Part shown: one piece after another, positions 1-64,000 of the stretch
How positions within the stretch are numbered: position 1 is the stretch's first letter
Layout: each line of letters starts with the position of its first letter
NCBI GenBank assembly: GCA_965223545.1
Contig: OZ245006.1
Span: 1,984,001 to 2,048,000, forward strand
Source: Planctomycetota bacterium
Lineage (GTDB): Bacteria > Planctomycetota > UBA1135 > UBA2386
DNA length: 64,000 bases
Direction of reading: 5' to 3'
Notes under the pieces: model-generated
The model's input: the letters and a program-made list of their open reading frames with translations, nothing else
Database searches by the model: none
Told to the model about the DNA's origin: nothing
Position numbers and translations under genes: made by a program

Positions 1-1093
1 CGACCTCGGCCAGCTCCTTGAACTGGTGGTACATCGACGGCAGCTTGCGCTTGATGAACTCGGCGTCGCGCCGCGAGGCGATGTCCAAGAACGCGCCGCC
101 GTGCGGCGAACCGCGGCCGGCCTTGACCTCCGCGGTGATCGCGCGCGCCACCACGTCGCGGGTCAGCAGCTCGGGTGGACGGCGCGCCTCGCGGTCGCCG
201 GCCAACCAGCGCGCCGCCTCGTCCTCCGAGTCCGCCGTCTCCGGCGCGAAACGCTCGGGGATGTAGTCGAACATGAAGCGCACGCCGTCCTTGTTCTTGA
301 GGATGCCGCCGTCACCGCGCACGCCCTCGGTGACCAGCGTGCCCCGCACCGAAGGTGGCCACACCATGCCGGTCGGGTGGAACTGGGTGAACTCCATGTC
401 CATCAACTCGGCGCCGGCGCGGTAGGCCATGCCAAAGCCATCGCCGCTGTACTCCCAGCTGTTGGACGTCACGCGCCAGCACTTGCCGGCACCGCCGGTG
501 GCGAAGATGACCGCCTTGGCCTTGAACAGCACGAAGCGTCCGGTCTCGCGCCAATAGCCGAGGACCCCACTCACCCGACCGTCATCCAGCATGACGTCGA
601 GGGCCGTGCACTCCATGTGCACGGCGAAGCCCTGGTGAATGCCGTGATCCTGCAGGGTGCGGATCATCTCGAGGCCGGTCCGGTCGCCGACGTGCGCCAG
701 TCGCGGATAGCGGTGACCGCCGAAGTTGCGCTGGCTGATCAGGCCGTCGGCGGTGCGGTCGAACACCGCGCCCCACTCCTCCAACTCGTGCACGCGATCC
801 GGCGCCTGCTCCGCGTGCAGCTGCGCCATCCGCCAGTTGTTGAGGAACTTGCCGCCGCGCATCGTGTCGCGGAAGTGGATCTTCCAGCCATCGCGCTGGT
901 CGACGTTGCCCAGCGCGGCCGCCATCCCGCCCTCGGCCATGACGGTGTGCGCCTTGCCCAGCAGCGACTTGCAGACGATGCCGGTGTCGAGGCCGCGCGC
1001 AGAGCTCTCGATCGCCGCGCGCAGACCGGCGCCACCGGCGCCGACGACGACGACGTCGTGCTCGAAGGTTTGCAGCTCGGAGAGATTGACCAT
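1..1093 (-). CDS. sdhA: Succinate dehydrogenase/fumarate reductase flavoprotein subunit (runs off the window edge at its 3' end)
   Basis: Own translation from ATG at 1093: MVNLSELQTFEHDVVVVGAGGAGLRAA...KAHTVMAEGG (FAD-binding GxGxxG and covalent FAD His motif), then QFHPTG, LVTEGVRGDGG and ELLTRDVVARAI. Absent from the ORF track because it is open at the edge. Confidence 0.93.
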   Translation of the reverse strand, partial: MVNLSELQTFEHDVVVVGAGGAGLRAAIESSARGLDTGIVCKSLLGKAHTVMAEGGMAAALGNVDQRDGWKIHFRDTMRGGKFLNNWRMAQLHAEQAPDRVHELEEWGAVFDRTADGLISQRNFGGHRYPRLAHVGDRTGLEMIRTLQDHGIHQGFAVHMECTALDVMLDDGRVSGVLGYWRETGRFVLFKAKAVIFATGGAGKCWRVTSNSWEYSGDGFGMAYRAGAELMDMEFTQFHPTGMVWPPSVRGTLVTEGVRGDGGILKNKDGVRFMFDYIPERFAPETADSEDEAARWLAGDREARRPPELLTRDVVARAITAEVKAGRGSPHGGAFLDIASRRDAEFIKRKLPSMYHQFKELAEV

Positions 1094-1109
1094 CGCGTTC
1101 GTTCCGCCC

Positions 1110-1961
1110 TCAGTCCCAGGTGTTGAAGTCGCGGAGGTAGCCCATCGACACCATGCGCACGTAGAAGTCGGTGAAGCCGACCCAGATCAAGCTCAGCCAC
1201 GCGAACAGCTGGTGGCGCGCGTTGAGCCAGCTGACCTTTTGCCACAGCTTGTACGACAGCGTCGGCTGCCCTTGCCGAGTGAAGGTGTTGCGCCGGCCGC
1301 CGATCAGGTGACGCCAAGAGTGGCAGCCGAAGGTGTAGCCCGCGAGCAGGATCGCGTTGACGAACATCACCAGCGAACCGACACCGATGCCGAAGTGCAG
1401 CTCACCGCCGACCTCGCGAAACAGCGAGATCACCGCGTCGTAGGTCAGGATGACGATGAACGCGACCGCGAAGTAGAGCGCGTAGCGGTGCAGGTTCTGG
1501 AACAACAGCAACCGCGTCTCGCCCTTGTAGTTGGCCTGACCGATCGGACACACCGCGCAGCCCGGTGGCGTGGCGGCGAACGACCGGTAGTAGGCCTTGC
1601 GGTAGTAGTAGCAGGTGAAGCGGAACGTGCCTGGAAACACCAGGATGAAGAACGCGGGCGACGCCGGCAGGAACGACGGCCACCAGCTCGGCCAGGCGCC
1701 GAACCACGCGTGGTGCGCCGGCGCCGCACCCACCGTTCCGGGCGGACTCGCGAACAGGACCGGGGAGTAGAACGGCGACAGGTAGGAGCCCCAGTAGTAG
1801 TGCTCCCCCTGGAACGCCGCCCACGTCGAGTAGATCACGAATGCGCCGAGGCCGAACACGGTCAACGCCGGTCCGACCCACCAGCGGTCGGTTCGCGCCG
1901 TCTTGCCGAACGACGTCTCGTGGCCACCCGGAATCGACGGAGCAGAGGCGGTGGTGGTCAT
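1110..1961 (-). CDS. Succinate dehydrogenase membrane anchor subunit (actinobacterial Sdh1/Rv0249c-like)
   Basis: Multi-TM protein with YLSPFYSP, FRFTCYYYRKAYYRSF, QNLHRY and YTFGCHSWRH motifs, directly upstream of sdhA. Confidence 0.85.
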   Translation of the reverse strand: MTTTASAPSIPGGHETSFGKTARTDRWWVGPALTVFGLGAFVIYSTWAAFQGEHYYWGSYLSPFYSPVLFASPPGTVGAAPAHHAWFGAWPSWWPSFLPASPAFFILVFPGTFRFTCYYYRKAYYRSFAATPPGCAVCPIGQANYKGETRLLLFQNLHRYALYFAVAFIVILTYDAVISLFREVGGELHFGIGVGSLVMFVNAILLAGYTFGCHSWRHLIGGRRNTFTRQGQPTLSYKLWQKVSWLNARHQLFAWLSLIWVGFTDFYVRMVSMGYLRDFNTWD

Positions 1962-2145
1962 GGACGCGCTCACTGAAACCGGGAGCGGGGACCGGGGCAA
2001 GGCGTTTCTGCTGGCCCGGCAACGGCCTTGTCCGGCGTCTTGGGTGCCGCCGCAGCGCTACAGCAGCGTCGCCCTCGGACGACAGCGCTCAACGGAAATC
2101 CGCGCTCAACCGCCGCAGCGAACGGCGAGACGGCGCCCGGAAGCG

Positions 2146-2161
2146 CGGCACACGCGTTGCA
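2146..2161 (+). promoter_or_regulatory. Putative sigma54 -24/-12 promoter
   Basis: CGGCACACGCGTTGCA fits GG-N10-GC with GGCAC and TTGC. The predicted start site falls at about 2172-2173, on the ATG of the downstream small gene. Confidence 0.5.
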
Positions 2162-2172
2162 CCGGCAAGGGC

Positions 2173-2409
2173 ATGAAAAACGCGACCTCGAGCCTTGCCC
2201 GCACCACCGGGCGCCTCGCCGCGGCGGCGGCCCTGTTGCTGATGGCGGGCAGCTTGACCGGCTGCCACGCGATCCTCGCGCACCACTTCTTGCACCACCA
2301 CGGCCACCACCACTCGCACCGGCACCACCAGCATCGCCACACGGTGGTCCACCCGGCGCCCCGACCTCACGTGCACGTCATCCCACGCCGGCGGGCCCGC
2401 TGTCGCTGA
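2173..2409 (+). CDS. Small His-rich putative lipoprotein (78 aa)
   Basis: MKNATSSLARTTGRLAAAAALLLMAGSLTG-C signal with lipobox, followed by HAILAHHFLHHHGHHHSHRHHQHRH (17 His in the mature part). Confidence 0.65.
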   Translation: MKNATSSLARTTGRLAAAAALLLMAGSLTGCHAILAHHFLHHHGHHHSHRHHQHRHTVVHPAPRPHVHVIPRRRARCR

Positions 2410-2443
2410 GCCGTGCGTGGGGCGGATCGCCCCTCCCCTCGTT

Positions 2444-3643
2444 TCAACGCGGGCGCCAGGGCAACTGCGCGGTCGAGGCGGTGACCTGGCGCCGCGAAAA
2501 CACCAGCCAACGCCCCTCCGGCCGACACCGCCGGTAGCCCAGCAGGTGAAACAGCTCGCGCACCAGCCAGCGGGCAATGCGCGGATCGACCCGCAGGGCA
2601 TCGACGCGATCCGGATGGCGCCGCACGCCGGGCAGCACCGGCACGATCGCGTCCAGTCGCAGCCGGCGCAGCCACCGCGCCAACACCAACCAAAACACCG
2701 CGACCTCGCGCACCAGGAAGAAGCCGTCCTCGCCCTTCCCCTGATACAGCGGCAGCAACACCATGCCGTTCTCGATCGCCACGACCTCGCCGCGCGCGTC
2801 GTCGGCCAGCACGTCGCCCTTGCTCACCGGATCGAAGCTCTGGTAGCCCGGCCGCATGCGAAACCGATCCTGCGGCCGGATGCGGTGGTGGTCGCGCACT
2901 TCGACGACGTGCGGCGCGCCGCGAGAGGCGGCGCCGAGCCGCTCGCGGTGCTGCTCCAGATCGGGCACGTCGTCGGCGGCGATCGCGCCGATCGCGACCA
3001 TCACCAGCCAGATCGCCGCCTCGAGCGCATCCACCGTCGCCGGGTGCTGGTGGCGACCTCCCTCGATCGCGATCGCCGCCAAGCCGCGCTCGTTGAAGTA
3101 CTCCATCACCGCGCCGTCGATGGTCTCCTCGAGGCCGAGGATCACCGGGATCGGCAGCGAGAACGCGATGTGCCGGTTGGGCATGGTGTCACCCATGCAG
3201 CAGAACGGCGGTCCATCGGCGGAGCTGGTGTGCAGATCGAGAAACACCACCGGGCCCGCGCTCTGGCCGACGCAGCGGTCGAACTCGCGCAGCAGCTCGC
3301 GCTGCTCGCGATCCTCCTCGTCGTCGGCGCTCGGGTCCCGGCTCAACAGCGCCGAGACCTGCCCCGACAACCACTGCCGGTTGAGATCGCGCTGCGAGAA
3401 GCGCTCGCCGCGCGCCAAGGCCCCCAGGTTGCCGGCCAGCGCCTCGACCCGACCATGCAGCGGCGCGCCGCGCTGCTGCAGCGAATCCAGCACCCGGCGC
3501 TGCGCCTCCAGGCCGGCCGGCTCGTTGCCGTGCACACCCGCGACGATCACCAGAGTCGGACCGGGCCGGCCCGCGGTGTAGTGGCCGATCAGCCGCTCGG
3601 CCCGACGCCCCTCGGGGGGTGGAATGACCGCGTTGCCATTCAC
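2444..3643 (-). CDS. Succinylglutamate desuccinylase/aspartoacylase (M14-like) family protein
   Basis: GVHGNEPAG, DLNRQW, FLDLHTSS and IEGGRH motifs. The GTG start overlaps the upstream TGA (GTGA). Confidence 0.85.
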   Translation of the reverse strand: MNGNAVIPPPEGRRAERLIGHYTAGRPGPTLVIVAGVHGNEPAGLEAQRRVLDSLQQRGAPLHGRVEALAGNLGALARGERFSQRDLNRQWLSGQVSALLSRDPSADDEEDREQRELLREFDRCVGQSAGPVVFLDLHTSSADGPPFCCMGDTMPNRHIAFSLPIPVILGLEETIDGAVMEYFNERGLAAIAIEGGRHQHPATVDALEAAIWLVMVAIGAIAADDVPDLEQHRERLGAASRGAPHVVEVRDHHRIRPQDRFRMRPGYQSFDPVSKGDVLADDARGEVVAIENGMVLLPLYQGKGEDGFFLVREVAVFWLVLARWLRRLRLDAIVPVLPGVRRHPDRVDALRVDPRIARWLVRELFHLLGYRRCRPEGRWLVFSRRQVTASTAQLPWRPR

Positions 3644-5568
3644 GAGTCTATGGACTCCCGTAGATGCTCCTCGAACAGGCGAGCCGCGACGCCGATCAGA
3701 TCGCGCTCGGTGATGATGCCGACCAACCGCCCGGCCTCGACCACGGGCAGACAACCGACCTGCTGCTCGCGCATCAGCTCGATCGCGCGCAGGGTGGGCG
3801 TCTCCGGCCCGACGGTGACCGGATCTCGCTTCATCACGTCGCGCACGCAGAACGACTCGCCGCGCTCGCGATCGATACCGCGGCCGACCAACCGCAACAG
3901 CGATCGGTGCGAGACCAGGCCGACGAGCACGCCGTCGGCGTCTTCGACCGGCACGTGGCGAATGTGCTCCCACTCCATCAAGCTGGCCGCCAGGTCGACG
4001 ATGTCTCCCGGTTGCACGGTGAACAGGTCGGTGGTCATGAACTGACCGACCTGCAAGTAGCTGGTGCGCCAATCGCCGAGCTCGTCGAGGCTGCAAAGCT
4101 CCCAGTGGTGCACCGGCATCCCCGCCTCTTGGCGCTCGGCCGCACCGAGCGTCAACGCGCGCATTCTCTGATCGCCCGTGCCCTGCCTTCCCATCGCCGC
4201 CAGCGAATCGAGCGCCCAGCGCGCGCCGGTGCGCCCGGCCTTGACGCGATCCTCCAGCACGCCGAGGTACTCGTCGATGTCGGCGCTGGCGACGCCGCGG
4301 CCAGCGAGCCCTTGGCGGGCAAGCGGCGCCAGGTGATCGAGGATCAGCCGGGCGGCCGGGTAGGTCTTGCCGTGGATCCAAGTCAAGTGTCCCTCCAGGC
4401 CACGGCGCGCCGCAGTGACGAAGTTCTCCTTGGCGTGATCGAAGTCCATGACGCGGTGGATCTCACCGAATTCGTCGACGAGGGCGGACATCAGGCCGAA
4501 GAAGAACGCCGCGTTGGCCATCTCATCGCGAATTGTGGGCCCCGCCGGCAGCACCCGATTCTCGATCCGCAGGTGAGCGACGCCGGCGTTCACCCCGTAG
4601 CAGGCCCGGTTCCAGCGATACACCGTACCGTTGTGCAAGCGCAGTGCCGGCAGGGATGGTACCTCGCCGCGCGCGACCATCTCCTCCGGGTCCTCACCGG
4701 CCTCGGTGGACAACAGAACGCGGAACCGAGCGATGTCCTCGCGGTAGATCTCGAGCGCCGAGCTCTCCACCCAGGAGTCGCCGAAGCTGACGCGGGGCCG
4801 TTGGCCGCGCGCGGTCTGCAGTTGGCTGCGGACGTCCACCGACTGCTGGAACAGCGCGACTCGGGTCTCCTTCCACAAGCGCTTGCCCAGCAACACCGGC
4901 GAGTTGACCGCCGCCGCTAACACCGGCCCGGTGATTGCCTGGGCGAGGTTGTAGAGCTTGGCGAACTCCGGCCCGGCCACCTGGAAGTGGACCTGAAAGC
5001 TCGTGTTGCACGACTCCAGCATCACGTTGTCGTGGGTGATGTCGAAGTCGTCGATCCCCTTGATGCGGAAATCGAACGCGCCGCCGCGCAACGCGCACAT
5101 GGCGTCGTTGAGCGCCAGGTAGCGCGGGTTCGGGGTCATGCTGTCGAGACCGAGATCGCGCCGCTGCAAGGTCGGCAGGATACCGGTCAACAACACGCGG
5201 GCATCGCACGCGGCCGCCGCCTCGCGGGCGTGCTGGACCAGGGTCTGCAGCTCGTCCTCCATGCGACGCAGCGCGTCACCGCTCAGCTCGTACGGAGAGA
5301 GGTTGGCTTCGAGGTTGAACAGCGCCAGCTCGGTGGTGAACTGATCGTGGCCGAGGTGGTCGAGCACGCGCGTCGCCACTGGTGCGGGACGGCCGCCGTG
5401 GTCGAGCAGAAACATCTCCTGCTCGGCGCCGATGCGGCGCACACCCGACTCGATCATGCCGGAGTCGAGCATCCGCTCCAACGCGCGCACGTCGGCCAAG
5501 AGATGCCGCGTGAACGAGCGCAGCTCGTCGTCGTTCAGCCGTCCGGAGACCTTGTCGTGCTGCCCCAT
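3640..5568 (-). CDS. Glutamate-cysteine ligase family 2 (GCS2-like) protein with C-terminal CBS pair
   Basis: IGAEQE, TTELALFNLEAN, ESCNTSFQVH, HNGTVYRWNR and HLRIENR motifs, with two CBS domains at the C-terminus (MTTDLFTV..., VMKRDPVTV...LVGIITERD). Confidence 0.85.
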   Translation of the reverse strand: MGQHDKVSGRLNDDELRSFTRHLLADVRALERMLDSGMIESGVRRIGAEQEMFLLDHGGRPAPVATRVLDHLGHDQFTTELALFNLEANLSPYELSGDALRRMEDELQTLVQHAREAAAACDARVLLTGILPTLQRRDLGLDSMTPNPRYLALNDAMCALRGGAFDFRIKGIDDFDITHDNVMLESCNTSFQVHFQVAGPEFAKLYNLAQAITGPVLAAAVNSPVLLGKRLWKETRVALFQQSVDVRSQLQTARGQRPRVSFGDSWVESSALEIYREDIARFRVLLSTEAGEDPEEMVARGEVPSLPALRLHNGTVYRWNRACYGVNAGVAHLRIENRVLPAGPTIRDEMANAAFFFGLMSALVDEFGEIHRVMDFDHAKENFVTAARRGLEGHLTWIHGKTYPAARLILDHLAPLARQGLAGRGVASADIDEYLGVLEDRVKAGRTGARWALDSLAAMGRQGTGDQRMRALTLGAAERQEAGMPVHHWELCSLDELGDWRTSYLQVGQFMTTDLFTVQPGDIVDLAASLMEWEHIRHVPVEDADGVLVGLVSHRSLLRLVGRGIDRERGESFCVRDVMKRDPVTVGPETPTLRAIELMREQQVGCLPVVEAGRLVGIITERDLIGVAARLFEEHLRESIDS

Positions 5569-5684
5569 GGCGCGTCGCGCGCAGTGCGCGCGCATCAGCA
5601 GAACGCCAGACGCAGCCGCGCACAAGCGGCAAACGCGGCGGGGGGGGCAGGGCCAACGGGGGCGGCCCTCCGTGGCCGCCCCCA

Positions 5685-5889
5685 TGTGCGTCCGGGGCCG
5701 AGAATCTTCGAGCGGCGACAACACTTCCGAAGGCCGGTTGTCGTCGGGATTTCGATACCGCAACTCCCGGCCGCTGAGAAGCAACACTGGCGTCTGCGCT
5801 CAGCGCGGCCGTCCGGCACCGTTGGATTCGCGGGCTCCGCTAGTGTCGCGGCGCACTCGGTCTTTGGTTGCGGCCCCGGCCGCGCTGAG
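5685..5889 (+). repeat. Dispersed ~205 bp two-hairpin repeat, copy 1 (MITE/REP-like)
   Basis: Near-identical to 18011-18215 (reverse complement) and 50424-50628. Invariant cores TTCGATACCGCAACTCCC and AAGCAACACTGGCGTCTGCGCTCAGCG. Confidence 0.9.
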
Positions 5890-5893
5890 GCAC

Positions 5894-8812
5894 TCAGCTG
5901 CCGACGACGAGCTCGAGGCCGTTGGTGGCGATCACGCCCAGCGGGTTGGCCGGCGGATCGACGGCGAACCACTGGATGTCGACGGCACCGCCGATCAAGC
6001 CCGGGTTGTTGGGGATCCCCACCGGCACCACGTTCTTGCCGATGGCGTCGGAGAACGAAGGCAGTGACACCATGGGCTGCGTGGCCAAGGTGCAACCCGG
6101 CATGCCGATGCCACCGAGCGGCAGCGCGGTGCGGGGCGCGCCAAAGGCGAGGATCAACGGCGCGGTCGGGGGCGCCGACGTCAGATACATCTGCACCGGC
6201 TGGCCGATGCCAGGCCGCCCCCGCCCGCTGGCGCGCGGCAGGCTGCCGTTGCTGCCAACGCAGCCGACGCCGTAGCTCTCGAAGAAACCCGGGTTGGCCG
6301 GCAAGACGCTGTGCAGGAACTGCACCAGGCCGGACTCGGGGCCATTGGGGTCCGCGGTGGGCGCACCGACGGCGATCTCGGCACGGCCGTCACCGTTGAC
6401 GTCCGGCAGCGAGAGCATCGAGGTGCCGAACAGATCGCCCGGATTGGCGCCACCGAAATTGAGCAGGGGCGGGCCACCGAAACGGCCGGAGATCACCGCG
6501 ACCGCGCCCGCGTCGACGCCGACCACGGTGTCGGCGCGGGGCGCGCCGGCCAGGTAGTCGACGATCCCGTCGGAGTCGATGTCGCCGGCGGCGGCGACAG
6601 AACCGCCGAGCTGGTCGCCCGGGCCCGCGCCGCGGTTCTCGAACAGGACCGCGCCGCTGGCGCCGGAGAACACCCGGACGAAGCCGGCGACGGCACCGTT
6701 CTGATTGCCCCACGGAGCGCCGACGACGAAGTCGTTGACGCCATCGCCGTCGATGTCGCCACCGAGCCCGGCCACCGACTGACCGAAGGCATCGCCGGTG
6801 CGCGTTCCCCAGCGCGAGTAGAGGGTCGTGCCGTCCACTCCCGAGCACACCCGCACGGTGCCGCGGCCGACGGCCACGGGCACCAGCTGCGGACCACCGG
6901 CGACGAAGTCGTCGACCCCATCGCCGTTGAGGTCACCGATCCGTGCCACGGACACGCCAAGCCACTCGCTGTTCAGCGTGCCATCGACGCTGTAGAGCTG
7001 GGTCCCCGACTGGCCGGAGTAGACCACGACGGTACCGCGCGTGGTCAGCGCCTCGGGCGCGCCCGCCATGTAGTCGTCGATGCCATCGTTGTCGACATCG
7101 CCCAGGCCATCGACGGCGGAGCCGAGCCGATCGCCGAGAGCGGCGCCGAAGTGCGTGCGCAGCTCCGCGCCGGTCGCCCCGGAGTACAGGCGCACCAGCC
7201 CGGCGTTGGCGCCGTTGGTGCGGTCGCCGTGCGCGCCGACGATGATGTCCGACACGCCGTCGTTGTCCACATCCCCGGCATCGCCGACGGCGGAGCCGAG
7301 CTCGTCTTGACTGTCGTCACCTTCGAAGGTGAACAGCACGGAGCGGTCGCTGCCGGAGTAGACCCGGACCACGCCGTTGCGGGTGCGCCCCAGGGTGGAC
7401 TCCTGCATGGCGCCGACGACGAAGTCGTCGACTCCGTCGCCATTGAGATCGCCGAGCCGCGCCATGCGACGCCCGAACAAGGCATTGCTGGCGGCCGGCG
7501 CCAGAGTGCCGGCGTCCGAGTACTCGCATGGCACCGCCTGGAACAGGTACGCGGTTCCGGCATCGGCGTTGGCACCGACGTCCACCAGGCTCGCGCCGAT
7601 CACCAGATCGCCGAGGCCGTCGCGGTTGACATCGCCGGCAAACGCCACGGCCACGCCGAACCAATCCGCATCGTTTTCACCGCGCTGCGAGCAAAGCGGC
7701 GTGCCGTCGGCGCCGGAGTACACCGTCGCGAACCCGGCGTCGGTGCGCGGCGTGTCGCGCCACGGCGAACCAACGATCACGTCCGAGCGGCCATCGCCGT
7801 CGTAGTCGTGGCCGCCGCCGACCGAAGTACCGAACGCATCGCCGGCGAACAGACCATCGAAGGACAGCAGCTGAGAGCCGTCCGCCCCCGACATCACGCG
7901 CGCGCTACCGGCATCAGCCGCCTTGTTGTCGTCGTTCGGCACGCCGAGGATGACGTCACTCATGCCATCGCCGTCGACGTCGCCGGCGCGGAACACTGCA
8001 AAGCCGAGGTGGTCGCCGGGCGAATCGCCGACGAACGCGTGCAGCACACTGCCATCGACGCCGGAGTACACCCGGGCCAAGCCGGACCCATTGCCGTTGT
8101 TGTCGTCGACGGGTGCGCCGACGATGACGTCGGCGAAGCAATCCCCATTGACGTCGCCGGCATGCGCGACCGACCAACCGAACGCGTCGTCCATCGAGTC
8201 ACCGGCAAAGCCGTGCAGCAGGCTGCCGTCCCGACCGGAGAACACGCGCACATAGCCGGCCCCCACCCCGGGGCCCTTCTGCGGCGCGCCGACGATGACG
8301 TCGTCGAAACCGTCGTTGTTGACGTCACCGCCACCACCGACGGCGTAGCCGAACCAATCGTTGGCGCCGCTGCCGTCGAACACGTGCAGCACGGTGCCGT
8401 CGAGACCCGAATAGACCACCGCGCGACCGGCGTCGGCAGCGGCGGTGTCGTTCCGCGGCGCGCCGACGATCACATCGTGGCGGCCATCGCCGTTGACGTC
8501 ACCGGCGCCGCTGACGGCAAAGCCGAACTGGTCGCCGGCGGCGTCGCCGTTGAGCGTGCGCAGCACGGCACCGGTTGCACCCGAAGCCAGAATGACCGCA
8601 CCGCCATCGGCGCCGACCGTGTCGTCGAGCGGTGCACCGAGCGCGACATCGCTGCGGCCGTCACCATCGAGGTCACCGACACCGGCAACTGCCGCGCCGA
8701 GGTTGTCACCCCCGGCGGCGCCGGCGAATGTGTGCAGAGGTCCCTGCGCGGCGCCGAACGTCGCCAGGGCCGCAGCGGTGGCTGCGACGAGGAGAGGGGA
8801 GGAAGCTTGCAT
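5894..8812 (-). CDS. Secreted FG-GAP (integrin-alpha beta-propeller) repeat protein
   Basis: Signal peptide, then about 14 repeats of FGxxV...GD(V/L)xGDGxxD(V/F)IVGAP (two propellers), then a short C-terminal beta domain. Confidence 0.9.
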   Translation of the reverse strand: MQASSPLLVAATAAALATFGAAQGPLHTFAGAAGGDNLGAAVAGVGDLDGDGRSDVALGAPLDDTVGADGGAVILASGATGAVLRTLNGDAAGDQFGFAVSGAGDVNGDGRHDVIVGAPRNDTAAADAGRAVVYSGLDGTVLHVFDGSGANDWFGYAVGGGGDVNNDGFDDVIVGAPQKGPGVGAGYVRVFSGRDGSLLHGFAGDSMDDAFGWSVAHAGDVNGDCFADVIVGAPVDDNNGNGSGLARVYSGVDGSVLHAFVGDSPGDHLGFAVFRAGDVDGDGMSDVILGVPNDDNKAADAGSARVMSGADGSQLLSFDGLFAGDAFGTSVGGGHDYDGDGRSDVIVGSPWRDTPRTDAGFATVYSGADGTPLCSQRGENDADWFGVAVAFAGDVNRDGLGDLVIGASLVDVGANADAGTAYLFQAVPCEYSDAGTLAPAASNALFGRRMARLGDLNGDGVDDFVVGAMQESTLGRTRNGVVRVYSGSDRSVLFTFEGDDSQDELGSAVGDAGDVDNDGVSDIIVGAHGDRTNGANAGLVRLYSGATGAELRTHFGAALGDRLGSAVDGLGDVDNDGIDDYMAGAPEALTTRGTVVVYSGQSGTQLYSVDGTLNSEWLGVSVARIGDLNGDGVDDFVAGGPQLVPVAVGRGTVRVCSGVDGTTLYSRWGTRTGDAFGQSVAGLGGDIDGDGVNDFVVGAPWGNQNGAVAGFVRVFSGASGAVLFENRGAGPGDQLGGSVAAAGDIDSDGIVDYLAGAPRADTVVGVDAGAVAVISGRFGGPPLLNFGGANPGDLFGTSMLSLPDVNGDGRAEIAVGAPTADPNGPESGLVQFLHSVLPANPGFFESYGVGCVGSNGSLPRASGRGRPGIGQPVQMYLTSAPPTAPLILAFGAPRTALPLGGIGMPGCTLATQPMVSLPSFSDAIGKNVVPVGIPNNPGLIGGAVDIQWFAVDPPANPLGVIATNGLELVVGS

Positions 8813-8939
8813 CGGAGGATTCCAAAGGGAGTGTGGGCCCGACCGGACCAAAGAGTCGGAGCCCCGGTCAGACCGAAGAACTCTACCTTGCTCTTCGCCG
8901 CAATGCGTTCCGGGTTGGCCCGGAGGAAGACGCCGGGTC

Positions 8940-9530
8940 CTAGACGGCGGCGGCGTGCAGCCGAGGCATCGGCGGCAAGGCGGCGATCACGGCGGCCTCG
9001 TGCCGCGTGAGCTCGACCATCCTGGCGCGCGTGCCCTCCGCCCCGAAACGCTCCACCGCAAAACCAAGGTAGAGGTCGTGGTGGCGTGCCTCGCTGCCGA
9101 CCAGCTCGTGGTAGAGCCCGGCGAGCTCGCGGTCGATCGGCTTCAACGCGTTTTGCAGCAACAGCATGCGCTCGCAGCTCCGGGCCTCGATCAAGGCGTT
9201 GCACAAGAGGGTGTCCAGCAGCCGCTCCGGCTCGTTGCCGCGCACCGCCCCGAGCAGCCGGCGCGCATAGGGGCTCGCTACCTGTGGGCCGAATTGGATC
9301 CCGCGACGCTCGAGCACTGCCAGCACCGCCGCGAAGTGCTCGAGCTCCTCCCTCGCCAGCGCGGCCAGCGGGGCATGCAGGCCGACGTCGGCGGGATAGC
9401 GGAACAGGTAGCGCAGCGCGGCGGCGGCGGCCTTCTTCTCCAGGTGGGCCTGCTCGATCAGGATCTCGTCCAGATGCGGCAGCGCGGCCACCCCCCAATC
9501 GGCGGGCGTCTCCGAGCCGAGGTTCAGCAT
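8940..9530 (-). CDS. miaE: tRNA-(ms2io6A) hydroxylase, ferritin-like di-iron
   Basis: AHLEKKAA, LAREELEHF, ALIEARSCER and SEARHH motifs. Confidence 0.9.
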   Translation of the reverse strand: MLNLGSETPADWGVAALPHLDEILIEQAHLEKKAAAAALRYLFRYPADVGLHAPLAALAREELEHFAAVLAVLERRGIQFGPQVASPYARRLLGAVRGNEPERLLDTLLCNALIEARSCERMLLLQNALKPIDRELAGLYHELVGSEARHHDLYLGFAVERFGAEGTRARMVELTRHEAAVIAALPPMPRLHAAAV

Positions 9531-9705
9531 GCGCCCACGCCCCGCGGCAAGGGGACGGCCGAGGGGCGGTGAATCTCCCGGAGCGCATGCACGGTCTGCG
9601 GTATGATGCCCGACGGCACACCTCGGCGCCACTCGGCGGACCAAGGCACGGTCCATCGGAATCCGCGCCCGGACCTCTATCCCCTTCGAACGACCGCAGA
9701 CTCTC

Positions 9706-10917
9706 ATGCACAAGCTCGTAACGGCCGTCCTTCCCGTGGTGCTGTCGCCCGCGCTGATCGCGCAGGTGCAAGGCTACCAGGGACCGATCCCCGAACTCGG
9801 CGTCAACAACACGTTCCGCGTCGTGTCGACCGGCACCAACCCGGTGACCGGTGCGAACTACCCGGCGGCGGGCACGACTCCACCGGGCTTCGTCGCGGCC
9901 CCCGGCGTCCCGGCGGGCACCCGCGCCTGGACCCATACGCCGCAGCTGCGCGCCCAGGCCGGCGCCACCGTCGGCCACTACATCACCATCCAGGGCATGA
10001 CGCAGGCGATCTTCGCCGGCTCCGCGGTGACCACCTTTCCAGCGCCCAACCACTATCAGTTCCGCTGCGGCATCGCGCCCACGCAGGACCCCGGCCTGCC
10101 GTACATGCTGGAGCACGCGACCACCGGCGCCGACATCTTCTCGATCGCCGACGCCTCGCTGGCCGTCAACGCCAACGGCATCGTCGAGCACTTCGTCACG
10201 GTGACCACGCCGGTGCAGCTGGCGGCGCAGACCGAGTGGCTGTTCTACGTCGAGTACCGCGGCGGTGAGTGGCGCGACGACCCGAACGGCGGGCAGACCA
10301 TCGCCGCCGACTGGCAGGGCATCCCCGGACCGGCGCGCCAGCGCTTCGCCGGATGGGCGCTCGGCTCCAACCCGCGCACCTTGCAGCAGTGGGGCACGCA
10401 GAGCTACCGGCCCAAGATCGGCCTGCTGGTCGACGAGCCGGTGTTCACCATGACCGGCAACTACGCCAACGCGTTCGAGAACCCGCCGCTGGCGGGCGAG
10501 GAGGGGCGCGGGGTGTCGGCGGCGCGCGCCTACTTCAGCGGCAGCGGCGTGGCGCCTCCGGTGCAGCCCAACATGTTCTTCAACATCCGCGCCGGCCAGA
10601 ACTACGGCTCGACCGGCGTCGGCGTGGTGTTCTTGAACGTCGGCACCAGCTGGTTCCCGGCCTCGATCCCGATCGGCAGCTTCGGCAACCTGCTGCTCAA
10701 CCCGGCGGACCCCGCACTCGGCGTGATCAGCTTCCTGCCGCTCGTGCTGCAGGCCAACGGCATCTACCAGGGCGACTCGATGCCCTCGCAGCAGTTCAAC
10801 GTGCCGGCGCTCGGCCGCTCGTCGCGCAACATGATCATCAAGGCGCAGGGAATCGTGTTCAACTCGGGCTTCGCCAACGCCCAGTTCACCACCGCCTCGG
10901 GCCTCATCATCGAGTAA
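9706..10917 (+). CDS. Secreted hypothetical protein
   Basis: 403 aa ORF with host-like codon usage and an N-terminal signal peptide (MHKLVTAVLPVVLSPALIAQ). Confidence 0.8.
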   Translation: MHKLVTAVLPVVLSPALIAQVQGYQGPIPELGVNNTFRVVSTGTNPVTGANYPAAGTTPPGFVAAPGVPAGTRAWTHTPQLRAQAGATVGHYITIQGMTQAIFAGSAVTTFPAPNHYQFRCGIAPTQDPGLPYMLEHATTGADIFSIADASLAVNANGIVEHFVTVTTPVQLAAQTEWLFYVEYRGGEWRDDPNGGQTIAADWQGIPGPARQRFAGWALGSNPRTLQQWGTQSYRPKIGLLVDEPVFTMTGNYANAFENPPLAGEEGRGVSAARAYFSGSGVAPPVQPNMFFNIRAGQNYGSTGVGVVFLNVGTSWFPASIPIGSFGNLLLNPADPALGVISFLPLVLQANGIYQGDSMPSQQFNVPALGRSSRNMIIKAQGIVFNSGFANAQFTTASGLIIE

Positions 10918-10921
10918 GCGG

Positions 10922-11485
10922 ATGAGCGCGCGGCGAACGACGGCCATCGTCGCGGCGTGCGCCGCGACGGCGGCGGCGCTGGTCTGGTGGCCAGGCGCCG
11001 GGGACGCACCCCCTCGCGCCGCGACCGACGTTCTCGCCGACCACCCCCCGGCGCCGACCACGGCGGCGATGACCGGCCAGTGGCTGCCGCGACGCGCCGA
11101 ACCCGTCGCCTTCCTCACCGACCGCAAGAGTGATCGCCCCCACCACCGCAAGTCGGGCTACCCGCCCGGCACCCGGATCGAGGTGCGCGACCTGCCGAAA
11201 GTGCGCGACGGGATCTTCCTCCCCGACGGCACGGTGCTGCCGTACCTCAACGGTATGACGTGGGCACCGGCCGTGCAGCGCGGCCCGCAGTTCGGCCCGT
11301 TCCCGCCGGTCGTCGCTCTGGTCGTCGACTACGAGGGCTTCGAGTGGTGGGAGCACGCCGACGGCTCGACGACGACGACGCGCTACAAGGAAGTCACCGC
11401 GCACGGCGAGACCTACTGGGATCCGGGCGCGGAGCACGCGGCGACCGTGCCCAGCAGGTTGGTGCGCATCGCACCACAATCCTGA
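10922..11485 (+). CDS. Hypothetical membrane-anchored/exported protein
   Basis: 187 aa with an N-terminal hydrophobic segment, starting 4 nt after the upstream stop. Confidence 0.7.
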   Translation: MSARRTTAIVAACAATAAALVWWPGAGDAPPRAATDVLADHPPAPTTAAMTGQWLPRRAEPVAFLTDRKSDRPHHRKSGYPPGTRIEVRDLPKVRDGIFLPDGTVLPYLNGMTWAPAVQRGPQFGPFPPVVALVVDYEGFEWWEHADGSTTTTRYKEVTAHGETYWDPGAEHAATVPSRLVRIAPQS

Positions 11486-11529
11486 CACTCGCGGGTGGGG
11501 CCGGCGCGGCTGCGCCGCAGCCACCCCAT

Positions 11530-14028
11530 TCAAGGCGCGAACGAGATCACTTGACGCCCGCTCGGCGTCGGGGTCAGCGCCGCGCGTTGCCGCTCGAGGC
11601 CCCCTTCGAGGAGCACGGCGAACGCCGCCGCCGCCGGCGCGGTAAACCAGCCGGTGGAGCCACCGCGGAGCGGCACGTCGCGCCAGCTGCGGCGCCGGTC
11701 GCCCTCGAAGCTCTGCGCGCCGACTGCTTCCCCCGCTGCGGTCAACAGCCGCACGGCGTCACCGACCACGGGCGAATCGACGCGCAGCATGGTGCGCCGG
11801 TCGACCTGCACCTCGAGTGGTAGCGCGCGCTGCGCGAGCTCCCTGATCGCGGTCAGCACACCCGCGCCATCGACGCGCACGGCGTTCGCGTCTGGCGGCA
11901 CCCCGAGCAGCTCGAATCCTCCATCGGCACCGGTCCGCGCCACGTCGCCGAGCTCGAGCCGCCGCCAGAACGGCGATCCATCGCGGGCCAAGGCAAACAC
12001 GGTGCGCTGCGCGCGCACCCTGGCGCCAGCGACCGGCGCGCCGCGCTGATCGACGACCCGGCCACGCACGGGCGGCAACGCGGCGGGAGCGATCAACGCG
12101 ATCGAAACGTCGCGCGCCCCGGCGGCGATCCCGTCGCGCCGCACGATCGGCCCCGCCCCCGGCCACCGCGCCGCCAACCGGTAGGCACGATCCTCGAGTC
12201 CCTCGAGCGCGAAGCGGCCGTCCACTCCGGTGATCACCGGGCGCCACAGCACGGCGCCACCGCCGGCAATCGCGTTCTCCACCACCAACGGCTGGGCCGG
12301 CGTGGGTTCGGCCAGCGCGGCTTCGCCACAGCGTTCGAGCGATTCGTCGGCACGCCCGACGGTCGCCCAAGCCACCGTGGGATCGTCGATCCAGACCTCG
12401 GCGCCGACCGCGGGCCGACCGGAGGCATCGACGACCTGGCCCTCGATCCGGCGCGGAGCGGGGCCGAGCTCCAGGACCAGCGCCTCGCCCGCCGTCGGCC
12501 GCGAAGAGAACGCGGCGCGCGCCGGCTGGTGACCAGCCCCGACCGCGGTGAGCTCCACTGGGCCCGCGCGCCACGGCAGCGCGAACGACCCAGTGCGTCC
12601 GGTGCGGGTGATGTGCGTTCCGTCGGTGACACGCGCGCCCGCCACCGGTTGCCCGGACGAATCGACCACCGCGCCGGCGACCGCCGGCCCGCCGGCCGAC
12701 AGCGAACGCAGCTCGATCAGGGGCGGCACGTCGACCGCCGCGAAGCGGCGCGTCTCGTGGCCATCGGCCCACACCTGCACGACGACACCCTCGCACCGTG
12801 GCACCGCCGCGAGAGAGAACCGACCGTCGGCGCCGGTGAGCACGCGCGGTCGCCGCGCTCGCGGGTCGTGCAGGGGCGCGGGCAGGCCGGCTTGCAGGCT
12901 GGCGGGCAGCACGACCTCGACGAGGGCGTCAGACACGGGCTCGCCGCCGAGCGCGACGACGGTGCCCTCCACAGCGCGCCGCTCGGCGACGACCAGCGTC
13001 ACCTCGACCAGGTTGGCCGAGAGCGTCCGCCGATCGACCCAGAGCGCGGTGTGATTCGGCCCGGGCCGGATCGCGGTCAGCCGCGGATCGGCGGCTTCGA
13101 GCTCGAATCGACCATCGCCGTCGGTGAACGCGATCGCGGTGGCGACGCCACTGTTCGCCGGGGCGCGGACCAACGTCGACACCGGCTGCCCGCGCAGATC
13201 GATGACGCGGCCGGCGACGCGCACGGCAGTCGGGTCCAACGCTTCGACCACCACGTCGTGCGCGCTACCCGCCAGCGCCGCGCGCGCCGGCGCAGCCGGC
13301 GCCGCCGCTGGCGCCACGGCGGGCGCCACGGCGGGCGCCGGCAAAGCAGTCGCAATGGCTCGCCCGCGTTGCACTGCGCCTGCCGGTCGGCTGGCCAGCA
13401 TCCACCACGCGCCGGCAGCGGCCAACAGCACCACGGCCGCGCCGGCGACGACGGCCACGCCGACCGCGGGCGCCGCGGTCGAGACGCGCCCGGCGGAATC
13501 CGCCGCGAGCCAGGCGCCGATGGCGGTGGCCCAGGGTTCCCGCTGTCCACCGTGCCTGCGGTCGAGCTCGCCGCGAAGCCGCACCAGTCCGCGCTGCAGC
13601 CTCGTCTTGACCGTAGCCACGGGGATCTGCTCTCGGGCGGCGATCTCGCTCGGCGTCCAGCCCTCGTAGTAGCGCCACAAGAGGACTTGCCGGTAGGGCG
13701 CCGGGAGAGCCTGCACCGCCTCGGTGACCTGCCGCCGCACCGAATCGGCCAGCACCGCGTCGAACGTCGATGGGCTGTGGTCGTCGCACGCCGCCTCCAC
13801 CTCCCGGTGACGCCGGCGCCGCTCGCGGCGCCGCTGCAACCAGAGCTGGTTGCGCAGCACCTTTCCCAGCCATGCCCGCGGCGCGCGCAGCTCGGCGTCG
13901 GGACTGGTCAGCGCCGCCAGGTAGGCCTCCTGCGCGAGGTCGTCGGCCTGCTCGGGGTCGCGCACCAGCTGCTGGGCCAAGGCCCGCACCCACGACACCT
14001 CACCGATCAACGCTCGAGCGTCCGCCAT
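11530..14028 (-). CDS. ECF sigma-70 factor fused to a TM helix and carboxypeptidase-regulatory-like repeats
   Basis: N-terminal ADDLAQEAYLAAL...AWL and region 4 EIAAREQIPVATVKTRLQRG, then a TM helix, then repeats of G.VVD..G.PVAGA.V...TGADGRF.L. Confidence 0.85.
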   Translation of the reverse strand: MADARALIGEVSWVRALAQQLVRDPEQADDLAQEAYLAALTSPDAELRAPRAWLGKVLRNQLWLQRRRERRRRHREVEAACDDHSPSTFDAVLADSVRRQVTEAVQALPAPYRQVLLWRYYEGWTPSEIAAREQIPVATVKTRLQRGLVRLRGELDRRHGGQREPWATAIGAWLAADSAGRVSTAAPAVGVAVVAGAAVVLLAAAGAWWMLASRPAGAVQRGRAIATALPAPAVAPAVAPAAAPAAPARAALAGSAHDVVVEALDPTAVRVAGRVIDLRGQPVSTLVRAPANSGVATAIAFTDGDGRFELEAADPRLTAIRPGPNHTALWVDRRTLSANLVEVTLVVAERRAVEGTVVALGGEPVSDALVEVVLPASLQAGLPAPLHDPRARRPRVLTGADGRFSLAAVPRCEGVVVQVWADGHETRRFAAVDVPPLIELRSLSAGGPAVAGAVVDSSGQPVAGARVTDGTHITRTGRTGSFALPWRAGPVELTAVGAGHQPARAAFSSRPTAGEALVLELGPAPRRIEGQVVDASGRPAVGAEVWIDDPTVAWATVGRADESLERCGEAALAEPTPAQPLVVENAIAGGGAVLWRPVITGVDGRFALEGLEDRAYRLAARWPGAGPIVRRDGIAAGARDVSIALIAPAALPPVRGRVVDQRGAPVAGARVRAQRTVFALARDGSPFWRRLELGDVARTGADGGFELLGVPPDANAVRVDGAGVLTAIRELAQRALPLEVQVDRRTMLRVDSPVVGDAVRLLTAAGEAVGAQSFEGDRRRSWRDVPLRGGSTGWFTAPAAAAFAVLLEGGLERQRAALTPTPSGRQVISFAP

Positions 14029-14299
14029 GCCTTTTTCGCTGCCAGTTGCACGTGTTCCACAAGGCCTCGTTGTCGCCGGCGAGTCTCGGGACTCCGAAAT
14101 CCGGCAGATCCGCGGCGCACCCGGGCAATGCCATCATCGCGAATGGAACGCCGGCGAGGCCGCCCAGACCACGGAACAACGCCCGGACCATGCTCCTCCA
14201 CGCGCACTTCCGGCGACGCGCCGCGAGAAAGAGGTCAGAATCGGCGAGTCCCCAGCCGACTGAGCGGCAACCCGGTCGATTGCACGGAGCCGCCGACGC

Positions 14300-15445
14300 A
14301 TGCCAAACCCCGCCGTTCGAATCAGCATGGCCGCGTGCCTGGCGGCGGCCCCGGTGTCGGCCATCCCGCAGGCCGCCACCCCAGGGGCCGCAGCCCCACG
14401 AACCAGCGACAACCAGGCCGCACCCGCGACCTGGTACAGCTCCGGATTCGACGCGGCCGTCCAGGTGGCGACCCGCGCCGGCGCGCCGCTGCTCGGCTAC
14501 TTCTGGATGCCCGACAGCCAGCACTGCGCCAACCTGTGGAGCGAGACGTTGGACGGACCGGCGGCCGCGGCTCGCCTGAGCGGGCTCACCTGCTTCAGCG
14601 CCGACGTCACCACCGGCGAAGGGCACGCCCTGGCCCAGCGCTTCGGCGTGCGGTCGCTGCCGGCGGTGCTCTTGTTCGACCGCGCGGGCCGCCCCGACGA
14701 GGCCATCTGGGGCCACGTACCGACCGCCGAGTTCGACCGCCGGCTGGCGCTGGCGCAGGCCGGTACGGGCACGGTGTCGGCGCTGCGCGAACGCGCCTCG
14801 GGCGCCCCCGACGATCTCGACCTGCGCTTCACGCTGGCCGCCAAGCTGCTCGACGTCGGCGACCGCGACGGCGGCCAGCTGTTGTTCGACTCGATCCGCA
14901 CGGCCGATCCGAACGGCGCGACCATTGGTGGAGCCCGCCTGCTGCTGCGCGACGCCACCGACGCGGCCCAGGCCACGCTCAGCGCCGCGCCCGACCCCGC
15001 CGCGGTGGACCTGCAGCACGTCTACGCGGTGGTCGAGTCCCTGCGCCACGACGTGGTCGCGTTCGCCGGCTGGAGCTGGCTGGCTCAGACCGAAGAGCAG
15101 CGCGGCGACGGCGCCGCGGCGCGGCGCGCGCTCGACCGCGGCTGGGAGCGCGCCGGCGACCCGCCGCCGCCGCTCTGGCCCGCGCAGGTCGCCGACACCT
15201 ACTGGCGCACGCGCGCCGATCTCGGCGACGACGAGGCGCACTCCCTGTTGCAGCGCGTGGCACGGGCCGTGGCCGACCATCCGGCGACAGCGGCCAAGGA
15301 ACGCGCGCTCCAGCTCGTGGCCTGGGCGCGCGCGCACGCACTCACCGGCGACCGTGGCGAGGCCCGCCGGCTGGCGGACGCCGCGCTCGAGCTCGCGCCA
15401 GGGGATCCCGAGCTGCGCGAGGCGGCAACCGCATTAGTGCAGTGA
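14300..15445 (+). CDS. Exported thioredoxin-like fold and helical/TPR-like protein
   Basis: Signal-like N-terminus, YFWMPDSQHC (SxxC in place of CxxC), LAQRFGVRSLPAVLLFD, and an alpha-helical C-terminus. Confidence 0.65.
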   Translation: MPNPAVRISMAACLAAAPVSAIPQAATPGAAAPRTSDNQAAPATWYSSGFDAAVQVATRAGAPLLGYFWMPDSQHCANLWSETLDGPAAAARLSGLTCFSADVTTGEGHALAQRFGVRSLPAVLLFDRAGRPDEAIWGHVPTAEFDRRLALAQAGTGTVSALRERASGAPDDLDLRFTLAAKLLDVGDRDGGQLLFDSIRTADPNGATIGGARLLLRDATDAAQATLSAAPDPAAVDLQHVYAVVESLRHDVVAFAGWSWLAQTEEQRGDGAAARRALDRGWERAGDPPPPLWPAQVADTYWRTRADLGDDEAHSLLQRVARAVADHPATAAKERALQLVAWARAHALTGDRGEARRLADAALELAPGDPELREAATALVQ

Positions 15446-18004
15446 CCCACGCGGCGCCGTGGCACGGCGCCGCCAACGCATCGCGACGAACTCGACCAAC
15501 ACGACGAGCAACACCGCGAGCAGAGCGATGCCCGCCAGGTCAGCGGCGATGCTCGTCGAGGTGCTCACCTGGGCCGCCGGCGACGGCCGGTAGTCTTCGA
15601 GTGGAGTGAGGTCGCCACCGGCGCAGGCCGCCAGCCACTCGCGCTCCGCGCGGCGGGGTGCCGGTGGGGTGAGCACCCGGTCCGCGAGGAGATCGCGCAC
15701 CGGCGCGGCCTGCGGCGGCTGCAGCGCGCTGACCCACTGCGCCAGCCAGGCCGGGAACTCGGCCGCCGCGCGCCACCGGCTCCCCCAACCGTCGGTCAAC
15801 CCAGAGGTCCACACGAAGACCCGGCCGAGGCCGCGGTTGGCCAACGCGAGCAGTGGAACCCCCTCGTCCGCGCGGCGCGCCACCAGCAGGACCCGGGCGT
15901 CGGCGCGGGCGGCGACATCGGCGACGCCGCCGACCGGCGGCAGCTCGACGACCCTGGGCTCGAGCAAGGGCGACGCCTCGGCCACCGCCAAGACCGGCAA
16001 CCACTGCTGTTCCGGTGGCGCCTCGTCCGCTGGCGTGGGCTCCGGCTCCGGCGGCGGCTCCGGCTCGGGCGGAGACGGCTCGGGTGACGGCGTGTCATCC
16101 GGCGGCGGCTCGTCGTCCGCCGGACCATCGCCGGCGCCGTCTCCGTCGCCGGTCGAACGGCCGACCCTGCCGAGCGCGGTCTCGACCTCGAGGCTCATGA
16201 GCCGCGGGATCTCCGCGGGGTTGACCGAACGGCGGAACACGCCACCGCCGAGCTCCGCGATGCGGCTGGGCTCGTAGGCGGTCACGTTCTCGTTGGCGAC
16301 GACCTGGATCACGCTCACCGTGATTCCGGCAGCGCGCGCCGCCGCGGCGGCGAACACCGCGTTCTCCGGGTCGTAGATGTCCCCGTCGGAGATCACCACG
16401 ATGTGCCGCACACCCGCGACGCCGGCCGGCAGCAGCGCAGTCGCCTTGTCGAGCGCGTCGCGCAGCAGAGTCGTCTCGGAGGTCGCCACCAGCCGACGCT
16501 CGAGGATCTCGCGGATCTCCGCCCGCCGCTCGGCCGGGGTCAGCGGCATCACCACCTGGCCGGTGAAGCCAAAGGTGACCGCCCCCACCGCATCGCCATC
16601 GCGCAGGCCCTCGGCGGTCAAGAGCGCACTCTCCCGCGCGTAGTCCATGGTGGTGAAGCCCTCTCGCGAGCGCTCCTGCATCGAACGCGAGCGGTCGACG
16701 ACCAACACGATCGCCACCGTGCGACGCTGGACTTCGACCTCTGGCCCGGGCACGGCGCGCGCGCCGCTGGTGTCGCCCTCCGCGGCGGCATCTCCCGCCG
16801 GCGGCGGAGGAGTTTCCTCGGCCGCGGCGGTCGGCGCTTCGCTCGACTGCGGCCGGGGCTCGCGCTCGGCGGGCGGGTCGGCGGGGGGCGGCAGCGGCGC
16901 GGACGACTCCGGCGCCGGCGACGCATCGTCCGGCGACACCGCCGCACTGCCGTCGCCGCCGGGCCCCACCGCGGGTGGGCGGGCGACCGCGCGGACGTGC
17001 ACCGGCAACAGCTCGTGCAACGGCGCTCCCGGCTCGACCAACGCACCGCCGCGCTCGCCACCGACCACCAACAGGCCGCCGCCTCGGTCGACCCAGTCGG
17101 CGAGGGCGGCCTGCTCCTCGGCGCCGATCGGATCGAGCAGCACCAGCGCGGCGACGTCGTCGCCGGGCGGCACCTCGACGCGCGGCGCGGCGTCGACCGC
17201 CAAGCCCTGGACGCGCAGGGCCGCGGCCACCACCTCGCCATCGACACCGATCACCCGCACGCGCTTCCCGGGCACCGCGACGACCGAGGCAGCCATCGTC
17301 AGCGCGTTGTCCGCGGTCTCGACGACGACCGCGATCGAGTGCTCACCCTCGACCTCCGGCGTCCAATCGAAACGCTGCCGCCCGTCGCGGCGCAGGACTC
17401 CGGCGTCGAGCGCGGCGCGGTGCACAGCTCGCTCACCGACCCGGATCTCCAGTGCGCCGCCCTCGACCGGCGCCGCGCGCGGCAGCACGATCTCGAGCGC
17501 CGCCGGCCGGTGCACTGCGGTGGCCCCCAGCGCGTACAACGCGCAGTCGCCGGGCTCGACCGGTGGCGGTCCGGCGATGGTGAGGGCGGCATCGGCCCGT
17601 CGCGCCGGCGAGCCGAGCGGCGCGAACCGCCCATTCCACACCGCCAGCACGATGCGCCGGCGACCCGCCGGCACCGGCAACAGCGCGGCCTCGGCCAGTC
17701 GCTCGCCGACCGGCGCGCTCCCGGCGATGTCCCGCCACGTGGTCCGCGCGTCCGCCCGCGCCGTGCCGGACACCCCGGGCTCCGCTGCGGGCATCGACAA
17801 TGACACCGCCCCGTCGGTCGGCACGACGACCAACTCGACCCCCTGTGCACGCCGCCACTCGACCCGTGGATCGGAGACCGCGTAACACAGCAGTGCCACC
17901 GCCACGGCGGCCGCAACGCGCGCCACCGCCGGGCCGGAACGCCGGCGCGACAGCCCGATCGCCGCCACCACGGCCGCGGTCATGGCCAGCGCCCCGCTCA
18001 GCAC
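15434..18004 (-). CDS. VWA-domain membrane protein with glutamine-amidotransferase-like segments
   Basis: MIDAS motif VVDRSRSM, VVISDGD, DWVDRGGGLLVVGG, GLGRVFVWTS, Pro/acidic linkers and terminal TM helices. Confidence 0.8.
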   Translation of the reverse strand: MLSGALAMTAAVVAAIGLSRRRSGPAVARVAAAVAVALLCYAVSDPRVEWRRAQGVELVVVPTDGAVSLSMPAAEPGVSGTARADARTTWRDIAGSAPVGERLAEAALLPVPAGRRRIVLAVWNGRFAPLGSPARRADAALTIAGPPPVEPGDCALYALGATAVHRPAALEIVLPRAAPVEGGALEIRVGERAVHRAALDAGVLRRDGRQRFDWTPEVEGEHSIAVVVETADNALTMAASVVAVPGKRVRVIGVDGEVVAAALRVQGLAVDAAPRVEVPPGDDVAALVLLDPIGAEEQAALADWVDRGGGLLVVGGERGGALVEPGAPLHELLPVHVRAVARPPAVGPGGDGSAAVSPDDASPAPESSAPLPPPADPPAEREPRPQSSEAPTAAAEETPPPPAGDAAAEGDTSGARAVPGPEVEVQRRTVAIVLVVDRSRSMQERSREGFTTMDYARESALLTAEGLRDGDAVGAVTFGFTGQVVMPLTPAERRAEIREILERRLVATSETTLLRDALDKATALLPAGVAGVRHIVVISDGDIYDPENAVFAAAAARAAGITVSVIQVVANENVTAYEPSRIAELGGGVFRRSVNPAEIPRLMSLEVETALGRVGRSTGDGDGAGDGPADDEPPPDDTPSPEPSPPEPEPPPEPEPTPADEAPPEQQWLPVLAVAEASPLLEPRVVELPPVGGVADVAARADARVLLVARRADEGVPLLALANRGLGRVFVWTSGLTDGWGSRWRAAAEFPAWLAQWVSALQPPQAAPVRDLLADRVLTPPAPRRAEREWLAACAGGDLTPLEDYRPSPAAQVSTSTSIAADLAGIALLAVLLVVLVEFVAMRWRRRATAPRGSLH

Positions 18005-18010
18005 CGGGAC

Positions 18011-18215
18011 CTCAGCGCGGCCGGGGCCGCAACGAAAGACCGAGCACGCCGCGACAGTAGCGGAGCCCGCAGTTCCAGCGGTGCGGGACGGCCGCGCTGA
18101 GCGCAGACGCCAGTGTTGCTTTCGAGCGTCCGGGAGTTGCGGTATCGAAGTTCCGACGACAACCGGCCTTCGGAAGGGTTGTCGCCTCCCGAAGATTCTC
18201 GGCCCCGGACACTCA
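18011..18215 (-). repeat. Dispersed ~205 bp two-hairpin repeat, copy 2
   Basis: Reverse complement of copies 1 and 3. Its first TGA is the stop codon of the 18213-19433 gene. Confidence 0.9.
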
Positions 18216-19433
18216 CGGTAGGAACACCGGCATCAACCAATCGACGCGGTCGCCCAAGAACCAGCCCTCGCCGAAGTCGGCGCGCAGGATCACGCGGCTG
18301 CCCGGGCGCACGGTGATGGCACCGAGGCTGCGCGGCAGCTGACCGACGCGCACCGGGGCGGGGCCGAAGACCACTTCGCCATCGACCTCGACCGACACCG
18401 AGGCGCTGGCGCGCAGGCCGGTGCGCTGTGCCGAGTCGTCGATCCCGACCGCTCCCACCAGGCGATGGAAACCCGGCGGCACCTCATAGGTCAAGGCACA
18501 GCGGGCATGGACCCCGAGCCCCGTCGCGCTGGCAATGCCGCCCGCGACCAACAAGCCGCCGGTCGCCGCCCGATCGATGCGGAACGGATAGAGCGGCGCT
18601 CGCGCATCCTCGAACTCCGCGCCGCGCTCTTCGACCTCGACCGGAGCCAACGCCGACAGCGGCTGCCGCGTCGCCGGCATGAGCGTGAGCGCGCTGACCT
18701 CCGCCAGCGGCAGCGCGCGTTCTCGCTCCTGCTCGTCGACGAACACGACGCGGTCCGGTGGCGATGCCGCGATCGTCCCCGAGATCAGGTCGCCGGCGCG
18801 GGTCACCAGCCGCACATCGCCGCGCCGCTCCGCCGCGCTGCCGGTGGCGAGGGCGACCCCCGCCAGCCGGTCGTAGCGGTAGAGACGCGGCCCGCGCCCC
18901 TGCTCCCATTCGAACACGATGCCGTCCTCGGTGAAGCGATGGATGCCGCCGAGCAGGGTCTCGTAGCCACGCTCGACCGGGCGAAACAAGGCTTCGCCGT
19001 TCGCGCGCTCGGGCAACACGAACGCATCCGCGCCGCGACCACGGGCGCCAGCGGCGAACACGGCGATGCGCAGCCGGTCGATCCACACCGGCACGGGCCC
19101 CAGGGACGGCGATTGCACGGTGAAGGTCTCGCCGACCTCGTCTCCGCCCGAGATCGCGCCGCGCAGCAGATCGCCGCCCACCAAGTGCACCTCGACCTCG
19201 CCGCGCGGAGCCGGGGCACCGAAGTGCACCGACAGCACGTCGGCAGCGGCCAGAGTCCGGTTGCCGTCCTCCGAGCGCAGTACCAACCCCGGCGTGGTGC
19301 CGGCGCGCCAGCCGCCGAAGCTGCCTTCGAGCCAACGGCCTTCCACCGTGAGCACGCGCACCTCCTGAGCCGGGAGCGCCGCGAGCGCGGCCCCCACCAC
19401 CCACAACCCCGACCACAGCGTCGATCGCATCAT
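18213..19433 (-). CDS. Secreted NPCBM/NEW2 domain protein
   Basis: Signal peptide and C-terminal [14 protein letters not shown]...GAVGIDD...GDRVDW NPCBM pattern. Confidence 0.8.
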
Positions 19434-19617
19434 GTCAGTTTGTCATTCGGAAACGGTGCCGAACCATCGAGCCTGCCAGTTTGGCGCGGACGGCGAAGCG
19501 CCGCCGCCGGTGGTACCCGGATCGGCGCCTGCCCTCCCCGGGATCAACTCACACAAATCACTCATGAATCAGAGATTACGTCTAGCGAGCTGCGGTTGTG
19601 CGAAACGCGGCCAGCCC

Positions 19618-19633
19618 TGGCACCGGGTTTGCT
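19618..19633 (+). promoter_or_regulatory. Putative sigma54 promoter of the groEL operon
   Basis: TGGCACCGGGTTTGCT is a near-perfect TGGCAC-N5-TTGCW match, 73 nt upstream of the groEL ATG, with an AT-richer tract at about 19545-19582. Confidence 0.65.
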
Positions 19634-19706
19634 TCCCGCGCGCGCAACCCGAGGTGCACCCACAGTTCTCGGAGCATCCATACGGTCCACCAAGATACGA
19701 AAACTC

Positions 19707-21404
<1,698 letters not shown>

Positions 21405-21472
21405 GCCGCAGCCGCCGCCGACCGGCGCCCCGCGAATCCAATTTCGAAACTACAAGACAAGGAAACACAGAC

Positions 21473-23370
<1,898 letters not shown>

Positions 23371-23481
23371 CGGCAACGGCCGACCCGATGGCCTGGGTGG
23401 CGCTGCCGCCCGGGCCCGCCCGAGGCTGAAGACGTCGCCGACTCGACCGCCGCGCGCACGGCCGCGCGGAACCGCAACACC

Positions 23482-24627
23482 ATGGCCAACAAACCCGACT
23501 ACTACGAGGTCCTCGGCGTCGCCAAGGATGCCGACGGTACCGCCATCAAGCGGGCGTACCGCAAGAAGGCCATGGACAACCACCCGGACCGCAATCCGGG
23601 AGACGCCGAGGCGGAACAGCGCTTCAAGCTGGCCGCCGAGGCCTACGCGGTCCTGTCGGACCAACAGAAGCGGGCCGCTTACGACCGTTACGGCCACGCC
23701 GGCGTCGACGGACAGTTCGGCGCCGGAGGCGGGTTCTCCAGCTTCGAGGAGATCTTCTCCGCCTTCGGCGACCTGTTCGGTGGCGGCGGCGGTGGTGGCG
23801 GAATCTTCGAGCAGTTCTTCGGCGGTGGTGGCGGCCGCAGCCGTGCGCGGCGCGGGGCCAGCTTGCGCGTCGATCTCAGCCTGACGCTGGAGGAGGTCGC
23901 CACCGGCACCACCAAGACCATCGAGATCACGCGCCCGACGCCGTGCCAGAACTGCAGCGGCAGCGGCGCACAACCGGGCACGCAGCCGACCCAGTGCGCA
24001 ACCTGTGGCGGCGCCGGCGCGGTGTTGCGCAGCCAGGGCTTCCTGCAGATTCGGCAGGCCTGTCCGTCGTGCCGCGGGGCCGGCTCGGTGATCGAGTCGC
24101 CGTGCACGAAGTGCAAGGGCCGCGGCGCCATCGCCAAGAAGGAGCCGGTGTCGATCAAGATCCCGGCCGGCATCGAGGAGGGTCACGTCGAACGCATCCC
24201 CGGCCAGGGCGAACCGGGCGACAACGGCGGCCCCCCCGGCGATCTGGTGGTCGTGATCCACGTCGAGCCGCACGCGGTCTTCACGCGCAGCGGGGACGAC
24301 CTGCGCGCCCAAGCCGTCGTGCGTTACCGCCAGGCCGTCGTCGGCGACTCGATCGACGTGCCGACGATCACCGACGACACCGTCGTGCTGAAGATTCCGG
24401 CCGGCACCCAGCCGGGCTCGTCGCTCCGCGTCCGCGGACACGGGCTGCCGCGGGCGGACGGCTACGGGCGCGGTGACCTGCTGGTGCGCATTCAGATCGA
24501 AGTGCCCAAGAGCATCACCGCGGAGCAGCGTCAGGCCCTCGACGAGTTCGACGCCGTCGAGCACGAGAAGAGCAAGAAGTCCAAGCGCAAGTCCATCTTC
24601 GAGAAGGTCAAGGACATCTTTCAGTGA
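23482..24627 (+). CDS. dnaJ: Chaperone DnaJ
   Basis: J-domain HPD motif, G/F region and four CxxCxGxG repeats. Confidence 0.96.
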   Translation: MANKPDYYEVLGVAKDADGTAIKRAYRKKAMDNHPDRNPGDAEAEQRFKLAAEAYAVLSDQQKRAAYDRYGHAGVDGQFGAGGGFSSFEEIFSAFGDLFGGGGGGGGIFEQFFGGGGGRSRARRGASLRVDLSLTLEEVATGTTKTIEITRPTPCQNCSGSGAQPGTQPTQCATCGGAGAVLRSQGFLQIRQACPSCRGAGSVIESPCTKCKGRGAIAKKEPVSIKIPAGIEEGHVERIPGQGEPGDNGGPPGDLVVVIHVEPHAVFTRSGDDLRAQAVVRYRQAVVGDSIDVPTITDDTVVLKIPAGTQPGSSLRVRGHGLPRADGYGRGDLLVRIQIEVPKSITAEQRQALDEFDAVEHEKSKKSKRKSIFEKVKDIFQ

Positions 24628-25250
24628 GTAGGAAGACCGAAGACGACCTCGGTTCGACGCCCCAGCCCGGCGCCGGAGACGAGCAGGAGCCGACGCCCCA
24701 GGCCGAGAGCGCATCCGCGGAGGCCGAAGGCGCCGTGCCACACGACGACGCCCCGGGCGACGCGGTCAGCCGCGAGCGGGACCGGCTGGACGCGCAGCTG
24801 AAGCGCGCCATGGCCGACCTGCAGAACATCCGCAAACGGCACCTGAAGGAGATCGCCGACGCGCGGACCCGGGCGGTCGAGGCACTCGCCGGTGAGCTGT
24901 TGCCCGTTCTCGACAACTTCGACCTCGCGCTCGCCGCGCAAGAGCGGCAGACCGATGCCCCGCAGGGCGACGCCAGCGCCATGGTCGAGGGCGTCCGCAT
25001 GGTGCAGAGCCTGCTGCGCGGAGTGCTCGAACGCCACGGCCTGGCCGAGATCGAGGCGCTCGGCGCCGCGTTCGACCCCAACGTGCACGAAGCGGTCGGC
25101 GTCGACACGCAGTCCGATGCCGAGCCCAACACCGTCTCTGCCGTGGTGCAGACCGGCTACCTGATGGGTGACCGACTGGTGCGTCCCGCCAAGGTGATGG
25201 TCGCCGCGCCACCGACGAGCGCCGGCGCTCCCGAGGCCGACGACGCCTGA
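24624..25250 (+). CDS. grpE: Nucleotide exchange factor GrpE
   Basis: ADLQNIRKR, LLPVLDNF, FDPNVHEA and GYLMGDRLVRPAKV motifs. Confidence 0.95.
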   Translation: MSRKTEDDLGSTPQPGAGDEQEPTPQAESASAEAEGAVPHDDAPGDAVSRERDRLDAQLKRAMADLQNIRKRHLKEIADARTRAVEALAGELLPVLDNFDLALAAQERQTDAPQGDASAMVEGVRMVQSLLRGVLERHGLAEIEALGAAFDPNVHEAVGVDTQSDAEPNTVSAVVQTGYLMGDRLVRPAKVMVAAPPTSAGAPEADDA

Positions 25251-25284
25251 CGCAGGACGAGCAACCCGAGAAGCAGCCCCTCCG

Positions 25285-25647
25285 ATGCCCACCTACGACT
25301 ACGAATGCCAGGCCTGCGGACACCGCTTCGAGCTGTTCCAGAGCATGACGGCGCGCGTCAAGCGCAAGTGCCCGGAGTGCGCGAAGCCCAAGCTGCAGCG
25401 GCTGATCGGCCCCGGCGCCGGCTTCCTGTTCAAGGGCGACGGCTTCTACATCACCGACTACCGCAGCGACTCGTACAAGAAAGACGAGAAGACCGCGAGC
25501 TCCGAGGACAAGCCCAAAGGCAAGGGCGAGAAGAGCGACAGCGGCGGCGCGGACAAGCCGGCGAAGACCGACAAGCCCGCGAAGACCGAGAAGCCCGCCG
25601 CCAAGAAGGGCAAGGCCGGCTCGAAGAAGAGCGGTAGCAAGCGCTAG
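25285..25647 (+). CDS. FmdB family zinc-ribbon protein with Lys-rich tail
   Basis: MPTYDYECQACGHRFE...CPEC...FKGDGFYITDY. Confidence 0.9.
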   Translation: MPTYDYECQACGHRFELFQSMTARVKRKCPECAKPKLQRLIGPGAGFLFKGDGFYITDYRSDSYKKDEKTASSEDKPKGKGEKSDSGGADKPAKTDKPAKTEKPAAKKGKAGSKKSGSKR

Positions 25648-25673
25648 CGCCTAGCAGCCGGCGGGCCGACGAC

Positions 25674-26762
25674 TCACTGGAAGGTGCCGTCGAGGCGCAT
25701 GGCGGGACCACCACCGGCCGTGGTCTTGTCCAGGAACCCGGTGGCCGACGTCGAGTCGTTCGTGCGCAGTTGGTTGGCGTGCATGATGGTCTGGCCAATC
25801 GTGACCTCGCGCCCCGCGGTGGTCACAAAGCCCGACGGCGCGCCAGAATCAGTGAACAGCGCCTGGGCGGCGATCTGCGCGCCGAGGAGGTTCGCGTTGT
25901 TCGGCACGCCGAAGCTGGCAGCCCAGTTGCCGAAGGGGCCGGACGGTACGATCGCCCAAGTCACGAGCGGATTGACGTAGAGAGTGCTGCCGACGACGCC
26001 GGCCGCACTCAAGTCCAGCGGGGTCCCGAGTTCGTTGCCGACCACGAGGACACCCGGGGTGGCCGCCGCCAGCGGGCTGCCCGCACTGACCTGGACGGTG
26101 CCGCCGAGACCGATCCCGCCATAGGTCCCGAAGCCGCTGGGCCCCTGGACGGAGATGTTGGGCACGAACGGCTGCGACGTCGTCTGGCCGTAATTGCCGA
26201 AGCTGTTGACAGCGCCGCCGGGCGTGTAGCAGTCCAAGCTGTAGCTCGTGCGCGTCGAGCCGTTCGGATCGGTGGCGACGATGTCGATCAGCAGGTGGCC
26301 GTTGGCCGCGGTGTAGCCGTAGGGCAGATCCAGGTTGATCGTGACCCACGGGCCGACGCCGCGCGCCACCGAGCTGTAGGCGGGCAGGCTGACCGAGCCC
26401 GAAAACACCTGGGTCATCGGCCCGGTCTCGTTGGCGCCGAAGGTCGTCCCCATCGCGCCCGGAGCCACCGTGGTCTCGCCCATCTGGATCACGACGTTCC
26501 TCACCGTCACCGCGGGGGAGCCGCTGGAGTTGTTGTTCTCCGGCCGGAAGCTGATCGCGGTGATCACCGCCGAAGTGCCGGCGACGGTGGTCTGGTCGAG
26601 GACGATCTGCGAGCGGAAGTCCGTGAACCCGAAGGGATAGGACGTGATCTGATTGCCGTCGACCGGCACGCCGGCGATCGCCGGCGAGAAGACTTGCGCG
26701 GAGGCGGTGCCCGCCAGGGAGAGGCCGGCGACGAGAGCGACGAACGCGGAACGGTTCTGCAT
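25674..26762 (-). CDS. Secreted hypothetical protein
   Basis: Signal peptide MQNRSAFVALVAGLSLAGTASA-Q, beta-rich body, and a C-terminal module like that of the FG-GAP protein. Confidence 0.8.
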   Translation of the reverse strand: MQNRSAFVALVAGLSLAGTASAQVFSPAIAGVPVDGNQITSYPFGFTDFRSQIVLDQTTVAGTSAVITAISFRPENNNSSGSPAVTVRNVVIQMGETTVAPGAMGTTFGANETGPMTQVFSGSVSLPAYSSVARGVGPWVTINLDLPYGYTAANGHLLIDIVATDPNGSTRTSYSLDCYTPGGAVNSFGNYGQTTSQPFVPNISVQGPSGFGTYGGIGLGGTVQVSAGSPLAAATPGVLVVGNELGTPLDLSAAGVVGSTLYVNPLVTWAIVPSGPFGNWAASFGVPNNANLLGAQIAAQALFTDSGAPSGFVTTAGREVTIGQTIMHANQLRTNDSTSATGFLDKTTAGGGPAMRLDGTFQ

Positions 26763-26903
26763 GGTCGGTTTCAGGGGGGGAGAGAGAAAATCGAGCCTGA
26801 CTCGGTACGAGTCGCGTGCTATGAGCCTGGCTCGCTGGGGCGTTACCAGAAAAGCCGGGGTTTCGGTCCGACCGTACGGTGGCGGTGGCGTACCCTGGGG
26901 GGC

Positions 26904-27593
26904 GTGAAGCATGTGAAGCGCCATCGGGCGGCCGGAATCGCTACGGCAAGCCTTCTCGCCTGCACCACGGCGTGTACGCACGGCCTGCTCTCGGGCGTCG
27001 CGTATCCCGATCGCAGCCGTCCCGTGGTCCGCATCGAGACCCGCGGCGGGGTGGAGTACGGCGCCTGCACCGAGGAGGGGGTGCTGTTCCTCGGCCGCAC
27101 GGCCAGCGAAGGCCCCTGCCGGGTGCATTTCTTCCTGGGTCCGCGCGCGACGCCCATCGTCGACGACGGCACGATCCACCACCTGGGCGGGGTCTACTAC
27201 CGCGCCGTGATCGATCTCAAGACACCGGCGGTGCCCGTGCTCGAGCGCGAGCCGACCGCCGCCGACACCCTGGTCGCGATGGTGCACGCCGGCCGCGAGG
27301 TGCACCGGGTCCCGGTGCGGCTGGCACAGCGCGACGACGTCAGCGGCGACGTTCTCGAGTGGCCGGGAGAGAGCTTGCCGGCCGGCACCGCGATCCTCGC
27401 GCAGCTGACCGAGACGCTGCGCTTCGTCGGCTTGGTCGCCGGCGAGGCCACCGTCCAACGCGGCGAAACCAGCGAGCGCTTCCTGGTGTTCACCGGCACC
27501 GACCGCGTCCGCGAGGCGCTCGCGGCAGCGCGGCCGCACCCGAGCCTGCCGGAGGTGATTCACCGGCCCGACGACATCACGGTGACGCGCTGA
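26904..27593 (+). CDS. Putative lipoprotein
   Basis: VKHVKRHRAAGIATASLLAC signal/lipobox-like start and host-like codon usage. The start could also be 26913. Confidence 0.65.
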   Translation: MKHVKRHRAAGIATASLLACTTACTHGLLSGVAYPDRSRPVVRIETRGGVEYGACTEEGVLFLGRTASEGPCRVHFFLGPRATPIVDDGTIHHLGGVYYRAVIDLKTPAVPVLEREPTAADTLVAMVHAGREVHRVPVRLAQRDDVSGDVLEWPGESLPAGTAILAQLTETLRFVGLVAGEATVQRGETSERFLVFTGTDRVREALAAARPHPSLPEVIHRPDDITVTR

Positions 27594-27613
27594 CTCGAAC
27601 GCCGTGCGTCAGC

Positions 27614-28960
27614 TCAGCGGCTGACGCCGGCGAGATCGGCAACGCGGTCGACGACCCCCTTGAGGGCGAACAGGACGACGGAGTCCCCCGCCAGAATCTC
27701 GTCCTCGCCGCGGGGAATCACGATCTCGCCCGTGGTGCGCGCGATGGCACCGACCACGCATCCGCGAGGGAACCCCGCCTTGGCCAGGGTCCGACCGATC
27801 AGCTTGCTCCCCGGCCGAATCTCGACTTCCAGGACCTCCGCCTTGCCCTCCTCGAAGGTCGCGATGGTGCTCACGCTCCCACTGCGGATGAACGAAAGGA
27901 TGCGCGTCGCGCACAGCAGGCGCGGCGAAACCGCGACGTCGATCCCCAGCGTCTCGTAGATGCTGACGTAATCCGACTTCTTGACGAGGGCCACGGTGCG
28001 CGCCACGCCCAAGCTGCGCGCCAGCTGGCAGGACATCAGGTTGCGCTCGTCGTCGTCGGACAGGCCGAGGAACGCGTCCGCGTCGCCGACGCGCTCCTCC
28101 TGCAGCAGTGCCAGATCCGTGCCGTCGCCGTGCAGCACGACCGGACCTTCCAGCTCGGCGGAGAGCTCCTCGGCCCGCGCACGGTCGTCGACCAGCACGC
28201 GGGTCTGCGCGCGCAGCCGGTTGAGCAGCTCACAGACGTGGCGCACGATTCCCGAGTGCCCATACATGACGACGTTGCGCAGGTACGTCGGCCGCACGCC
28301 GGTCTTCTTCTCCAGGCTGGCGACCGCTTTCGGTTCGCCCAGGGCGAAGATCTCGTCCTTGGCTTCGAGCTGGTCATCGCCACCGGGGATGATGATCTCG
28401 TGCTCGCGGTCGATGGCGGCGATCAGCACGCCGCGTGGCAGCTTGAGCCCCTTGACCGGCTTGCCCAGCAGCACCGAGTCCTCGTTGAGCCGCAGCCGCC
28501 GCAGCTGAATGCGACCCTCGGCGAAGGTCTCGACGCCGACCGCCTGGTTCTGGCGCACGGTCTTGACGATCTCTTCCGCCGCCAAGTCCTCGAGCGACAG
28601 CACCAGGTCGTACTGTAGGTTGCGCCGAAAGAACGTGCGGTTGCGTCGAATGGACGACAGGTCCTTGACGCGCAGCACCGTCTTCTTCGCCCCCATGCGC
28701 CGGCCGAACAGGCAGGTCAGCATGTTGACGTTGTCGTCGTTGGACACCGCGAGCAGGAGGTCGGCGGCGGCGGCGTCCGCCTTGTCGAGGAAATCCGGCC
28801 GCGACCCGTCGCCGAGAATGGCGCGCACATCGAGGCTCTCGGACACGTGCCGCAGGCGGTGCGGGTCGGAGTCCAGCACCGTGACCGCCTTGCCCTCCTG
28901 CGACAAGACCTTGGCGAGGTGGGTTCCGACCTCGCCGAGCCCGACGATGAGCACGTTCAT
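27614..28960 (-). CDS. trkA: Trk system potassium uptake protein TrkA
   Basis: MNVLIVGLGEVG followed by two tandem RCK_N/RCK_C units. Confidence 0.92.
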   Translation of the reverse strand: MNVLIVGLGEVGTHLAKVLSQEGKAVTVLDSDPHRLRHVSESLDVRAILGDGSRPDFLDKADAAAADLLLAVSNDDNVNMLTCLFGRRMGAKKTVLRVKDLSSIRRNRTFFRRNLQYDLVLSLEDLAAEEIVKTVRQNQAVGVETFAEGRIQLRRLRLNEDSVLLGKPVKGLKLPRGVLIAAIDREHEIIIPGGDDQLEAKDEIFALGEPKAVASLEKKTGVRPTYLRNVVMYGHSGIVRHVCELLNRLRAQTRVLVDDRARAEELSAELEGPVVLHGDGTDLALLQEERVGDADAFLGLSDDDERNLMSCQLARSLGVARTVALVKKSDYVSIYETLGIDVAVSPRLLCATRILSFIRSGSVSTIATFEEGKAEVLEVEIRPGSKLIGRTLAKAGFPRGCVVGAIARTTGEIVIPRGEDEILAGDSVVLFALKGVVDRVADLAGVSR

Positions 28961-29054
28961 GCTGGCGGCACGATCGGCGGCAGCCAGCCCCGATGCAACG
29001 GCACGGGCGTGACTTTGCTTGGCAAAGTGAGTACCCAAGGCTAAACCGAGGGCA

Positions 29055-29627
29055 GTGGCCCGCTCCGTCCTCGTGCTCGACAACCGCGACTCGTTCGTCT
29101 GGAACCTGGCGCAAGCCCTCGGCGGCTTGGGCTGTGAGGTCACGGTGCTGCGCAGCGATGCGGTCGACGTCGGCGCCATCCGCCGCTGCAAACCCGACGC
29201 CCTGGTGCTGTCACCGGGGCCCGGCCGGCCAGAGAGCGCCGGCGTGTGCATCACCGCCGTCCGCACGCTGTCGGCGGAGATGCCGATCCTCGGCGTCTGT
29301 CTCGGCCACCAGGCGATCGCCGCCGCCTTCGGCGCGCGCGTCGTGCGCTGCGCGCCGTGCCACGGCAAACCCTGGGCGATCGAGCACCGCGGCGCAGGCC
29401 TGTTTCGCGGCATGCCCAACCCGCTCGTCGCCTGCCGCTATCACTCGCTCAGCGTGGACGCGAAGAGCCTGCCCGCCGAGCTGGCCGAGGACGCGCAGAC
29501 GCCGGACGGCATCGTCATGGCGCTGCGCCACGTCGACCGGCCGACCTTCGGCGTGCAGTTCCACCCGGAGTCGTTCCGCACCGAGCACGGCACCGCACTG
29601 TTGCGCAACTTCGTGGAGTGCGCCTGA
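29055..29627 (+). CDS. Anthranilate/aminodeoxychorismate synthase component II (glutamine amidotransferase)
   Basis: LDNRDSF, SPGPGRP, ILGVCLGHQ, RYHSL and GVQFHPES motifs. Confidence 0.92.
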   Translation: MARSVLVLDNRDSFVWNLAQALGGLGCEVTVLRSDAVDVGAIRRCKPDALVLSPGPGRPESAGVCITAVRTLSAEMPILGVCLGHQAIAAAFGARVVRCAPCHGKPWAIEHRGAGLFRGMPNPLVACRYHSLSVDAKSLPAELAEDAQTPDGIVMALRHVDRPTFGVQFHPESFRTEHGTALLRNFVECA

Positions 29628-30517
29628 TGACCGCGGTCCCGGCGCTGCAGTTGCAGAACGTGCGCAAGTCGTTCCGCCGGCGCACAGCACTGCACTCCGT
29701 CGACCTTCAGCTCGAGCGCGGCGAGACCGTGGGCTTCGTCGGTCCCAACGGGGCGGGCAAGTCGACGTGTCTGCGCATTCTGACGGGGATGACGTTTCGC
29801 GATGGCGGTGACGCGCAAGTCTGCGGCCTCGACCCCGGCCGGCAAGGGGTCGAGGTGCGACGGCGCTGCGCCTACCTTCCGGGCGAGACCAGCCTCTACG
29901 ACGCGCTCACCGGCCGGCAACTCCTGGCCTTGGCACAGCACGGCTATCCGCAGCCGGACCCGGGCTTGGCCGAGTCGCTGACCGGTCGGTTCGGTTTGCC
30001 GCTCGACCACCCGACGCGCCAGCTGTCCGCCGGGATGAAGCAGCAATTGGCGCTCGCCGCCGTGCTCTCTACCGGTGCCGAGGTCTTCCTGTTGGACGAA
30101 CCCGACCGCAACCTCGACCCGACCGCGCGCGCCGTCTTGCGCGACGCGATCCGCAGCCTGCAAGAACGCGGCAGGACGATCCTCTTCAGCTCGCACCACC
30201 TCGCCGCCCTCGAGCTCAGCGCGCAGCGCACCGAGTTCTTGCTGGGCGGACGCGTGGTGCCCGCCGCCCGCGTCGAACGCGCGCGCACCGCGCTGCGCAA
30301 CAGTGTCCGCCTGCGCCTGCGGCGACCCGTCGAACTCCCCGACGGGGCGCGGATCACACCCGAGCCGGACGGCTCGCTGCGCGCGCGACCGGCGGACGCC
30401 GCGCTCGACTGGGTGCGGCGTTTGCCCGCCGACGCGGTCGAGACGCTCGAGGTCGGCGCGACCCGGCTCGAGGACCTCTACGCCGAGCTGCAGGCCGACC
30501 CGGAGAACCACCAGTGA
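29627..30517 (+). CDS. ABC transporter ATP-binding protein
   Basis: GPNGAGKST, LSAGMKQ, LLDEP and SSHH motifs. Confidence 0.92.
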   Translation: MTAVPALQLQNVRKSFRRRTALHSVDLQLERGETVGFVGPNGAGKSTCLRILTGMTFRDGGDAQVCGLDPGRQGVEVRRRCAYLPGETSLYDALTGRQLLALAQHGYPQPDPGLAESLTGRFGLPLDHPTRQLSAGMKQQLALAAVLSTGAEVFLLDEPDRNLDPTARAVLRDAIRSLQERGRTILFSSHHLAALELSAQRTEFLLGGRVVPAARVERARTALRNSVRLRLRRPVELPDGARITPEPDGSLRARPADAALDWVRRLPADAVETLEVGATRLEDLYAELQADPENHQ

Positions 30518-31305
30518 TTGCCTGGAAGACCTGGCGCGAGATCCGCTGGCTGGTCTTGCTCTACACGGCGTTGCTCGAGCTCGGCGTCGCCCTCGCCGTG
30601 CTGCTGTGGCCTTGGTTGCGCGACCAGTCGCCAGCCCTGGCGCGGCTGGCGCCGGCGCGCTTCATCCGCCGCTGGATCGACGGCATCACCGATCCCGACG
30701 CCGACGCCGCGTATCGCGCCTACATGGCCCTGCAGCTGTTCTTCAAGGGCGTCAACGTCGTCGGCCTCGCCTTCGCCGTGCTGTTCGGCGCCCTGCTGGT
30801 GGCGCGCGAACGCGAGAACCACACCCTCGAGTTCCTGCTGGCGCGGCCACTGCCGCGCAGCCGGATCCTGCTGAGCAAGCTGGCGGTGGTCGGCACGGCC
30901 CTGGTGCTGCCGATCGTCCTGACGTCCTGGAGCGCGATTCCGATCGGTTGGCTGATCGACGAGCGACTGCCGTTCGGTCCGCTCACGGTCGGCGCGCTCT
31001 ACAGCGCCCTGTTTTGCACCGCGTTCTTGGCGCTGGCGACCCTGTTGTCGGTGTACTCGCGCACCCAGCTGGGGGTGATCGCCACGGTCGGCGGCTTCGC
31101 CGTCCTGCAGGTCGGCCTCTACTTCGTCCAGCAGATCCGCCGCGCCAGTGTGTTCCGCCTGTCCGACTACGACATCTACGCCCCGGTGCTGGCCGGCAAC
31201 CTGTCGGCATGGCAGCTGCTTTCGGGTGCAGGCCTGTGCCTGCTGCTGTTCGCTGCCGTTTGCTTCTGGCTGGCGCTGCGCGGCTTTCGGAGGCTCGAGC
31301 CGTGA
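30514..31305 (+). CDS. ABC-2 type transporter permease
   Basis: Six TM segments and ARERENHTLEFLLARPLPRSRILLSKL. Confidence 0.88.
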   Translation: MIAWKTWREIRWLVLLYTALLELGVALAVLLWPWLRDQSPALARLAPARFIRRWIDGITDPDADAAYRAYMALQLFFKGVNVVGLAFAVLFGALLVARERENHTLEFLLARPLPRSRILLSKLAVVGTALVLPIVLTSWSAIPIGWLIDERLPFGPLTVGALYSALFCTAFLALATLLSVYSRTQLGVIATVGGFAVLQVGLYFVQQIRRASVFRLSDYDIYAPVLAGNLSAWQLLSGAGLCLLLFAAVCFWLALRGFRRLEP

Positions 31306-33008
31306 GCTGGCCGGTCTGGTTGCCGGTCTGGCTTCGCGTCGGCATCGCGCTGGCGCGCGAGCTCGTGCGGGCGATCGCGTTTCCGCTGCACCTGGTGCTC
31401 TACCTCCCGGCGCGCCAGCGCTGGCGCACGCGGGCACGCGCGGCGCTGGAGGCGGCGGCGCAGCCGACGCCGCCGCAGGACGGACCGCTGCTACCGCCAA
31501 TCAGCACGCACGGTCGCCGCCCCCGCCTGTTCGTCTCGGCCGGCGAGACCTCGGGCGAAGTGCACGCCGCCAACGTGGTGCGCGCGCTGCGCGCGCAGGG
31601 CGTCGACGCGGAGTGCCTGGCGTTCGGCGGCCCCTTGCTGGAGAGCGCCGGCGCGCACGTCCGAGTGCCGTTGAGCGCGCACTCGATCATCGGACTCGGC
31701 GGCGTGCTGCGCGCGCTGCCGTTCTTGGTCAAGGCAGTCGCCGATTTCGTCCGACTCCTGCGAGTCGAGCGCCCCGACCTGGTGCTGCTCGTCGACTATC
31801 CGGGCTTGCACTTGGTGCTCGGCCAGCTGGCCCGCGAACACCGCGTGCCCGTCGTGCACTACGTCGCGCCTCAGTACTGGGCGTGGGCGCCGTGGCGGAT
31901 GGCGCGCTACCGGCGTTGCGTCGACGCCACGCTGACCATCCTGCCGTTCGAGCCGGCGTTCTTCGAAGGCCGGGGATTGGCCGCGCGCTACGCCGGACAC
32001 CCTCTGCTCGACCACTACCGCCAGCACCCACCGGTCGCCGCGGAGCTGGCGGCGGTGTGCGCCCGGCCGACGGTGTGCTTGATGCCCGGCAGTCGCCGCG
32101 CCGAGATCGAGCAACACCTGGCCCCGTTCGTCGCGATCGCCCGCCGGCTGCATCGCGACGACCCCAACCTGCGCTTCGTCATCCCGCACGTCGACCCGCG
32201 CCGCGCGCGCCAGATCGAGCAGCGACTGGCCGGCCTGGATGCACCGTTCATCGAGCTGCGCGTCGGCGCGATCGGTGCGTGGTTGGCGGGCGCGCGCGCG
32301 GTCCTGGTCAAGTCGGGCACCGGATCGCTCGAGGCCTGCCTGCACGGCACCCCGAGCGTGGTGGTCTACAAGCTGAGCGGCCGCTCCTGGCAGTGGATGC
32401 ACCGCAACGCGCTGATCGTGCCGTGGGTCGCGGCCGCCAACTTGGTCGCCAACGCGCCGGTCGTACCCGAGCACGTGTTCTTCGACGACGACGGCTGGGC
32501 CGCGGTCGAGGAGTCGCTGCGCGCGCTGCTGCGCGACGGCGAGACCCGCGAGGCATGCGTGGCGGGCCTGGCGGCGGTCCGGCGACGCCTGGGCGGCGCC
32601 GGCGCCAGCGAGCGCGTCGCGCGCTGGTTGGCGGCGACGCTGGCCTCCCCCGCGGAACTCGCCGACTCGGAGCTCGAGCCCTACCGCGACCTGGCTCCCG
32701 AGGACGCCGACGCCGCACTGCGCACCGACCCCGAGCTCGCGGTACTGGACGTGCGCACACCGCCCGAGCACGCCCGGCACCGCCTGCCGGGCAGCCAGCT
32801 GATTCCGGTGCACGAGCTGCCACGCCGCCTCGACGAGCTCGATCCCGCACGACGCTACCTGGTCGTCTGCGAGCACGGAGTGCGCAGCGTCGCGGCCTGC
32901 GAGCTCCTCGTCGAGCACGGCTTCGCCGCGATCGCCAACCTCAACGGCGGCATGGCACACTGGCTCGCGCGCGGGCTGCCCGTCGAGCGTGGAACGACAG
33001 AGCATTAG
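31302..33008 (+). CDS. lpxB: Lipid-A-disaccharide synthase fused to a C-terminal rhodanese domain
   Basis: SAGETSGEVH, VDYPG, HYVAPQYWAW, ILPFE, GHPL, MPGSRRAE and KSGTGSLE motifs, then VLDVRTPPEH...VVCEHGVRS...NLNGGM in the same frame. Confidence 0.88.
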   Translation: MSWPVWLPVWLRVGIALARELVRAIAFPLHLVLYLPARQRWRTRARAALEAAAQPTPPQDGPLLPPISTHGRRPRLFVSAGETSGEVHAANVVRALRAQGVDAECLAFGGPLLESAGAHVRVPLSAHSIIGLGGVLRALPFLVKAVADFVRLLRVERPDLVLLVDYPGLHLVLGQLAREHRVPVVHYVAPQYWAWAPWRMARYRRCVDATLTILPFEPAFFEGRGLAARYAGHPLLDHYRQHPPVAAELAAVCARPTVCLMPGSRRAEIEQHLAPFVAIARRLHRDDPNLRFVIPHVDPRRARQIEQRLAGLDAPFIELRVGAIGAWLAGARAVLVKSGTGSLEACLHGTPSVVVYKLSGRSWQWMHRNALIVPWVAAANLVANAPVVPEHVFFDDDGWAAVEESLRALLRDGETREACVAGLAAVRRRLGGAGASERVARWLAATLASPAELADSELEPYRDLAPEDADAALRTDPELAVLDVRTPPEHARHRLPGSQLIPVHELPRRLDELDPARRYLVVCEHGVRSVAACELLVEHGFAAIANLNGGMAHWLARGLPVERGTTEH

Positions 33009-33399
33009 GCGGAGCGAGCCGGCGAAGCGCCAACTGATCATTGCTGAATCCCCTGACACCAACGCGTAAACGTTCGGTGAGGATCCGCGTGTAAGCGGTG
33101 GGGCCGGGGGGCCAAAACCGAGCGTGCAGGACTTCCTTGGTCTGCCCCGCTGGAGCGCTCAAGCCTGACCGTGATCCGCAAGGGGTTGCCGATGGAGGAT
33201 GGAGGTACACGAGGAAGTGTCTGCCTTCGTCACCAGATCGCGAAGTGCAAAGGAGCAGCGAAGCGGGCAGCGAGGGAGGGGTCGGTTTGTAGTCACCAGT
33301 CACCAGCTACCTCTACGCAAACAACCGAGGACGACGGGTGTCCGCGCGTCAGACGGGCAACGACTGCTGCGTCCGTTCCAACGCCTGTATTCTGTCCCT

Positions 33400-33570
33400 C
33401 GGGGCCGGCAATTCTGACTCTTCTTCTCGAAGGGTCCTTGCTCTGCTTGAACGCTTGAACGCCTTGACCTTGTGCGGAATAAGCCCATTCTGCTTCCACA
33501 CTCGATTCAATATCGACTGCGTGATCCCTGAATTCTCCGCGAGAGATTGCACTTCTGCATCACACCACTG
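33400..33570 (-). pseudogene. Degenerate IS630-family transposase fragment
   Basis: VQSLAENSGITQSILNRVWKQNGLIPHKVKAFK, then after an 8-nt duplication (GTTCAAGC) QSKDP and FEKK in shifted frames. Resembles the IS630 HTH region RIWxxHGLKPHRVKTFKLSNDPxFEEK. Confidence 0.6.
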
Positions 33571-34442
33571 AACCAATCGTGCAAGGCATCGCATAATGCG
33601 CCATCGACCTTAGCGTCGAACACGGCAAACATCGGCGACGAGTTGACTTCGAGAAACATCAAGTCACCTGTGTCAGCGCAGGTCTTGAAGTCCGCTGCCG
33701 CGAAGTCTAGACCAACGCCGTCGCATAGAGTGAATAACTGCGTCGGCAGCGATGGCGGCAACACGTCCAGCTTCACTGGAACGACCTCGCATGCGCCCGT
33801 TCGCCGGTAGTCGAGTTCGCTCGAATCCATCCGAAATCCGAAGCACCGACTGCCAATCCGGTAGACGCGGTACTCCGGTGCAACCAGCCGTGGCTGCACG
33901 ATCGCTGGCGCAGCAGCAACGCCGCCCCTCTCTTCCGCCGCAGCGATCGCTGCATCCGCGGTCTCGCAGAATCCACCACCGTCAACAGGCTTCACCACGA
34001 GCCCCAACGCACCGGCCACACTCGCGATCCGGTCTACCTCATTCGAGACCAGAGTGAACGGAACACTGAATCCGACCTCGCGAGCAAGCGCCAACATCTG
34101 GGGCTTGTTAGTGACTCGGACTCCCGCGACTCGGTTGGGCATCGCCACATCCGTGTGTGCCATCAGCCATCCCTGGATCGTCGTGTACCAGGCGTGAGCG
34201 CGTCGCGCGACGACGGGCCGCGGATCGTCGAGCTCAGAAAACACGTCGTAGCGGACGAACCCAGCCGACGGCCGAACATGGCGCCCCTCGACAATCAGCC
34301 GATCCTCGACGACGTCCCAGGACAAGCGCGGGGCACGACCCGGACCTACCCAGAGTTCGAGTGTCTCGACGCCGCGCGTTCTGGCGCAAGCGGCAAGCCG
34401 CCTGAGATTCGGGTCGTCAGGGCCACCGGCGATCAGAAACAC
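33507..34442 (-). CDS. ATP-grasp ligase, RimK/MvdD/PsnB-like (putative graspetide synthetase)
   Basis: NKPQML...GFSVPFTLVSN, VVKPVDGG, PAIVQPRL, EYRVY, DYR, GLDFAAADF and FLEVNSSPMF motifs. It starts 3 nt after the tyrosinase stop. Confidence 0.85.
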   Translation of the reverse strand: MFLIAGGPDDPNLRRLAACARTRGVETLELWVGPGRAPRLSWDVVEDRLIVEGRHVRPSAGFVRYDVFSELDDPRPVVARRAHAWYTTIQGWLMAHTDVAMPNRVAGVRVTNKPQMLALAREVGFSVPFTLVSNEVDRIASVAGALGLVVKPVDGGGFCETADAAIAAAEERGGVAAAPAIVQPRLVAPEYRVYRIGSRCFGFRMDSSELDYRRTGACEVVPVKLDVLPPSLPTQLFTLCDGVGLDFAAADFKTCADTGDLMFLEVNSSPMFAVFDAKVDGALCDALHDWFSGVMQKCNLSRRIQGSRSRY

Positions 34443-34445
34443 CTA

Positions 34446-35624
34446 TCAGAACCCACCGAAAGGGCTCCGCGGATCGCCTCCGCGGAATGGCTCTGGATCG
34501 TCGATGCGCGGGTCGGTCGGGCCCTCGCCAATGAACCTCGTCGGCGAGCCTTCCTCGCCCAAACGCAGCGTTGTCGGACCGCCTTCCTCCCCGACACGAA
34601 GCGTTGTGAGGTCCTCTCCTTGGGGTAGGGTCGGCACGGCCTCTTCGCCAATCCACTGGGATATCGGCTCCTCCCAGCGGGGAAAGGTTGGACGAGCCGC
34701 GCGCTCGGGGCACGGGCAGCCCTCTTCGTCATCGTAACAGTAACCTACATCCCGGTGATCGAGGACCATTTCAGGTGTAACAACATCCGTGACGGGGTAG
34801 CTCGGCACCAACGCGGCCATACCGGCGGCGGTTGTCTCCGATGCGCTCGCATCCCACGGCCACATAGGGTCAGTCAGACGATGTCCCTGCCCCCCCGTGT
34901 TTAGGGGGTTGTAGTTTGCGGCACCTGGATGATCTCTTTGCCACTTGGCCCAGATCCGATCGACCTGGGCATGGTGCAACCAGAAGATCGGATCGTTGGG
35001 CGAAGTCATCTGGCTCATGTCACGCCCAAGCCGAACGTGAACAATCCCGTGTGGCGGCCATTCGAGTGCGGGCCGGAAAAGGTTGAAAGTTGGCAGCGCC
35101 AAGACAGCCGCAACCGAAGCTGCCGTTGGCCACGGTGCGCCCCGGTTGAGGGCAGTGTTCCGCTGCAACCCGTCGCCGAATCTCTGCAGTTCCGCGCGAA
35201 TCGGAAAGCCCAGCGGATTGAGCGCGTTGGGGTCGCGTGCGAAGTAGCCGGAGTCGACTGTGAACGTCCCGGCCGCGCCGAGCGGGCCGAGCCGATCGTC
35301 GGCGAACAGACCAATCTCGTCGTCGTCGTCGCCTAGGCCCCAATTCCAGTAAGGGAGCGTCACGCGGGCATCGACCGACTGAAGGGCCTGCTCGAACCGC
35401 TTCAAGTACTCGCGGTGCCACGGCAAGAACGCGGGGCCGCCGTGGGCACCGTCCGTGGTCTGCGCGCCATTTAGCTGAGTAACTCCAACGTGAAGGGCTA
35501 CGAACATGTCGTACACACTGATCCCCGATCCTGGCGGAAACGTGTGCTTGAGTGTGACAACCGCCGTGAGGAACCTGTGCCACTCCTCAGCGGAGAGACT
35601 GCTGGCGTTCTTGCGCACGTTCAT
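34446..35624 (-). CDS. Tyrosinase (MelC2-like) with a C-terminal graspetide-like repeat tail
   Basis: VRKNASSLS start, CuA ligands in ALH and AHGGPAFLPWHREYL, LPYWNW, CuB ligands in PHGIVH and NDPIFWLHHAQVDRIW. Strong SD GAGGAGG. The tail has seven (T/S)xxxx(E/D) units. Confidence 0.92.
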   Translation of the reverse strand: MNVRKNASSLSAEEWHRFLTAVVTLKHTFPPGSGISVYDMFVALHVGVTQLNGAQTTDGAHGGPAFLPWHREYLKRFEQALQSVDARVTLPYWNWGLGDDDDEIGLFADDRLGPLGAAGTFTVDSGYFARDPNALNPLGFPIRAELQRFGDGLQRNTALNRGAPWPTAASVAAVLALPTFNLFRPALEWPPHGIVHVRLGRDMSQMTSPNDPIFWLHHAQVDRIWAKWQRDHPGAANYNPLNTGGQGHRLTDPMWPWDASASETTAAGMAALVPSYPVTDVVTPEMVLDHRDVGYCYDDEEGCPCPERAARPTFPRWEEPISQWIGEEAVPTLPQGEDLTTLRVGEEGGPTTLRLGEEGSPTRFIGEGPTDPRIDDPEPFRGGDPRSPFGGF

Positions 35625-35665
35625 CTCGGTTTCCTCCTCTCTTGATCGCTGCGTGTGATCGCCTA

Positions 35666-35962
35666 TCACGCGCGACCGTCTACGATCGCGCGCGCGAGTT
35701 CATTGGCCGAACCGTACCTCTCGTATGGCTTTTCGGTCGAATTATACTGGCCAGTGTCGGCATCGCGCGCGAACAAGATGGGCTCGTCATCTATCTTGAC
35801 TTGTTCGTCGGCCCCATCTAGCTGCACGACAATACGACAATCTTTGTAGACTGTGTCCGATACGATCGACGGCTTCCCGGCCTTTTTGCTCTTCCCGGGC
35901 TTCTTGCTCTTCCCGGGCTTCTTGCTCTTCCCGGGCTTCTTGCTCTTCGATTTGTTGCTCAT
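35666..35962 (-). CDS. Tyrosinase cofactor/caddie (MelC1-like) with Lys-rich N-terminal repeat
   Basis: YKDCRI...VKIDDEPI...DADTGQYNS...PYERYGSANELARAIVD resembles the MelC1 pattern YxGRRI...IDGxEL...NADGSWIS...HY...AARAAVD. It lies immediately upstream of the tyrosinase. Confidence 0.7.
   Translation of the reverse strand: MSNKSKSKKPGKSKKPGKSKKPGKSKKAGKPSIVSDTVYKDCRIVVQLDGADEQVKIDDEPILFARDADTGQYNSTEKPYERYGSANELARAIVDGRA
35886..35948. repeat. 18-bp tandem repeat x3.5 (encodes KSKKPG)
   Basis: TTGCTCTTCCCGGGCTTC three times exactly, plus a partial copy. Confidence 0.9.
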
Positions 35963-36423
35963 CACCCTTCTCTACTGTTGTCCCATCGAAAGATGAGCGC
36001 CATACCACTGCCGGACGGTAACTTTAAGCGTAACCAAAGTGGCGCCCCCGCGTCACGGAATATTTCCAACAGCTACCGCGAGAGCCAATCGAGGTAGCTT
36101 GGGCTTCTGTCTAGGTCCAGTGGCGCGTCGTCACCACCTCCACAACGCCTTACGTTCGTGCAAGTTCGTCGCAATACTGTTTGGCTGACGTGAGCTGGTT
36201 CTTCTGCGCACCGGAGTGCCTGCGTATTCGAGCTGGCGATTACCGTGCCGCCACGGCGTTTCGGGTGCCAAGGCCAAGCGTTCGGCCTCTTTCTCCTTGA
36301 GCGCTTAGTAGAGGGTCTTCTCCCCCGTCGGCATATTCAGCACACAAGACAACAGTGCAGGTCGGCATGCCGGCCTGGGTAACGGTTCACAGCGATGTCG
36401 GATGGGCCCGGCCGCGCCGCGCA

Positions 36424-38622
36424 TCAGCGAATCTCGAGCATCGCCACCGGCGAGGTCTCCTCGACCTCGGGAGAAGTCGTCTCGAGCGTGCACATCGCCG
36501 CGTACAGCTGCAGCCCGGACAAGCCGGGGTCATTGGGAATCGGCAACACGGTCTGCGCCTCGCCGTTGCCGTCCAACACCCCTTGGAACCCGGGCAGCTG
36601 GCCGGCCAACACCGCCGCGGTCAGCACATCGACCCCCATCGGCAGCACCCGCCCCGGCGCGACGCGCACGGTCTCCGGATAGCCGACCGTCGACAGCAAC
36701 GCGAAGAACGGCGCCCGCGGGTGGTAGCGGTCGGAGAACTCGACGCCGACGGTCGCACCGAGGCTGGCCGGCCCGCGAAACGACACGAGGTCGGTGGCGG
36801 TGTCCATCGCCGTCGTCCAAGCGATCGCCAACGGCTCTTGGTCGCCATCGAAGCGGTGCACGTGCAGCACGACGGTGTAGGTGCCACTCACCGGCGGACG
36901 AAACATCGCGATCTCGAACGGGTTGAACGGCGATGCCGACGCCGCCACCACGTTGCCGGCCGGATCCTCGATCGTCATGTCGAGGTCCATCTCGAGCACG
37001 TCGGTGCTGTACGAAGAGTCCGCCTGCGAGAACCACAACGCGACGACGCGGGCGGTGTCGTGGCGATCGAGGTAGAGGGTGTGCCGATACACACCGGCAG
37101 TAAACGAGCTCGGCGTCAGCGTCGCGGAGTGGTACTGGCCGTCCTCGACCGCGCTCTGCGCCGCCGCCGCGTCGACGCCGCCGGCGCCGTCGAAGTCGCT
37201 GAGTGGCTTGCCGCCGTGGATGTTGTTCCACGCGCCCGCCATCAACATCGCCTTGACCACTTCCGGCTTGGCGAGCAGGGCGTTGTCCGTCGACGCCAAC
37301 AAGGCGGCGGTGCCACACACCACCGGCGAAGCGAACGACGTGCCCGAGCCGGCGTTGCTGGTGATCCACGGGCTGCGGTTGGTCGTGGTGCTGATGCCGG
37401 TGCCATGCGCAGCGAGCTCGGGCTTCTCGTGATTGCTGGGCTGCGGGTTGCGCGTGCTCGAGCCGGTGTTCATCCGGTCGTCGTCCCAGTCGTGCGTGTT
37501 GCGCTCGTCGGCGTTGCCGGTGGCCGTTGTGTTGAAGCCGTTGCCCGGCGTCGTGGTCGGCTGGTTGTTGCCCTGGTTGCCGCAGGACTTGAACATCATC
37601 ACGCCGAAGTTGCGGATGATGTAGTCGAAATAGCGGTCGAGGAACACGATGCTGCCGCGGTTGCCGTTCCACCACGAGCAGTTGCCGAACGAGATGCCGT
37701 TCTGCATGCCAAACGCCCAAGCAGCCGGCGTCGCGACGTCGTCGTAGCCGGGCTGCACGAACAGCCGGTCGATGCCCGGCGCGGCGCCGGTCTGCTGCGG
37801 GTGCTTGGAGCAGACGATGCCGCTGACAGCCGCCGCGTGCGAGTCGTCGGCGGCGTTGTTGCCACGCGTCACCGGCGGCAGGTAGGGATTGGCGGTGGTG
37901 ACGTTGCCGACGTCGTTGACCAAGACGCGCACTCCCTGGCCGCGAATTCCCTTGAGATGTACGAAGTCGGTGCGCGCCGTCGGCGAGGCCCATTCGTTGA
38001 TCGGCGCCGGACACACCTCGGGCGCGGCGGTGGGAAAGCAGTAGTAGGCCTGGTCGACCTCGGCGCGCGCCGCCCACCCCGGCACCTGGTCGGACGCCAT
38101 CGTCGCGCAGACGAACGGCACGAAAGGGTCCACGTAGCGCACGGCAAAACCCGCCCGACCGAGAGCGGCAGCAAACGGACCCGTGACCGTCGCCGCCAGC
38201 CGCTGGGCCTCGTCCAACGCCGTGCGCCGCGCGTCTGCCGCCGCTTGGCCCGCGTCGATGGCCCGATCCAGCGTAGCCCGCAAGTCCGGGTGCCCCGCGG
38301 GCCGGTGCAGCCAGAACACGACGTCGAGGGCGGCGGCGACCGGCAGCTGCGATCGCAGCGCGTGCCACATCTTGCCGTTCTGCACATCGCGGGTGCTCGC
38401 TTCCCGCCGCAACAGCGCATCGGCGTCGATCGGCGCGCCGGTCCGCGCGTCGGTCGTCCGCCGCCGAATCCTCCGGCTGTCGGGATCGAGCCACCGCTGC
38501 TCGCGCACGGTGACACCGAGCGTGGGGAGCACTCGGTGCTCGTCGGCCAACACGCCTGGCGGCTCGCCTTGAACCAGGAGAAGGAGAAGCGAGAGAGCGG
38601 GCACGACGACCTCCTTGGGCAT
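36424..38622 (-). CDS. Secreted S8 (subtilisin-like) serine peptidase
   Basis: Catalytic triad in VNDVG, DSHAAAVSG and GSGTSFASP, oxyanion motif SCGNQG, signal peptide, and a PPC-like plus C-terminal domain. Confidence 0.88.
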   Translation of the reverse strand: MPKEVVVPALSLLLLLVQGEPPGVLADEHRVLPTLGVTVREQRWLDPDSRRIRRRTTDARTGAPIDADALLRREASTRDVQNGKMWHALRSQLPVAAALDVVFWLHRPAGHPDLRATLDRAIDAGQAAADARRTALDEAQRLAATVTGPFAAALGRAGFAVRYVDPFVPFVCATMASDQVPGWAARAEVDQAYYCFPTAAPEVCPAPINEWASPTARTDFVHLKGIRGQGVRVLVNDVGNVTTANPYLPPVTRGNNAADDSHAAAVSGIVCSKHPQQTGAAPGIDRLFVQPGYDDVATPAAWAFGMQNGISFGNCSWWNGNRGSIVFLDRYFDYIIRNFGVMMFKSCGNQGNNQPTTTPGNGFNTTATGNADERNTHDWDDDRMNTGSSTRNPQPSNHEKPELAAHGTGISTTTNRSPWITSNAGSGTSFASPVVCGTAALLASTDNALLAKPEVVKAMLMAGAWNNIHGGKPLSDFDGAGGVDAAAAQSAVEDGQYHSATLTPSSFTAGVYRHTLYLDRHDTARVVALWFSQADSSYSTDVLEMDLDMTIEDPAGNVVAASASPFNPFEIAMFRPPVSGTYTVVLHVHRFDGDQEPLAIAWTTAMDTATDLVSFRGPASLGATVGVEFSDRYHPRAPFFALLSTVGYPETVRVAPGRVLPMGVDVLTAAVLAGQLPGFQGVLDGNGEAQTVLPIPNDPGLSGLQLYAAMCTLETTSPEVEETSPVAMLEIR

Positions 38623-38694
38623 CGAGGGTGGGGGCTTGGACCCCGCAAGATACCAAGTGGACGACTCCAGCGCGCGCGGCGTCGCCCCGGCTCG

Positions 38695-39828
38695 CTATCG
38701 CGGCCAGCGCGCCGCCGCCGCCCGACAGTCCGCGACGCTCGGCACCAGCGCCAGGCGCACGTAGCGCTCTTGTCGCGGACCGAAGAACGAGCCCGGCGAC
38801 ACCACGATGCCGCGCTCCAGCAGGCGGTCCGCATAGTCGACGTCGGTCGCTCCCTGCGGCACCTCCACCCACAAGAACAAGCCGGCGGTGCCCGGGTACA
38901 CCTCGAGGCCGATCTCGGTGAACAGCGCCAGCAGAACCGCCCGCTTGGCGGCGAAGCACGCCCGACGCTCCTCGACGTGAGCGCTGTCGGACCACGCCGC
39001 CTCGGCGGCGGCTTGCACCGGCAGCGTCGGCGCCTCGCCCATGCCGGCGCGGAACCGGCGGTAGTGCGCGATCGTTTCGTGGTCGCCGGCGACGAAACCG
39101 GAGCGGTACCCGGTCATGCCCGAGCGCTTGGACAGCGAGTGCACCGCGAGGCATCCGGCGCGACCGAACTCGAGCACGCTGCGCGGCGCCTCACCGTAGT
39201 AGAGGTCGACGTAGCACTCGTCGGACACGAGCAGGAAGTCGTGCCGCGCCCGCGCATCCACCCACTCGGCGAACAGCGACGGCGGCATCAGCTGGCCGGT
39301 CGGATTGTGCGGGTAGTTCAGGAACACCAGGGCGGTGCGGTCCAGCACATCGCCGCCCACCTCGTCGGGCGTCAGCAGGTAGTCGTTGCCTCGATGGAGG
39401 ACGACCTCGTGGGTACGCGCCTGCGCGAACAGCGCGCCAATCTCGAACACCGGATAGGCCGGCACGCCGTACACCACCGTGTCGACCGGCGTCGATGGGT
39501 CGAGAACCACCATGGGCAGGTGGAAGATCGCCTCCTTGCTGCCCTGCGTCGGCAACAGCTCGCGGTCGGGGTCGAGGGTGACGTCGAAGCGCTGCCGCAG
39601 GTACTCGGCGGCAGCTCGCCGCATGCCGGCAGTGCCGGCCACCGGCGGGTACTGGCTGATCTCTGGCACGCCATCTCGCATCGCCGCCCTGATCACCGGC
39701 GGGGTCGGCTCGATCGGGTCACCGGTGCCGAAATCGAAGATCTCCACGCCGCGAGCGCGCAGCTCGTCCTTGCGCTGTTCGAGCCGCACCATGGGATAGG
39801 TGGGCAGCGCCCGCAGCCGGTCGTTCAT
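38695..39828 (-). CDS. dapC: PLP-dependent class I/II aminotransferase (DapC-like)
   Basis: GSKEAIFH, NYPHNPTG, SDECY and HSLSKRSGMTGYRSG motifs. Confidence 0.8.
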   Translation of the reverse strand: MNDRLRALPTYPMVRLEQRKDELRARGVEIFDFGTGDPIEPTPPVIRAAMRDGVPEISQYPPVAGTAGMRRAAAEYLRQRFDVTLDPDRELLPTQGSKEAIFHLPMVVLDPSTPVDTVVYGVPAYPVFEIGALFAQARTHEVVLHRGNDYLLTPDEVGGDVLDRTALVFLNYPHNPTGQLMPPSLFAEWVDARARHDFLLVSDECYVDLYYGEAPRSVLEFGRAGCLAVHSLSKRSGMTGYRSGFVAGDHETIAHYRRFRAGMGEAPTLPVQAAAEAAWSDSAHVEERRACFAAKRAVLLALFTEIGLEVYPGTAGLFLWVEVPQGATDVDYADRLLERGIVVSPGSFFGPRQERYVRLALVPSVADCRAAAARWPR

Positions 39829-39959
39829 GCCGGCACCATCGCCGGCGGGCCGGATCGCGGCAAGGCCAGCCGTGCGCAGGTTCGTCCTTTCCTGCCACCT
39901 CCGGGAGATTTACAACCGCGCTCCTGAATTCCACCGAGCCCCCGTGTTATCGCAGGCCG

Positions 39960-40535
39960 TTGAACCCCGCTGAGGAGATTCGCTTGATCGCCGGCGCGAA
40001 GCACGGCGACCACACCGCGTTCGAGTCCCTGGTCGAGCGCTACATGGCCAGCGCGGTCGCGGTCGCCCGCAATTACACCGCCAATCGCGAGGACGCGCTG
40101 GAGCTGGCACAAGAGGCCTTCTACCGGGTCTACAAGAACCTCGACCGATTCCGCGAAGGCGAGCGCTTCGCGCCCTGGTTCTACAAGATCCTGCGCAACG
40201 CCTGCCTCAACTTCATCGAGAAGCGCCGGCGCATCCGTCGCTTCTCGATCCACGCCACCGATGCCAACAGTGAGGACTACCCGCTCCCCGACGGCTCGCT
40301 GTCGCCGCCCGAGCGCGCCGAGCTGGCCGAGTCCCAACGCGTCTTTTGGCGAGCCCTCGAGGCGCTCAGTCGCAACCACCGCGAGATCATCCTGCTGCGC
40401 CACTTCGAGGAGCTCGACTACGCCAGCATCGCGGAGGTGCTCGAGATCCCGATCGGCACCGTCATGTCCCGCCTGTTTCACGCGCGCCAAAACCTGAAGA
40501 GCGCGCTCGAGTCCTACGTGGAGTGCACGACGTGA
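39960..40535 (+). CDS. ECF RNA polymerase sigma factor
   Basis: EDALELAQEAF, FAPWFYKILRN and IAEVLEIPIGTVMSRLFHAR motifs. Confidence 0.92.
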   Translation: MNPAEEIRLIAGAKHGDHTAFESLVERYMASAVAVARNYTANREDALELAQEAFYRVYKNLDRFREGERFAPWFYKILRNACLNFIEKRRRIRRFSIHATDANSEDYPLPDGSLSPPERAELAESQRVFWRALEALSRNHREIILLRHFEELDYASIAEVLEIPIGTVMSRLFHARQNLKSALESYVECTT

Positions 40536-40984
40536 GCGACGTCAACGACGACGCACCGCTGACCGAGCAGCAGCAGATGATGATGGCCTACATCGACGGC
40601 GAGCTGTCGCCGTCGGAACGCACCAGCTTCGAGCAAGCGATGCAGGAGGATCCGGAGCTGTCGTTGGAGACCGTCAAGTTCAAGAACCTGATGGACCTGT
40701 CGCGTTCGATGGCGCTGTCCGAGCCGACCGACCACGAGATCCGCCGCTTCTGGGGTCGGTTCTACAACCGCACCGAGTGGCAGGTCGGCTGGATCATGCT
40801 GCTGTCCGGCCTCGTCGTGCTGGCCTGCGAAGGTCTCTACCTGCTGGTCGTCTGCGATTGGAGCTGGTGGCTCAAGGGGGCGGTGCTCTTCACCGTCGCC
40901 GGTGGCCTGATCCTGATCTGGAACGCGGTGCGCCTCAAGCTCCGCACCAGCCACTTCGACCGGTATCGGGGGGTAATGCGCTGA
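40532..40984 (+). CDS. Anti-sigma factor-like membrane protein
   Basis: MMAYIDGELS N-terminus and two TM helices. GTGA overlap with the sigma gene. Confidence 0.75.
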   Translation: MSDVNDDAPLTEQQQMMMAYIDGELSPSERTSFEQAMQEDPELSLETVKFKNLMDLSRSMALSEPTDHEIRRFWGRFYNRTEWQVGWIMLLSGLVVLACEGLYLLVVCDWSWWLKGAVLFTVAGGLILIWNAVRLKLRTSHFDRYRGVMR

Positions 40985-41304
40985 TGTTGATTTCCAGCAG
41001 CGACGCGCTGCACGGCTACGAGGTCATCGAGACCCTTGGCTTGGTGCGCGGCTCGGCCATCCGCTCGCGCGACGTCTTCAAGGACTTCAGCGAATGGGTG
41101 CGCAACCTGGTGGGAGCCGAGCTGCGGCACTACACCAAGATGATGGCGGAGACGCGGGAGCAAGCCCTGGACCGCATGTGCGACCAAGCGCGCACGCTGG
41201 GCGCGAACGCGGTGGTCGCGGTGCACTTCGCCACCACCAGCATCACCCGCGGCGCCGCCGAGCTGTGCGCCTACGGCACCGCGGTGCGCATCAAGGATCA
41301 ATGA
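40984..41304 (+). CDS. YbjQ/UPF0145 family protein
   Basis: LGLVRG...VGAELRHYTKMMAETREQALDRM...GANAVV...AYGTAV. Confidence 0.9.
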   Translation: MLISSSDALHGYEVIETLGLVRGSAIRSRDVFKDFSEWVRNLVGAELRHYTKMMAETREQALDRMCDQARTLGANAVVAVHFATTSITRGAAELCAYGTAVRIKDQ

Positions 41305-41323
41305 CCTAGCGCCGGGGCGCCGC

Positions 41324-41977
41324 TCACGCCTCTCGAGGTCCCGGCCGCCGGCGCCACAGCGCCAACAGATCCTCGAAGGTGTCGACATCGGGCGCCGGCG
41401 CCAGCAGCTCGACGCGCAGACCCTGCGCGCGGGCACGCGCCGCGGTCTGCGCCAGGACGTCCGGGCCGCCCTCGCCGTGCCCGGAAAACAGGCCGGGGCA
41501 GCGCCCGCCCAACGCCACCAAGTAGTAGCCGCCGCCCTGATCGGGTCCGAGCACGACCGAGGCCGGAGCGCAGCGGACAATCGCTTCTTCGACGCGCTCC
41601 ACCGGCAGGTCGGGCGAGTCGGTGTTGCGCACCACCACCGGTGCGTGACCCTCGGCGAAGAGCTCGTCGAAGCACGCCTCCACCCGGGCGAACAGGTCGT
41701 CTCCCCGCTGCGGCCGCACCTCGATCGAGGCGGGGACACAACCGCGCAGCACGGCCAGCTCGGCCGCAGGCCAGCCGTAGACCAAGGTGCGGGCACCGGA
41801 GATCGGCACCACGGCGTCGATCAAGAACGCCCGGTACAATCCGGCCGCTTCGGCCGGCGTGAGCGGCGGGGTGAGCCGCGTCTTCACCCGCCCGGGCACC
41901 GGCGCCTTGGCGAAGTACACCACCGCCGGGCCGCGGCGTCGTGAACCGCCGCCGGCCGAATCCGTTTGAGGCGCCAC
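41324..41977 (-). CDS. DUF2064/TIGR04282-family glycosyltransferase-like protein
   Basis: FAKAPVPGRVKTRL, QRGDDL, TDSPDL, VLGPDQGGGYYLV and DVDTFEDL motifs. Start inferred at a GTG with AGGAAGG upstream. Confidence 0.82.
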   Translation of the reverse strand: MAPQTDSAGGGSRRRGPAVVYFAKAPVPGRVKTRLTPPLTPAEAAGLYRAFLIDAVVPISGARTLVYGWPAAELAVLRGCVPASIEVRPQRGDDLFARVEACFDELFAEGHAPVVVRNTDSPDLPVERVEEAIVRCAPASVVLGPDQGGGYYLVALGGRCPGLFSGHGEGGPDVLAQTAARARAQGLRVELLAPAPDVDTFEDLLALWRRRPGPREA

Positions 41978-42017
41978 TGGCGCCTTCCTACCATCGCGCC
42001 CAGCCCCCATCCACCCC

Positions 42018-43760
42018 ATGGATTCGCGCATGAACCCCGTCCGCGCCCACTGCGTGCTTCTCGCCGTCGCCGCCACCGCGGTGGCCCTCCCGAGCGTCGC
42101 CGCCCAGCGCGGTCCCACGATCCTCAAGACCGAGGTCGACGGCTTGGTGCGCATGCTGCGCCACAACGCCCAACCGCACGGCGGCCTCGGCGACGGCAGC
42201 ATCGAGCACACCGCGATGGCGCTGACCGCCGCGGGCCACTGCCACCGCACCTACTACGCCGGCGACGGCCCGTGGATTCGCGCCGCGCTGCAGTCGCTGT
42301 TTCGGCAGCGCGCCGCCAGTGGCTCGTTCGGAGAGGCCAGCGCCTGGGTCAAGGACGCCCTGCGCGTGATGGACCCCGAGGGCTATGCCACCGAGCTCGC
42401 CCGACTCGGCGAGGACGGCGAGGTGCCGTCGCCGTTCGGCAAGGTCGTGCAGGCCGTGTACGCCGAAGTCGGCGATCAGCCCAAGCCGCTGGCGGTGGTC
42501 CAGGCGCGCGCCGATCGGCTGTTGGCGAACACCGCGCGCGGCATCCCGATGCAGGACGGCAAGCCCGACATCAAAGCGATCCCCGCGCTGCTGGTCGAGC
42601 TGGTCGCGTGCCAAGTCGCCGCCCGCGCCGGCGGCCGGCCACCGCAGGCCGCAGCCGCGACCGCCGACGCCCCGCCCGCGTGGCTCGACAGCCAGCAGCG
42701 CGGCTTCGACTTCCTGCTGACCCAGCAGGACGGGGGCGCGTTCTTCGTCGAACACGGCGGCCAGCGGTTTCCGGATGCCGGCCTGACGGCGATCGGCCTG
42801 TCGGCGCTGCAGACCAAGCCCTCGGCGCTGCGCACCGAGGCGGAGAGCGCGGTGATCGAGCAGGGGCTCACCTGGCTGTTGGCCCAGCAGAACGAGCAGG
42901 GCGGCTTCGGCCAGTCCAACATCAACTACACCACTTGCGCCGCCATCATGGCGCTGGCCGCCGCCGACGATGCGCGCTTCGCCGAAGCGCTCGCCAGCGC
43001 GCAGAAGTTCGTCCTGTTCCTGCAGAACATCGAGGAGCGCGGCTACGGCCGGCAGGACCGCGACTACGGCTCGATCGGCTACGGCGGCGACGAGCGCGGC
43101 GATCTCAGCAACCTGCAGTTCTCGATCGACGCGCTGCGCCGCACCGAGCTCGACGCGCAGCACGAGGCCTTCCAAAAGGCGCTCGTCTTTCTGCAGCGCG
43201 TGCAAAACCTCAAGTCGGTCAACGACTTCCGCGACCGCGTCCCGGGCGACGACGGCTGGTACGAGGTGGCGAGCGGCGACGACGGCGGCGCCGCGTACTA
43301 CCCGGGCAACTCCCCGGCCGGCTACCTCGAGCTCGCCGATGGGACCCGCGTGCCGCGCAGCTACGGCTCGATGACCTATGCGCTGCTCAAGGCCTACATC
43401 CTGTGCGGCCTGCCCGCGGACGACCCGCGCGTGCGCGCCGCCGCCGGCTGGATCACCCGCCACTGGACCCTCGAGGTCAACCCCGGAGCCGACCCGGCCC
43501 TGGGTGAAAAGACAGCCTACCAGGGCCTGTACTACTACTACATGGTGATGGCGCAGGCGCTGAGCCTCGCCGGCATCGACGAGGTCGCGCCCGACGAGGC
43601 CGCCCCGGTGCAGTGGCGCGACGCGCTCGCCGAGCACCTCGCCGCGCTCCAGCGCGGCGACGGCTCCTGGCTCAACGAGCGCAACGGCCGCTGGTGGGAA
43701 GACCAGCCGATGGTCTGCACCGCCTACGCGATGCTGGCGCTCGAGCACTGCGCCCGCTGA
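42018..43760 (+). CDS. Exported prenyltransferase/squalene-oxidase repeat protein
   Basis: Repeated xLxxQxxxGxF/W motifs (LLTQQDGG, LAQQNEQGGF, LQRGDGSW), DLSNLQF and YGSMTYA. Confidence 0.82.
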   Translation: MDSRMNPVRAHCVLLAVAATAVALPSVAAQRGPTILKTEVDGLVRMLRHNAQPHGGLGDGSIEHTAMALTAAGHCHRTYYAGDGPWIRAALQSLFRQRAASGSFGEASAWVKDALRVMDPEGYATELARLGEDGEVPSPFGKVVQAVYAEVGDQPKPLAVVQARADRLLANTARGIPMQDGKPDIKAIPALLVELVACQVAARAGGRPPQAAAATADAPPAWLDSQQRGFDFLLTQQDGGAFFVEHGGQRFPDAGLTAIGLSALQTKPSALRTEAESAVIEQGLTWLLAQQNEQGGFGQSNINYTTCAAIMALAAADDARFAEALASAQKFVLFLQNIEERGYGRQDRDYGSIGYGGDERGDLSNLQFSIDALRRTELDAQHEAFQKALVFLQRVQNLKSVNDFRDRVPGDDGWYEVASGDDGGAAYYPGNSPAGYLELADGTRVPRSYGSMTYALLKAYILCGLPADDPRVRAAAGWITRHWTLEVNPGADPALGEKTAYQGLYYYYMVMAQALSLAGIDEVAPDEAAPVQWRDALAEHLAALQRGDGSWLNERNGRWWEDQPMVCTAYAMLALEHCAR

Positions 43761-43791
43761 CGGACGCGTGCTCGCCGGTGCGCGGCTCCGA

Positions 43792-44121
43792 TCACGGACC
43801 GATCGCGACGGTGTAGTCTCGGCTCGTCGAGTGCTCCAGCCGCAGCACCTCCCAGGAGCTCGGCGGCGTGAAGTCGGCGGTGCCCTTTCCGTTCGCATCG
43901 AGAGTGATCTGAACGGTGGTGTTCTGGTCGGGATACTGCAGACTGACGACGTCGACGGTGACGTTCTCTCCAGCCAACGCGGAGTTCTCGTAGTGGATGG
44001 TCAGGGTCTGCCCCTGACTGATGGTGCTCTCCGTTCCCTCGAACCGCTGCGGCGGGTTCATCACCATCGCACTGGTCAGCAGCAGCAAGAGCGGCACAAA
44101 CATGACTCCCATTCGGTGCAT
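43792..44121 (-). CDS. Small secreted beta-rich protein
   Basis: GAGGAG SD, hydrophobic signal and an Ig-like composition. Confidence 0.7.
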   Translation of the reverse strand: MHRMGVMFVPLLLLLTSAMVMNPPQRFEGTESTISQGQTLTIHYENSALAGENVTVDVVSLQYPDQNTTVQITLDANGKGTADFTPPSSWEVLRLEHSTSRDYTVAIGP

Positions 44122-44492
44122 TTCGATCTCCTCGTAGGTGGCAAGCCGGTACCGCGGCCGTCAGGGAGGTCCACACGGACCCGGTTGGATTGAGAAAGAG
44201 CCTGAAGCGGCGGGTGCACGGCACCCGGCATCGGCACGGCAAAACTCCGCGACGATCGACTGCCAGTATGCCCCACCGAACGTGGGTCGGCTGGCATCCC
44301 GTGCGGCGACCGGGGCGCTGGGCGCGGCCGCCGCCGAAACCGCGCGTCTCAACCCCCGACGTCAAGGCGCGGAACGCGCCGACCATCCGTTCGGATGGCA
44401 GATCGCAAAGTCGGTCTCGTTTTGCGACCCGCGAGCTCACTCGGGAGAATCGTGCCGAGGCACCGACCGCGAGCCCGAAGCGGCCCGCGCGC

Positions 44493-44882
44493 TCAGGGCT
44501 TTTCGAGCTTGCGCCCCAGCATCTCGACGAAGAGCTCGGCTTGCCGCCGCAGCTCCTCGTCATCGCCGCGCGCCGCCTCCACGATCGCCGCGATCCCCTG
44601 CGACGATTGCGCAAAGATGGTGCCCAGCGCGTTGCGGCGCCGGTCGCTCGACACGTCCGGATTCCGCAGAATCTCGATCGCGTCATCGAACCGCAGATCA
44701 TCGGTCTGCTGGCCCGACCAGAACTTCACCGAGCCGAATCCCGAGCCCAGGGTGACCCAGACCAACGCGAGCACGACGAAACCCAGAACGGGCTTCGTCC
44801 ACCGCGAACGACCTTCCAGCGGGGCACTCGGCGCCGCGTCGCCGACCCCGCCGTGACCGACGCGGGCGGCGCGTTCGCTCAG
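44493..44882 (-). CDS. Hypothetical single-TM protein (start uncertain)
   Basis: TM segment VLGFVVLALVWVTLG followed by a helical domain. The frame overlaps the XRE stop as CTGA. Confidence 0.45.
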   Translation of the reverse strand: MSERAARVGHGGVGDAAPSAPLEGRSRWTKPVLGFVVLALVWVTLGSGFGSVKFWSGQQTDDLRFDDAIEILRNPDVSSDRRRNALGTIFAQSSQGIAAIVEAARGDDEELRRQAELFVEMLGRKLEKP

Positions 44883-45463
44883 AGCTGATCGCTGGTTTCG
44901 TTGCTGATGCGCGTCCACGAGCGTTGTTTGAGAGTGGTCAGCGTACGCCGCGCTTGCTCGAACTCCAACCAGAGCTGGGGAGCGATCTTGCGGACGTGAT
45001 CCACCAGCCGGGACACCCACGCCTCGACCTCTGGCTGGCTGCCGACGCGGGTACCGCGGCGGACGACGTGCCAGAAGGTGATCATGTGGGGATCCCACTC
45101 GACCAATCGCGCGATGTCGACCTCGTTGCGGCAGCGCAGAATGCGCTCCGCCAGGTCGATGTCGATCAACAGGTCGCCGACCGGCAGCTCGCTCGGCGAC
45201 TCACAGACGCCGACCAAGTAATCGGCGGTGCAGCGGTACAGCTTGGCCAGGTGGTACAGCTCGGGGGCGCGCGGACTGCGCGTCCCCGACTCCCAGCCAC
45301 TCACGGTGTTCGACGCGATGCTGAGGCGCTGTGCCACCTCGGTCTGCGTCAGGCCGGCGCGCAACCGCGCCAACCGGAGGCGCTCGGCCACCACCTCGGT
45401 GAGGGCGTGCTGCTGCGGGACCACCACGAGAGCAATGGTAGCCTTCGCAACGGCACTTTGCAT
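44879..45463 (-). CDS. XRE-family HTH transcriptional regulator
   Basis: RLRLARLRAGLTQTEVAQRLSIASNTVSGWESG...ADYLVG. Confidence 0.85.
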   Translation of the reverse strand: MQSAVAKATIALVVVPQQHALTEVVAERLRLARLRAGLTQTEVAQRLSIASNTVSGWESGTRSPRAPELYHLAKLYRCTADYLVGVCESPSELPVGDLLIDIDLAERILRCRNEVDIARLVEWDPHMITFWHVVRRGTRVGSQPEVEAWVSRLVDHVRKIAPQLWLEFEQARRTLTTLKQRSWTRISNETSDQL

Positions 45464-45509
45464 GCGCGTTCGGCGCGCGCGCCGGAGCCCCGCCGTTTCC
45501 GGCAGACCG

Positions 45510-46187
45510 TCAAAACACCGCGACGCGATTCAGCGGCCAGAAACACACCCGGACACGCCCCTTGAGCAGCTCGCGCCCGACGACGCCGAACTCGCGCGAG
45601 TCGCAGCTGATCGGGCGATTGTCACCGAGCACGAAGTAGCTGTTCGCCGGAACGACGCATTCGCGCATCACTGCCCAATCGGCGACGTGCGCGAACGCCT
45701 CGGCGATCGGCACGTCGTTGACGTAAATCGTGCCGCGGTCGATGCGTACGCGGTCGCCGGGCAACCCGATCACCCGTTTGACGAAGTCGATCGTCGGATC
45801 GGCGGGGTAGCGCAGCACGACAACGTCGAAGCGATCGACGTCGGCGAGCTCGTACGCCAGCCGGTCGACGACCAGCCGATCGCCGTCACACAGCGACGGC
45901 CGCATCGAGTGTCCACGCACGACCGAAATCTGCACCACGTAGAGGTGCAGCACCAGGATCATGGCGGCGCCGCAGAACAGGTCCCGGGCAAACCGGCGGC
46001 GCGGGCTGCGCGACGGCTCCGGACGGCGGCCGACGCGGACCGCGACGCGGTCGCCCACCGGCGCGCGGTGCGGGCCCGCATCCGCCATCATCTCGGCCAG
46101 CGACGACCGACCAACGTCCTCCACCAGTGCGCTGCCGAGCCGTTCCAACAGCCCGGCCTCGTCTCCCCCCAGGCGCGTCATCGCCAT
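45510..46187 (-). CDS. lepB: Signal peptidase I
   Basis: GHSMRPSL, FVKRVIGLPGD and YFVLGDNRPISCDSREFG motifs. Confidence 0.92.
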   Translation of the reverse strand: MAMTRLGGDEAGLLERLGSALVEDVGRSSLAEMMADAGPHRAPVGDRVAVRVGRRPEPSRSPRRRFARDLFCGAAMILVLHLYVVQISVVRGHSMRPSLCDGDRLVVDRLAYELADVDRFDVVVLRYPADPTIDFVKRVIGLPGDRVRIDRGTIYVNDVPIAEAFAHVADWAVMRECVVPANSYFVLGDNRPISCDSREFGVVGRELLKGRVRVCFWPLNRVAVF

Positions 46188-46395
46188 TGTTCATCGGGTT
46201 TTACGGCGGACCTCTTGCGCGCCTCTCGGCTCCGGCCGAGCCCCCGGCGAACGCGCCTTGCCGCGTCTTGCCGGTGCCGCCGATGCCAGGGCGCCGCGGC
46301 CTGCCGAAGTTTCTCAAGCGCTTTGACGGGCGTTTCCGACAAGACGACAGCGCCGGGTCGCTCCGCGACCCGCCAGGACCGGCACTCAGCGAACC

Positions 46396-47274
46396 ATGAC
46401 ACAGTCCCCGCTCGCCCGGCTCGCCACGCACGAACGCGCCCGACGCGAGATCCTGCTGCGCTGCGACCGCCTGCCCCCGCTGCCCGAAGTCGTGGTCGAG
46501 GTCATCCAGCTGCTCGAGGCGCCCGATACCGAGCCAGAGGACCTCGCGCGGCATCTCCAGCGGGACCCGGCGCTGGTGGCGCGCATGCTCGGCACGGTCA
46601 ACTCCCCGCTCTACGGCCTCAACCGGACGATCTCGTCGATCGTCGAGGCGGTCGTGGTGCTGGGCTTCCGCGGCCTGCGCAGCCTCGTGCTGGCATCGGG
46701 GACCTCGAAGTACCTGCAGAGCGACTTCCAGTGCTACGGCCACGACCGCGCCGGCTTGTGGCGACACTCGCTGGCGGTGGCCGCCGGCTGCCGCGGGCTG
46801 GCGGCGTCGCTGCCGGCCGCCGACCGCGAGGAGCTGTTCGTCGCCGGTCTGCTGCACGACATCGGCAAGCTGGTCTTGGCACCGTATCTGCGCGAGAACG
46901 AGCTCCAGCTCGACCTCGGCTCGCCGCTGACCGAAGCCGAGCAGCGCACCCTGGGCATCGACCACACCGAGGCCGGGGCTCTCGTCGCGGCGCGCTGGAA
47001 CCTCAGCCCCCGCGTGCAGGACATCCTGCGACACCACCACGCCGAGAGCCCGCCAGCGGCGCTGCGCCAGGCGATCGCCGCGGTCCGCGTCGCCGACGCA
47101 CTCGCCAAGCGCGCCGGGATCGGCCTCACCCAACCGGCGTTGCACACCGAGCTCGACGGCGAGGATCTCGACCATTTGTGCACCGACCGCGACGCGTGGA
47201 GTCAGCGCGAGCCGCAGCTGCTCGAAGCGATGCGGGCGACCGCCGACCAGATCGCCGTCGACGTGCCGCGATGA
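46396..47274 (+). CDS. HDOD domain protein
   Basis: LPPLPEV, DPALVARML..VNSP, WRHSLAVA, GLLHDIGKL and DHTEAG motifs. Confidence 0.9.
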   Translation: MTQSPLARLATHERARREILLRCDRLPPLPEVVVEVIQLLEAPDTEPEDLARHLQRDPALVARMLGTVNSPLYGLNRTISSIVEAVVVLGFRGLRSLVLASGTSKYLQSDFQCYGHDRAGLWRHSLAVAAGCRGLAASLPAADREELFVAGLLHDIGKLVLAPYLRENELQLDLGSPLTEAEQRTLGIDHTEAGALVAARWNLSPRVQDILRHHHAESPPAALRQAIAAVRVADALAKRAGIGLTQPALHTELDGEDLDHLCTDRDAWSQREPQLLEAMRATADQIAVDVPR

Positions 47275-48950
47275 TCGCCGCCGCGCCGGACACCGAACAC
47301 CTACAGCTGCACCAGGCGCGCACGCTCGCCGACCTGCAGGCGCAGATGCGTGTCGCGCTCGCCCGGCACCTCGGTCCGATCGCGGCAGCGCTGCTGCTGC
47401 ACGACGGACACGACACGCCGGCGCGGGTCGAGATCGCGCACGGCGACGCCACGGTCCCCGAGGGCAGTGCGCTCGACGCGCCGCCGTGGGACCCGGCACA
47501 CACCGTGCACGTGCCAGTCACCTACCGCGGCGAACCGCTGGGCTCGCTGCTGCTGGCCCGGGCACCCTCGGCGCTGCCGCCGTTGGCGGAGCTGCTGCAG
47601 CACTACGCGGTCGCGCGCGTCAACCTGCAGCTCGGCGCCGACACGGCACAGAGCTCGGAGGTCTACTTCGCCAGCCTGCACGCGTTCGAAGAAGGCGTCG
47701 GCCTGTTTCAGGAGGCGGACCGCGCGACCGTCGGCGCCCGCCTGCTGAGCTTGCTGACGTCGATCTTCAGCACCCATCCCGGCGCCCTGTTCACCTGGGC
47801 GACACCGAGCGCCGGCCCCACCGGCCGCCGGCTGCAACTCGATCAAGTGCTCGCGATCCCCGAACCGCTGCTCGAGCCCCTGCGCCGGACGGACGGCGTG
47901 TGGTGCCTCGAGGACGTCGACACCGTGACCCCGGTGATCGCCCGACGCGGCGCGCACGGCGAGTTCGAGGTCACCGGCACCGACCCCGGCGGCGTGGACT
48001 GCTCGGCATTCGCCGGCCTGCCGCCGGCGATCGACAACCTGGTGCTGTGCCCGCTCTCCTTCCACGGCCTGCAGATCGGACTGGCGCTGGTGGTCAACGC
48101 GTCTCTGGACTCGCCGGAGCTGACCTTCAAGCTCGAGAGCGTGCGCCGGCTCGGCGAGCTCGGCGCGGCGCTGTTCCACCGCATCCACCTGGAGGACCTC
48201 GCGGTGCGCAGTCGCGAGGTCGAGACGCAGATCGCGATCGCCGCGCGCATCCAGGCGCGCCTGTTGCCGACCGAGACGCCGGAGCTGGAGGGCATCGAGT
48301 GCGCGTTCTCGTCGCAGGCGGCCGCCCACGTCGGCGGCGACTACCTCGACCTGCTCACCGATGCCGAGGGCCGCTTCTACGCCGTCGTCGCCGACGTCTC
48401 GGGCCACGGCATCAACTCGGCGCTGCTGATGACCTCCTACCGCTCGACCTGCCGCGCCGAGTACTTCCGGCGTTCGCCGGCCGATCTGCTCGCCAAGCTC
48501 AACCGCGAGGTGCACCACGAGAGCGGCGACACCGGGATGTTCGTCACCGGCGCGGTGCTGCGCGTCGACGCCGATCGGCGGCGCGCGACCTTCGCCGGCG
48601 CCGGGCACACCCCCGTCCTGCTCTATCGGTGCGGCAGCGGCACCCTGCAGGAGCTCGACTCGACCGGCCCGCCGAACGGCTTCGTCCGCCACACCGACTA
48701 CGAGACCCGCGGGCTGACGCTGGCAGCGGGCGACGTGCTCCTGCTCTACACCGACGGCATCGTCGAAGCCAAGCGCGACGGCAACGACCTCGACATGTTC
48801 GGCGAGGAGCGGCTGCGCGACACCTTGATCGGCGTCGCACCCGGGTCGGCCGCCGAGATCCTCGGCGCGCTCACGTCCGCGGTCAGCGAGTTCGCTGGCC
48901 CCGGCGGCTGCGACGACGACGTCTCACTGCTGGTGCTCAAGATCCGCTGA
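47271..48950 (+). CDS. PP2C/SpoIIE-family Ser/Thr phosphatase with GAF-like N-terminus
   Basis: VGGDYLD, VADVSGHG, AGHTP, LYTDGIVE and DDDVSLL motifs. ATGA overlap with the HDOD gene. Confidence 0.9.
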   Translation: MIAAAPDTEHLQLHQARTLADLQAQMRVALARHLGPIAAALLLHDGHDTPARVEIAHGDATVPEGSALDAPPWDPAHTVHVPVTYRGEPLGSLLLARAPSALPPLAELLQHYAVARVNLQLGADTAQSSEVYFASLHAFEEGVGLFQEADRATVGARLLSLLTSIFSTHPGALFTWATPSAGPTGRRLQLDQVLAIPEPLLEPLRRTDGVWCLEDVDTVTPVIARRGAHGEFEVTGTDPGGVDCSAFAGLPPAIDNLVLCPLSFHGLQIGLALVVNASLDSPELTFKLESVRRLGELGAALFHRIHLEDLAVRSREVETQIAIAARIQARLLPTETPELEGIECAFSSQAAAHVGGDYLDLLTDAEGRFYAVVADVSGHGINSALLMTSYRSTCRAEYFRRSPADLLAKLNREVHHESGDTGMFVTGAVLRVDADRRRATFAGAGHTPVLLYRCGSGTLQELDSTGPPNGFVRHTDYETRGLTLAAGDVLLLYTDGIVEAKRDGNDLDMFGEERLRDTLIGVAPGSAAEILGALTSAVSEFAGPGGCDDDVSLLVLKIR

Positions 48951-49332
48951 CGGCGACCGGGGTCGAGCCCAGGTACGCCCACACGCCAGTGACCGTCGCG
49001 GCCACTGCCGCCACCGAGAACGCCACTACGAGGACGCGGTGCAGCCGCCGTGCACTGTCCGATCGCCAGAGGGCGACGCCCGAGGCGGCCACCCCGACCC
49101 CGAACGCACCCGCGGCGTAGGCCAGCGGCCGGTGGATGCGCATGACCTCGACCGGGAACGCCCGCTCGCGCCCCATGGCGACCGCGAAGGCGATCGCCAC
49201 GCACAGCGCGACCAGCGTGGCCGGCCCGAGCAGGAGGTGCCAACGGCGCACGCCGCGAAACCCCGACCACAGGGCCGCGGCGAGCAGCGCCAGCGTCACG
49301 CCGAACGCGATCCAGAAGCCGATGGTCATCAT
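48937..49332 (-). CDS. Small 4-TM membrane protein
   Basis: Four hydrophobic helices with spaced His residues (WHL, IHR, LHR). Confidence 0.65.
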   Translation of the reverse strand: MMTIGFWIAFGVTLALLAAALWSGFRGVRRWHLLLGPATLVALCVAIAFAVAMGRERAFPVEVMRIHRPLAYAAGAFGVGVAASGVALWRSDSARRLHRVLVVAFSVAAVAATVTGVWAYLGSTPVAVSGS

Positions 49333-49398
49333 GGCGTGGAGCTCGCGGGCGCGGTCACACTCGTTGCGCGCCCGGGGCTTTGCAGTACCGTGGCGGCC

Positions 49399-49878
49399 AT
49401 GGTGCACCAGATCAAGAGCGAGATCCGAGGCGCCGGCCGACGCATCGCCATCGCCGTCGGCCGCTTCAACGAGCTGATCGGCAACCGCTTGCTGGACGGT
49501 GCGATCGACGCTCTGCTGCGGCACGGCACCGATGCCGATTCGATCAGCGTGGTCTGGGTGCCGGGCGCATTCGAGCTGCCGCTGACCTGCCGGTGGCTCG
49601 CGGAGAGCGGTCGCCACGACGGCGTCATCGCGCTGGGCACGGTGATCCGCGGGGCGACCACCCACTACGACTACGTCTGCCAGCAGGCGGCGCGCGGCGT
49701 CCTCGACGCGGGGGTCAACAGCGGCGTGCCGGTCGCCTTCGGCGTGCTCACGACCGAGAACACCGACCAGGCGCTCGAACGGGCCGGCGGAAAGGCGGGC
49801 AACAAGGGGGCGGACGCCGCCCTCACCGTGCTCGAGATGATCGGCCTGCGCCAGCAGCTCACCGCCGACGGGCGCTGA
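49399..49878 (+). CDS. ribH: 6,7-dimethyl-8-ribityllumazine synthase
   Basis: RFNELI, VPGAFELP, VIRGATTHYDYV and GNKGADAA motifs. Confidence 0.96.
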   Translation: MVHQIKSEIRGAGRRIAIAVGRFNELIGNRLLDGAIDALLRHGTDADSISVVWVPGAFELPLTCRWLAESGRHDGVIALGTVIRGATTHYDYVCQQAARGVLDAGVNSGVPVAFGVLTTENTDQALERAGGKAGNKGADAALTVLEMIGLRQQLTADGR

Positions 49879-49994
49879 CCGGCACCGGCGTCTCGGAGGG
49901 CAGAACGGGGGGACTGTTCTTTGCCCGGGCGGCTGCCCGGCGCTACGCTCTCCGCCTCTCCGCTCTTTGCCGGCCCGCTCTCGGGCCGACTCCC

Positions 49995-50426
49995 ATGCGC
50001 CGCCGGACCAAAGCCCGCGAAATCGCAGTCCAGTTCCTCTACCAGCTCGACATGAGGGGCGACGAGATCGCCTCGTCGTTGGACGAGTTCTTGGCGCAGG
50101 AAACCGAAGACGAGCAGACGCGGCGTTTTGCTCGCCGCCTGATCGAGGGCACGCGCACGGACATCACGCGCACCGACGAGCTGCTGCGGTCGGTGACCCG
50201 CAACTGGGACCTCAAGCGCATGGCGATCGTCGACCGCAACGTGCTCCGGATGGCGATCTACGAGCTGCTCCACTGCGACGACATCCCGCCCAAGGTGACG
50301 ATCAACGAGGCCATCGAGATCGGCAAGAAGTTCTCCACCGGCAACTCCGGCGCGTTCATCAACGGCATCCTCGACCGCGTGCGCATCGACTTGCTGGCGG
50401 GCGACGCGCAGGCGGCCGCCGAGTGA
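49995..50426 (+). CDS. nusB: Transcription antitermination factor NusB
   Basis: RRRTKAREIAVQFLYQ, DRNVLR, INEAIE and FINGILD motifs. Confidence 0.96.
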   Translation: MRRRTKAREIAVQFLYQLDMRGDEIASSLDEFLAQETEDEQTRRFARRLIEGTRTDITRTDELLRSVTRNWDLKRMAIVDRNVLRMAIYELLHCDDIPPKVTINEAIEIGKKFSTGNSGAFINGILDRVRIDLLAGDAQAAAE

Positions 50427-50731
50427 GCGTCTGGGCCCGAGGATCGTTGCGCGGCCGCAACGTTGCCGCAGGCCGGTTGTCGTCAGGACTTCGATACCGC
50501 AACTCCCAGACGCTCAGAAGCAACACTGGCGTCTGCGCTCAGCGTGGCCGTCCGGCACCGCTGGATTCCCGGGCTCCGCTACTGTCGCGGTGCGCTCGGT
50601 TTTTGGTTGCGGCCCCGGCCGCGCTGAGCGTCTGGGCCCGCGGATCTTTTTGCGGCGGCAACGTTGCCGCAGGCCGGCTGTCGTCAGGACTTCGATACCG
50701 CAACTCCCAGACGCTCAGAAGCAACACTGGC
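50424..50731 (+). repeat. Tandem copies 3 (50424-50628, full) and 4 (50625-50731, 5' half) of the two-hairpin repeat
   Basis: Begins at the nusB TGA. The two copies share TGAG at their junction. Confidence 0.9.
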
Positions 50732-50748
50732 CTCCGGGCGAGCTCGGC

Positions 50749-51678
50749 ATGGTGATCGGCAAGCTGTTCGCCAGCCTGCGCAAGACGCGCGATCGCTTGA
50801 GCTCCGGCCTCTCGCGACTGCTGACGCTCGGCCGCGCGCTCGACGAGGATCTGCTCGAGGAGCTGGAGGAGGTGCTGTACTCGGCCGACCTCGGCCCGGT
50901 CACCGCCGAATTGGTCGACTCGCTCAAGGCCGCGTACCGCAACAAGACGCTGCGCGAAACCAGCGAGGTCGTCCCGCATCTCCGGCGCTTGCTGCTCGAG
51001 CGGCTGGAGGGCTGTGGCGGTGAGCTGCGCCGGGCGGCGAGCGGCCCCACCGTGATCCTGGTGGTCGGCGTCAACGGCTCGGGCAAGACCACGTCGATCG
51101 CCAAGCTCGCGCACCATCTCAGCAGCCGAGGCCACAAGGTGCTGCTCGGCGCCGGCGACACGTTCCGCGCCGCGGCCGTCGAGCAGCTCACCCTGTGGGC
51201 CGACCGCCTCGGGATCGGCATCGTCAAGCAATCGACCGGGGCGGATCCGGCCGCGGTCGCCTTCGACGCGTGCGCGGCCGCCGTGGCGCGCGGCGTCGAC
51301 TTCTTGATTCTCGACACCGCGGGCCGCTTGCACACGCAGAAGAACCTGATGGAGGAGCTGCGCAAGATCGTGCGGGTGGTGACCAAGCAGATCCCCGACG
51401 CACCGCACGAGACCCTGCTCGTGCTCGACGCGACGACGGGCCAGAACGCGATCCGCCAGGCCCGCGAGTTCAGCGCGGTCGCCGAGGTCAGCGGCTTGCT
51501 GTTGGCCAAGATGGACGGCACCGCCAAGGGTGGCGCCGTGTTCGGCATCCGCGACGCCGTGCCGCTGCCGGTGGTGTTCGTCGGCGTCGGCGAGAAGCTC
51601 GACGATCTCTTGCGCTTCGACCCCGAGGCGTTCGTCGACGCGGTGCTCACCCTGCAGCCCACCGGCGAGACCGCCTGA
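50749..51678 (+). CDS. ftsY: SRP receptor FtsY
   Basis: GVNGSGKTT, DTFRAAA, DTAGR and KMDGTAKGG motifs. Confidence 0.96.
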   Translation: MVIGKLFASLRKTRDRLSSGLSRLLTLGRALDEDLLEELEEVLYSADLGPVTAELVDSLKAAYRNKTLRETSEVVPHLRRLLLERLEGCGGELRRAASGPTVILVVGVNGSGKTTSIAKLAHHLSSRGHKVLLGAGDTFRAAAVEQLTLWADRLGIGIVKQSTGADPAAVAFDACAAAVARGVDFLILDTAGRLHTQKNLMEELRKIVRVVTKQIPDAPHETLLVLDATTGQNAIRQAREFSAVAEVSGLLLAKMDGTAKGGAVFGIRDAVPLPVVFVGVGEKLDDLLRFDPEAFVDAVLTLQPTGETA

Positions 51679-53849
51679 TGCGCTGGTTGCCTGCGGCGCT
51701 GCTCTGCGCCGTCGCGCTGCCGTTCCACGCACACTGGATCGATTTCGAGGCGAGCCGGCGCGCCACCCTGCTGCTGGCGATGTTACCACTGGCGCTGACC
51801 GCGCGGCGCTGGCTGCGGCCACCACCGGCGGCGTTGTGGTGGACCGGCGCCCTCGTCGTGTGGGCCGCGGTGCGCACGTTCGACGCAACCAATCCCGGCT
51901 TCGGCCTCGACCGCACAGCGCACTTGACCGCGTTGTTCGCGCTGGCCTGCTGGAGCGCGGGCGTCCCGTTGCAGCGCTGGCTGTGGGCGGCGTTGCCGGT
52001 CACCCTGGCGGTGAGTGCGTGGGGGCTGCTGCAAGCGGCCGGCGTCACCCAAGGGGTGCACACGCTGCTGCTGCCCCTGCACCGCGCCGCCGGCGAAGGC
52101 AGCTGGACGCTCGCGCTGCGCGGACTGCTGGAGAGCGGCTCGCCAAGGGACCCGGTGAGCACGCTCGGCAACCTCAACGTCGCCGCCGAGGTCGTCGCGG
52201 TCGGCGGAGCCGCGGCGATCACCCTGCTGACCACCGGCGACGCGCACCGCCGCACCGCGTGGACCACGCTGGCGCTCGCCGCCGCCTACCTCGTCGTCAA
52301 CGGTTCGCGTTCGGGCTGGGTCGCCCTCCCGCTGGCCGCGGTCGCCGGGCTGGCTGCCCGGGGCGTCGGCCGCCAACGCCGCGCCCTGGTGCTCGCCGCG
52401 CTGCTGGCCGGCGCCGGCTGCGGCGGGCTCGCGGCGGTCCTCGCCACCCCCGCGCCCGAGCCAACCACGGGCGGCACGGCCACCGACGCGCCGGGCGACG
52501 CCCCCCGCCCATCGACCGTGCGGGTGCGCATCGAGCTGTGGCGCGGCACGGCACAGATGATCGCCGAGCACCCCCTCGCCGGAGTCGGCTGCGGCCAGTG
52601 GCCGGTGCACTACCCGCGCTACCGCTCGCAGCAGGAGATCGAGCTGTCCACGTTCGAACGCGCGTTTGCCTCGCGGCCGCAGACCGCACACAACGACTAC
52701 CTCGAGCTCACCGCCGAGACCGGGGCCGTGGGTGCCGTTCTCGGTCTGGCTTCGATCATCGCTCTCGGCTTGGCCATTCGGCGGCGCGGCTTGGCCGCCG
52801 GCGCGGTCCTGATCGCGTTCGGAGCCCTGATGGCAGTGCGCTCCCCCTTGGGCAATGCACCGGCGGCCGCGCTGGCGGCCGGCTGCGCGGGCGCCCTGTG
52901 CGGCGCGGGCATCCGACCGCGCGCGGGCACGCCCCCAGGGGGCTGGCTGTGGCTGCCGGCGGCCGTGCTGGGGGTGGGGCTCGCCATCTTCGGCGCGTGG
53001 CGACTGGCCGCCCACTGCCCAGCGGCGACCTCCATCCGCGACCGCGCCGTCGACCCGGCCGCGGCGGCCGCGCAGCTCGACGCGGCGATCGCCCGCCATC
53101 CCGATGACCCGAGCTTGCGCGCCCTGCGCACACCGTGGCCGCCGCGGCCGTCCGCCGGCGACGCCCGGACCAGCGCCGCCGTCACCGACGATCTCGAGGC
53201 GATGGCCCGCCTCGATCCCTACGCGCCAACGACCCTGCGCACCCGCGCGCTCTACGCCAACCTGCGCGGCGACGCCGAGACCGGGCTCGCACTCCTGCGG
53301 CAAGCGCTCGCCGCCGATCCCGGCGATCCCGAATCGCGCGTGGCGCTGGCCGCGCTGCAGCTGGTCACCGGCCGCACCGCGGCGGTGGTGGACACGCTGT
53401 TCGAGGACCCGCATCCCCGCTTGCGCGCGTCGCTGGCCACGCGCTTCGCCGAGCTGGCACAGACCGCGGAAGACCTCGCGGCGGCGCGGGCGGACGCCGC
53501 CGATCGAGAGGGCGCCCAAGGCTACCGCGCGGCGGCATTGCTGTACGCGGAGGAAGCGCTGCGCATCCGCGGCGCCGATGCGTTGCCGGACGATCCATCG
53601 ACCGCCGACCGCTACGCCAAGGAGCTGCAGGAGCTGCAGAACCGGCTCGTTGCCCCGGACATGTCGCCCTTGATCCTGTACGCCGCCGCCGCACTGCAGC
53701 GCGGTGCCCCCGCCGAGGCCGCGGTGTACGGCCGGCGCGCGGCCGGCCTGCCGCTGGCGGAGCGCCACCGCCGGCTGCTCGCCCCATTGCTGCGCTCGCT
53801 GGCCGAGGTCGAAGGCTGGCGCGACCTGCAGCTTCAGCCGACGCGGTAG
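51678..53849 (+). CDS. O-antigen ligase-like membrane protein with TPR-like C-terminus
   Basis: STLGNLN, GSRSGW, RIELWRGT...HPLAGVGCG and AHNDYLE motifs. Confidence 0.82.
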   Translation: MRWLPAALLCAVALPFHAHWIDFEASRRATLLLAMLPLALTARRWLRPPPAALWWTGALVVWAAVRTFDATNPGFGLDRTAHLTALFALACWSAGVPLQRWLWAALPVTLAVSAWGLLQAAGVTQGVHTLLLPLHRAAGEGSWTLALRGLLESGSPRDPVSTLGNLNVAAEVVAVGGAAAITLLTTGDAHRRTAWTTLALAAAYLVVNGSRSGWVALPLAAVAGLAARGVGRQRRALVLAALLAGAGCGGLAAVLATPAPEPTTGGTATDAPGDAPRPSTVRVRIELWRGTAQMIAEHPLAGVGCGQWPVHYPRYRSQQEIELSTFERAFASRPQTAHNDYLELTAETGAVGAVLGLASIIALGLAIRRRGLAAGAVLIAFGALMAVRSPLGNAPAAALAAGCAGALCGAGIRPRAGTPPGGWLWLPAAVLGVGLAIFGAWRLAAHCPAATSIRDRAVDPAAAAAQLDAAIARHPDDPSLRALRTPWPPRPSAGDARTSAAVTDDLEAMARLDPYAPTTLRTRALYANLRGDAETGLALLRQALAADPGDPESRVALAALQLVTGRTAAVVDTLFEDPHPRLRASLATRFAELAQTAEDLAAARADAADREGAQGYRAAALLYAEEALRIRGADALPDDPSTADRYAKELQELQNRLVAPDMSPLILYAAAALQRGAPAEAAVYGRRAAGLPLAERHRRLLAPLLRSLAEVEGWRDLQLQPTR

Positions 53850-53865
53850 GGCCGGGCGCCGACCG

Positions 53866-54987
53866 TCAGCCGTCGCCGGTCAGCTGCTGTAGCGTCGCGC
53901 CGATGCGCGCCGGATCGAGGAGCACATTGCCGCGCAGCCGGGTCCCCGCCTCGAGGTCGGCGATGCATACACCGTCGACCACGCGCACCTCGTCGGTCCA
54001 GAACACGATGCGATCACCGAACGGGTTGCGCAGCCGCAATCGCATCGGCTCGGGAGCGATCACCGCCACGCTCTCCACCACGCCGCCGATCCGGCGCGCC
54101 GAGACCAGGTGGCGCCCGCTGGTGCGTAGATGCGTGAACGCGACGTCGCCGAACGGCGCGGACGTCTGCGGAAACACCTCGAGCACGCCGTCGACTTCGC
54201 GCAACAGCGCCGCCTCGACCGCGTCCGCATCCACCACCTTCGCCTCACCACCGACGACCGCCTCGACGGCGTCGGCCGCGCCGACGGCGCGCAGATAGCG
54301 CGCGCGGTCGTAGCCCACCTGCTGGTCGGGGTCGGCGAAGTCGATCCGCGACCGGCCCCAATAGCGGGCCCATTGCGCGCGCTGGCGCTCGGCCAAGACC
54401 TCGTGCTCCTCTGCCAGAGCGCGTTCCGCCGCCGCCCGCGCCGCGGTGACCGCGGCCGCGCGGTCACTGGCTTCGAAACCGACCGCGACGCGGAGCCCGT
54501 CCGCGGTGGTCGCCCAAACAGCGGCCGCGGTGACCGCACGTTCGCCGTCGGTGATCGACAGCACGCAGCGCTCGTCTTCCGCCACCGCCTCGCGCGAACC
54601 GGCGCGCAGCCCGACCGCCGGTGCGCAGTCCGCGGCGCGCACCACCAGCACCGGCGCGTCCAGGGCGGCGAAGACTTCGATCGAGCCGCTCGCGGTGTGC
54701 ACGCGGGCGATCGCAGACGCCAACTCCAGCCGCAGCCCACCCGTCGATTGCAGCGCGCCGAGCCGGACGTCGACCGGCGCACCGCCGTCGGGCTGCCATC
54801 GCACGGTGACCCCATCGCGCTCACAGCGCAACACGCCGTGGCCCCACGGGCTGCCCAGCACGACCCCGTCGTCCGGGCCGGGCTCCTCGAACTCGACGTC
54901 CGAGCTCGGCGAAGGCGGAGCGACCAGGGGCAGAGCCTGCCGGCAAGAAGCCGCCATGGCTGCCAACAACGCGAGGACGATCGGCAT
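53866..54987 (-). CDS. Putative lipoprotein with GH95-like flanking segments
   Basis: Lipobox AASC, WARYWGRSRIDFAD, and C-terminal VLEVFP...VAFTHLRTSG...LRLRNPFG. Confidence 0.55.
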   Translation of the reverse strand: MPIVLALLAAMAASCRQALPLVAPPSPSSDVEFEEPGPDDGVVLGSPWGHGVLRCERDGVTVRWQPDGGAPVDVRLGALQSTGGLRLELASAIARVHTASGSIEVFAALDAPVLVVRAADCAPAVGLRAGSREAVAEDERCVLSITDGERAVTAAAVWATTADGLRVAVGFEASDRAAAVTAARAAAERALAEEHEVLAERQRAQWARYWGRSRIDFADPDQQVGYDRARYLRAVGAADAVEAVVGGEAKVVDADAVEAALLREVDGVLEVFPQTSAPFGDVAFTHLRTSGRHLVSARRIGGVVESVAVIAPEPMRLRLRNPFGDRIVFWTDEVRVVDGVCIADLEAGTRLRGNVLLDPARIGATLQQLTGDG

Positions 54988-55019
54988 GCGGCTTCGCACT
55001 CGCCCAGATTGGCCGTGCC

Positions 55020-55964
55020 TCACCGCCCACCCCCCACGCTCTCCGGCAGCTCGACGCGGCATTCTTCGAGCACGGTCTCGAGGGCGGGTCGACCGGCGAC
55101 CAGGGCGTGGTCTGCCGGCAGCAGCGCGTCGACGGTCTCGGTCAGCCGGTGCGCGCACAGCGCCACGCCCAGCTTGGTCGCGTGCAGCCCATCCGACTGC
55201 AGGAGCATCTCCTCCTCCAGCTGCAGCTGCTCCCCGGCCACCTCGACGGGGTAGCCCTCGGCCTTGACCTGCGCCACCCAACGGGCCAGCGAAAACACGG
55301 AGACCCGGGGGCGCTCTGCCGCCCACTCGGCGAGCTGCGCGTTGAGCGCGGCCAGCGCATCGGGGGAGGGAATCTGCGCCCGCGATAACATCCGCGCGTC
55401 GGCGCCGGTCATGTCGGGGTAGTCGCCGACGACGATCGGACACTCGAACTCGTCCAGCATCGCCAGCCCCTGACGCTGCAGCGCCAGGCGCTCCCGCTGT
55501 CGATCCTGGGGCGTCGCACCCCGCACCGCCCCGTAGCCGAACCAGAACAGGAAATCGACCGCCATGACCAGCTCGGGAGTCCGCCGCGCGGCGCGCTTGA
55601 CGGCGACCCGGGCGTGCTTCAGCGGGTTCATGAACAACAGACTGCTGCTGCAGTCGCGCAACTTTGCCGCCGGCCAAAACGCGGCCAACGCCACGCCCAA
55701 GCGCATGGTCCGGTTGCGATCGGCGTCGCCAAAGGGCGTGGTGAAGCCGTTGCTCAGACTCGCCCCCAGGATGGCCACCTCCGACGGCACGGGCGGTTCG
55801 GCGCCCGGCGCCTCCGACCGCTGGGCGACTCCCGCGCCCGCACAAGCCAAGATCGCGACGAAGCCGGCGGCCGCCCGCAGCGAAACTGCAGCCCGACGGC
55901 CCGGATGCCGATGCTTCCTCTGGTGCGCAACCGGCGCTTTTCCGTCACGGCAGCCCTCGAGCAT
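55020..55964 (-). CDS. Exported SGNH/GDSL-like hydrolase (start uncertain)
   Basis: ILGASLSNG (block I-like), VDFLFWFGY and QSDGLH (block V). Confidence 0.65.
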   Translation of the reverse strand: MLEGCRDGKAPVAHQRKHRHPGRRAAVSLRAAAGFVAILACAGAGVAQRSEAPGAEPPVPSEVAILGASLSNGFTTPFGDADRNRTMRLGVALAAFWPAAKLRDCSSSLLFMNPLKHARVAVKRAARRTPELVMAVDFLFWFGYGAVRGATPQDRQRERLALQRQGLAMLDEFECPIVVGDYPDMTGADARMLSRAQIPSPDALAALNAQLAEWAAERPRVSVFSLARWVAQVKAEGYPVEVAGEQLQLEEEMLLQSDGLHATKLGVALCAHRLTETVDALLPADHALVAGRPALETVLEECRVELPESVGGGR

Positions 55965-56181
55965 CGTCGGCAGACCGCCGATCGGGCGGCGGGTGGGCAC
56001 CGCGTCGGACCCCGCGAGGGCACCGGCGGGCGGCCTCGTGGAGAGCCCTGATGCGGCTCCTCGAATCGTCCGTAACTTCATTGACAAGAGCAGTTTAACA
56101 AAACAACGAATGGCCGGTGTCCGGGCTTCCGCGGGCGGTAGACTCTTCCACACACCTCGTTCCCTGGGCGACGGTTCCGTT

Positions 56182-56204
56182 CTTGCACGGCGCACTCGTG
56201 CAAG
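56182..56204. promoter_or_regulatory. Perfect 8-bp inverted repeat (possible operator) in a divergent intergenic region
   Basis: CTTGCACG-N7-CGTGCAAG, near an AT-rich tract containing TTGACA at 56081. Confidence 0.35.
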
Positions 56205-56258
56205 CCACCCCGCCTCAGTGAAATTGCACCGGGGCCCTGCAACCTGGACGGAATCAGC

Positions 56259-57677
56259 ATGAGCAAACACGTCGTCATCCTCGGGGGGGGACTCGCCGGG
56301 CTGTCGTGCGGCTACGAGCTCGCGACGCGCGGTCACCGAGTCACCATCCTCGAACGCGAACCGCACGTCGGCGGTATGGCGTCGTCCTTCATCGAGGACG
56401 GGGACGAGTACTGGTGCTACGACTTCGGACCGCACCGCTTCCACAGCCGCGACGAGAATCTGATCGCACACGTGCGTGAGATTCTCGGCGACAACATCGT
56501 CAACGCCAAGCGGCTGTCCCGCATCGTGCTGTTCAACAAGTTCTTCGACTACCCGCTGGTGGCGAAGAACGTCGTGCGGGAGATGCCGCGCGGCCTGCTG
56601 CTGCGCGCCTTCTACGACTACGCCAAGGTGCGGACTCAGGAGACGCTGGGCATCTCCAAGCACTCCGACGACAACTTCGAGGGCTGGGTCACGCGCCGGT
56701 TCGGCAAGACGTTGTACGAGGTGTTCTTCGGCCAGTACACCGAAAAGGCGTGGGGCATGCCGCCGAAGGAGATCTCCTCCGACTGGGCCAGCCAGCGGAT
56801 CTCGCTGCTCAGCCTCTGGGACACGGTGAAGAAAACGCTGTTCCCCAACAAGAAGAACACGCCGCGCACCCTGGTCACCGACTTCATCTACCCCAAGTAC
56901 GGCGGCATCGGCGAGCTGGCGCGCGGCTACGCGCGGCGTATCGAGGAGCTCGGCGGTGAGATCCTGGTCAACGCGCCGGCGATCAAGGTCTATCGCGACG
57001 GGATGCGGGTCACCGGCATCCAGTACGGCAAGCACAAGCGCATCGACATCGAGGCGGACGAGTACGTCACCACGATCCCGATCACCTCGCTGGCCAGGGC
57101 AGTCGCCCCGGCCGCGCCGCAGGAAGTGCTGACCGCAGTCAACGCCCTGCAGTACATCTCGATCGTGTTCGTCTACCTCAAGCTCGACCGGCCCAGCGTC
57201 AGCCCCGACTCGTGGGTCTACCTGCCGGAGAAGCACTTGACGGTGCACCGGATCTCGGAGTTCCGCAACTTCAGTCCGCACTGCGCGCCCGAGGGCAAGA
57301 CCATGGTCTGCGCCGAGATCACCTGCCGGCGCGGCGACGCGATCTGGCGGGCCAGCACCGAAGAGCTGACCGCCACCGCCGAGCGCGACCTGGTGGACAT
57401 CGGCCTGATCGAGCCGGGCCAGGTGATCGGCACCGTGATCAAGAAGATTCCGTACGCCTACCCGGTGTACGATCTGCAGTACAAGCAGCACCTGGCGCCG
57501 ATCATGGACTTCGTCAACGGCCTGCAGGACATCCACACCACCGGCCGTCAGGGCAACTTCCGCTACAACAACATGGACCAGTCCGTCGAGATGGGCCGCA
57601 AGGTCGGCATCGAGCTGGCGACGGGCGACGCCACCGGTCACGAGGCCGTGGCGACTGGATCGGAGTACTTCGGGTGA
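56259..57677 (+). CDS. FAD-dependent oxidoreductase (HemY/UDP-galactopyranose mutase-like, polysaccharide-locus type)
   Basis: VILGGGLAGL, DFGPHRF, YTEKAWG, AYPVY and GRQGNFRYNNMD motifs. Confidence 0.85.
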   Translation: MSKHVVILGGGLAGLSCGYELATRGHRVTILEREPHVGGMASSFIEDGDEYWCYDFGPHRFHSRDENLIAHVREILGDNIVNAKRLSRIVLFNKFFDYPLVAKNVVREMPRGLLLRAFYDYAKVRTQETLGISKHSDDNFEGWVTRRFGKTLYEVFFGQYTEKAWGMPPKEISSDWASQRISLLSLWDTVKKTLFPNKKNTPRTLVTDFIYPKYGGIGELARGYARRIEELGGEILVNAPAIKVYRDGMRVTGIQYGKHKRIDIEADEYVTTIPITSLARAVAPAAPQEVLTAVNALQYISIVFVYLKLDRPSVSPDSWVYLPEKHLTVHRISEFRNFSPHCAPEGKTMVCAEITCRRGDAIWRASTEELTATAERDLVDIGLIEPGQVIGTVIKKIPYAYPVYDLQYKQHLAPIMDFVNGLQDIHTTGRQGNFRYNNMDQSVEMGRKVGIELATGDATGHEAVATGSEYFG

Positions 57678-58615
57678 ACCCCGCGGACCTGGTCGAGGTC
57701 TCCACCTGCCAGGTTTGTGGTTCGGGTCGGAGCGAGCTCAAGTTCGAGGAGGCTCCGTTCTCGGTGCGGCGCTGTGTGGATTGCGGCTTGGTCTTCGTCT
57801 CGCCGCGGCTGACCGCCGAGGCCCTGCACCGCGACGTCTACAGCGAGCAGTACTGGCGCAGCGACCGGCCGCGCGAGCACGGCTACGCCGACTACGCCAA
57901 GGATGAGCCGCTCTACCTCAAGACGTTTCGGCGGCGGCGCGGGTTGGTCGCGCGCCACTGCCCCGAGCCGGGGCGCGTGCTCGACATCGGCTGCGCCGCG
58001 GGCTACTTCCTGCGGGTGATGCAGGCAGAGGGATGGGACGTGCTCGGCGTCGAGCCGTCGCCGATCGCCGAGCGCGCCGCGTCGCATCTCGGCCAGGATC
58101 GGGTTTGGCACGGAACGCTCGACAGCGCCCCCGCCGACCGCTGCCCGCCGGGCAGCTTCGACCTGGTCACCATGTGGGACGTGATCGAGCACGTGCCCGA
58201 CCCACAACAGCTGCTGCGCGAGGCCAAGTCGATGCTCGCGCCGGGCGGCACGCTGATCCTGGAGACGCAGAACGTCGACAGCCGGTTCGCGAGCATGCTC
58301 GGCAAGCGCTGGCACCACTACAAGCACCGCGAGCACCTGTACCACTTCAACCCGGACACCGTGCAGCGACTGCTCGGGCAAAGCGGCTTCGAGGTCGTCG
58401 ACAACAGCGCGGCCTTCGGCGGCAAGTACGTGTCCTTCGCCTTCATCGCCGAACGCGCCGCGCGCCTGCACGGCGCGGTCAGCTTCTTGTTGAAGCCCCT
58501 GGCCTTGCTCAAGAGCGCCAACGTCTACGTCAACCTTCGCGACGAGATGGTGGTCGTGGCCCGCCCCGTAGCCGAGCGCACGCCCGACCCCGCCCCCGTC
58601 GCCATCCCCACCTAG
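57674..58615 (+). CDS. Class I SAM-dependent methyltransferase with Zn-ribbon N-terminus
   Basis: CQVC...CVDCG, VLDIGCAAG, WDVIEH and EHLYHF motifs. Confidence 0.88.
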   Translation: MNPADLVEVSTCQVCGSGRSELKFEEAPFSVRRCVDCGLVFVSPRLTAEALHRDVYSEQYWRSDRPREHGYADYAKDEPLYLKTFRRRRGLVARHCPEPGRVLDIGCAAGYFLRVMQAEGWDVLGVEPSPIAERAASHLGQDRVWHGTLDSAPADRCPPGSFDLVTMWDVIEHVPDPQQLLREAKSMLAPGGTLILETQNVDSRFASMLGKRWHHYKHREHLYHFNPDTVQRLLGQSGFEVVDNSAAFGGKYVSFAFIAERAARLHGAVSFLLKPLALLKSANVYVNLRDEMVVVARPVAERTPDPAPVAIPT

Positions 58616-58623
58616 CACGACAC

Positions 58624-59388
58624 TTGGAAGCCCACGTCTACGACCAGTTCGCGGAGCTGGAGAAGTCCCACTTCTGGTTCCACGGCCGCCGCCAGATCTT
58701 CTTCGACCTCTTGCGCCGCAGCCTGCGGCGCGCCGGCTACCGGCCTGGCCAGGACCTGCAGGTCCTGGAGATCGGCTGTGGCGCCGGCGGAATGCTCGAG
58801 CCGCTGAGCGAGTTCGGCACGGTGACGGCAATGGACTTCTCGCCCGAGGCGATGGCGTACTGTCGCTCGCGCGGCTTCCCGCGCGTCGCCGCCGGCTCCG
58901 GCACCGATCTTCCGTTCCCCGACAACAGCTTCGACATCGTCGCGCTGTTCGACGTGATCGAGCACATCGAGGACGACCAACGCGTGCTGAGCGAAGCGAA
59001 CCGCGTGCTCAAGCCCGGCGGCAAGGTGTTCGTCTCGGTGCCGGCGTACCAGGCGCTCTACTCGCAAAACGACCGCGTCGTGCATCACCTGCGCCGCTAC
59101 ACCGCCACCGGCCTACGGCGCGTCGTCGACGGCGCCGGCCTGCGCACCGAGAAGCTGACCTACTTCAACACGCTGCTGTTTCCACTGATCCTGGCCGCGG
59201 TCTGCATGCTGAAGCTCAAGGAGCGCCTCTTCGGCCTGGACGAGGGCCAGACCAACCTGCACCACCAGTTCAGCAAGCCGGTCAACGGCCTGTTCGGCTG
59301 GATCATGGGCGGCGAGCGCTGGATGCTGCGCCACATCGAGTTCCCCTTCGGCCACTCACTCATCGCGCTGGCCGGCGCACGCGACTGA
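58624..59388 (+). CDS. Class I SAM-dependent methyltransferase
   Basis: HFWFHGRR, VLEIGCGAG, FDVIEHIEDD and HHLRRY motifs. TTG start inferred. Confidence 0.88.
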   Translation: MEAHVYDQFAELEKSHFWFHGRRQIFFDLLRRSLRRAGYRPGQDLQVLEIGCGAGGMLEPLSEFGTVTAMDFSPEAMAYCRSRGFPRVAAGSGTDLPFPDNSFDIVALFDVIEHIEDDQRVLSEANRVLKPGGKVFVSVPAYQALYSQNDRVVHHLRRYTATGLRRVVDGAGLRTEKLTYFNTLLFPLILAAVCMLKLKERLFGLDEGQTNLHHQFSKPVNGLFGWIMGGERWMLRHIEFPFGHSLIALAGARD

Positions 59389-59392
59389 CCCG

Positions 59393-60037
59393 TCAGATCT
59401 TCCGCTCGCCGGAGTCTTCCGGGTCGCCCTCGAGGCGCTCGAGCTCCAAGCCGAGCTGAGCACGCGCCCGCATGAGGAGCATGCGGGTCGCGCCTTCGCT
59501 GCGTCCCATCCGCGCGGCGACCTCCGCATGCGGCAGCTCCTGCACCACGGCCAGCTCGATCACGGTGCTGTATGCCTCCGGCAGCTGCGCCAGCGCGGTG
59601 GCGAGCAACGCCCCCTCCTCGCGCGCCTGCGCCAGCCGAGACGGCGTGGTCACGTCGGGCTGGAGCTCTCGTGCCAGCCGGTTCCGCTCCGAAGTACGCT
59701 CGGGCTGAGCGCGCCGCGCCGCGGAGAACCAGCGGTGCTGGCGCAGGACTTCGCTGCGCACGATGGTGTTCGCCCAGGCGACCAGCTGGTTCACGTGTTC
59801 GCCCTCGAAGCTGGGCAACAACCGCACGACCTCGAGGTAGACGTTCTGGAGGATGTCCGAAGGTCGAACTTTGCCGCGCAACCATGGACCGAGCTGACGC
59901 TCGATCTCCAGCGTGAGCGGCTCCTCGATGCGGCCCAGGAGCCGGCCCAGCGCCTCCCGGTCTCCATCGCGTACCGCGACCAGCTCTGCCGCGATGTTCG
60001 GGGATTCTCCTGAGCTCGCCATGAAATCGGTGGCCAC
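59393..60037 (-). CDS. ECF RNA polymerase sigma factor (planctomycete kinase-associated type)
   Basis: GDREALGRL, PSDILQ, TTPSR and EVAARMGRSEGATRMLLMRA motifs. Confidence 0.85.
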   Translation of the reverse strand: MATDFMASSGESPNIAAELVAVRDGDREALGRLLGRIEEPLTLEIERQLGPWLRGKVRPSDILQNVYLEVVRLLPSFEGEHVNQLVAWANTIVRSEVLRQHRWFSAARRAQPERTSERNRLARELQPDVTTPSRLAQAREEGALLATALAQLPEAYSTVIELAVVQELPHAEVAARMGRSEGATRMLLMRARAQLGLELERLEGDPEDSGERKI

Positions 60038-60135
60038 TCGAGAACCGAGCGATGCCGGCGTGACAACACCACGCGTCCCGAACCTACCAGGCCACAGCCC
60101 AGTCCGTCGACCACGGTCGTTACCTTAACCCCGAG

Positions 60136-61368
60136 ATGATCATGCCCGATCAGCCGTCCCTCTCTACGTACCTCACATCTGCGATCCTTGCCGCTCTCTG
60201 CGTCGCGCCGCTCCACGCGCAGCCCCCCCTGCGTTCCGTCGAGTCACAGGCCTACTCCGAACAACTGGCGACGACCGCTTTGTTCAGCCGTGCCAAGAAG
60301 GAAGATCCGGCATGGATCGCTCTGAGGGTCAACCCCCAGGCAGGAGAGTGGATCGTGCTGCACACTCACGTCCAGCTCCGCGCCAACGACCAGACCCGAG
60401 ACATGGTGAACCTGATCGAGCTGCACCATCCGTGGTCGCGACCCGCGAACGACGGGAACTTCGGAGCGCTGATGTCGAACTTCAGCTCCAGCGACTGCGA
60501 TCACGACACCTCGCAGGACTCGATTCCGGTTCGCGTTCCATTCGCCGATCTCATTCGCGACATCAACGCCATCGTCGCCGATCCCACTTCGGTCGCCAGT
60601 GAGTGGATTTCCTACGCCAATGCGACTGGTGGCTTCGCCCATGTGACGGGTCTGTTCTGCTCTCCGCCACCCCCAAACTCCAGCGACCGAACCGTCGTCT
60701 GCAATGCAACGACGACGCAGCAAGCGGGCCTAACGCTCTACGACTCGCACTCCTGGGCCCGTGAGACGATCAAGTCGCAAGTCCAAGCTCACTCGTCGAC
60801 TTCGGACCAGGAAGCGAGCAACTGGGCCGACTACCTCGTCACCCATTTCCATTACGACATCCTCGTTCAGGCACTGCTCGTCTCGACGGAGTTCTCCCGG
60901 GAACCCAACGCACTCTCTGCGGGGCTGGGCGGGGATATCGGTACCACCGACAAGATCCGGATCGTCATCACCCCTCCGATCAAGATCTCGATGGGCGTCA
61001 AGTCGCAACATCCGCCCTGCGACTACCCACCCAGATCGCTACCGGTGCCCCCTGGCGCATCATCGACGCACCTCTGGGCCGCTTTTCGCAATGAGTACCT
61101 GGTTCTCGATTTCGAGTCCGACGTCAGCCAACTGACCCTCACGGCCTGGCTGCCCGACGATCAGGGGGTTTACTCCCCGGTACCCAGCGTCGTCGGCTAC
61201 CCAGGCCCGTGCAATCCGTATCGCGCCACGTTCGCCACTCCGCCCAACTTGGGCGCCGGAGTCGCGTTCATCACTGACCTGCAGAACAACGTGGTCTGGC
61301 CCCAGCATGCAATCGTCGACGGGCCGTACGTGGGCGGCGTATTGTTCGCGACCTACGACATTCCATAG
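60136..61368 (+). CDS. Secreted hypothetical protein
   Basis: Signal-like AILAALCVAPLHA-Q, 410 aa, less GC-biased codons than the core genes. Confidence 0.7.
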   Translation: MIMPDQPSLSTYLTSAILAALCVAPLHAQPPLRSVESQAYSEQLATTALFSRAKKEDPAWIALRVNPQAGEWIVLHTHVQLRANDQTRDMVNLIELHHPWSRPANDGNFGALMSNFSSSDCDHDTSQDSIPVRVPFADLIRDINAIVADPTSVASEWISYANATGGFAHVTGLFCSPPPPNSSDRTVVCNATTTQQAGLTLYDSHSWARETIKSQVQAHSSTSDQEASNWADYLVTHFHYDILVQALLVSTEFSREPNALSAGLGGDIGTTDKIRIVITPPIKISMGVKSQHPPCDYPPRSLPVPPGASSTHLWAAFRNEYLVLDFESDVSQLTLTAWLPDDQGVYSPVPSVVGYPGPCNPYRATFATPPNLGAGVAFITDLQNNVVWPQHAIVDGPYVGGVLFATYDIP

Positions 61369-61432
61369 TGAACGGTAGGATGAGCGCAGCGCGCGCATCG
61401 CGGCGCGAGCCCTCGCCTCCGTGACCGCGTCC

Positions 61433-64000
61433 ATGCCCCCCGACGCCCATCTCGAGCGCATTCTCGAACAGTGCTACAGCGAGATCATCGCCGGCCGCAC
61501 ACCCGACATCGGCCGCCTGTGCAGTTCGGACGCCGACCTGGAACGGCGCGTGCGGCAGATCCTCGCGCGCGAGCAAGCTGCATGGGACGGGGCCGCTGAC
61601 ACTCCTCCCAGCGGCTCGGCGACGCTGCGGATCCCCCCACGCGCCATCGGCGACTACGACATCATCGCCCCGTTGGGCTCGGGGGGGATGGGCGACGTCT
61701 ACGTCGCCGAACAGCGCTCGCTGAAACGCCGAGTCGCCCTCAAGCTGCTGCGTTTCGGCACCGAACGGCGCGCCAGCGTTCTTCGCTTTCGCCGGGAAGC
61801 CGAAATCACGGGCGCCCTCGATCATCCGAACATCGTGCCGGTCTACGACACCGGCGAAGAGAACGGCGTGGTCTACCTCGCGATGAAGCTCCTGCGCGGC
61901 GACTCGCTGGCGCAGGGAACGTCACTGCCCCCCCGCCGCGTCGCCGAGATCGGAGCCCGCGTCGGCACAGCCCTGGAGGCCACCCACCGAGTCGGCGTCC
62001 TGCACCGCGACGTCAAGCCGGGCAACATCGTGCTCGCGGACGACACCCCCTATCTGCTCGACTTCGGCCTGGCGCGCCTCCGAGACCCAGCGTCCGCTCT
62101 CACCCAATCGCGCGAGGCGCCGGGAACGTTGGCCTACATGGCGCCCGAGACGCTGCGCTCGTCATCGCCGGTGTGGGACCCGAGAATCGATGTCTACGGT
62201 CTGGGCGCGACTCTGTGGGAGGCCGTGCGGGGCAAGCCGCCCTTTGACGCGTCGCTTGAGCCAGCACTGATCCGGCAGATCCTGACGGAAGAGCCACCGC
62301 GCCTCGGTCTCACCGGCGACGATCGCGACTTGGAGGTCGTGCTCCGACGCGCCCTCGAAAAAGAGCCGGCACGACGCTACCCGACGGCTGCAGCCCTCGC
62401 CGACGACTTGCAGCGCTTCGCCGATGGCAGGCCGATCCTCGCCCGCCCGCCCGGCCCGGTCGAACGGCTGCGCCGGCGCGCGCGACGCAACCCCGCCGCC
62501 GCCGCCCTCCTCGGGCTCGTCGCCATCGCGAGCTGCATCGCGCTCGGCTTCGCCGTGGATGCACGTCGCAGTCGAGCCGCCGCGATCCGCGAGGGGAGTG
62601 CGCAGGTCCAAGACAACCTGCGGCGAGGGTTTCTCAACGCCGCCACCAGCCAGCTCCAGCGCCTGCGCACGACGCACGGCGAAACGCCCGTCCTCCGTGG
62701 CCTCGACCGCGAACTGAGGTCCGCACAGTCGGTCTTCGCACTCCACGCACACCTCGCACGCGCCCCCGGGGATTATGCCAGCAACACGCTGCAGGACCTG
62801 TCGGCGCAGCTCGCAGCGAATCCACCCGCCGACAACCCGAGCCTCGCCGCCCTGACGCTAGCAGCGGCCGACCTGCGCCTGGCTCGACCAGAGCGCGCAC
62901 GCGAGCGCCTAGCCTCGGTCGAACCCTCGAAGTATCCACGCGCGACCGCGGTGTTGTCCGCGATCGCAAGCGGCGGGGATGCGGGTGTGATCTCATCGAT
63001 TCGCACGGACCTGCCGACGGCGGAAGACGAAGATCACGACCGCTTTCTGGCGACGGTCGGCCTGTGGGTCGCCGGTCGACCATGGCAGGAGCTCTGGCAG
63101 CAAGTCGAGCGCTCCCCAACCCAATCCAACTCGAGCCTCACGTTACTCCGAACCACGCTGCTGGTCCGCGCCGGCCGGTTTCCGACTGCCTACGAGGCTC
63201 TTGCGCAAGTCGCGAAGCAAGCCGCCACCCGCCCGCTCGCGGTCGCGAGTCAAGCCAGGATCGCCGCAACGCTCGGAAGAGGAGCCGCGGCTCGCCGCCA
63301 CCTGACCGAGCTCGCCGCAGTGCTCGACTCCGCGACCACGCAAGGCGTGCAGTCCATCCTTACGATGTCCACGCTGGAGGCCTTGCGCAGCCTGCGCGAA
63401 TACGAGGACTTCTGGGCCACGTGGGACGGCGCCTCATCCCTGACGACGGTCGCGCGTTACTGGCTCGAAGGGGCGTACGTTTCGCTTGGCCAAGGCAACA
63501 CCGCCCGGGGGCTCGAGTTGCTCCACCGCGCGCTCGCCTGTCCTGAGATCGACGACGACACGCGTCGCCTCGTGGACCTGGCAATCGTGCAGGCGGAACT
63601 CACCGAGACCGTGGCCAGCTTGGGGCAAACCGTGTCCGCCCTCGACCCCGATGCCCGGCTGACACAACGCGACGCGCTGCGGAGCATCTCGATCCGGGCC
63701 GCGGACGTCGCCGCTCGCTTCGTCGGCCACGGCAGCCATTCCCTGCGCGCGGACGCGCAGCTGACCGCCGCGCGCGCCCACTTTGCTCTGGAGGAAGACG
63801 CCGCTGGTTGGCGCATGCTGCGAGAGGCATGCCGCGCTCCCGACCACGCCAACGCCTACAGCGTGTTTGCAAGCGAGATCGTCCGCAGGCTCCACGAGCC
63901 CGATCGCGTCCTCTTGCACAATCCCGATCTGACGACCGCGGATCTGACCGACGCGGCAATCCGCTACTCACGTGCCGTCCTCGCCGAGCACGACGAAAGC
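61433..64000 (+). CDS. Hanks-type Ser/Thr protein kinase with TM and helical C-terminus (runs off the window edge)
   Basis: Own translation: LGSGGMGDVY, VALK, HPNIV, HRDVKPGN, DFGLA, GTLAYMAPE and DVYGLG. Absent from the ORF track because it is open at the edge. Confidence 0.92.
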   Translation, partial: MPPDAHLERILEQCYSEIIAGRTPDIGRLCSSDADLERRVRQILAREQAAWDGAADTPPSGSATLRIPPRAIGDYDIIAPLGSGGMGDVYVAEQRSLKRRVALKLLRFGTERRASVLRFRREAEITGALDHPNIVPVYDTGEENGVVYLAMKLLRGDSLAQGTSLPPRRVAEIGARVGTALEATHRVGVLHRDVKPGNIVLADDTPYLLDFGLARLRDPASALTQSREAPGTLAYMAPETLRSSSPVWDPRIDVYGLGATLWEAVRGKPPFDASLEPALIRQILTEEPPRLGLTGDDRDLEVVLRRALEKEPARRYPTAAALADDLQRFADGRPILARPPGPVERLRRRARRNPAAAALLGLVAIASCIALGFAVDARRSRAAAIREGSAQVQDNLRRGFLNAATSQLQRLRTTHGETPVLRGLDRELRSAQSVFALHAHLARAPGDYASNTLQDLSAQLAANPPADNPSLAALTLAAADLRLARPERARERLASVEPSKYPRATAVLSAIASGGDAGVISSIRTDLPTAEDEDHDRFLATVGLWVAGRPWQELWQQVERSPTQSNSSLTLLRTTLLVRAGRFPTAYEALAQVAKQAATRPLAVASQARIAATLGRGAAARRHLTELAAVLDSATTQGVQSILTMSTLEALRSLREYEDFWATWDGASSLTTVARYWLEGAYVSLGQGNTARGLELLHRALACPEIDDDTRRLVDLAIVQAELTETVASLGQTVSALDPDARLTQRDALRSISIRAADVAARFVGHGSHSLRADAQLTAARAHFALEEDAAGWRMLREACRAPDHANAYSVFASEIVRRLHEPDRVLLHNPDLTTADLTDAAIRYSRAVLAEHDES

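Follow-up and report, generated by a model that had tools for sequence, protein, structure and literature searches.

A tyrosinase gene in a planctomycete genome continues beyond its catalytic domain into a tail carrying the repeated cores of Group 2 graspetides, and is followed directly by a gene for an ATP-grasp enzyme that groups with graspetide maturases. We propose, from the precedent of PsnB and plesiocin, that this ligase forms Thr-Glu esters on the tyrosinase's own tail, guided by a C-terminal follower, and we put the probability of this reading at roughly 0.6. Graspetides are regarded as small natural products made from peptides with N-terminal leaders; in this case a chemistry known from such peptides may operate on an enzyme of full size. 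The system is small, consisting of three genes and two clean cores. If the ligase does staple the end of a working enzyme, graspetide chemistry would extend to proteins in nature, a C-terminal tag of six residues may suffice to steer it, a property of use to protein engineers, and tyrosinase biology would gain a new kind of C-terminal appendage.

The gene trio and the tyrosinase tail

The ORF listing of the window (the whole stretch of 64,000 nucleotides analysed) contains three co-directional genes on the minus strand, in the order caddie-like small protein, tyrosinase and ATP-grasp ligase (Table 1). This is the arrangement described in the initial annotation, and the tight spacing it reported is likewise present: TAG alone stands between the tyrosinase stop TGA and the GTG of the ligase, a gap of 3 nt. 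We read the three genes as one unit. Upstream, 458 nt away and in the same orientation, is a gene for an S8 peptidase; it was not seen beside two related fusions whose neighbourhoods were inspected (L013 and L029). An IS630 transposase remnant was suspected in the ORF at 33349-33594 and was rejected, this ORF having no Pfam match, and no tRNA lies between 30 and 40 kb in the window.

Table 1. Positions of genes, domains and motifs in the window
Feature	Positions	Strand	Details
Small protein, remote MelC1/caddie homologue	35666..35965	(-)	99 aa
Tyrosinase-tail coding sequence	34449..35624	(-)	392 aa from ATG at 35624; stop 34446-34448
Tyrosinase catalytic domain	34731..35624	(-)	residues 1-298, ends GYCYD
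C-terminal tail, putative graspetide core region	34449..34730	(-)	94 aa, rich in P, E, G and T
Degenerate core ISQWIGEE	34641..34664	(-)	residues 321-328
Degenerate core PTLPQGED	34611..34634	(-)	residues 331-338
Canonical core 1 TTLRVGEE	34584..34607	(-)	residues 340-347
Canonical core 2 TTLRLGEE	34551..34574	(-)	residues 351-358
Degenerate core PTRFIGEG	34521..34544	(-)	residues 361-368
Terminal SPFGGF, putative C-terminal recognition ('follower') motif	34449..34466	(-)	
ATP-grasp ligase, graspetide-maturase kind	33507..34442	(-)	311 aa

The tyrosinase ORF is listed at 34446-35669. The ATG at 35624 is most likely the true start, because four homologues begin with MxVRK or MxIRK and this codon is preceded, at 8 nt, by a GAGGAGG box. 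The protein matches PF00264 (E 3.8e-38, residues 51-245 of the listed ORF), the NCBIfam model of MelC2 (4.3e-48, under the model's cut-off) and PDB 1wx2_A (8.9e-40, residues 1-259). All six copper-binding histidines that had been noted could be located, at residues 45, 61, 70, 192, 196 and 218 of the 392-residue protein, with spacings of 16/9 and 4/22, equal to those of the Streptomyces enzyme. As judged by PF00264 and the six histidines, the protein is a MelC2-like type-3 copper tyrosinase.

The kinship of the small protein with the caddie MelC1, proposed earlier from the window, becomes visible at the level of its family. The protein has a Lys-rich N-terminus with KSKKPG repeats, in which no hydrophobic stretch or export signal was seen by eye. 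Taken alone it matches the NCBIfam MelC1 model only at E 0.016, and BLASTP does not align it with the small protein of the L013 locus. A profile of nine proteins encoded upstream of tyrosinases (alignment A3) matches, among PDB chains, NE1242 (2jv8, E 7e-21), the caddie MelC chains (3.6e-5 to 1.7e-4) and a tyrosinase co-factor protein (6j2u_A, 2.1e-5), and Pfam MelC1 matches three of the nine members, at best with 1.6e-5. The conserved PY of the family aligns with the HY of the caddie, whose tyrosine, Tyr98, is the one that enters the tyrosinase active site, and the His-rich copper loop of the caddie falls in a gap of the family, being an insertion relative to the A3 profile. The small protein would act as a caddie-type helper of the tyrosinase.

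The tail starts straight after GYCYD (residues 294-298) and its 94 residues agree with the extension of about 95 given in the initial annotation. The repeated Thr/Ser-x4-acidic units noted there are real, although full TT..GEE cores number only two. These two fit the plesiocin core TTxxxxEE, for which the PsnB preprint names an 'AIGEE region'. Two of its five units are canonical, and few tails in the family are as short or as degenerate. A search with the tail only recovers P0002 (E 6.8e-9) and P0003 (9.6e-7), among others. Structure prediction of the fusion, made from an alignment of five rows only, gives a mean pLDDT of 32.6, and the predicted complex of the ligase with tail residues 336-392 scores 0.01 against a mark of 0.32.

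The pattern of motifs in the tail is beyond chance, since, of the 110,375 stop-to-stop segments of 30 aa or more scanned across the whole 8.1 Mb genome, no other has TxxxGE[ED] motifs in a cluster, or a single such motif along with a PFGxF-like end. The ligase is single-copy in a genome-wide search. No separate small precursor gene is present near it among ORFs of at least 20 aa between 32.9 and 36.45 kb, and the segments of the whole genome contain no other candidate substrate.

The ligase and its association with repeat proteins

The ligase belongs to the graspetide-maturase clade, as its database matches and aligned residues indicate. Its only NCBIfam matches are TIGR04187 (1.3e-20), MvdD and MvdC, all far under the curated cut-offs, and no RimK or GshB model matches at E <= 0.1. 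Its six PDB matches are all graspetide ligases, the best being PsnB (7drm, E 1.7e-14), in keeping with the initial assignment to the graspetide type and not to RimK or GshB. R192 aligns with the core-binding Arg213 of PsnB (with a numbering offset of 20, derived here), and together with K151, E265 and N267 it is invariant in 21 ligase homologues (alignment A1). None of the seven residues of the PsnB leader pocket is identical in the window ligase, and the binding mode of PsnB is therefore not transferable to it. In a quick tree the ligase sits on a long branch (0.86).

Homologous ligases are consistently encoded next to repeat proteins. Among 80 genomic loci with such a ligase, 71 have an upstream ORF on the same strand with at least two TxxxGE[ED] motifs, and under looser criteria a repeat protein lies just upstream in 77 of them, with a median gap of 18 nt and a median of 9 cores (maximum 25). 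The co-occurrence of tails and ligases anticipated earlier is thus found in 77/80 loci, and it extends to all four tyrosinase-tail genes of known context. Homologous tails carry from 2 to 25 cores, and in 67 of the 80 loci the upstream repeat protein ends in PFGx[F/Y/W]. The short precursors have fewer than 20 residues ahead of the first core, so that only the cores and the PFGx[F/Y/W] end are common to the precursors. The tail module is also found on RTX-repeat, PrcB_C and unknown domains, or with no domain at all. No protease or exporter is conserved beside the ligase family, where the largest cluster of non-precursor neighbours covers 7 of the 80 loci.

Tyrosinases bearing the tail recur. 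We found such fusions in P0002, P0003, P0089, P0092/L082, L013 and L029, and the ligase gene is directly downstream in 4/4 fusions of known context (P0002, P0003 and P0089 are not counted). The tail-bearing tyrosinases fall into two clades with a mutual identity of just 31-36% (the rows of L013 and L029). The P, F, G and last F of the end motif are invariant in five tyrosinase fusions. Recognition of the substrate is probably through this C-terminal motif, a point absent from the initial annotation, and its conservation suggests that PFGxF may have the role of a follower. In a metagenome set, a graspetide-type ligase adjoins the repeat-tail tyrosinases L082, L093, L096 and L133 and none of 75 others, a contrast weakened by the many short contigs with cut ends and by the use of two search models only.

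Other tyrosinases bear TLKFxDD or K/E-rich repeat tails and adjoin other graspetide-type ligases, and in related tyrosinases many different C-terminal domains start right after the YxY motif. We considered independent origins of the tyrosinase-associated ligases, which the quick tree splits, and did not conclude in their favour, a single origin being compatible with the data: the tree joining the three tyrosinase-associated ligases is better by 4.7 log-likelihood units (p-AU 0.585), with L082 left out of the ligase tree for having only 160 matched residues.

Proposed modification of the tail and its alternatives

In the proposed mechanism the ligase would dock on the tail, probably via the terminal SPFGGF as a natural follower, and would phosphorylate the Glu side chains of each GEE. 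Attack by the two Thr hydroxyls would follow, so that each TTxxxGEE core ends up with one inner and one outer Thr-Glu omega-ester. The two canonical cores are predicted to hold four esters and the degenerate ones as many as three more, and the product would be a tyrosinase bearing a short array of covalently stapled hairpins. Given modification, there is a somewhat less than even chance that the stapled tail remains part of the enzyme and inhibits or resists proteases; a role as a lid imposing latency or as a regulator of the copper site, and release by cleavage as an inhibitor of the plesiocin kind, are lesser possibilities of equal weight.

A broader reading, which we think less likely than not, is that the cores and the follower form a portable module that, with its ligase, is attached to full-size enzymes. 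Tyrosinases in particular would have recruited at least three chemically different graspetide tails (TTxxxGEE, TLKFxDD and K/E-rich), which would imply a specific functional coupling, the stapled tail being a covalently locked regulator or guard of the copper enzyme. If so, graspetide ligases have natural protein-sized clients.

Alternatively, the tyrosinase could be no more than the oversized N-terminal part of a precursor, whose cyclised tail is cut off and works alone as a plesiocin-like serine-protease inhibitor. Minimal precursors lacking any N-terminal domain have the same cores and go with the same ligase family, and the cores must therefore be capable of functioning by themselves. Those Group 2 products that have been characterised lose their leaders (PMC11626197), and the S8 peptidase gene upstream of the trio would offer a protease. 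This gene is, however, not seen at L013 or L029, and neither a protease nor a peptidase-transporter is conserved beside the ligase family in the 80 loci. The tyrosinase, moreover, keeps all six histidines and its caddie-like helper, and is therefore not a decayed leader. We regard this alternative as unlikely.

C-terminal domains of other tyrosinases keep the enzyme inactive until they are removed. The stapled tail might likewise fold onto the type-3 copper site and hold the enzyme inactive until tail removal, which we consider more doubtful still. The tail does start directly after the YxY motif, where the varied C-terminal domains of related tyrosinases begin, and tyrosinases have acquired three different graspetide-like tails; yet the tail module is not specific to tyrosinases, occurring also on the RTX-repeat, PrcB_C and unknown domains and without any domain, and the tail contains no Tyr. 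Microviridin A, a graspetide, is reported to inhibit tyrosinase with an IC50 of 0.33 mM (PMC7823629), and this inhibition is weak.

That the tail is an unmodified disordered linker or decaying remnant, with the ligase inactive or acting elsewhere, is very improbable: the tail is short and partly degenerate, the cassette has a G+C content of 0.55-0.67 against 0.70 in its surroundings and the last ~15 residues of the ligase have no counterpart in homologues, but the ligase is full-length with every invariant residue of its family kept, the cores and end motif are conserved in fusions 56-61% identical to the window protein, and the genome is without another candidate substrate.

Comparison with known systems

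The trio resembles the Streptomyces MelC1/MelC2 system in having a small helper gene directly upstream of the tyrosinase, with homology at the profile level and a Tyr aligned with the caddie HY. It differs in that the small protein has no visible signal peptide and a gap in place of the His-rich loop, and we know of no tail or ligase in the Streptomyces system. In borosins (omphalotin/OphMA) the RiPP core is the C-terminal tail of a full-size enzyme, which modifies its own tail. The placement of the core is alike in the window, whereas here the enzyme in the fusion is a tyrosinase and modification would fall to a ligase encoded by its own gene.

A parallel in the chemistry is plesiocin. PsnA2/PsnB and the window share TTxxxxEE cores with G before EE, their tandem arrangement and a single ATP-grasp ligase, and PsnB is the closest solved structure, with its Arg213 equivalent kept. 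PsnA2 stands alone as a peptide and carries its leader (LFIEDL) at the N-terminus, while the window substrate is the tail of a 392-aa enzyme. The window protein also departs from Group 2a by having no LFIEDL-type leader and a C-terminal PFGxF instead, with 0/7 pocket residues identical. A maturase-clade ligase, TTxxxxEE repeats, adjoining genes and the Arg213 equivalent, as found here, are features of Group 2.

The RODEO dataset of Carter et al. 2026 (PMC13097080, SI file 2), in the part available, lists the repeat family ending in PFGxF as Group 2, and its Group 2 rows include 270-aa precursors with N-terminal domains; one from Pyrinomonadaceae looks, by eye, the same as the L022 ORF. These precursors have the same repeat and ligase families as the window. 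Six tyrosinase-type strings gave non-tyrosinase matches or none in the accessible part of that file, and the portion of the text at hand contains no discussion of N-terminal domains or of the C-terminal motif. The literature searched yielded no description of a tyrosinase-graspetide fusion, although tables of earlier papers may list some.

Guidance from the C-terminus has a precedent in another graspetide family, in which recognition depends chiefly on the tetrapeptide RPFG, which still functions when moved to the C-terminus (PMC13003496). Engineered cyclisation by ThfB and its leader-to-follower swaps (PMC12291112 and PMC13003496, in the sections available) share with the window protein-sized substrates, C-terminal guidance and a PFG-containing motif. 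The ThfB constructs are laboratory-made and belong to another graspetide group, whereas the arrangement in the window is natural.

Layout of the cluster and the tyrosinase tail

The initial annotation described three tightly spaced minus-strand genes with TAG between the tyrosinase stop codon and the GTG start of the ligase, and both the ORFs and the sequence bear this out (see table). Tyrosinase homologues begin with MxVRK or MxIRK, and the ATG at 35624 has a GAGGAGG box just upstream; the tyrosinase is therefore read as a protein of 392 aa (P0001), which leaves ~41 nt between the stop of the small gene and this ATG. The enzyme matches PF00264 (E 3.8e-38) and the NCBIfam MelC2 model (4.3e-48, under its cut-off), and its residues 1-259 align with the Streptomyces tyrosinase 1wx2_A (8.9e-40). 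His45, 61, 70, 192, 196 and 218 are all present. An alignment of five tail fusions shows His192, 196 and 218 to be invariant, together with H217, C296, P304 and C305. GYCYD (294-298) closes the catalytic domain and a conserved CPC comes next; the same succession is seen in relatives with other tails (L083, P0090 and P0091).

The tail (residues 299-392), which is rich in P, E, G and T, lacks Tyr. It carries two canonical cores, TTLRVGEE and TTLRLGEE, three degenerate units, ISQWIGEE, PTLPQGED and PTRFIGEG, and the conserved stretch PTDPRIDDPEPF, and terminates in SPFGGF. No second sequence of its kind occurs among 110,375 segments of the whole genome. In plesiocin, the available text of the PsnB preprint describes two Thr-Glu esters, one inner and one outer, for each TTxxxxEE core and names an 'AIGEE region' (10.1101/2021.03.09.434688).

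Features of the cluster, its flanks and related loci (locus names stand before the colon; other positions are those of the window)
Feature	Position	Strand	Remarks
LpxB domain (lipid-A-disaccharide synthase) fused to C-terminal rhodanese domain	31500-33008	+	
81-aa ORF	33349-33594	-	overlaps ligase 3' end; no Pfam match
ATP-grasp ligase	33507-34442	-	ORF, 311 aa
Ligase C-terminus, last ~15 residues	33507-33560	-	without counterpart in homologues
Tyrosinase	34446-35669	-	ORF as listed; start re-read at ATG 35624
GYCYD-CPC segment	34707-34745	-	
Small protein	35666-35965	-	ORF, 99 aa
KSKKPG segment of small protein	35880-35950	-	near-perfect DNA repeat
S8 subtilase	36424-38622	-	732 aa; 458 nt upstream
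Tyrosinase, PTLKFxDD x6 tail	L093:500-2307		then ligase matching TIGR04187, 1.9e-20
Tyrosinase, TLKxxDD-unit tail	L133:676-2584		then ligase matching TIGR04187, 7.9e-31
Tyrosinase, K/E-rich repeat tail	L096:3932-6910		then ligase matching TIGR04187, 4.8e-39
245-aa ORF between tyrosinase and ligase	L096:5245-5979		chance-level family match only
Precursor, weak PAP2/haloperoxidase-like N-terminal part	L009:3894-5828		~650-770 aa
Precursor, weak PAP2/haloperoxidase-like N-terminal part	L011:3527-5848		~650-770 aa
Listed with NE1242 (2jv8), caddie-like family	L146:3753-3965		

The ligase and its repeat-protein partners

The ligase falls on the graspetide-maturase side and not with RimK or GshB. 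Its NCBIfam matches are exclusively graspetide maturases (TIGR04187 1.3e-20, MvdD 2.3e-11, MvdC 2.8e-11; all far below the cut-offs), no RimK or GshB model is found at E <= 0.1, and Pfam gives no match. All six PDB matches at E <= 1 are graspetide ligases, the best (1.7e-14) being 7drm, which is PsnB (10.1101/2021.03.09.434688). With a PsnB numbering offset of 20, obtained by locating in the 7drm chain seven residues that the preprint names, PsnB Arg213 aligns with R192, invariant in 21 homologues. All seven leader-pocket residues differ: Tyr171, Arg181, Arg192, Ile193, Leu196, Val201 and Phe203 of PsnB correspond to V, E, E, R, V, A and V. Apart from its extreme C-terminus the single-copy ligase is matched by homologues along its full length.

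A word-based search returned 82 ligase relatives at 36-50% identity and one weak match, and a genome scan confirmed 226, the best 80 loci of which were analysed. Homologous tails accompany homologous ligases, as the initial reading of the cluster implied: an upstream repeat protein is found at 77 of these 80 loci when one motif or the end motif is allowed, at a median of 18 nt from the ligase, and a same-strand upstream ORF holding two or more TxxxGE[ED] motifs at 71. The three loci lacking a candidate precursor are L062, cut at the contig end, and the ambiguous L054 and L061. The repeat proteins hold 0-25 cores (median 9), and apart from the pair no gene is conserved at these loci: the largest cluster of non-precursor neighbours covers 7/80 of them.

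The N-terminal parts of the precursors are diverse. Across the 80 loci, the window and L082 (a metagenome locus with a tyrosinase), they are short in 44 cases, a ~120-aa cyanobacterial domain in 13, a ~150-aa acidobacterial domain in eight, a tyrosinase in four (window, L013, L029, L082), RTX-repeat and haloperoxidase-like in two each, of other kinds in six, and none in three. Pfam confirms the tyrosinase domain in L013, L029 and the library homologues P0002 and P0003, and finds HemolysinCabind in L070, PrcB_C in L075 and a weak PAP2 match in L009. In many precursors the first core is preceded by fewer than 20 residues, leaving the cores and the C-terminal motif as the sole shared features; we thus read PFGxF as the putative natural follower. 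An exact PFGx[F/Y/W] ending occurs at 67/80 loci, and L002, L016, L031 and L069, among the ten other candidates, carry AFGxF or GFGRF in its place. Different endings are found on the RTX-type and haloperoxidase-like precursors, whose ligases fall into separate clades with good support. The weakly haloperoxidase-like L009 and L011 precursors have TTYDFxGEE-type cores and no PFGxF end; their ligases form a clade of their own. The repeat-tail protein P0004 begins with an apparent twin-arginine signal (TRRAALK, then a hydrophobic stretch), and some members of the family may be exported after folding.

Recurrence and origin of the fusion

A tail search recovered P0002 and P0003, and a library search with P0001 found the tail on P0089 and P0092 among the best 150 representatives of 8,786 matches; in the rest, the YxY motif is followed by many unrelated kinds of C-terminal domain or by no domain at all. 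The full-length form of P0092 is L082, and a ligase cut by the contig end (E 1.5e-51) overlaps its 3' end. The L013 and L029 proteins, both from Myxococcota MAGs, bear 22 and 25 cores. In all four fusions of known context (window, L013, L029, L082) the ligase lies directly downstream. The two tail-bearing tyrosinase clades are 31-36% identical to each other, and both include members with other C-terminal domains, such as L083 (sharing 64% identity with the window enzyme) and L146 (38-49% with L013-type enzymes). The three full-length fusion-linked ligases may or may not constitute one clade.

Repeat tails of other kinds were present on three enzymes besides L082 (L093, L133, L096) among 79 tyrosinase ORFs of metagenome loci, each followed by a ligase matching TIGR04187; no such ligase was detected beside the remaining 75, many of them on short contigs. 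The additional ORF in L096 may encode a partner protein.

The small protein was proposed to be a MelC1-like caddie, and its family profile upholds this, matching the tyrosinase co-factor protein 6j2u_A (2.1e-5) and caddie MelC chains (3.6e-5 to 1.7e-4), with a conserved PY aligned to the caddie HY. The His-rich loop of the Streptomyces caddie has no counterpart in the family. Members lie directly upstream of tyrosinases in L013, L029, L082, L083, L093, L096, L133 and L146; since these include enzymes with and without graspetide tails, the family is linked to the tyrosinase and not to the tail. The same profile matches NE1242 (2jv8, 7e-21), a solved structure still called uncharacterized, and this membership suggests a function for it. 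No export signal is evident in the small protein; its Lys-rich, low-complexity N-terminus reads KSKKPG three times, then KSKKAG, and relatives also start Lys-rich.

G+C is 0.55-0.67 across 33.0-36.6 kb against a genome average of 0.70, and a close ligase homologue is absent from the 40 relatives searched, 24 of which belong to the same family and 16 to the same order; two of the 40 give weak matches (E 8.5e-15 and 3.1e-19). The lower G+C and the missing homologue together suggest that the cassette was acquired horizontally. At its 3' flank a rearrangement may have left a scar. The S8 subtilase upstream weakly matches mycosin and the dentilisin subunit PrtP, from whose partner PrcB_C takes its name; no S8 gene was seen next to the fusions of L013 and L029.

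Proposed reading and comparison with known graspetides

A tyrosinase with a graspetide-type tail beside an ATP-grasp ligase is confirmed as an observation, and the initial interpretation has the support that sequence evidence can give. Most likely, the ligase would staple the tyrosinase's own tail through Thr-Glu esters, guided from the C-terminus. A stapled tail may be an appendage that protects or inhibits, a lid that keeps the enzyme latent, or an inhibitor that is released.

The literature searched, which did not extend to Lee et al. 2020 and Ramesh et al. 2021, describes neither a tyrosinase-graspetide fusion nor the C-terminal motif, and the word tyrosinase is absent from Makarova et al. 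2022. The searched portion of SI file 2 of Carter et al. 2026 (PMC13097080) yields no tyrosinase row to tyrosinase-type strings. The repeat family itself is already catalogued, since the rows seen of that study file TTLAVGEE-repeat precursors with PFGxF ends as Group 2; one 270-aa precursor appears identical to the L022 ORF. The string TLKFRDD, of the TLKFxDD form met in tyrosinase tails, is present in three precursors listed under Group 1 (microviridin-type) in its RODEO table. In a different graspetide family, the text available describes RPFG as the key recognition tetrapeptide and a leader that works when moved to the C-terminus (PMC13003496).

Follow-up and report, generated by a model that had tools for sequence, protein, structure and literature searches.

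A tyrosinase tail with plesiocin-like core repeats and a candidate C-terminal follower for the adjacent ATP-grasp ligase

Comparative analysis of the window (the whole stretch of 64,000 nucleotides) suggests that a tyrosinase encoded in it carries a plesiocin-type graspetide substrate as its C-terminal tail, and that the PFGGF sequence closing this tail is a natural follower docking on the product of the adjacent ligase gene. We assign this reading, which draws on sequence comparison and structure modelling, a probability of about 0.8. On the same reading, the ligase belongs to a follower-directed sister clade of the plesiocin ligases, with its substrate tail fused here to a tyrosinase. A wider proposal appears to us evenly balanced: that a ligase clade present in at least five phyla reads PFGx[FY]-COOH across its dimer interface and cyclises repeats on intact proteins, that these tails are carried lifelong and probably inhibit proteases, and that the motif forms a natural, leader-free portable tag, which would be orthogonal to the plesiocin leader within one cell. 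The features of the locus are as follows.

33507..34442, minus strand: PsnB-like ATP-grasp ligase, 311 aa, assigned to the follower clade (sequence and fold match to PsnB)
34446..34466, minus strand: terminal (S)PFGGF and stop, predicted to serve as the follower for recognition (PFGx[FY]-COOH in the family consensus)
34467..34496, minus strand: 10-residue spacer (aa 377-386) separating the terminal motif from the last unit
34497..34691, minus strand: graspetide core array, aa 312-376, resembling the plesiocin core TTxxxxEE (bioRxiv 2021.03.09.434688)
34692..35624, minus strand: tyrosinase domain, the N-terminal passenger, aa 1-311 (PF00264, E 3.6e-38)
35666..35965, minus strand: MelC1-like tyrosinase caddie, 99 aa, with Lys-rich N-terminal repeats (NF047833 and position)

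The tail occupies the last 81 codons and the stop of a 392-residue open reading frame on the minus strand (34446-35624, ATG at 35624), the first 305 to 311 residues of which form the tyrosinase. This part is called a tyrosinase by the Pfam criterion, scores 163.9 bits against the MelC2 model NF047834 (cut-off 450), and contains all six type-3 copper histidines (H45, H61, H70, H192, H196 and H218), which we take to be the copper ligand positions. The gene directly upstream matches the caddie model NF047833 with E 0.016 and 15.3 bits, far under the cut-off of 120. The Streptomyces MelC1/MelC2 operon shares this order of a caddie gene followed by a dicopper tyrosinase, whereas both proteins of the window stay under the NCBIfam cut-offs and the tyrosinase bears a graspetide tail. 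Tandem repeats of 18 nucleotides at 35873-35962 encode KSKKPG units at the caddie N-terminus. Inspection of the caddie by eye revealed no twin-arginine signal, so the tyrosinase may remain cytoplasmic.

The ligase gene begins 3 nucleotides past the precursor stop. The G+C content of the bin 34001-36000 is 62%, compared with 65-76% in the other 31 bins; ligase and tail are single-copy in their own genome; and among 60 related genomes searched the ligase has matches in only two, both weak (60-75 bits versus 389). From these three features we infer that the three-gene cassette was horizontally acquired. A probable transposase remnant (33349-33594, minus strand) overlaps the 3' end of the ligase gene and matches two longer copies elsewhere in the genome by tblastn (E 6e-4). 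It has no Pfam or NCBIfam match; it is probably of the IS630 type, and the last 15-20 ligase residues may derive from it. On the same strand, about 460 nucleotides upstream of the cassette, lies a subtilase (36424-38622, PF00082, E 4.8e-18) that is not among the recurring neighbours at related loci. The nearest ABC pair (29246-31305, opposite strand) is of the ABC-2 type, with no C39 peptidase match. No ligase relatives were confirmed in viral contigs. Neither the ligase nor the pure precursors have a Pfam model, and no NCBIfam model matches those precursors that were tried.

The sequence-only reading described the tail as seven diversified octamers followed by a terminal SPFGGF. Translation of the minus-strand frame gives the following units.

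aa 312-319 (34691-34668), minus strand: PTFPRWEE, marginal unit
aa 321-328, minus strand: ISQWIGEE, degenerate unit
aa 331-338, minus strand: PTLPQGED, degenerate unit
aa 340-347, minus strand: TTLRVGEE, canonical TTxxxGEE
aa 351-358, minus strand: TTLRLGEE, canonical TTxxxGEE
aa 361-368, minus strand: PTRFIGEG, degenerate unit
aa 369-376 (34520-34497), minus strand: PTDPRIDD, variant unit
aa 387-392 (34466-34449), minus strand: SPFGGF, followed by the stop at 34448-34446

All seven octamers are present where that reading had placed them; matrix scores make five of them clear cores and leave two uncertain. The other details hold as described: Thr or Ser at position 2 and Glu or Asp at position 7 in all seven octamers, the full TT..EE pattern in only two, the SPFGGF end, and no LFIEDL or PFFARFL ahead of the octamers. 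The spacing exceeds expectation in 20,000 shuffles of the 81-residue tail: [TS]x4[ED] occurs 7 times against a mean of 1.9 (the fraction of shuffles reaching 7 is 5e-5), [TS]x3GE 5 times against 0.24, and TTx3GEE twice against 0.002, with no shuffle reaching the observed number in the last two cases. Against a matrix built from 1,045 family cores and anchored on G-E, the canonical units TTLRVGEE and TTLRLGEE score 27.2 and 26.8. The three degenerate units, in which T/S2-G6-E7 is kept, score 7.5, 6.8 and 6.7, and PTFPRWEE and PTDPRIDD score 0.7 and -15.4, the anchoring penalising both by construction. PTDPRIDDP nevertheless recurs exactly in one homologue (P0087) and as ITNPRVDDP at another locus (L141). 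Of the family cores, 87% are TT..EE, and the window tail with two of seven is far more divergent than this norm. Tails just as varied, closing with the motif or something close to it, are found on four further tyrosinases of the window protein's subtype.

Two further ideas about the tail were considered and dismissed. An assembly frameshift as the source of the fusion is ruled out because short-read contigs from a second sample match 33000-36400 letter for letter (as four pieces, with one junction between two of them inside the tail, at 34659) and because the same tyrosinase-tail fusion is present in P0086-P0088 and L117. Modification of the tail by its own tyrosinase was rejected: there is no Tyr beyond residue 297, and the tail also occurs without a tyrosinase.

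The terminal motif turned out to be conserved among homologous tails, so that this condition for refuting a follower did not hold. To collect such tails, an alignment of 59 ligase sequences was used to fetch loci, namely the top 80 out of 180 from genomes and the top 80 out of 215 from metagenomes; they come from Acidobacteriota, Gemmatimonadota, Cyanobacteriota, Myxococcota and Pseudomonadota. Precursors were defined without regard to the terminal motif, as closed frames with at least two [TS]xxxGE[EDQ]; 127 of the 160 loci yielded 134 precursors, 125 of them distinct. PFGx[FY]-stop ends 104 of these 125, and a relaxed pattern fits 116. None of the 125 has the motif internally, and none contains LFIEDL or PFFARFL. 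Among 13,936 coreless control frames only seven end in PFGx[FY], and all seven look like degenerate precursors near a ligase. Eight loci have 2-5 precursors, each bearing its own motif, some of them downstream of the ligase; the distance from the last core to the motif Pro varies from 2 to 34 residues. A role of the motif as DNA, such as a ribosome site for the ligase, was rejected. Its Pro, Gly and Phe are encoded by all synonymous codons, all three stops are used, and precursor and ligase lie 0-1533 nucleotides apart, so selection acts on the protein. The follower assignment is thus supported by conservation, by the exclusion of LFIEDL, and by the complex model and pocket co-variation described below, with one amendment: the consensus is PFGx[FY], not SPFGGF or PFG[GA]F.

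Nine of the 125 distinct precursors are exceptions even to the relaxed pattern. Among them are a probable frameshift (L053), an end lengthened by four residues (L117) and an extra copy (L151). Three others, from Alphaproteobacteria, end in WGA, WSA and WAA, one ends in PYDF, and two are haloperoxidase-like fusions that lack the motif. Three haloperoxidase-like proteins of about 750 residues with cores and without PFGx[FY] were seen altogether (L012:2621-4831, L014:2527-4851 and L094:2562-4832), one of them (L012) with a weak PAP2 match. In Acetobacteraceae, core tails of RTX-repeat proteins and of a short peptide (L029:2294-4951, L070:1561-2769 and L020:4682-4951) end in FWSA, FWAA and PWGA.

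Many precursors also seem to have no room for a leader. An ATG preceded by a ribosome-site-like word lies within six residues of the first core in 20 of the 88 precursors with such a word upstream. Removal of five that are internal Met codons of longer proteins (L027, L028, L076, L108 and L111) leaves 15 supported starts located 2-5 residues ahead of the first core, mostly in Gemmatimonadota. Comparably short starts appear in the table of Carter 2026 (PMC13097080).

The ligases divide in the same way as their precursors. Across 73 genomes from the family that includes one genome (G061), the ligases fell into two score classes. Ligases at 95-120 bits, one of which (L190) bears the PsnB sequence motif, adjoin precursors with the same TTLAxGEE cores as the follower type, an LFIEDL..GG leader and no PFGx[FY]. 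Of the 171 loci with a ligase of at least 200 bits, a set that includes the window's own locus and three duplicates, 149 have a follower-type precursor, 8 have cores with another end, 14 have none, and no locus has a leader; several of the 22 loci lacking a follower-type frame are cut at contig ends. The 24 loci at 80-130 bits comprise 17 with the LFIEDL leader, one with a cut precursor and six with none, and include no follower. Six further loci have no precursor, and at none of the 201 loci do leader and follower occur together. Both systems are nevertheless encoded in each of two genomes (G061 and G062). A FastTree phylogeny of 128 of the 189 distinct ligases splits follower-type (SH support 99, branch 0.83) from leader-type ligases (support 100, branch 1.36), and the window ligase itself has a long branch of 0.78. 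Retrieval of the follower set relied on a profile of that set itself. Few independent events stand behind the leader control, the pocket co-variation and the short starts, since they derive from one Myxococcota family, from two small subclades and mostly from Gemmatimonadota, respectively.

The best PDB sequence match of the window ligase is PsnB (7DRM, E 1.7e-14), and the top ten fold matches of its model (pLDDT 94) are all PsnB structures with TM about 0.7, RimK-type folds ranking after the graspetide ligases. It scores 73.9 bits against TIGR04187 (cut-off 350) and about 43 bits against TIGR04184/5. The catalytic residues R64, K151, R192 and D211-Y212-R213 correspond to PsnB R72, K172, R213 and D233-F234-R235; R72, K172, R213, D233 and R235 are kept in all 138 follower ligases, and F234 is replaced by Tyr. 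The leader-binding residues Y171, R181, R192, L196, F203 and R101, each kept in 16-17 of 17 leader ligases, give way to other residues in the follower clade. None of them is present in the window ligase, and R101, which in PsnB binds the second Glu of the core, aligns to a gap. R81 of the window ligase is Arg in all 138 follower ligases and Met in all 17 leader ligases.

We modelled the ligase dimer with tail residues 361-392 and with three controls. The complex scored 0.65 (runs 0.60, 0.65 and 0.66) and the best control 0.01; it thereby passed a mark that 116 of 157 solved complexes and 2 of 215 mismatched pairs attain, figures that apply here only roughly, and the pass may owe something to the PsnB-precursor complexes already solved. 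The runs share at least 65% of contacts and the partner pLDDT is at least 47; the peptide pLDDT is 48-50, so that its own fold is uncertain. Confident peptide contacts involve residues 26-32 (RSPFGGF) and 4, 6 and 7 of the modelled tail. In the model, P388 and F389 contact A180, A176, V150, P152, N134 and A165 of one subunit, which correspond to the leader pocket in PsnB, and G390-F392 contact V77, R80, R81 and A84 of the other subunit; V150/P152/A165/A176-A180 and R81 thus form the predicted follower pocket. Residues 67, 267 and 269-271 of the second subunit are also at the modelled interface and would meet G366-E367 of the degenerate unit PTRFIGEG. Position 180 is Ala, Ser or Gly in all 138 follower ligases, Leu or Phe in the three haloperoxidase-tail loci without the motif, and Thr, together with Arg84, in the three WGA/WSA/WAA loci, a co-variation resting on two small subclades. 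The substitution in the haloperoxidase-tail ligases suggests another recognition mode.

The following mechanism would be compatible with these data. Pro-Phe would enter the pocket of one subunit that in PsnB accommodates Phe15 of the leader, and Gly-x-Phe, probably together with its free carboxylate, would rest on Arg81 of the other; this predicted position of the carboxylate would account for the motif almost always being last. The follower would then activate the ligase as the leader does in PsnB. By analogy with PsnB chemistry, Glu7 would be phosphorylated by ATP and attacked by Thr/Ser2, closing an inner ester ring, and the outer Thr1-Glu8 ring would form only in the two TT..EE units. With T/S2-E7 rings in five to seven units, the tail would acquire about 7 esters, 9 at most. 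Recognition from the C-terminal side would leave the N-terminus free, and the module is indeed joined to several unrelated domains.

Parts of this evidence would also suit other explanations. The ligase might recognise the cores directly, the motif being an export, sorting, degradation or protease-recruiting signal for another partner. Terminal aromatic motifs do serve as sorting or degradation signals in other systems, core Glu residues raise PsnB affinity about six-fold, and the three haloperoxidase-like tails have cores without the motif. However, PsnB shows minimal activity without its leader, which argues against direct core recognition. A signal for another partner is opposed by the shift of ligase pocket residues where the motif shifts, by the placement of the motif on the ligase in the complex model, and by the neighbourhoods: on inspection by eye of the top 22 neighbour clusters, no peptidase or transporter family was seen to reach seven follower loci, in a clustering dominated by shadow frames and lineage synteny. 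We regard this explanation as quite unlikely. A further variant, in which the carboxylate of the last Phe/Tyr is itself ATP-activated for RimK-like extension or for ligation to a Thr or the N-terminus, would make the motif the reacting site; this would suit its nearly always terminal and never internal position, as well as the carboxylate activation typical of ATP-grasp enzymes and the rank of RimK-type folds next in the fold search. It is very improbable nevertheless, since the nearest structure is that of PsnB, whose core-activating residues are all retained, the least-error contacts bring the final residues to A177 and R81, at a distance from the active-site ExN residues 265-267, and 2-25 repeated TT..EE units are sensible only as reacting sites.

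The family reading could also be right and the window copy decaying, a chance precursor-tyrosinase fusion with little or no modification. The low share of canonical units, the near-absence of the ligase from the related genomes, and its long branch with an IS630-like remnant over its 3' end all point in this direction. The ligase frame and catalytic residues are intact, however, the four tyrosinases of the same subtype have equally varied motif-ending tails, one of which (P0087) keeps PTDPRIDDP, and the donor-acceptor spacing is kept in all seven units, so that decay is unlikely, though it deserves more weight than the other explanations. Least credible is the possibility that the N-terminal passenger domain is the real leader, like the long folded leaders of other RiPP classes, and the motif incidental. 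Many precursors do have a conserved folded domain of 100-150 residues, dominated by the Ig-like type; yet the passengers (tyrosinase, PrcB_C, Ig-like) are mutually unrelated and missing from many precursors, and no three-residue word is common to more than 7 of 69 short N-termini.

Recognition through a natural follower remains our preferred reading. The passengers were surveyed in a catalogue of 256 proteins. It was built from profiles that included the motif and was used for cataloguing only; 143 entries have the strict motif, 6 the relaxed one and 107 end otherwise. The motif-bearing proteins with at least 85 residues ahead of the cores comprise 82 Ig-like, 10 PrcB_C-like and 9 tyrosinase proteins and two singletons, and many precursors have no passenger domain at all. 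The claim that the N-terminus is free for fusion to any passenger stands insofar as several unrelated domains, or none, precede the cores; the word any extrapolates from about five domain types. Tyrosinase passengers form two subtypes on different ligase branches. The closest tyrosinase homologues of the window protein bear either this tail (P0086-P0088) or a P-domain (P0084 and P0085), so the C-terminal module of these tyrosinases appears, from their sequences, to be exchangeable. The Myxococcota tyrosinase passengers of L017, L032, L138 and L175 have RRGPA where the window reads HGGPA; one copper His is apparently lost and they may be inactive scaffolds. The common Ig-like passenger is modelled as an Ig-like sandwich (pLDDT 84.6), with unnamed clusters as its only matches in the structure Atlas. 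As to a known protease-inhibitor fold, the best match in its fold search, to a Bacteroides NigD-like lipoprotein (Z 6.5, rmsd 2.9, 97 aligned), speaks neither for nor against one. One large family of neighbour proteins adjoins the ligase in L005, L016, L018, L090, L096, L109 and L112, the precursors of which often have TTxVVGEE-type cores.

Tentatively, the rings may stay on the passenger as protease-inhibiting or protease-resistant appendages, with the varied loops widening the range of proteases. Read in order, the third residues of the window units are F, Q, L, L, L, R and D; on the assumption that this position supplies P1, the series would suit an inhibitor array of broadened range. Plesiocin is an inhibitor of elastase and chymotrypsin; its Psn-LLLR variant inhibits trypsin too (PMC10125368).

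Among known systems, the closest is plesiocin PsnA2/PsnB of Plesiocystis pacifica (group 2a; PDB 7DRM-7DRP; bioRxiv 10.1101/2021.03.09.434688), which shares the tandem TTxxxxEE cores, the ligase fold and catalytic residues, and the pocket predicted to hold the Phe of the recognition sequence. Unlike plesiocin, the window system has neither the LFIEDL leader nor a GG site before the cores, its motif is C-terminal, its cores are fused to a full enzyme, and no C39 exporter adjoins; the ligase, about 24% identical to PsnB, has the leader-pocket residues and R101 replaced and falls in a separate clade. Of the features of the graspetide class, the adjacent PsnB/MdnC-type ligase, the catalytic residues and the donor/acceptor spacing are present, and the N-terminal leader is absent from the window protein and the 125 family precursors. 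Because the leader, the pocket residues and the exporter are missing, the window system is, by sequence, plesiocin-like but not a member of group 2a. Microviridins (group 1; MdnB/MdnC) share ATP-grasp side-chain cyclisation and Pro-Phe in the recognition motif (PFFARFL). Their TxKxPSD-type core, two ligases and N-terminal leader are not found in the window system, and its matches to TIGR04184/5 are weak.

No natural graspetide follower was found in the literature searched. In the literature covered, graspetides are described as leader-directed, and relocation of a leader to the C-terminus is an engineering result of 2026 (PMC13003496). In that study, on fuscimiditide ThfA1/ThfB, the recognition tetrapeptide RPFG still works once moved to the C-terminus, directing the synthetase from that side with the N-terminus freed, and Johnson 2026 terms this RPFG-leader-derived follower unnatural (PMC13003496). 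It is an artificial rearrangement of a 67-residue leader in a system with Thr-Asp stems, whereas the arrangement in the window is natural, with a five-residue motif at the very C-terminus. The terminal motif fits loosely the general graspetide leader pattern Phhx(1,2)h (Makarova 2022, PMC8939145). Relatives, including those from Symploca SIO2E6, Longimicrobium and Moorena, are already listed, with the PFGx[FY] end visible, in group 2 of Carter 2026 (PMC13097080) and in Makarova cluster10071 (PMC8939145), the Moorena precursor under the latter. Carter 2026 contains at least 57 occurrences of five motif variants, and the ten rows among those listed all belong to group 2, where the relatives are pooled with LFIEDL-leader plesiocin types; the SIO2E6 precursor there is identical to the L048 precursor, and other relatives of the same clade are likewise listed as group 2 (PMC13097080). 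The word follower gave no match in the main texts of PMC13097080 and PMC8939145 or in the Carter supplement text searched, and a motif search among the entries listed in the supplements of these two papers revealed no tyrosinase fusion. Other reports concern a leader-type group 2 example (PMC11626197) and engineered protein cyclisation (PMC12291112).

If the reading is correct, a natural follower clade would mean that one enzyme fold evolved both polarities for the same core, and would explain how peptide-modification modules become attached to full-size proteins. It would also provide a C-terminal tag, five residues long and orthogonal to PsnB, with which peptides or protein tails could be cyclised while the N-terminus stays free. 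Genome-mining tools assuming short, leader-first precursors would mis-parse these genes. Cultured hosts of relatives exist (Moorena producens 3L, Okeania and Nitrosospira lacus).

Several minor observations concern other precursor types. Further TTxxxGEE-repeat proteins (P0132, P0135, P0198, P0210 and others) combine a W[KR]NFRRW end with an RRDFL head, or have a PFGRR end, and others have an MRHPFDG start or Nif11-like, WXG100, Calx-beta or LysM heads; judged by their sequences, such fixed-end or fixed-head families may mark more ligase subclades. Two precursors (L116:336-665 and L143:441-695) start with a leader of the double-glycine type and end in ALGx[FY], which may combine an export leader with a follower. 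Ahead of the PFG motif, the short precursors of L034, L072, L121, L148, L150, L154, L158, L159 and L160 contain KTLACGEE and another Cys unit; they are possible disulfide plus ester hybrids. At L179 and L180, which encode basal follower-clade ligases, the upstream frames contain KTMAIPEE units and end in VFGEG or PFGDK.
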